DNA from: Catajapyx aquilonaris
Taxonomy: Eukaryota
Assembly: GCA_000934665.2 (NCBI GenBank)
Contig: JYFJ02004072.1
Coordinates: 1-34,923 of the forward strand
DNA length: 34,923 nt
Direction of reading: 5' to 3'
Part shown: one piece after another, positions 1-34,923 of the stretch
Numbering within the stretch: the stretch's first letter is position 1
Layout: each line of letters opens with the position of its first letter
Program-made: the position numbers and the translations under genes
Notes under the pieces: generated by a model
The model's input: the letters and a program-made list of their open reading frames with translations, nothing else
Databases searched by the model: none
Told to the model about the DNA's origin: nothing

Positions 1-267
1 TGAACACACTACTAGTGTGTTCAGTACCCGCAAGGCTAAAAACCCGTTCAACCAGGTTCAAACCACTGCCCTCTTACCTTGACTCTTGCCAGCCCGCCCG
101 ACTCGATTCAAAACAGATAGGACGTGACGTCACGCCGTAGACAGTAATAAATAAATTGATTGCTGCCGTATTTCTAATTGTTTTATAAAACCGACCGGGG
201 TTGTCGCCACCTACGATTTTTCCCCACCCCCTCGCACTCGCATGACCCGTGACTCTGATACACCCTG
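1..267. mobile_element. Probable right part of a Tc1/mariner-type non-autonomous element (MITE), truncated by the window start
   Basis: Ends in ...CTGATACACCCTG followed by TA (268-269), the reverse complement of a TA-CAGGGTG terminus typical of Tc1/mariner elements. It has internal palindromes at 1-23 (TGAACACACTA-C-TAGTGTGTTCA) and 123-134 (CGTGACGTCACG). The partner TIR is not in the window, so the left extent is uncertain. Confidence 0.45.
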
Positions 268-1556
268 TATTGTATTCTCTAACGTGTACGTTTTATGGAA
301 CAGGTGGAGTATTTTCTTTCAGCATTATCATGTTGATAAACAACAGCTTGGTCATATGAAAGGTACTGTACTGTACATAATATGGAAACGTGGAAAACAC
401 GACGAAAGTTTTTTTCTTCCAGAGTTTGTTAAATATTTTGAAAAAATGCCACCATGCAAGTATACAGCCCTGACTGTAATGGTTATGAAGATAATATAGT
501 ATACCCTTCATAAGTTTACGCCCGGAAGTTTATGACTCTCCTTATGGATACAGGGGCAAGTGTTGCTCTACACCACACTCCAATAAAAATCTACTGTCAG
601 AGGTACCGGTGTGAGGCTGTGGGAGCTTCATATAATTATAGTCTTGTAAAGAGATTTTTTTAAACCATTTTACGCGGTGTAGGTGTTATAGCGTTAGAAT
701 CTGCATTACATTATACCTGCAAATGAAAGTTTAAACAGATGCGAATAATAGCGACTTTCTGTGTGGTTTGGTAATTGTTTGCAAACCACAAGCCTCCGCA
801 ACCTAGGCCCTATTTTTGCTCGGAATATTTACTGGGGCGTCATGTAGCCAGTGGCTTAGCTTATGTGCAAGCAGCGTAACTGTTGCAATGGGACCAACTG
901 GCCGAGGGGGTACTTACAAAATGTAAAACAAAATTAGCACGGACTTTTAGATTCCATTTTGCATTCCGGAGCGATTCTTGATGCTGTTTACATTTTTTTA
1001 AAAGTAGAGTCTGCTATATAGTCCTACACGTCATGTTTATACCTACTCGTAGTGGCAAAATTTCGCATTGTACTTACCACTAATTTCTTATTTTGCATAA
1101 TACTCTGAAGTTATTTTGATTCTCAAGCTTCTCTTTAATCATATAAATATATTGACGGATCTATTGTAAAAATAACGCATTCAGATGATAAACCTGGTCA
1201 GGTTATGAAGCTCAGTTGTTAGCAAAAATGCTATTTACTGCTGATGGAAAGTAATATAGATGGTAAATGTAACTTAGAAATATGCACAGTTGGTGACTCT
1301 GTTGGGTCATATCAATCTTGGAGCAATGACTTTACTTGCTTTTACTTGACATCCATGCAGACTTTCAAAAGGGAGTAAAAACACTTTGTTATACTAGGTA
1401 CACATTTCCCTGCTTTTTGTAGACTTCAAATCGATTTGTGTGCTCTTGTATACGGGGAAAAAACTCCGGAGAGAGTTCATTCCTAAGATACCTCCACGGT
1501 CTTAGAAGAATAGGTAGGGACACTCTCCGCCATCTTGCGTGCCGTTAGCCCTTCCC

Positions 1557-2157
1557 GCATTGGCGCTAGTACAGTATACCTGCAATGGAATCACGCTTGT
1601 GGAACTCATCGCTGCAGCCAGCCCACGGACACTACCCCTATCTTCTGGGCTTATCACCTGCCGAGGGGTTTTGCAGCGGTGGTCACCTGAGACCGCCACG
1701 AGACATTTCCCAGAGCATTTATGTGGCGACCCTACCGGACTAAGGCTGAACTTTATAGGTACGAAAGGGGAGGGCTACATTGGGGGGCCCAACATGGCCG
1801 CCGGCGGCCATGTTGGGCGAGCATGTAGCCCTCCCCTTTCGTACCTATAAAGTTCAGCCTTAGTCCGGTAGGGTCGCCACATAAATGCTCTGGGAAATGT
1901 CTCGTGGCGGTCTCAGGTGAGCACCTACTGCAAAACCCCTCGGCAGGGGGTGGGTGGGGAGTGACCTAACCTGAGTCTTCTACAACCATGGCTGCAGCTA
2001 TAGCGACTAGCGACCCTGACGGTACAACTATGCATTATCAACTAGCTCTCGATAGCGATACACCAAGATGCATAGTTGTACTGTCAGGATCGCTAGTCGC
2101 TATGGCTACAGCGAGTTCCACAGCGTGATTCCACTGCAGATATACTAGCGCCAAAGC
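1557..2157. mobile_element. Older foldback/MITE-like element whose left arm is interrupted by the 1619-1986 insertion
   Basis: Joining 1560-1618 (TTGGCGCTAGT...GGAATCACGCTTGTGGAACTC...GCTGCAGC) to 1999-2035 (TATAGCGACTAGCGACCCTGACGGTACAACTATGCAT) gives the imperfect reverse complement of 2068-2154 (ATGCATAGTTGTACTGTCAGGATCGCTAGTCGCTATGGCTACAGCGAGTTCCACAGCGTGATTCC...ACTAGCGCCAA). No clear TSD. Confidence 0.8.
1619..1986 (+). mobile_element. Short non-autonomous element with a ~290-bp internal palindrome (copy 1, full length)
   Basis: The palindrome spans 1657-1947: perfect IRs 1657-1676/1928-1947 (20 bp) and 1683-1780/1823-1920 (98 bp), plus a spacer-less 32-bp centre at 1787-1818. About 40 bp of unique sequence lies on each side. 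It is flanked by CATCGCTGCAGC (1607-1618) and CATGGCTGCAGC (1987-1998). A second copy is at 11811-12057. Strand is arbitrary. Confidence 0.9.
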
Positions 2158-3699
2158 TTTTTCTACTGGCCTGGGATATAAGTGTCCGGGGGCTAGATAC
2201 CTCTAACAACCTTCAAACATGCGCCGGATGCGCGACAAAAGATGAAGAACAAATAAACGTGTTTTAGGTCAGTTGTACCGTGATTTTTGGACACATTTTT
2301 GCCCAGTAACAAGTTGAGTTATAAAGTATTGAGTGAGATTAACAAGAACTAGCTTATCTCTATCTGAATATGGTTTTCTACAGAAACAGTGCTCTGGCCG
2401 TATATTTAATACGGACTAGACACTATAGAAAGGTTAACTAAATCATTATAAGTACTGTAGATTGAGAAGTAGCCTGACTGAATAATTTACTATCGTGGGT
2501 TTTTACTATTTCAAGACTACAAGAGATAAGTAAAATAGTATGCCTATATATTATAATAATTATATTTAATTCAGAACTTTAAGGCGTGGAATTCTAATGA
2601 AGAACGTACACCTTGGGATTTACATACTCTCAGGTGTATTACAGTAGCTAACAGTAGTTTTCAACTGCCTCTCAGTATTACAATTATCGACTCGACGCAG
2701 GTGAAAACGCATTTGAAACTTCCGCTTGTTAGTTACTAGAGAGTGATGGATGTCAACATTATTTGGACAGGAAAAGCATCATTATTTTGAAGAGCGTTCT
2801 TTTAATCCACTTAGGTTTATATCACTGTGAGCTTAATACTGAAGAGACTCTCTAGACATAGTCTATAATGACATTATTGTAGCCCGTGGCAAAAAAATGT
2901 TAAGGAAAAATTGCCCCACCATGTCTTGAACCTGATGAGAAAAGTTTATTTTGATTTTGTGCTGGAAAAGCCCTCTCCTATATTTTTTACTTCGGCGAAT
3001 AAAAAAATTTAATAACCCGCATGATGTGCACAAGCAAACTGCTTTTCATTTACGAGAATCATGATGAGAATATGTAGGTGATATACTTCCCCATGCCGCA
3101 ATTTCATCACGACGGTTACCTTGGAAATTTTATGGAATACGTTAATCCTAAATTTGAAAGCAAATTATAGTTTCTTGGCCCATTTCCTGGAAAATTATAA
3201 CGATATAGTTTGTATCCGGTCCACCCAGCCTCAAGAAGCATTACCCGTGTTCCAGAACATCTTCTGAGCTTCGGGCCGGCCTGTATTCCGCGGAAATTTT
3301 CAATTTATAAGGGCCATAAAGCAATATTTAGTGACGCCCATTCTAGACAGTAAACACATGGAGCCATAACTTTACGGGTAGTCCATCTTCGGAAAGGTAT
3401 TCTCACTTATAAGCCTGGGGGCTCGCTTCACAACTTTATTTTTTTATAGGTGTGCAGGTATACTGCTTTGTACAATAGGCTATCTCTAAAGCTGTGCTGA
3501 GAAGTGAGGTGGGGGTTTAGTGTGCCGAGAGAATTGAGAAAAGGCTGAATGAAGGGTCGTAAAATTTGCAACATCTATGCGGGACTATAGGAGGAAAAAA
3601 TATGGGCAGAGTTTGATAATAAAAAGTGTTTCGCCATGACACGAATTTTTTGTCATTCATGGTCATAACACCGGGTTTTCAGTAGAGTTCTGGCGTATT

Positions 3700-4416
3700 A
3701 GCTATCCGTCGAGAACTTTTTTGGGAGGCCCTAACTTATATCATGGATAGCGAAAGGAGTTTGTAAATCCATGTTCTTGCCGTAAGGTGTGGGCATACAT
3801 TCTGCTCCGAACATCAAAGCTTTGAATACGATCATTGTGAAAAGTTGGACTAACTGTTTTCCTTTGAAGTTGCAATGCCATGGCTCGGTGTTATGCGACC
3901 ATTTGGAAAGAAAGCGACTTATTTAGCAAGTCCATGTCCGGTAGCGAAAACAAGAGCTCTTCCATTGTGCGAAAGGTTAATATTCAGCACCGTATAAATC
4001 ACAGGTATCACTTGAATGGGTTTGTTGAAAATCGAATGCCTTTATCAGGCTTTGAAATACCATTTAGGGAGAGGCCGCCGCAGCCCTAAGGGCTAATGGA
4101 AACCACAAAAGAGGAGCTTTGACCAAAAGCTTTATGCCAGAAATTTACAAGGCCGTATAACCTGCAGAAAAGTGCATTGTCCAATGTGGTTGCTAAAACT
4201 GTGATCTTTTCTATAAAGTCATTGTCACTAGGAGCATCTCCATCACGGCCCTGGTTAACCTCTTTTCAGGTAATCTGCAATAAGAGGCAGCTGTGTAGAA
4301 ATAGGGTCTATTCACCACCGCGGCTTTGTTATTTTCCGCAGTAGTATTAATTAGTGCAGAATTGGGCCTGGAATTGCTGGAAGGGTTTTAGGTCTGTGGG
4401 TCCCTCCTTTAGGAGG
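3700..4416 (-). pseudogene. Highly decayed, internally deleted non-LTR retrotransposon (LINE) reverse-transcriptase fragment
   Basis: Manual minus-strand translation with frameshifts gives motifs in the expected order: LLKEG..NPSSNSRPNSALINT..VVNR (cf. ILKPGK..PSNYRPISLLN), VNQG (cf. GVPQG), ALF/AGYTAL (cf. LFADDTAL), GFH (cf. GFKFS), TWT and FKAL. There are many stops, and the boundaries are approximate. Confidence 0.55.
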
Positions 4417-5589
4417 TTAGTTATTGACTTTTGTTGGGGAATGCAACATTCTTTTGACTATTGTGAGAAATATTGCTAGGGGAGTAGACTCTATATTATA
4501 TTTTTCGGGACTACGTGCCCTATTGTATGTGTGGGTGCATATTTGTAGTGAATTGTACAGAGTGTGGTGTATGCCTAATGAGATACAACAGAATGAAAAA
4601 TTCGGTTTATCTTGGCTGTTAGTTTTACACGTTAAAGTTGCAAAGATATTACTGGAAAAGCATTTCCATATTAGTACTTTGTCATACTTGCTCTTAACAT
4701 TTTAAAAATATAAATTATGCAAATCACAAATGCATGTTTAGAATATAGTTATGACACTCGTTAAAAATTATGCACATTTACTTACTGTTTCCACAAAGAT
4801 ACAGCATTACATTATACACAGCATAAATTAGTTATGAAGTGTTATGAAATACAGTGCCAGTTTGATGACCTCTTACTAGGTAATTCACGGATATTTATTC
4901 CACACATCCGTGAAAGGAGAGCACTGATGAAGAGATTTCGAGTTGTTTCGGACCATCTCAAATCAACAGATCTTTTCTATTTTCCCTGGGTAGAGAAGGG
5001 AGTTCAAATCTGTCCGGACACGTCGGTAAAAAAAATCGAGAAATGACCCGACCAAGCGAAGGTGACTTGACCTCGGACGTCTCGCTTGGCTAGAGCCAGT
5101 AATATACTCTGTCCTCTGATAAGTTTATGGCCTTCTTAATTTAAAAAACATAAACAGAAAGTTTCAGTAATCAATATTTACGAATACTTTTCGCTTGCAC
5201 ACCTGGAAACTTTCTAAAGTATCAAAGATTCTGTTTTACGAACCCCCTTCCGTTGTCTTCTCATCCTGGAAGTTAGATAACCGATGTGCCTCTCTTGACT
5301 CACACTACTGACGCCTTGCAAGGGGAACTATTATCCATTTTCATGATGAAAATACTAGAATATTACAGTAGTGCTAGTGTACTCAATACGCACCTGAATA
5401 CACATCAGAATACGGGAAGCGAGTTTTCCACATAAATGTTGTACTATGTTTGATCTCTGGGCCTGATATTATATTGCTGTAGGCTGTTTTAATAAAGGTC
5501 AGATCTAATTGATCACGTGAAAAAGTAAATTAACTCGATATTAATTTTATCTGGCAAAAAGGTTAAGCGAGTTTTCGTGCCTGTGTCTA

Positions 5590-5800
5590 CCTTAGCCTTT
5601 GGCTCCCTTAGGGGAGGGGTGGATTACCACCATTGGATGGGACCAGGGATAGGAAAGGAAGGAGGCGGTTGTGGCCTATTTTTACGGAAACTGCCCCGGA
5701 ATTGTCCTGGGGGGGGGGGGNNNGGGGGGGAGACCATGGAAAACCACAGAAAACCATAGTCAGGGTCGCTGGCCCCGGGAGTTTTTGGTGTATTGCGAAC
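5590..5800 (-). mobile_element. SINE fragment of a type I recall from polyneopteran insects, containing a poly-G run with an NNN gap
   Basis: The + strand reads GGAAGGAGGCGGTTGTGGCCTATTTT...ACTGCCCCGGAATTGTCCTGG...GGAAAACCACAGAAAACCATAGTCAGGG, which resembles the reverse complement of a widespread cricket/cockroach/termite SINE body (from memory). The tRNA-like head is not clearly preserved. Confidence 0.65.
5709..5730. other. Poly-G tract with assembly gap (NNN at 5721-5723)
   Basis: Directly visible G12-NNN-G7; the true length is unknown. Confidence 0.95.
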
Positions 5801-7087
5801 CAGTAGAGGTCAAAATTTTGCATTTTATGGAGTTGTGCTTATAGCTCTGCAAATATGATTTACAGTATCCGGTATAGTATAACCTTTCTTAGTTCACCAC
5901 GACACATTGTATCCTACACGCACTATTTTGCGCTTTATGGCCAGGTAGCCAGATAATAGTAATTTTTCATAAAATGTAATATACAGTAGATATATAATCT
6001 AGCAGGTAAAGGTTATTAATGAGTACAAAGAGTCTGCCGTTAATTTGAAAAAATTACTGATTTCAGCCTGAAAGCGCAACAATTATGAGGCCCAAACAAA
6101 AATTAAAAGCACATTATGCTACGCCAAACTAAGTGGAAGAGTCAACTTCGTTAATGACTCATTTCTGCAAACAAAAGAACGCAATTCCAATTTGAATTGG
6201 GTGGAACGAAGTTTTTTTTTCCAGGCCAGATATTTTATTGTATGACTCTCGCACTTCTTAAATCCGGCTTTGCCCGAAGATCCAAAGATATCGTGCTAAC
6301 GGCGGAGTTCTGGACGTAATTGAGCCGCTGGATGAAATGCCCGGATTTAAGGCATTTTAATTAACCTACAGAAAGACACCTGCAGCAATTTCCCGGCGGG
6401 ATATTAAGGGACCATGCCGCGGAATACTGGGACTGATTAAAAGATTCGGGGGGCTCTAACTCCGGGAAATAGATGCTCGAAAACCTTGGGAAACTGCAAT
6501 GTAGCACAAGCCTTTCGTCACATTTTAGTTCCAGGACTGTTGAAAGTATTTAGTACCCGAAAGTGTAGTAAATCAATTCAGGGGGAACTAGGTTGGGTGC
6601 TTTGGGATCAATACAGGTTTCCAAGTTTTCACTTTCGTCAGTTGGGCCAAAGTGCCGAAATTATCCTGAGCAAAGGAGGCTCGGATACTTGGTCGAAGCT
6701 CTTCTCTAATAGTACGATAGTTTTCTCATAATTTCTGCGGGGGGATACTCAGTCCTGTGTTGTGGCCGAACGACCTGGTTGGCTGCCTGGTTGGGTGTGG
6801 ACGTGAATGAATAACAGAGAAGTGTGGCGTGTTCCAGCGGGAAGTCCCTCTGAGAAATCACAAAGTTGCGGAAAAGTGAGAGGAGACTGGGGAAAGGGGT
6901 GGGAAAAAAATCGGTGTGCCAACTTTTTGCACAAGTTTATGGCTTTTTGTGGGACGTTTTTACATAATTTTATGCGGCACTCGTTATATCGACAGCTACT
7001 CCGTGGGGAAATGCGGGAAGAAAAGTGAGAGAGGAGAGAGTCTTATTTGAGTTGATAAATACAATAAAAACTTTTTGATATGTCGAG

Positions 7088-7330
7088 TTATGGGTTTATA
7101 GGTGCCTGCGATTTACCATGTAAAGTTGCCTTGAGACAAAAGCATAAACCTGACAAACCTGTACTGTGTGTTTTATAATAATTCAAACTTCCAGAATTGA
7201 AGAGTTGTCGTATGGACCTTGCATAGTTATTAGTTGAGTCATGTCTTAGTTGCGTATTGTTAAAAAGATTCAGTGAAGCAAACTTACGGGCAATAATATT
7301 CTGGGTACGCAATGCAGACAATTTTCCCTT
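7088..7330 (-). pseudogene. Decayed 3' end of a Jockey-like LINE ORF2
   Basis: ORF 7088..7450(-) contains KLSALRTQNIIARKFASLNLFNNTQLRHDS...SIRQLFNSGSLNYY, which resembles the Jockey-clade C-terminal pattern LQxxQNxxLRxIxxAPWFVRNxxLHxDL...I...FY. Confidence 0.45.
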
Positions 7331-10300
7331 GTTAATATCCCCTCCTGTAAATGCAGAGGAGTCGACTTTTCTCCAAATGTAGAGCAGCAAAATCTCTTCT
7401 CTGGCGTACCTTAATTCCGAGACTTCTTCAGTCTTAGCAGACATTGGCATGCGGTAGGAATTCCGGAATTATTCTCCGCCTCCTTTTCGATTCTATTCCT
7501 TTGCCTCGAACCATGGTATAATGAACGAAGGAATGCAGTTGCACTCTCGAGTTTGATGGTAATATTCCCCCAATATTGATTCGGTCACGGGACAGAAAGT
7601 CGTCAACGTGTCTGAGGAACGTTGTTGTGCAGATAATTCCCAGGCGACATTACCAGCTGGGTGTTTATTTTGTACGGCAAGTTGAATTATCTCGACACTC
7701 CTTGCGAAACTAGTCCTTTGTCCTTTTCAGACCAGAGTTTATGGGATTTTAAGGTCAGAGCCGTTAGAATGAAGCGTAACAAATTTTCCTTGTCACGAAA
7801 GATGTTGCATGTGTGTGGATGGTGCATACGTGCGGCGGATGCAGTCAGATTGCTGTTAAATTGCCCCGGCTCTAGCCACGAACCTATAAATTTTATCCAG
7901 CTTTTCTTTCGTGAAACTAATCGGCGGGCAAGAGGCGAATCTGTTCCATTCTAATTATTCGGCTATTAATTCCACGCCTGTTTGCCAAAGGAAAACACGT
8001 CAACACCCCGTGGATTTCCTTTTCGATAAACTAACAAATCAGCGTCTGAGTAAAGGTTCAACGTCTCTTGACTTGTGAGAATTACAAAGTGGGTCCCGAG
8101 ACCGACTCGGCCCCTTTTTTATTGGAGGTTTCGGGACTCATTTTATAGATTTTTTTGGACGACTTGAAGTTTTTTTGGGGGAGCTATGCGCAATGAAATA
8201 ACTGGTTCCGTTTTCTCCGAACTTTGCAAGCGTGATCTCATTCCCAGGCGCCTGGAGATGAGGGCTGACGTGCGATCAAGCGAAACAACCCAAGTTGTCA
8301 CCTTTCATTCTGACTTGGTTTTCTAGCGCCAACTTTCTCACCTTAGCGGAGCGGAAATTTAATAACATGCGTAGGCCATCAAGGCTTGCTTCATGTTCAT
8401 GCATGACTTTCCTATTGTGAATACTCTGCAGTCGAACATTATTCCTTCCTGATTTATAGAGAGCTTACTTGGCAAGAAATTCGGGAGCTGGCGCGCAAAC
8501 AAGGTGTATTGTAAGCTTACGTGGCTCTGCGTCTAACAGTGCAGGTGTAAAGCATGCCGTTGTTACAGAAACGCAGTGCCGCCTGGGTAGTTTCATAAGT
8601 ATGATATTGCATTATTAAAGTTGGTGTAAAAGTAAATTTGCAAGTTTCTCTAACTGCAGTTGTAATCATATCTTAAGTATACAGACGGAGCCAAGTAAGT
8701 TGCATAATACCGAGTAACTTCTCAGAAAGTTGATAGCTTGATCTGGACAGGGTGAGTCAGAATTCCATATCCATCTTCTATCCGGGAACTCGTTGACTTA
8801 ATATGAGTCTAAAATGTAGAGGAGAGGAACGTCAAAAACGCAACCAGAAATATCATAATCAACGATATTCTTGTGACGTAATTTGTGCATATGTTTCAGG
8901 ATGAATAGCGCGTTTGTAGAACAAGCAATGAACAATCATTTGTATTGTTCTTGATGTTGTTTTTGTGTGGTCATTTCCATACAGATACAGTATGTTCACG
9001 GAGGCAAAGAGTTGCAGTATTGGCTCAGAAGAGGTGTAACATAAATTTTACTTCTTGTATGAGCTCGCGTTTTTGAATTGAAGGCAATTCGTTATAACGA
9101 TCGCATAAAATATGAAGAGATAGGGGTTAAGAAAGTGATGGATCAGATTGGACAGATGTCACCAAATCGTATACTTAGCTCAAAATAACCGGCTTCGCTA
9201 CATAATTTCCGAATGGTTGCCGCCCAGCCACCTGCCACTAAAATAGGTTCAAACATTTAAGCTTTATGGAACGTCATAAAACGCTCCGTTCGTCGTTACT
9301 TCCTCTCGGCCTCTCAAGATGCACAATATAGCCCGGAATGAAAAGTCCCCATGCTCGACTTTTGAATGTGCCACCAATTCTAAATAATCTCTAGCGTGCA
9401 AGGACTTCCCATAAAATGCAACCCACACTTGGAGTATTTTGAGCTTCAGTGGCTACTAAAATATGAATGCAAATGGTAAATTGAGGTGATCTTAAAATTA
9501 TTGCACGAACGACTATTCTTGAGTCGCAGGGGGGAATCCTTGACCCTGCCCTTTGCATGCAATGGGTTATGGCCCAGGTCTTTCTTCACCACCTCTCGAC
9601 ATCAACCAGTTTTCCATATTCTTCGCTCTCTGAAGGGCATGCGATGTCACATGCACTGCACAATTTATAGGAGGCTGTAAACTGGAGAGTGTTCACATAA
9701 ATTACTTACCGTTTATCATAGCCCGCTGCAAAATGGAGCTGCTCAATTCCTTTCATAAATTTGTGTAGTCATCTACCTGCCCAGGTAGACGAACTTGGTC
9801 GTAATAAATGCAAAAGGGTCTGAATGGAGTACATGGAGGAAAGCTGGGAGCAGATTGTGTGTGAAACAAGGGCAGAGGCCGTGCCTTTGACCGAGAAGGG
9901 CTCCCTCGAGAGTCAGTCCATCTCCGAATGTCGATGACTTTGTGACAGAACATTTTCCGCGGGCGTTTTGTGCCGGTCCCACCCCCGTCCTTTTAGACCG
10001 CAGTCCCAACGGGGCCTAACCCAACCCGAAGTTTCTTTTCCAAAAAGCCGCACCTTGAATTCTGAGGGTGGTGAGACTCTAGAGGGATGACGATGCAGCC
10101 AGGAGGCTGTGTGTTTGAGAAAAGCGGACAATTTTTTCCCCTCTTCCTCTTTCCCAGCGGTGTGCGGTGGAGATGAAGGGATGGGAGTCAACATGGGCAT
10201 TCTGGAATGCACCGCAAATTCTGGTGCTATGCGGCTTCCAGTTCGAGGGGTATCGGAGGATCCAGGTCGGACATCAAGGGTGTTGCTCTACTTGTTCGCA

Positions 10301-11089
10301 GGCGTGCTTGCGGAGACCTGAAAAGTTATTCCGCTAGGTTGATTGCACTTGCCGAGGTTTCAGCCTGCAACCATCCGTAAATATGGCGGGGCTTGCAAAA
10401 GTATATGTGGGCCGGCTGATGTTACGTGGGCTGGGTATTGTTTGCAGTGTTTACGTCCTATCCAGCCCAAAGGGATGTTGTACGATTGTTGTTGTTTTTC
10501 TTTGAAAGAGGAAGAGGACTGGTGGGAGCTTTCCCGTAACTGCAGAATAACAAACAATGGTTATGTAAAAAAAATCAGTTGAAATTATGCTGTTTTCAGA
10601 ATGTGGAGTAATAAAAGAAAAGGAAGAAGTAATTTGTCAGTATATATCCCATCGCAGCATAATGTTTGTGTTGTTTACAGTTTGTGCGTCGTTTCACTAT
10701 ATCCGCGAAGGAAAATATCTTGCCCACAAAATATATTGAAAACAAAGGATAATTTTTCTTCCTCCTCTGAAATGCTCACTACGCTAGATGATATTCTAAT
10801 ATATTAGCCTATGTAAAAAATGCATTGAGTGCTGACACGATGTGTAATGCCAGAATATCATTTTATAATACATTTTGGACATACAATACCTTACATTTTA
10901 AACACATCACACTTGTTATTTCAACAATACGATTCTTAATACTTCTTGTTGGTCAGTCGACTGATGAGTAATGAATAGCGTTGATTACGTTAAGCAGCAT
11001 ATATGATATCAGAAGTATGCAATTATGGTATTCCATAGAGAAGTACAAATAATGGAAATGACTCTTCCCACTATTGATTATACAGGCTA

Positions 11090-11650
11090 GTCGAAAACAA
11101 ACAGCGAGCACTCAGGGCGATTCTGGATGCGGCAGCGGGTCTTTTGTACGTAGTCCAAGGAGACGTACCGATTAAGTGGGGACGGCGTAATACCAATTAA
11201 CGCGCTGACAATGGTGCAATAATGCGTGCACCTCCCCAAAAAACACAGGCTTCTGGTGAGTGGTGTGGCTGCAATTATCCCGGTTCCCTGACTGGAGGCG
11301 TTGTAAATGGCCAAAGGATCCGAGGACCCGTGATAAATGCAATGCCCTCTGGAGAGGACAGCTACACACTTGTGACCGAATTAAGAAGTTAGGCAGAGGG
11401 AGGAGGCCGGGAGACAGTGCAGTAGGTCTCGGCCGAAAGGTATACCAGAGCTGGGAAGAGAAGGCGTTCTGGGAAGGCAAGATTTCATTTGGGCGAAAAG
11501 GACTTTAAGAACTTGATCCCGGAAGCTCTCCGTTGGAAATGAAACGTCAGGATCCGTTCCGCCTTCATTATTCTCCAGAATGGCAGGATTAGCCAGCCTG
11601 CGTGCTAAGCACAAACGGAGGAGTCGGTGTATTCCAAACTGATGATGCAC
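11090..11650 (-). pseudogene. Possible decayed I-group LINE fragment (region downstream of RT)
   Basis: GC-richer block. Minus-strand frames give GIKFLKSFS and LLPLPNFLIRSQVCSC (cf. LNILKVLS...LLRLYRALIRSKLDYGC). Similarity is weak and frameshifted. Confidence 0.3.
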
Positions 11651-11810
11651 GGACTACCACCTACCTATAGGGTGCTCACACTTGTGACAGATTGCTCAGC
11701 AGGCTGTCAAAATGCTTATTGGCAATCAGTGCATACCCAGACCACTCTCATAACAAAAGTACCCCATCGTTTTATCTTAATGCAAACACTGTCCTAAAAT
11801 CCAGTCCATG

Positions 11811-12057
11811 GTTATTGAAGACTCAGGTTAGGTCACTCCCCACCCACCCCCTGCCGAGGGATTACGCACCGGGTGCTCACTTGAGACCCCCACGAGACAT
11901 TTCCCAGAGCTATCATGTGGCGACCCTACCGGACTAAGGCTGAACTTTATAGGTACGAAAGGGTGGCTACATTGGGTGGCCCAACATGGCCGGCGCCCGG
12001 TGCGTAATCCCTCGGCAGGTGATAAGCCCAGAAGATAGGGGTAGTGTCCGTGGGCTG
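11811..12057 (-). mobile_element. Second, inverted copy of the palindromic element, with most of one arm deleted
   Basis: Both unique termini match copy 1 in reverse complement (GAAGACTCAGGTTAGGTCACTCCCCACCCACCCCCTGCCGAGGG... and ...CTCGGCAGGTGATAAGCCCAGAAGATAGGGGTAGTGTCCGTGGGCTG). A perfect 12-bp direct repeat ATCCAGTCCATG flanks it at 11799-11810 and 12058-12069. A 24-bp IR (CCTGCCGAGGGATTACGCACCGGG) remains. Confidence 0.92.
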
Positions 12058-14259
12058 ATCCAGTCCATGTGAAGGCTTCTCGACACTTTGTTTTTGAAGG
12101 CTGAGGATGTCAGGCTGTGGTTCCGGACTGCCACACGTGTTTAGGCATGCAGTTTGAGCGATATATATGGCGGTTTGTTTTGGCAGTGGGCATTCGACTG
12201 GTAATATGACCTTAGGCTGCGGCTGTGGCAAAGCCGTCAACCATGAACCTCTCCAACACTTTTAATGTGGCTCACGCACATTAAAATTGCTTACACCTCT
12301 GTGACGCGTAATATAATGTATGACGGCGCGGCGTGGTGATGCTAACTCGTGAACGAGCCGTTTGAAACGATGAAAGCGTCCGTGATTATTTTGTCGATAG
12401 GCATGGCAAGTTAATTATTCCGTGTCACCTATAGGATATTAATATTTTACAAAATAAAACCTTGTAAGCTCGCCTTTGAAAAATATATTAGACCGCATGA
12501 TGGCCATGCATGTGATATAACCCAAAGCAACGCAGAGCTAACCGAATACATAACTAACAAAAAGGGTAGAATGAAAGAAATTATTAACGCACAGCATTTA
12601 ACGGTATGTTCGAATCCCCTTTAGGACCGACTGTCCCATGGGGATTTCTAAAGCTCGCAATTAAAACTAATGCAGGTGGGAAACCACAGCACCATGAATA
12701 ATTACACATATTTAAGCAACATCACAGCCATCAAATTCTTATGGCGATCTGTTAAAATGCATGGCAGGGATTTTTAAAAAATGGATGGATGAGAAAAGCG
12801 TTCCCATGTGCGAAAAGCGAACCTGATGCCAACTCTCACAAAACATGCACGTCGTTGTTGGTACATCAACATGTGCGACTACCATATCACCCCTGGTCCT
12901 CTTCTTTCTATTTGACTGAGTCCAGACGGATAGGACGTCAGGACGAATGCGTATGCTACCGTTATATTCATGTACGGTTGTACAAAAAAGCTAGTCAGCA
13001 ACGATGTGAATGTTGCAAGGCTGTACCGTCACCTCAGGTGAGTTCTGGATTCTGCAAATAATTTCTAGTTTTCCAGGTTTATCTGACTGTTCAGGCGCCC
13101 CTAACCATAATGTCACTCTCCTGAAAAAACCGTTGCATTGGCTGCTTCTGTAAACCATACCTGAACATGTGATGTTGCTTACCTACATAATATACGTGAT
13201 AGATATTTGGAACATTTTTCTCTCAACTTTTTAGCAACGCTGTTCTTTTCTACGTCACATTTGCAACGTGGTTCATGATGGGAATGTGACTGCATCGTGG
13301 ATTAGGTTGGCGAGTCTAAACATGTCCTGCACAAAGCTGCCCCACCGGCAACGAGCAGTGCAACTTTCGTGTCTGGGTGGTATGCTGTTATCACGCATAC
13401 TCGAGCGTAACAAATCGTAGTCTGTGCATTTAGGCTAATTAAAAATGCAAACCCCTCCAGTTGGCGGGATCCATTTCAAAAAAAGTACCACATCTTCTTT
13501 GATATTTTTGTAACGCTTAGCACCTTTTCTTTAGCCGAACGTTGCAGGAGCTCTTCCCCCGGTTTCCATTTCTGAGATTGGCATCACGGACGGAGTAATC
13601 TCGGTCGGTTGTTTTCATCCAGTCGGCACAAGTAAGATCACGTGATCCAAGCTGGGCGGTGAGGGCCACGCCTTTCAAAGCTAAAGGCCCGTATAGACGC
13701 CGGCGGAAATTTGAAGTGATTTTAGAATACTTCATCCTGTGTGTCTTGCTCCAATTTTCCAAATGGCTTTCTGATGAAATGTGGGATGCCCTCCAGTTGC
13801 CAACTGGCGCGCTTCCCATCACAGAGGTCACGCTTCTCGAATGGTTGGCTCGGGAGAGAAAAATCACCCGCTGCCCAATTGTACGAGTAGTGATGCGTTT
13901 TATAGTTGCCACCCGGAACGTCGTCCACAAATTACGTCCCTGACACGGCCACTGCTTCATAATTTTCAAACACAGAATCAAAAAATATTGTTGCGAGCGC
14001 TGATTTTCACTCGCACTTTTCGAAGAGCTTCCGGCCGCTCGTTCATTCCGGAGGATGGGGACACAATTTGGTTGACAACAACACGATAGGTTTCCATTAT
14101 AATCAGAGCGATATTACTTTTGTGGGCATGTGTTTTTTGTTGGTGAGGAGAATATACATGGTCATGGTTTATAAATAGTACAAACCTGCACTGTTTAAAA
14201 TACTTATAAGAATCATGGAACATTCTTCCTCGTTCTGCACATTTCTACAGCCATGAAAC

Positions 14260-14260
<1 letters not shown>

Positions 14261-14332
<72 letters not shown>
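14261..14332. repeat. (TAT)24 microsatellite
   Basis: Perfect trinucleotide run, directly visible. Confidence 0.98.
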
Positions 14333-15290
14333 GGGATGATGGTGTTTGAAACATACTGCTATAGAAAGTTATTGTTACCCACACCCGCCAATAACTAACG
14401 CTTTAATGTGGGTACTGTAAAGCGATTATGTAATCCCCCTGAGTTCTACAACTCACACATGACCTATGGGACCCAGAATTTGGCCCAAAGCGTATGTTCT
14501 GTAAGGACTGATGGTTATAGTTTACTGGGGCAGGTAGTGGGGGTTACAATATACATTATGTAAAAAGGGTTTACTCACATGCGATGAAACTTATTATTTT
14601 ATCAAAACAAATGTTTGTTACGCGGTGTTTACAGAGTCAGCTCTCTCATGTGTATGTGACATGTGGAAGGTATATTAGGTAGAGCCTACAGGCCCATGCA
14701 AATATCAAGTTCCTGACATCAACTTCTGTAGGGACAGGTTTAATTTGACATGTTCATTTAGTATATCATATTTTGATGTTTTGGCTGGCGAGTTTCAGGT
14801 TTCAACTCGCTGAAACTGATTTTATAACTTAATATTATGAAGTGTTTCATTCAACAGCAGTGCATACTAAACGCGAAAAAAAATGTTGAGTGAACTGGAG
14901 CCTGGAAATCTGTGGGATGTAGGAAAGTATGGCGTTTCTGAGCCAGCACTGTGTGAATGTTACATTCAGTTTGTGGGAGGCGACACATTTTAGTGGTTCT
15001 TTAGATTCATTGCCGGTACACTTTTGTTTCACTACGGCAGTATTTCAGACTTGTAATTTTAAATGGAACAGCATATTTGTGCAGTAATATTGTACAAGAC
15101 TGCTCCAACCAGGTTCCAACAAGGAATATCCCCCTCTTACAAAAATTCGGCTTATTTTAGATGATTTCCTGTATTCAGAAAGTAATACTGTATTAAGTTA
15201 GGCTGCTTGTAGTAGATCAGAGTACAGTACTTCTTAGTCACTGGAAATCATCAATATAATTCGAATATTGATAAGCAGTGGTTCTTGCTC

Positions 15291-15306
15291 GTTGGATCAC
15301 CCTGTA
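15291..15306 (-). mobile_element. Solo Tc1/mariner-type TIR end (TA-CAGGGTGATCCAAC)
   Basis: GTTGGATCACCCTG-TA; the same terminus recurs at 27072-27086 and 33075-33090. Confidence 0.55.
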
Positions 15307-15459
15307 TACTCTCATACGAGTGCAATACTAAGCCGATGAAATATAGGCTATCCTGTGTTTCAAAAGTCAGATTATGTCAGCATCAGTGGAATTCAGTGGA
15401 CGCTCCCTTTCTAGATAATAGTCATATTTTAGGACTGAAGTCAAAATAAGCTACCCATC

Positions 15460-15493
15460 GTATTTATTCACCCATTGTATTTATTCACCCATT
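15460..15493. repeat. 17-bp tandem duplication (GTATTTATTCACCCATT)x2
   Basis: Directly visible perfect direct repeat. Confidence 0.9.
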
Positions 15494-17400
15494 AAAGTTT
15501 CTTCACTCGAGTGCCGGTTATATTTTTAACCACAATCATCATGCCATTTTGTGATTTTACCTGTAGCGACATTCTCGTATGCAGGTGATGCATTGGGAAC
15601 ATTCTTCAGTAGCATGTACGCAAAGCAGTTAAACGGAGCTTCAAAAATGCTTGGAACTCTGTTGAGGTAGTGGACGCGTTTGTTTCCTTCACCCCAAAAT
15701 CCGTCCACAGTCTGTACTCTGGTTACTCCGTCCGTCAGAGGAAGCGGAAAGGGGAATGTTACACTGCGTTCCAGCTGATACCCACAATGCGACTATAAGT
15801 GCAATTTACATAGCATTTGTGTGAGCAGTGGCGAGTGGTTGCCTGTAATGCTACTGGGACTGAAGATCGATATTGGGATATTGACTACAATAGCGATATT
15901 TACCAACTGCTGGGGCGACTAATCTGAGGACTTGATAATATCGGGCTGCAGGACTGGAGGGAGGAAAAGGGACCCATTTTTCCCTTAAAAGGAAGGAACC
16001 ATATCGAAGTCAATTTCTTCGGGTTTCTAGGGCGGTTGGTTCTTTGGGGTTAAAATGACCATGTTACTAGCATGATATTGCGGTCATTATAATGGAGAAA
16101 TATTTATTTCTTCTACGATGTTGGAAGGGCTTACTCTCATCAGCTCCAAATGGCGAGCAGCCACTGAGTGGGAGCGGTTTAGAAAATGAAATATGGACAA
16201 TTTAATTGACAATTAGTGCTCCCACTGATGCGATGCAATGATTGCAGACCATTGTACCAATGTACAGTATAAATAAGGGCTTATGGGACATGTGTGAGGG
16301 GAGGCTTGGTAATGATCTGACAAGTGAGTGACGAACATTCACTGTATGCATTCTCATAATGGAATATAATTTGTTTGTAGAGAACGTATTTGAACGAGAG
16401 AAAAGCAAACTCCTATTGTCTATTATGGCGTTCAAGTTCCTTAGCTTACCTTGACACAAAAGTTGGATACATATACAAACTATAGGGCAAATGCAGTATT
16501 AGTGCAGCACATTCCTCACATGTGGAGAATGAGGAATGTCCACCAGGATGTAAAAGAAAAGTGTCAGCAATCATGTTTGTGCTATATACTGCGTGATTAA
16601 TACGGCGAGTAGCTTATTATGCGACTATAAATTATGAATTGAACAGCACCATTAATAATATAGCGCACTTGCCTAAAAGTAGGCCATATCTGGAAAGTCA
16701 GTCCTCCGTGATGCCATAATTAAAATGCCGGTGTACTGCCGGGAGTTGCTAACGACATTCGAAATGCTAAGGCCTAAGAGCGGATAGGATTATGCACTAT
16801 TTCATTCTGTAACATTGCAGATAAGACAATAAATAATAAGTTGTTCTATAGTAAAAATTGAGCACAGTCTGTGTAAGTAGGAACACGCCGCTCCGTGAAG
16901 TAAATGTAAACATATACTATACAGTATTTCCACTGCCAGAGGCAAGGTCCGGGTTGATGTGAGGTAATATCTGATGCTCCTAACTCCTTATCGGATGTAG
17001 TACACTGTGCGAGTAAAAGGGGACCTGCCGAGCCTGTAATTTCACCACCTTTCATCTTTCCGCACACTCTTACTTGGGGCATTCAAAACTTCTGGTCGTT
17101 GATGAATAGGAAGCATGTACTGTATACTCCCCAAGTTGTGCCCCTCTTGTAACCCGCAATACTGGTGGTGACGCATTTCACTTCCTTTCTTGGCCCCTTT
17201 TTCACTGAAAGTCAAGTCTGATCCGTAGTTTCCTAACTACCCAACTGTTTCCGAATCGATTGGTACAGTTGAAAATTTTGAAAAGTTAGTACTCTCAAAA
17301 TGAAGTGTACGTCCCTGGCACAAAAACTCGGTATTCATAACTTTGCAAGAGACTTGAGCCTGCAAGTAATAAATCCCAAGCCTTGCCTACTTCCCTCCTC

Positions 17401-17432
17401 TTCCTTCCTTCCTTCCTTCCTTCCTTCCTTCC
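17401..17432. repeat. (TTCC)8 microsatellite
   Basis: Directly visible. Confidence 0.95.
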
Positions 17433-20400
17433 TACCAACCTTCCCCGATTAATGCGGGCAGAGCAGAAGCGACAGCAGCATGCTATAGCCAAGTCAGATT
17501 CCTGTAGAAACGGGACAGAGAGGAATTGGTAAAGTCTGCATGAGAAGGAGGGAATTCATTAGAAGGCGAAATCCGTCCAATAGACCGCTCTTCACCCTTG
17601 TAAATCCCTCCAAGATATAGGAAGGGCTGTTGGGTGGCGAGTGCGAAAATTCCCGTGCATTTTGAACCGCAAGCCGACAGCGGTGTTAATGAGTGATTCC
17701 TGGTTCTTTTTTTTATTTTTCGAATAGTAAAAGGGCGGGCCCAAATCGGGAGTTGCCCGAGGCGCTTTTCCTGCTGCAAGAGCCCGGAAATGACTCTCTT
17801 CCAACACTTGCGTTATTATAAAGTTCAAATTGCGACGGGAATTTCCAGTCTTTCAATAGTTGCTGCTAGTCATATTGCAAGTGACGTGGGTGTGAACGAA
17901 TCGTTCAAACTTACGCAGTACTTTATTCCAGTGGAAGTAGAAAAGTCTCGGTGAATGAATATATTTCTTGCGAAATGATATTTGGAGTCGTTCATATAGT
18001 CAGGACCACTCGTCGATTATTTTTTTTAAATGTAGATTTGTAATTTTTTATTCGTGATTGAGATACACTTCATTGGCAAAAGGGCACTGGATATGTGCAT
18101 TTCAAGGTACTAAAATTACTTCTAACTTCTGTGTACCGTAGGCTCAATAAAACCTGCTCTCCGCAGCCACATTACAGAAATATTTTACTGTTCATCATTT
18201 AGTTTTGGGAATATTATTCTCAAACTGATATATATTTTTCATCGTAAATGGTATGCTGGAGTGACAATCTGTTGTGATCCCAACCCGTAGCTTATAAATG
18301 TGTCTTGCTCCTGCTGCACTGAAAGAGAGGGACTGCTGTGCTACAGAATACATGACAAGATGTGGATGACAAGATAAATTGTCGTTGGCCTCTCTATCTA
18401 GATAAAACTGAGAATTTGAAATTTTGAAGGAGACATGGATTGATGGAGGTTTTTGTGTTGGATGCGCAATGAAAAGAGCATGGAACCCTATGGTCCAGAG
18501 CCTCTGTCACGACCTAAGCATCCATTGGGATATAATATATGTGGATCGTCTGAGAAAAGCGTTATAGAGGACAGAATTTAAAGAGCGAGTTTAGTTTATC
18601 TCAAGGTGAATGATATGCTAATGCCCGCATGTAAATAGGGGCACAATATACCAAGTTTATCGTCCTTATCGTATTTAATCAGAGAGATTTATTTGATAAA
18701 ACATTTTCGTGATTGTTTGATTTTCATATGAACCCACTTATGTAGTTTTCAATAAGTTTAGCAGTCGGTTAGATGTTTTAGTTGTTGTTCCTTTTTAAAT
18801 TTGCATAGGTTTACATTACTTCAACTATGTAGAATACGGTCGCTGAATTAAAAACCTAAACCTTATATGTGCATGCACCGGAACTTTCCTACAGTGCCGC
18901 AGTGACACCAGCCTCATAAACGATCTATGAATTAATTACATGTTTTGGAACCAAACCAATAAACACAAGCTGAGTAAACGTTACTCTGCATTCAGGTGAG
19001 CGGAACGTCCTACATATGGCTGTCAGGTAGTGACATATTGAGTACACATGTAATGTGTGAACATTAATAACGAGGCATTTATCGCTACTGATTTAGACGC
19101 CAGACATATGACGTTACGCCTAGTGTGGTCGGGTCACTGTGTAATTTAGCAAATCGTAATGTAGAATAAACATTGCTGATGTATGTTGTGTCAAAACGAG
19201 ACTAATTACTCACGCACATCTACACTCCATCATCTTTTATCTGCATAATCGGCACTAGGCCTATGCCTCAGCTGTTAGGCTTCGCACAAATTATTATTTT
19301 TCACCAACTTTTGATTAGCCCCCAGTATTTGATTGAAATCACAAGTTGCTTAAACCGCAGGCGTCTACATGTAACTGATTCCTAGTGAAGTATAGGCCCC
19401 CACTATTGATGTGACAAATATTCCAGCAGGAAGATCCCATAATCTTGTTGCACAGTCGAGTTCACCAAGTTGTCGGAGTGGAAGCTGCAAAGGCATAATC
19501 TGTGGGCCCCGCTTTTCATTACCGCCTGTAGCTTCTACATTACAGACCTTTTGCAATAATAATAATGCCCCCTCTGCATCGACTTTATAGACGTCGACAG
19601 GTACTTACGTTTCGCTACGGATCTGGTTCTCTAATCCCAGTGTATGGACCTCCGAGGCAAGAGGATTATTTATTCTTGTTTTCATGTTAACACGTGCGTG
19701 TCATCCTATTAGCGTGGTTAACACTGATTCATTTGGACGGTATTGTTAAACCCAACAAGGGCGAAAGTCATATAAAAATGATGTCGGTCGCAGCTTGCAT
19801 TTTAAAGCAATAAACGTTTACAAAATATAATCCAATGCAGGTTACAATTTCGATACAATCCTGTTGTAAGAGGATTTCAAAAACCTCTGGTGGATTTGGG
19901 TAGCAAGTCAAGGACACAAGCCCTGCATGGAGTATAGAGACAACAATAAAGTTTCGGAGAATCTAATGTCAACTGATGAAACCAGGAACACCAGTGCAAA
20001 CAGTCAAAGGGAGGATAGAGAAAGGATTTTTTTGTACTGGTATATAGTGTTTGCATATGCCCTGATTGATGTCGTCTGTCGGTTTATCTTGGTACTAGTG
20101 TAACACTAACATTTTCATTACCCTTAGAACGTATTTGCTATGGATCTAAATTGGTCGCATTTTCATTGCCTCTATATAGTGGAGGGTTCTCTTGAGAGGC
20201 AACATTGGTCACGTGGTAAAGCTCAGCTAGTGATTAGCTACAATTCCTATAAGCAGCCAATAGAATTGACTGATATGAATCATGTGGCCAGTAGGGGTGT
20301 CAGTGCTCTCTCAAAGTAAGTTGGGCTTTAACTATGAAATAATTTAATTCTTTTTTTGCAGAATGCGCAGTAGTGTAAGTGAAATTTTGTGTCGTAAGGA

Positions 20401-22890
20401 CGCCAAAATACCAGCACAAAATATGTGACGTGATAATACACATTAGTTATATACCGTACTAGAAAAAGCGAGAATGTCAGGTACAGAAGTGGAAAAATCC
20501 TTGCAGAAGAAAATGTTTCAGTGAAACCTACAAGAACAAGTGCCCTCTCGACCCACGCGAACGTTGAAAACGAGGGCAATCAATTAATAAGTGTTTCACC
20601 TCAAAACGTCGTCTCCACAGGGATCTCAGCCCACGCCGATCCTCATCACGGTGAAGGAGATGATATCCGTGGTCAAGAGGCTATGACGATACGAGTACCA
20701 CTAACGCAGACCATGCAGTCAATACCGCATGTTATATATTGTACAGCAGAATGAAAGAGCAGAATTGACAGTGCCAGCAAAATACAAAAGTAATCTACGC
20801 ACTAAACTGAACCTATATCCCACAATAAAATGGAAACGCTAATTACAATCGCAATATAATATTATAGTGTCATAAATTACGAATCAATTGGCCATGGCAA
20901 TGATCATAAATGGTAATTAAATTGTTGATTCATGCGAACATATATAACTACATATTTTTTATATGGCAATGTAGGTCATCATTTACTTGTCAATGGCTGC
21001 AGGCATGAACAGATCAGTCCCGTGACCGCATGCATAATGATGCGAAGATCGATCGTGACTCAATCAACCGCATGAATATGTATCATTCTTGTAGTACATA
21101 TTGTAACTACAAATAGTCACCCATCAACAGTTTTTTTGCCCATTTTACCACTTGGACTCTGAATGTAGTAAATAAGTTAGTGTCGCCTTCACCCTCTTGA
21201 TTGCCACAAATCATAGCATTAGTCGTAATTGCCCCCTAGCACTTTCCGTGTCCTGCTCCGTGCATTCGAAGCAGGGCAACATGTAACCGACTGCAATTTG
21301 CCAGATGACAACGCTTACAAACTCGATATAAGCTATTTATAATTCATTCGATTGCTGGGACCGTGCCTGCTTGTCTGTCTGCAAATTTTTTTTCCAGGAG
21401 AGTAGCTATGTGTACAGTGCAATGCAGGCAGCCTGATGACCAGCTAAAAGTTTTCAATTCCGCAGCGTCGGCTTCATGAACTATGGCCCTCCGATGTGCT
21501 TCAACCAAGTAATTTTCTCTGATGGTGCCGCACTGCAATAACTCCCGAATTAAACCATGTTTTTGAATGCTCATACTCTCTGGTCCCCGTGTGCGTGCGT
21601 GTATATATTTGGCAGTAGCCTTCATGAGAGTGATGTGAAAATGGGCGCCATAATTTCGGAACGCAAATTGGGTTAATTCAACAATAGAGTTCTTTTTTGG
21701 GGGAGGGTGGGTGGGAGTGTTTTCCGGAAGGAAAAGCGTCGGATTTGGATAGTGCATGCAGTGACATTTCTACGTGTATTGTTATACCACTGCTGCTGCT
21801 CATTAGCTCTTGTTTGAATAAAAATGTCACGAGGCCATAGTGTGAGCCTACCCTGGCCTTCGAAGGTGAATAATCATCATAATGGCTAAAGTTAATTTTT
21901 TGCGTTAATTTTTTTCCTGAATATTTTACTTTCATTTGGATCACTTCCTCGTAATATTAATTGTATGCGAATAGCCTTCACGAACAAGGAACATGTCACT
22001 TTTGATAGAGTCTTGTTATTGAATTTTGTCCTCTCACTTTTCTCTCCTACTTTTATCTCGGATCATAGGCCTTTGACGAGAGATGCTTTGCATACTACGG
22101 TTAATTTTCCATCAAGATGAACTCGGCTTCGAAACTCTTAAGTTCGCGTTTCTTTTTAAAGTTCATATTTTTTGAAAGAACTGCTTGGTTCTTTGATGTC
22201 GAAGGTGCATTAAAGAAGTGAGCACTTCAAACAAAAATAACTTTCTATTGCGCAAGCGGTCATTATTTTTATTTTGCTGATTTGCCAGCAGTTACGCCGA
22301 GTTTGAAACTTCACGTCAAAAGTAGCAAGGATAGCTGGCATATATTCGATTCGAAGAGAACGGTATATACAGTTCGCCCTGTACGGATTTTCTCTTCGAA
22401 AATACGGCAGGACCATAATCAAAAGAACGAAAGCAGCCTGGCGCAATCCCCCACTGCAAAGAGCGCCAACTAAGGATTATCTAAGTAAACATACGGATCA
22501 AGTTCACCAGCCAGCTTGAGGCTTCCATAAATTCGACTTATACTTGTATGCTTTGTCTGCAGCTCCATTTTATCTGCTACTTGCGCCAAATGCGGACGAA
22601 TTAGCCGGTCGCTTTTGTAAGCTGTTGGTCTGGGAGAAGAAAGCTGTGCGTTATCCGGTACAGGTGAATCTGATAAAACGAGGAGCACAAAATCTGCCAT
22701 TTCCAATCATCCTCTCGTTGGCCTGGAGACCGTAAACTTTGAAACAGCCCCCCCGATTCCTTTTTTATCAAGCAAAAGTCTGAAGAATCACACAAGAAGA
22801 AGAAGAGGATGGGCTAAAAGCAAAGGGACTTCAACTGCTCGCTTCCGTCCTTCAATGGCGATTCAACCTCCTCCCCTTCGACCTCCCCCA

Positions 22891-22945
22891 GGAAAGGAGA
22901 AGGAAGAGAAGGAGGAGGAGGAGGAGGAGGAGGAGGAAAAAAAAA
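22891..22945. repeat. Polypurine tract with (GGA)n microsatellite and A-run
   Basis: Directly visible; it explains the poly-Glu stretch in ORF 22855..23160. Confidence 0.92.
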
Positions 22946-23862
22946 CTAAACTCGGAGGGGTTGAACACAACTCTCCTGATTCCTTGAAACCGACCTATAA
23001 CCGTATCTCTCGGTGCCAAGGCGATCCTTTTGCCTGCTTGCTTCTATCCGGAGGAGGGTTTAAAAAGGAAAGGGTTCGTGGAGGTGGAACTGTTTTGGAG
23101 GTATTCAGGAGAAGTAATAGCACAGGGCGGGGAGTTTATGGAACAGGATGGATCTTCTGAGGTCACATGTGCCTGTTTTCTCTAGTCCACTATGCTTTCT
23201 ATTTACCTGACCAATGTGGACCATGTGAAAGAGAACCGGTAGTTGTGCTAAAATATGCAAAGAAACCTGTTAGAAGGGACCTTCTGTTAATTGCATCCAC
23301 TGGAGATCGTATTTTCTGTAAAGTAAGAGGGCCACAACTACAATATGTGTAAAAGGCTACTCTACTAATACAGCCCACAAAATTGATTTTAATGCATTAT
23401 CGGGTTGGCCTATTTTCTGGCAGTTTTCCTTGTGGAATGCATGTTGGTTTGTACGCGTATAACGAGTCTCTCACATATTTCAAAAATGCCCCAATAATGA
23501 ATTTTGTGGCCTTTCATTAGACTCGCAGTTCATTTTTATTGGCAGTACGGTAATATACCATAACTGGACCGCTCTGGTTACAAGATCATTGATGCAAGAA
23601 TTCGGCACTCAAAATTTGAGACAAGTTGGTTGCAATTGATATGTCAGTGTTTTTGTGATATGAAAAGAGCAGGGCGTTGGATATGAAAAATTCGCATGCG
23701 ATCTGGGGTATTTGGCACGAGGTCACCAGTATGATAAATTCTTTATGAGAACTTTTCGCGCCTGATCAATAAAACTGTCGATGTTTTTAGGTACGGGTTT
23801 TAATATGAGGTGCATTCAACATTCCATTTGTAGAGCCGAATTCTCACAGAAATCATCTCCCG

Positions 23863-23864
<2 letters not shown>

Positions 23865-23916
<52 letters not shown>
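23865..23916. repeat. (CT)26 microsatellite
   Basis: Directly visible. Confidence 0.98.
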
Positions 23917-23921
<5 letters not shown>

Positions 23922-25548
23922 AGTTTCTCTATATGCAATATGGAATATTCGCTTCCTTCGATCGTTTTTGTAATCGAAATTTTTATGCCTCATTATGGAT
24001 TAATACCAACATTGTATAGTAATCTTCAACAGAGTGTGTAATATTCTAAACTAGGGCTTCTTCATCCACGAGGAAAATGTATGGAGGCCTACTCCTTGTT
24101 AGCCGCAGTTTGGCAAACTTGCTTCGTGTTTTGGTAGGTGAATAAGTTTAGTTGGTGGAACAATGCACTCTACAGTGTAACTATTAGGAATTAGAAGTGC
24201 AAGCAGGCTGGGTGTTGCTTCAAAGGTCGAGACGCAATACCTCGAGGCGATTCTGTGGTTGTACGGCTCTTGTTTACAGATAAACCCATGTTACTTGTGC
24301 TTCTGTGTCTGCCATATCCATTGTGGAAACATCCTAGAAATACATCGTGCGGTATAATAATATGCTATTTATTAGGCCGAGTTGCATCCTCGCGGGTTTT
24401 CCTTGAAACCCGGGGGATACCATTGTAATTAATTGTTGAGCAAGAATTAGTAATAATGACAATCCCGGGGTTTGGAGCGAAATCCGCAGATGGTGCGACA
24501 TGACCTTAGGATTATACTTAATATCGTGAAAGCGTAGCATGCCATAGGTCACAGGGCAGAAGGCGTAAGGTAGCAGAGGTAGGAGTGCCCTGGTTGGAAG
24601 AAATTTACTACATTGTGCATTAGTTGCATGTAACTATATCAACTGGATGTCATGAAAATGCGCTTCTCATTGGCACCGGATAAGTGCCTGTGATGACATT
24701 AACGAGGATAAAAGTGTTTAAAAACTCTTTGTTCATAGAGATGTAAAATCTTTTGGCATGTTGATATACATATTTTACTTCAGGCGACGAGACTTTGCAT
24801 AGTTCATAATATGCGGACTCTCATATTCAATCGGCCATTGCCATGCATACGTCTCCAGAAGTTCAAGTGAGACATCTTTCAGCATCCTCCAAACATTCCA
24901 GACCATAGTTTAGAACTCGCATGGAGTGATTTCCTTGTTCGAGAAATTTTCGGCAGGTGAGAGCCTGCAGATTGAACAAGAAACAAAAAAATAAGCTTGG
25001 TGGTGAGCGTGCTCAAATATAGGCTTACCAAATACCTCGGTCGACAGAGTGCGTGTGGAGTAGTAGCTAAAAACTATGTGCCATCAAGCTGCTATGTAGT
25101 TTCCAGAAGGCTTTAATCCTAACGGTTCTTACTGGAACATTCTAGTATAGTTGCAAAGTTCAGATTATGAGACATGTTGTATAAATTACCATACAGTATA
25201 CTTCTAAGGTTTGGTATTTGTGTACTTTTTTTGTTACAATATTAATATTTAGGACAACAATGTAACTCAAAAAATAAGGATTTTATGCAACATGTAAATA
25301 CATCAGTAGTGGACTCTTATCGACTCACAGGTTTGTAAGGTACCGTACAATAGATAAGTGTATAATCAACATAGACCTGTAATGGACACACGTCCGAGTA
25401 CTCCATACCTTTCAAGCACAAGCTGTTCAGATGGAGCAAGCATTCTATACATTATAGTTTTTCTACCCTTCCACAGTCTAACTCCATTACTTTTCAATAG
25501 CAGTGTTTGACCTATAGTAATGAACTTTGACCTCTCTTTTCCCCCTAG

Positions 25549-25684
25549 ACGTGGATGTCGAACGCCAACCAGGTGCTACTGCGGAATGCTCAGCCCGATT
25601 TGAGCGACCGTTTCCGTTGCGAGGTGTCCGCCGACGCCCCCTCTTTCCACACCGAAATCGTCTCTGCTCAAATGACCGTCGTGG
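25549..25684 (+). CDS. beat: Internal coding exon of a Beaten-path (Beat)-family immunoglobulin-superfamily cell-adhesion gene (second half of the first Ig domain); paralogue not assignable
   Basis: A polypyrimidine acceptor CCTCTCTTTTCCCCCTAG ends at 25548 (phase 0) and a perfect donor G|GTAAGT starts at 25685 (phase 1). The 136 nt translate to TWMSNANQVLLRNAQPDLSDRFRCEVSADAPSFHTEIVSAQMTVV, carrying the Beat-typical SN..QV.L and CEVSADAPSFHT motifs. Codons are GC3-rich. Confidence 0.92.
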
Positions 25685-26403
25685 GTAAGTGCTGTTCTTC
25701 CTCCAGAGTTAGAAAAGAGTGGGAGGGGCAAGGGGAAGGGAGGGAGAGAAAGAGAGAGAAAATGCCTTTAACCACCGATTCTGAACTAGGGGTCCGGAAA
25801 TCATAACTCGTGGGCGGGTGCGGGTAAGGATACCAAATGGCTCTCATTCGTCATGAAACCAATGCCATTGAATCCAGCTCAAATTTTCCGGTAGGGCAGC
25901 CGTAATGCTAGTTCCTTTCTTCTTTGGGGAGTTTGCGTCATGGACCGGAGGTTAGGGAGAGGGGTCGGATGAGAAAGTGCGAGAGGAAAGGGGACTGCTT
26001 AGTGCGATTATTTATAGTTGACGATACGCAGCTCGCTGGAATTTTCGCCTCCTGGAGTATTAGTCACACAACCTGTATGCATAGGCGCCGGGATGGGACT
26101 AGAAGGCAAGAGTTATTGCGCTATAATTAGTATATATGCAGGAAAATTAACGTTCGCTTGTTTTGGAAGCCATCAGTATTTCATATTGTAAAGCAGTCAG
26201 TTATCATGTCATGGTACGTTTCGATAACATACAGAAGCAATCCACTATGCTGATCATATTTTAAATCTAAATGTACACTCTAAAAATTGCAATATTTCAT
26301 GACACCATTTTCTGACAGGATCATATATTTGATTGAAAGAGCAGGAAGCATAAAAGAATAATTGAGCAGATAGGTGATCACTACATCCACATGCAGACGT
26401 TGA

Positions 26404-26750
26404 TTCGAAGTGAAAGAGGTTTGGAATCATGCAGCTTGCAGCCAGCTTCTAACGCCTGGTGACTTTCACCTTTTCGGTCAATGAAAAATGCACAGGGAGG
26501 AAAGGGGATGTTTGAAACGGCAGAGGAAGTGAAATTCGCAGTATGCTTGTGAGGCACTTCAGTCAGAAATCAGCTTTGCATGAGTTGCAGCACGGTCGCG
26601 GTCGTTTCATGAAACTTGTGAGAAGCGGGGGTAAATGTATATGGATGTTGGTGGTGCGTAAGTCTAGAGAGGCAGGCGCTGGTATTTTTTCACATGCACC
26701 GCACCGGTTTGATTTTTTCCCCATATCTGATCAATTCACAGAGTCGTGTA
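26404..26750 (+). pseudogene. Decayed mariner transposase C-terminal fragment plus probable 3' end of the element
   Basis: With one frameshift the translation is EVWNHAACSQLLTPGDFHLFG/MKNAQGGKGMFETAEEVKFAV, matching the mariner motif EVLxHPPYSPDLAPSDFHLFGPLKxxLGGxxFxxDEEVKxAV. Stops and frameshifts follow. Confidence 0.8.
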
Positions 26751-27071
26751 TTTCTTCCCTGATTGAAGTTACTTTAGCATCGCTACTTCTAGTAGTTATC
26801 GTAGGCATTAGCTGCTAATATTATGCCGAACTTACTTCAACCTCTGAACTACAAAGTATTTTCGATTAGGAATGGCCCATTCGAACAATGACAGAACACA
26901 CTGCGTGCATGACAGACCCCCTTCGCAGGCATTAAAAAGGATGGGTATAGAGTACACGTAACTTAATATTAACAGTTAATACTTTAATAGTCATTAAAAG
27001 TGTATTCAAAAGTAACTGATAAAATAAGCAACCTAGTGCCAATAAATAGCCACATTAGTCGGACAAGAATT

Positions 27072-27086
27072 TTGGATCACCCTGTA
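27072..27086 (-). mobile_element. Solo Tc1/mariner-type TIR end
   Basis: TTGGATCACCCTG-TA, with the same core as 15292-15306. Confidence 0.55.
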
Positions 27087-30045
27087 TACAATAATGAATG
27101 ATATCTTACTTTTAGCTCTTCCCGTGTTCTACATTATGTGTTAAAAAGATAACCCGAGTCTAACAAAGAATATTGCTACACAACAGAAATGATGTCCAGC
27201 CGTCCACCCACCATCTCCCTAAACAATGTAAAACATGAGAATGTCAATAAAAGTGTTCCCCACCGTTAACCTGACATTGTTAGAGGTATTCAAACAATCT
27301 CTAAACTAAACAATCTCAAATGACACTACCGCAAGTGTCTACTTGGCAGTTTCACTGTGTAGCATTAGAGAGGAAAAAGTGGTCAATATTATTTCCACAC
27401 TGTCCAGGCACAAACTGGGAAGTATCCATTAAATTCACACAATGAAGCTCACTGGATGTATAGTAAGTGACCACCCAACTTGAAAAATAGCATTTAAAAA
27501 TTTCCTAATTAATATTATGCGACATTAATAGTCATTGGCCTCAGTATTGTTTTGGAATGATTCCTTCTGCTTGAATCAGAACTGATCAGCATATAATCTA
27601 ATCCATTCTAGTCCAAACCTGACCACCTTACAGACTACAGCGTAAACGTTAGAGTACGCGGACAAACGCGCATTGCAGTATGTGGCTTACCGTAATCGGC
27701 TAGCCGCGTAGATTCTGGCGTTTAATTTCTTCTCGGTTACTCACTTGTTGGCCGTATCTCTACCCGGGGACTTAGGTTTGCGCAATTGTCCTGACATTTA
27801 CGTACAGCACACTGGCAGGACTGTGGAAGCTTAAACTGTCCTCGGAAATGATTATCAGTCGCATTAAATATGTCGCCGGAAGGGTCGGCTCTAACACTTT
27901 TCGTGATTTGGAATTCAGCCATCCCAACTCCACGGGTAGCCTAGAAAATAGTTTCCAATAAAAAAAGGGCCAGCATGAGACAAAATATCATGTTGAGCCC
28001 CGCCGTATAACACACCAGTAACAGTTTGCGCATAAGAAACGCAAAAGAGTTATGTCGCAGGGTGGGAGAATGCGAAAACTTTGGCCAAAACGCAGCTGAT
28101 ACTGCAGTCACCCATCCGGAATAACAATAAAGAAAGGTTCCAGGGGCCATTAGGTCCCATCTGGAGCTCATTGCCACGTCTCTCAAAGCCCCGTCCACGA
28201 AGGTCAGCTGCGGCCTTCTGGAATAATATTCTCGATTCCAAGCACGAGTTGCACTTGCTGTTCTCTCAGCATCCTGTGGAGAAAGTGGAAAAAATTGCTG
28301 GAAGACAAGACCGGAGTGATGTTATGGTGCTATTCGTGATTTAGGCTCTCCAGGAAACTCCCCCTTCCAAAAAGTTCACTAATGCACCTTGTGAAAAAGT
28401 CTGCTCATGGGACGCTCAAGGAAATAAGCAAGCAGGGGGATTACAATTTACACTCGTGTTTACAAGGACTAGCTGCATTCCAAAAGAGCAGAGATTCAAA
28501 CGAAACATTGCGACAAGTTGCAGTCCTTTTCAATGGTACTTGATTAGCATGGAAAAAGGGGAGCGAGGGGACCATTTTGTGCCAAGTTGGAACTTGAATG
28601 GTGTATAGGCCAAGCTTTTTTTTATGTGTCAAAATTGTCTTAAGAAAAGGATATATACGGTTTTTCTTCTAAAGGTGTCGTGGGGAACAAGTGAGTCTAA
28701 TTGGGCACTTAATCGTTGGGATGAGTGCCCGTTGGTTCTGCGTCTCTCGGGAATTAATACAAATTGCAGAAGGGTCAATATTGGCTCTCGTGATTGATGA
28801 GGGTACAGCGGACCTTTAAGGACTTTTATTGACCAGTGCCAACTTGATTAATTCTTTTGTGCGCTTACAGGAAGTCGTTCGTTATTAGACTATGCCTCAT
28901 GGCCTTAGTTGCCTTGGATACCTCGATCAAGTGAGTAGTTAGCTTCCACTCACAGTAGGCACTTGTTATCTGCGTGGATGGATAAATATTATGCGATTAA
29001 ATTATTTCCGGTGTACCTGTATGGTAGATGAAACAAACCATTGTGCATAGGCTATAGCTGAAGCCCTATTACTTGATAAAAGTAACTAATGCAGCCCAAT
29101 AACTGGTCACGTAATTTAAACAATGCAGTCCTGTAATGGTTTCCACCAGAAATTTCAGTTAGTGGTTGATTTGTATCATGTTATCAGCAAGCTGTGGCCA
29201 TAACTCGCCCAGTAACAGGCCAACAATCATAGCGGTATCGTTGCTAAACATTCAATTTAACGGTTTTAACTTGTACTCTTGGTGTCTTACCGCTAAGTGT
29301 TTTACAATTTCTCTTTTCAGTTTTTATAAATATCAATTTTACATATGAGTGATAGAAAATTTATTATACTGTATAGAAATGTAATAGTAAAAATATTGAA
29401 ATGCGGCTAGGACATACAATATTACTGTAAAATCTGTTGGCATGAAGTCGTGCCTCAATTTATTTTCCAAGATTGGCCACTTATATCTCCACTCGAAGTG
29501 TTCGTGTCTTAGTGATTTGCAACCTGATTGCAGAATTATTAGCGCAGATTCTGCAAGTCTTGCAAGCAATCTCAGTCGTTCCTATTGTCGGTGGGAATTT
29601 GGATTGCAATATTTTGTGAAAACCTCATTTTCAGCTAACAGAAGTCTCCCAATTCCCACCTCCCATTTCTTGTAAAAAAAAAGGGAAGAAAAGCGCGCAA
29701 CACGCTTACTTTGGTAAGAAAAAGGCGTCGGCCGGCAAATAAATATTCGCTGAAGCGAGTTTCCTATTCCGTGATTGATATTCGGTGGGGAGGAGGCAAA
29801 AGGCTTCCATTCCAAGCAGCCATGCATCCTCATTCGAGATGGCAAGAACATGGCGTGACTATGAAAAAGGAAAGGGGGCGTCCTTAACGCAACACACCAC
29901 TTGCTCTCAAATCCACATAAAAGATTTGCACATCAATCCTCATAAGTATCGCCACCTTCCAACTATTCCGCCTGTTACACTAGTAAAGTTAGATACGAAC
30001 AAATTAAGCACAAAACAGACAGATGTGCAGTGGTTCAGTGCATTA

Positions 30046-30280
30046 CAATCGTCTCAGGTTATCCGCGGTTTGAAAATATGAAAGAAATATTAATAAAACG
30101 TTTTAAAAATCAATCGTGTGTTTTAATTATAGTACACATTACTGACTTGTTATAATTACCCTATTGTTAACTGTTTTTGATGTATTAATGTGAATAACTT
30201 GGTAAATTGGCTTATACACGGGTTTTACTTATCAGCGGAGAAAGGCTTGGGCTAAATTACCGTGGATAACCTGGGGACTG
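30046..30280. mobile_element. pogo/Tigger-like MITE (~235 bp) with TA target duplication
   Basis: The left end reads TA-CAATCGTCTCAGGTTATCCGCGGT and the right end ACCGTGGATAACCTGGGGACTG-TA (reverse complement TA-CAGTCCCCAGGTTATCCACGGT). The interior is AT-rich. Confidence 0.75.
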
Positions 30281-31929
30281 TATTCATAATAGTCCTAATA
30301 GGTCTTTGAAAAATAATATCATAATACATCTAGTTATTACAAGTTATTGAGGATGATTATACCTGTGACGTTGTGTAATGGTAGGCTTGTAAGCGACGTT
30401 ACTTGCTATTAGGCAGAGTATAGAGAAAGTAATTCCCTGGTACTGCTATGATTTTAACTCGGTTAAGTCTTCAGAATCGATCACGCTTGTTCCATAAAAT
30501 GAACTTCCCCGTCGCCAATATTATCCCTTGCATAGTAGATTACTTGACTGCAAATAGAGTGACGCCTTTCTCGCCTGAGCTTCGGCGCCCATGCAACATT
30601 TATATTACCTACTTTCACTAATGCAGGCTTTATCCTCAATACACATAATGAAACCATTATTAATCACTGCTCCTACCGTATCAAACATGTAGTGCTATGT
30701 AACCATTCAGCTGTGCAAGCTTCGCCTGCATCACGAAGAAGTGTTACGAGGTTCTGGATGGTAACTGCAGACATTCACGTGATTCTGCTGCGGTAATGCC
30801 GGTTAAAATGAGCTGAAGCTGTTGATGGAAATGATGCAATTACTGCAGCAAAAAATGGAGTATTTCTGACTAGACTGAAAGAATAAAAGCCAGGTAGTAA
30901 ATCAAATAATAGTCGAGCATTGTCATTCATAGTAGTGACATTGAGGAATTAAGGCCCTCTCATTTAGTCTCAATTTATCTAGGCCGTTCCATAAATCAAC
31001 GTGAAGGCATTTTTACACGAGGCTATTTTACCTACATGGAGAAATTAAAGACCTGTGACGATAACAATGTGAAGGGTTCTTTTTTGAGTGACAAGCGATG
31101 GCTTACCTTTTCTTCGAGAAAAAAAAATCGAGCAAGGTTTTGTGAAGAGTGGCCCTCACTCGAGGATTAATTCTGACAGGTTTCGATCTAAAGAGGATTT
31201 CATTGATCAAGATAAATGGAGGATAAGGCAACTGCGCATTTATAAAGCTTCTGTGCATATCCTGTTCTACTAGGAGCTATTGAAGACCTGGCTCCCAGGA
31301 GGAAATGAGTGCATGAGATAGGGAATCTAACCTTCCAAAGGATTTGCCATGGATGAGAAGACGCTTTCAATACGATTGTTCCTGCAATTAATAATTTAAG
31401 GACAAGTAGACACGCATGTGACATGAAGCGCATTACTTTTTTTTGTAAAGTACATCCATAAGTATTATGAAAGGAAATAATCCCTTTGAAGGCTACGCTC
31501 CATTTATTTTTCCCCTTTTTTCCATCCCTCGGAAATCTATCGACAAGCAGTACAAATCAATTCGTCGGAGCCGATTATACGAGTTAAATCCCAGTCTGAC
31601 GAGAGATGCGCCTTTGTGCTACACACAGTCCCTGCATAAAATTGATTTTGATAGATGGTTGAGCTTGAATTTATTAATGTCTATCCCTTTCCGGTAGATA
31701 TACCAATTGTCACTGTTGAACTGCGTTTTCTTACGCCTGTATGGTCATTTGGATTCCGCTTATGAGTTACTCTGTGCGCATGAATTACTTCCATATTGAT
31801 TCAGAGCGTCACGCCCAACCAGTTTCAACACCGATATAAGAATGGTCAGAATGAGTACTTCATATTCGCTTGACTAACGTAACATTACCGTCATTTCCAA
31901 CCGCGCTTTGGCCGTAACTCTGAGTAATA

Positions 31930-32590
31930 TGCATCGTTGCTGTCATTGGCCAAGTGCCTCATGGCCCTCCTGTGGCTGCACGATTCCTTAAATCTTGTCC
32001 AATGCGACCAAATCTTTTGTCTGAGAATCGATTCATCCGGATGCTTCCAAATGCACCGTAGGGCTCCCTTTCAACAAATGCGCAGCTCGGGGATGTTGTT
32101 ATGGACCCCCGGACTAAAATATGTGACGCCAAATTTTCCGACCAAGAAACTCCCCGTTGCTATTAACATCGCTGATTTTGGGAGAATGGCTCATAAGGCG
32201 CTTATAGAACGACCTGGCCTGGACTCTTCCCCCGTATGTACGACCAGTGACCAAAACTATACACATTGCAGCTGGATAAGCGGAACCAAATAATCTGGTT
32301 GGGCCATGGATATGATGGCAGCACGCTATAGATTCATCACACCACTAGGTCAGACTGTGCTTTGCTCTGCCTGTCATGTCTAATGCACTGTTAATGCCTA
32401 GGACAACTCTACAGTGTACTCCACTGTACCTGGCATTCTCCGCTCGGGGTCTGATTTCATCACGTCGCCTGTTTTTGATGCCGAGTCAATCCGTCCTGAT
32501 GTGTGTTGGAGTTCAACCCAATATGATTTCTGACGTATTTTTAATACTCATACATCATAGTTTAGGTTCATTTTTGCGTTTATTGTGCTG
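31930..32590 (+). pseudogene. Decayed 3' part of an RNase H-bearing (I-group-like) LINE ORF2
   Basis: ORF 31937..32293 has LAKCLMALL..IDSSGCFQ..LLWTPG (cf. RNase H AE..AI..AL, SDS.S.LQ, FLWIPGH). It is followed in another frame by IWLGHGY (cf. RLRLGHG) and Cys/His-rich remnants. Very divergent. Confidence 0.45.
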
Positions 32591-32684
32591 CGGGACATGA
32601 CATAGTGCTGCCCGTATTATCAAAGATGGGCGCATTCAATGTAGGCCAAAATGAGTGGACTTCTACCTACCCCAGTAACACATA

Positions 32685-32979
32685 CACGAATGTTCAATAA
32701 AAGTCCGGTGGATGACATTTCTGTCCATTGCCATTGTTCTATGAATGTTCACTGAACGTATACAGTATATGTCTCATATCTGTACATTCACACACTTAAT
32801 TGTTAAGTTTCAATATATCCTTTCATAATTATACTGAATTTATCTTGTTGTCTAGTGTTACGCAGATCCGTTACCACACATTAATTTGACATTTCAAGGA
32901 CCTTGATAAATTGACAAAAATTCAGTGTCCAGTACTCAAATTCATTTTATGTTCACTAAACATTTTATTGAACACTGGA
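32685..32979. mobile_element. Probable Tc1/mariner-type MITE
   Basis: Perfect 12-bp IR TGTTCAATAAAA (32691-32702) / TTTTATTGAACA (32963-32974), each 5-6 nt inside a flanking TA. The interior is AT-rich. Confidence 0.5.
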
Positions 32980-33074
32980 TATTGACATTTCTAAACGTGC
33001 AATGAACACTGGTATGTTACTGGGTACCTGACATCGTGATGGCGAAAGAATGACAAGGTTTGACCTGGCCTGCC

Positions 33075-33090
33075 TACAGGGTGATCCAAC
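33075..33090 (+). mobile_element. Solo Tc1/mariner-type TIR end
   Basis: TA-CAGGGTGATCCAAC, the exact reverse complement of 15291-15306. Confidence 0.55.
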
Positions 33091-33703
33091 AATGGAGGTG
33101 AAAATACAGACAGCGGGACACACCAGCAATAGTGGAAGCATAATAAAAGTTGCCTTTGTTCTCTTCTGATCATGACTAATGTTACTGGACGCATGATGGT
33201 GACCAACGTGCCTGAAGACGCACTTATAATATGTGGCAAGAGCAGATTCAGTGGCAACGGAGGCATCAGAATGGGCCTCAGGTGACAAGCAAGAGCAAAT
33301 GAATAATAACATCGTAGTCATCGGTCTAAGACTAAGTGAAAAGTGAGAGTAGGCATTATCTCTCTACAGTGCCCGACTGGTATGTCGGATTCGGTCGGAT
33401 TACAGCATTAGCAACTACTGCATGTCCTTCTCTCCTCTAGCCCATATGACAGAACCGTGCATTCTTGTGTTGTCAAAAGTTTATCCTGCGCTTTCGACTG
33501 CCATACCAGGCAGAAAAGCATAAAAATATATATTTTAAAAATATGCGACTGGACGTCTGGTCGCTCTGAAGCTAATTATACCAATGCCCCAGTTGCCCTT
33601 TCCACGGCGACTGTCAACGTCATAGCCAAATAGGGTAAACTGTACAGTGATACCTCACCATACAGTGATGGCCCACTGCGCCTTGGTTATTTAAGAAATA
33701 GGC

Positions 33704-34205
33704 TGGTCATGGCTGCAGGAGGAGGACAGAAGTTGTCTATTGTGTGGAGAGGGAAGCGAGACGATGGAGCACATAGTCAGAGATTGCAGGGAGATGGAAA
33801 AGGAAAGGACGGATTGGCTGCAGGGGGTGGAACAAAAGCGTGGGGCCGACGTCTACCAATATGTGAATGATGTTAAAAAAGGGGGCACTATGTAAATACC
33901 TGCACAGTCTAGTTAAAAAGAGAAAGGACAAGGTTTTGGAGAAGATAGGGGAGGGGGTTGTGTAGGCTGGACCGAGGGAAGATGGAGAAAAAAAGGGGAT
34001 AGAGGGAAGACAGGGGAGGTGTGGTGGAAGAGATGAAGCGAGGGAGAAGAAAGATATGTATAGTATTGTAGTATTGTACTGTATTCTAGTGAAGTAGTGT
34101 GTTGTATTATGTTTCGCAAAAAAAATTTTTGTAGAGGGTCGGCCAAGCGGCACGAGCCGCAGACCGACCCTGGAATAAATAAACGCCTACAAACAAACAA
34201 ACAAA
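33704..34205 (+). mobile_element. 5'-truncated LINE (possibly RTE-X-like): CCHC zinc knuckle, 3'UTR, stem-loop, AATAAA and (ACAA)n tail
   Basis: The frame from 33704 reads WSWLQEEDRSCLLCGEGSETMEHIVRDCREMEKER (C-x2-C-x8-H-x4-C at 33734-33787). A purine-rich 3'UTR follows, then a GC hairpin at 34135-34171, AATAAATAAA and an ACAAACAAACAAACAAA tail. Candidate TSD AAATAGGC is at 33696-33703 and 34203-34210. The clade call is from memory. Confidence 0.85.
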
Positions 34206-34881
34206 TAGGCCGTGTAAATGCCATAACATGAAGAAATGATCATCGTGTGACACCTGTAGTCCCTGGCATAAACTAGGTCGAAAATCAATCCACAGCGGGC
34301 ATTGCAAGAGCAGTAATGGCATCTGACACAGAGACCTACTGGTCATGTTGTAATGCAGCTGGGAAATGCTATCTTTTTTCTTAAGGACGTTCTTGCATTT
34401 TAAGTGTGTTTCTGGTCTCATAAATATCCCGAAAGCAATGTGAGGTATATAAAAGTATTGGTCTAGAGGTGCTTTATTGAAGCATGGGATTGAAACCAGT
34501 CCCTTTGTTCAGGAGTATTAATTCATTAGGATGGCAATGACTGTCCAGCATTTCATGACTTTTCATAGTGATTGCTATGCCATGGCCATTACTGTGTTAG
34601 GCTTTTAAAATGTGAATGCCACATATGTTGGCCTAAGTATCATGATCACGCGAGTTATTCTTGGAGAGAAATGACAGCAATGATTTAGGAGGAAATACGC
34701 AGCAATAGCAAATCCATAGGCCTATCTTATTGTGTGTATCATCAGTGAATCAAGTATTGTCCCGCCATGCGGGTTACAGTCTGGCCAGGATAACTTTGAC
34801 CTCGCTCGGTAACCATCGACTACGCTTTCCTAGCTGCGTTTAATCGGCTACTCTTCTCTGGCGGAGTCACGTGGTGGTTGA

Positions 34882-34923
34882 AGGGGGAGGGGGGATAGAG
34901 GGGGCATGGGAGGGGGGGGGGGG
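34882..34923. repeat. G-rich low-complexity tract ending in poly-G at the window edge
   Basis: Directly visible. Confidence 0.85.

Follow-up and report, generated by a model that had tools for sequence, protein, structure and literature searches.

Anatomy of a very abundant palindromic repeat with unlike ends and 8-bp target duplications in Catajapyx aquilonaris, probably a non-autonomous DNA transposon of P or hAT type

A stretch of 34,923 nt from Catajapyx aquilonaris (GenBank assembly GCA_000934665.2, contig JYFJ02004072.1, positions 1 to 34,923; hereafter the window) carries a short repeat that encloses a long palindrome between two dissimilar ends and is flanked by direct repeats which can be read as 8 or as 12 bp long. 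Where does this element end, what does it duplicate on insertion, and to which class of mobile DNA does it belong? An earlier note, made from the letters of the window, had offered two readings of the flanks, namely a 12-bp target duplication at sites beginning with CATGG, or an 8-bp duplication around an element with CAG...CATG ends that favors CATG-like flanks.

Two copies of the family (family A) are present, about 10 kb apart and in opposite orientation, and share their unlike ends, as had been claimed. Copy A1 (1619..1990, + strand; 372 nt) runs from CAGCCCACGGACACT to TCTTCTACAACCATG, and copy A2 (11807..12057, - strand; 251 nt) has both ends of A1 and lacks the left palindrome arm. The 5' end CAGCCCACGGACACT is common to the two copies, and the 3' end of A2 reads TCTTCAATAACCATG. 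Identity between A2 and A1 amounts to 54 of 57 positions at the 5' end and to 170 of 192 aligned columns over the 3' part. A low-stringency BLAST search of the window with the element returned A1 and A2 only, and scans of the window for the end motifs, allowing up to 3 mismatches, returned these two, the element that hosts A1 (see below) and otherwise matches at chance level (7 against 6.6 expected, and 5 against 4.6). An exact 20-mer of the 5' end was found at no locus in metagenome contigs, and an exact 21-mer of the palindrome at none in metagenome, prokaryote genome or viral contigs.

A1 consists of three parts: (i) a 5' unique end of 38 nt (1619..1656, + strand), beginning with CAGCCCACGGACACTACCCC, with GGACACT at element positions 9-15 and TCTTC at 23, (ii) an internal palindrome (1657..1947; element positions 39-329) whose arms, at about 1657-1801 and 1802-1947, meet near 1801/1802, and (iii) a 3' unique end of 43 nt (1948..1990, + strand), ending in GGGGAGTGACCTAACCTGAGTCTTCTACAACCATG with the tip CATG, in which AGTGACC, the inverted partner of GGACACT, lies 25-31 nt and TCTTC 11 nt from the tip. 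The palindrome gives a self-match of 291 nt at 94.6%, its arms agree in 138 of 148 aligned columns, and its DNA fold has -194 kcal/mol (z = -32). Measured from the tips, GGACACT lies 8 nt in at the 5' end and, inverted, 23-24 nt in at the 3' end; TCTTC is common to both ends in direct orientation. The two ends do not form an inverted repeat: when the 5' end is aligned locally with the reverse-complemented 3' end, the best match begins only at element position 38, in line with the earlier observation that the inverted repeats are subterminal and start about 40 bp in.

The absence of an open reading frame, a poly-A tail and Pol III boxes, noted before, was also borne out. The 7 stop-to-stop frames over A1 and A2 gave no Pfam match, and neither copy has a tRNA, 5S or 7SL head, an Rfam family at gathering score, or an A-rich or microsatellite tail. 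At E <= 1, Rfam returned only sub-threshold matches to miRNA hairpins on both strands, and the miRNA reading was rejected, as scores below half to two thirds of the gathering scores, on both strands, indicate a generic hairpin likeness. Both palindromes (1736-1867 and 1988-2115) match several miRNA-precursor models in this way on both strands, for instance at 50 bits for a gathering score of 78 and at 54 bits for one of 110, and such palindromic repeats could seed false miRNA calls. A candidate 5' stem, AGCCCA/TGGGCT, was dropped as it is not kept in the element that hosts A1. The outer stem of the palindrome is of GGGGTTTTGCAGCGGTG type in A1 (1669-1683 / 1926-1940) and of GGGATTACGCACCGG type in A2 (11860-11876 / 11993-12008), and the A2 type forms a subfamily among the contigs described below (loose ends at 1678 and 1925). 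Because the outer stem differs on both arms at once and the A2 type is seen in contigs, the two arms appear to change together, either through homogenisation or because the hairpin has formed anew more than once.

A1 is nested inside a second element (B) of a related palindromic family, that is, one family has inserted into its relative, a point absent from the earlier note. B occupies 1495..2195 on the - strand and measures 701 nt, or 321 nt without A1 and the A1 duplication, with the ends TAGCCCCCGGACACT...TCTTCTAAGACCGTG. In its own orientation it is flanked by GAGGTATC at 1487..1494 on the 3' side and at 2196..2203 on the 5' side, the repeat extending to 9 bp when positions 1486 and 2195 (one ambiguous base) are counted. 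The interiors of A and B are unrelated, and both end types are common to the two families: the 5' ends are equal in 13 of 14 aligned bases (first 15 nt of A1), and the 3' ends form a 39-nt alignment that continues through ACC(A/G)TGG. The geometry of GGACACT is likewise alike, at position 9 from the 5' tip in both and at 25 (A) or 24 (B) from the 3' tip. In the frame that B defines, A1, A2 and B all start with YAGCCC and all end with CC(A/G)TG, and since the 3' alignment runs through ACC(A/G)TGG, the terminal CATG of family A, like the CGTG of B, belongs to the element. The right arm of B, furthermore, is a paralogous empty site for A1, in which GGAACTC-GCTGTAGC-CATAGCG is uninterrupted and the 8-mer occurs once, while the left arm reads ...GCTGCAGC-A1-GCTGCAGC-TATAGCG.

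Just upstream of the A1 duplication, the left arm of B holds three extra bases (ATC, 1608-1610) that are absent from the right arm. They could be an ordinary indel, of which the arms have others nearby, or be linked to the insertion.

Abundance and boundaries were assessed on contigs of four runs, matched to positions 1400-2300 of the window at a likeness of at least 80% (834-1153 contigs per run); the runs are not independent, as they come from one sample, which may be the source of the assembly. Summed contig depth, a rough proxy and not a copy number, was 18-37 in the single-copy flanks over the four runs. It went from 117-204 in the bin 1586-1616 (181 in run X1) to 13,242-22,737 in the bin 1617-1647 (20612 in X1), and from 19,775-54,782 at 1958-1988 (43732 in X1) to 1,016-1,684 at 1989-2019 (1662 in X1). 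The A1 region stands at about 600-1,500 times the depth of the single-copy flanks and is bounded on either side by an abrupt step, and since summed depth is not copy number we call the family very abundant and give no copy number. Steps are also apparent at the limits of B, where depth in run X1 changes from 31.8 to 4307 between the bins 1462-1492 and 1493-1523, and from 235 to 29.7 between 2175-2205 and 2206-2236; B is a repeated element too.

At least 16 contigs of run X1 match A1 through position 1991, that is through CATGG, and then diverge (agreement 0.42), so that CATG is conserved together with G as the first duplicated base. Among the matches listed, 14-17 contigs per run depart from A1 behind position 1947, where the 5' end follows in reverse complement (25 of 30 letters agree, by our own count), from which it follows that relatives with ordinary inverted ends, CAG...CTG, exist. 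Also among the matches listed, a diverged 3' end was seen in 8-9 contigs of runs X3 and X4, and single contigs represent internal-deletion derivatives, such as one in which 1676 is joined to 1969. Symmetric-ended relatives and internal-deletion derivatives are both typical of DNA transposons.

Of the changes that the contigs show relative to positions 1400-2300, C>T and G>A (11-13 each) are more frequent than any other (1-7 each), which is the pattern expected from the decay of methylated CpG in old repeats. In the plurality consensus of the 16 contigs behind position 1991, 7 letters are followed by CATGG again and then by letters faintly like the 5' end; this recurrence could reflect further insertions at a distance of exactly 8 bp, which is predicted for P, or be noise at an agreement of 0.42.

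Exact 8-bp direct repeats lie at homologous boundaries in all three elements, a small number: GCTGCAGC for A1 (identical at 1611..1618 and 1991..1998, + strand), GACTGGAT in element orientation for A2 (12058..12065 on the 5' side and 11799..11806 on the 3' side, - strand) and GAGGTATC for B. Two random 8-mers of the window are identical by chance at a rate of 5e-5. The 12-bp flanking repeats earlier reported at both copies proved exact only in A2 (CATGGACTGGAT), where CATG precedes the 5'-side 8-mer at 12066-12069, and reach 11 of 12 positions in A1 (CATCGCTGCAGC against CATGGCTGCAGC). The 4 bases upstream of the 8-bp repeats are CATC in A1, CATG in A2 and GTTA in B; at their own 3' tips, the three carry CATG, CATG and CGTG, respectively.

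With their flanks, the only three target sites available in full read ATC-GCTGCAGC-TAT (A1), ATG-GACTGGAT-TTT (A2) and TTA-GAGGTATC-TTA (B). Position 1 of the duplication is G in all three, position 8 is C in two, and the flanks partly fit the target motif of the P element. According to the excerpted text of Linheiro & Bergman 2008 (PMC2577343), the preferred target of P is a 14-bp palindromic motif, ATRGTCCGGACWAT (ATR, 8 bp, WAT), and the terminal ...ATG and CAT... of the element restore the flanks of this motif after insertion. As the P tips reproduce the motif flanks, a P insertion at an optimal site likewise shows a repeat of ATG together with the 8 bp. Behind G1991, the 16 contigs of run X1 give a plurality consensus beginning with TCCAGAC CAT, or GTCCAGAC when G1991 is included; it differs by one letter from P's GTCCGGAC and agrees with hobo's GTNCGNAC in 5 of its 6 fixed letters (PMC3276498, in excerpt). 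At an agreement near random (0.42) and from one run, this flank consensus is weak evidence. The hobo target motif (PMC3276498) is similar to the palindromic motif of P, with its GC core and AT flanks. Of the older hobo and hAT target, NTNNNNAN (PMC3276498, in excerpt), T at position 2 occurs in none of our three sites and A at position 7 in one, a weak comparison at n = 3.

How long, then, is the duplication? If it were truly 12 bp long, CATGG would be required at the start of the target and the element proper would be CAGCCC...CTACAAC. The exact 12-bp repeat of A2 and the 11 of 12 matching positions of A1 speak for this, and the 7 of 8 upstream bases that match CATG in these two copies, with a chance of about 4e-4 by our own arithmetic, form an excess that could reflect a longer duplication in family A. 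Against it, B has GTTA upstream where its own 3' tip is CGTG (1 of 4 bases) and its repeat does not exceed 8-9 bp, the alignment of the A and B 3' ends runs through ACC(A/G)TGG, and the sharing of CATGG by 16 contigs of run X1 would call for an absolute target rule. The empty-site arm also lacks ATC before GCTGTAGC, although this is a weak point, as indels are common in the arms of B, and the extra upstream matches are explained by the precedent of the P element. We consider a 12-bp duplication very unlikely and, of the two readings of the earlier note, retain the second: the empty site in the right arm of B, the end types of B and the contigs that continue through CATGG place CATG inside the element and leave a duplication of 8 bp. 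The apparent 12-bp duplication is, with the same good probability that we attach to our explanation as a whole, an 8-bp duplication joined to the element's own CATG tip, which would resemble the preferred upstream flank much as in P. That explanation, which we hold to be likely, is that family A is a non-coding, non-autonomous, high-copy DDE cut-and-paste element of P or hAT type, nearly devoid of terminal inverted repeats (TIRs) and making 8-bp duplications; as such it belongs to a familiar class, unusual though its appearance is, and does not represent a new kind of element.

The same features bear on origins of other kinds. A SINE-like retroposon, inserted by target-primed reverse transcription with its 3' CATG annealing to the nicked target, would produce duplications of variable length, and the asymmetric ends, the high copy number, maximal flanking repeats of 8, 9 and 12 bp and the microhomology between 3' tip and upstream flank all agree with it. 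Yet the copies have neither a Pol III-type head nor a tail, a single consistent 8-bp frame fits all three elements, relatives with the 5' end inverted on both sides cannot be promoter-driven retrocopies, and a near-perfect hairpin of 290 nt is a poor template for reverse transcription; we regard this origin as highly improbable. Asymmetric termini and a palindrome near the 3' side would equally suit a non-autonomous rolling-circle element derived from a Helitron or Helentron. Helitrons, however, are not known to make a duplication, insert at AT or TT and end in 5'-TC...CTRR-3', whereas all three elements here have exact 8-bp duplications and other ends, which makes a rolling-circle origin extremely improbable. 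More has to be said about an undescribed or rarely seen superfamily, Zisupton/KDZ-like or other, whose enzyme would pair dissimilar ends and share the 8-bp duplication by chance. A and B conserve both unlike ends together with the unequal spacing of the motif, and a full-text literature search with the end sequences and their reverse complements gave, among the papers listed, no published match beyond an apparent chance match in an unrelated muscle paper. But the 8-bp duplication, the CA...TG tips, the pattern of G......C with AT flanks and the CAG...CTG relatives are all ordinary for P or hAT. Zisupton makes 8-bp duplications and has long TIRs and a Zisupton transposase; the duplication length fits family A, which is without TIRs, and the Zisupton/KDZ likeness suggested earlier found nothing in particular in its favor. 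P-type elements with TIRs of 3 bp are, moreover, on record (PMC3698922, in excerpt). A new superfamily keeps a place among the candidates because no master copy has been seen, but we think it decidedly unlikely. As two families keep unlike ends in which the common motif is set at 8 nt and at 23-24 nt from the respective tips, a cut-and-paste system resembling the 12/23 rule may also be conceived, which would pair a short-spacer with a long-spacer end, need no TIRs and possibly use an enzyme of an undescribed transposase lineage; this, too, is unlikely. A literature search on TIR-less elements with 8-bp duplications returned only a review of P elements and general texts, and a paper on the curation of tardigrade transposable elements offered no tabulated diagnostic features. 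A search for the tip codes CANRG and YARNG of the Repbase classification turned up nothing relevant in the literature, and these codes were not relied on.

For the DDE cut-and-paste element of P or hAT type, the class of enzyme is read from duplication length and tips only, as no autonomous copy, transposase gene or empty allele was seen. We infer the type of transposase, the roles of the motifs and the dispensability of the palindrome as follows. A DDE transposase encoded elsewhere would move family A in trans, cutting the target with an 8-bp stagger, with a preference for G at the first position of the duplication and for flanks rich in A/T; the tips joined to it would be 5'-CA(G)... and ...(CA)TG-3'. 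The unlike ends would probably be read as a left and a right end; each carries GGACACT, in inverted orientation and at 8 nt (5' end) or 23-24 nt (3' end) from its tip, and also TCTTC in direct orientation. The internal palindrome would be cargo, dispensable for the function of the ends.

As regards class, family A resembles miniature inverted-repeat elements (MITEs) in being short and non-coding (251-372 nt), in its high copy number with homogeneous ends and in its fixed 8-bp duplication, and the A copies are without terminal inverted repeats. The duplication agrees with the 7-9 bp of the P superfamily, of which the conserved tips are 5'-CAT...ATG-3'; here A has CAG at its 5' tip and CATG at its 3' tip, and B has TAG and CGTG. 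The 8-bp duplication agrees with hAT as well, as does the 5' tip CAG; the 3' tip of the A copies is not CTG, and symmetric relatives exist. The 5' tip (CAG/TAG) is hAT-like and the 3' tip (CATG/CGTG) P-like, so the symmetric tip rule of neither superfamily holds, and the tips match in inverted orientation only as CA...TG in A and as A...T/G in B, less than in any family cited here. Because both superfamilies make 8-bp duplications with similar target motifs, we do not separate P from hAT. The CATG tip, the mimicry of the flank by the tip, the end-specific internal spacing and the precedent of P and BuT5 in the Drosophila repleta group would favor P, and the CAG/TAG 5' tip and the symmetric CAG...CTG relatives favor hAT.

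The closest precedent is provided by the P elements and the MITE BuT5 of the Drosophila repleta group, for which the excerpted text of Rius et al. 2013 (PMC3698922) gives 3-bp TIRs, sub-TIRs of 16-17 bp and duplications of 8-9 bp. As described in that excerpt, BuT5 resembles family A in being non-coding, with almost no TIR (3 bp, against CA...TG in family A), short subterminal inverted repeats, 8-9-bp duplications and an interior unrelated to the ends, features on account of which it long went unclassified (PMC3698922). It differs, on the same account (PMC3698922), in its size of about 1 kb, its tens of copies, the lack of a long central palindrome and the discovery of a master P element. Its sub-TIRs are also near-equally spaced, at 32 and 30 bp (PMC3698922, in excerpt), whereas the motif of family A lies 8 and 23-24 nt from the tips and the copy number is far higher. 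The architecture, which the earlier note had called atypical, is indeed unusual for a MITE, yet stays within the range known from P and BuT5. P-MITEs with 8-bp duplications are also described in Anopheles (PMC1562414, in excerpt).

The P element of Drosophila melanogaster shares with family A the 8-bp duplication and the 3' tip ...CATG. The flank of its target, ATR-G......C-WAT, to which our three sites conform in part, is mimicked by the element's own tip (excerpt of PMC2577343), and its left and right ends differ in internal spacing, 9 against 21 bp (Ghanim et al. 2020, PMC7776569, in excerpt), as the ends of family A also differ. P, however, has perfect 31-bp TIRs and CATG at both tips, unlike family A with its 5' tip CAG/TAG and no TIR. 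hAT MITEs and hobo share the 8-bp duplication, the 5' tip CAG/TAG and CAG...CTG ends such as the relatives show, and hobo's GTNCGNAC is near GTCCAGAC (excerpt of PMC3276498), whereas the 3' tip of family A is CATG instead of CTG, a TIR of 10-25 bp is missing and NTNNNNAN was not seen in the three sites. The Foldback-like Galileo elements of the P superfamily are comparable in their hairpin-shaped, non-coding, multi-copy derivatives in an arthropod, with palindromic bodies prone to internal deletion (PMC4168063 and PMC3573991). In Foldback-type elements, however, the inverted repeats reach the tips, whereas in family A unlike sequence of about 38 and 43 nt separates the palindrome from the tips. 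The duplications of Galileo measure 7 bp (PMC3698922, in excerpt) against 8 bp here.

Since annotation pipelines find MITEs by their terminal inverted repeats, a family whose tips match only as CA...TG would escape them or stay labelled 'unknown'. Now that its limits and its 8-bp footprint are defined, family A, at roughly a thousandfold depth, can be masked and classified, and we see the most useful outcomes in the revision of the ends and of the duplication length and in the unequal motif spacing that A and B conserve. On our preferred explanation, family A would be a second example, outside Drosophila, of an element with a tip that imitates the flank of its favored target, so that the duplication seems longer than it is. 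Should a master copy come to light, the unequally spaced end motif would offer a simple natural system for the discrimination of left and right ends by a transposase.

The window as a whole has a GC content of 39-46% and the character of gene-poor animal DNA. Only 10 stop-to-stop frames reach 120 aa, and the 116 frames of at least 65 aa (109, plus the 7 over the A copies) contain no convincing Pfam domain and no transposase that might serve as coding partner; the window likewise holds no tRNA and no Rfam family at gathering score. Three sub-threshold Pfam matches were recorded in these frames (HemY_N, ADAM_CR and zf-RVT). The weak match to the ADAM cysteine-rich domain lies at 29946-30152 (+ strand; E 0.0017, 19.2 bits against a cut-off of 29.4) and that to zf-RVT at 33695-33892 (+ strand; E 0.00058, 20.9 bits against a cut-off of 27.5), and they may represent an exon and a retroelement remnant, respectively. 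Perfect microsatellites occur at 14261-14332, (TAT)24, and at 23865-23916, (CT)26.
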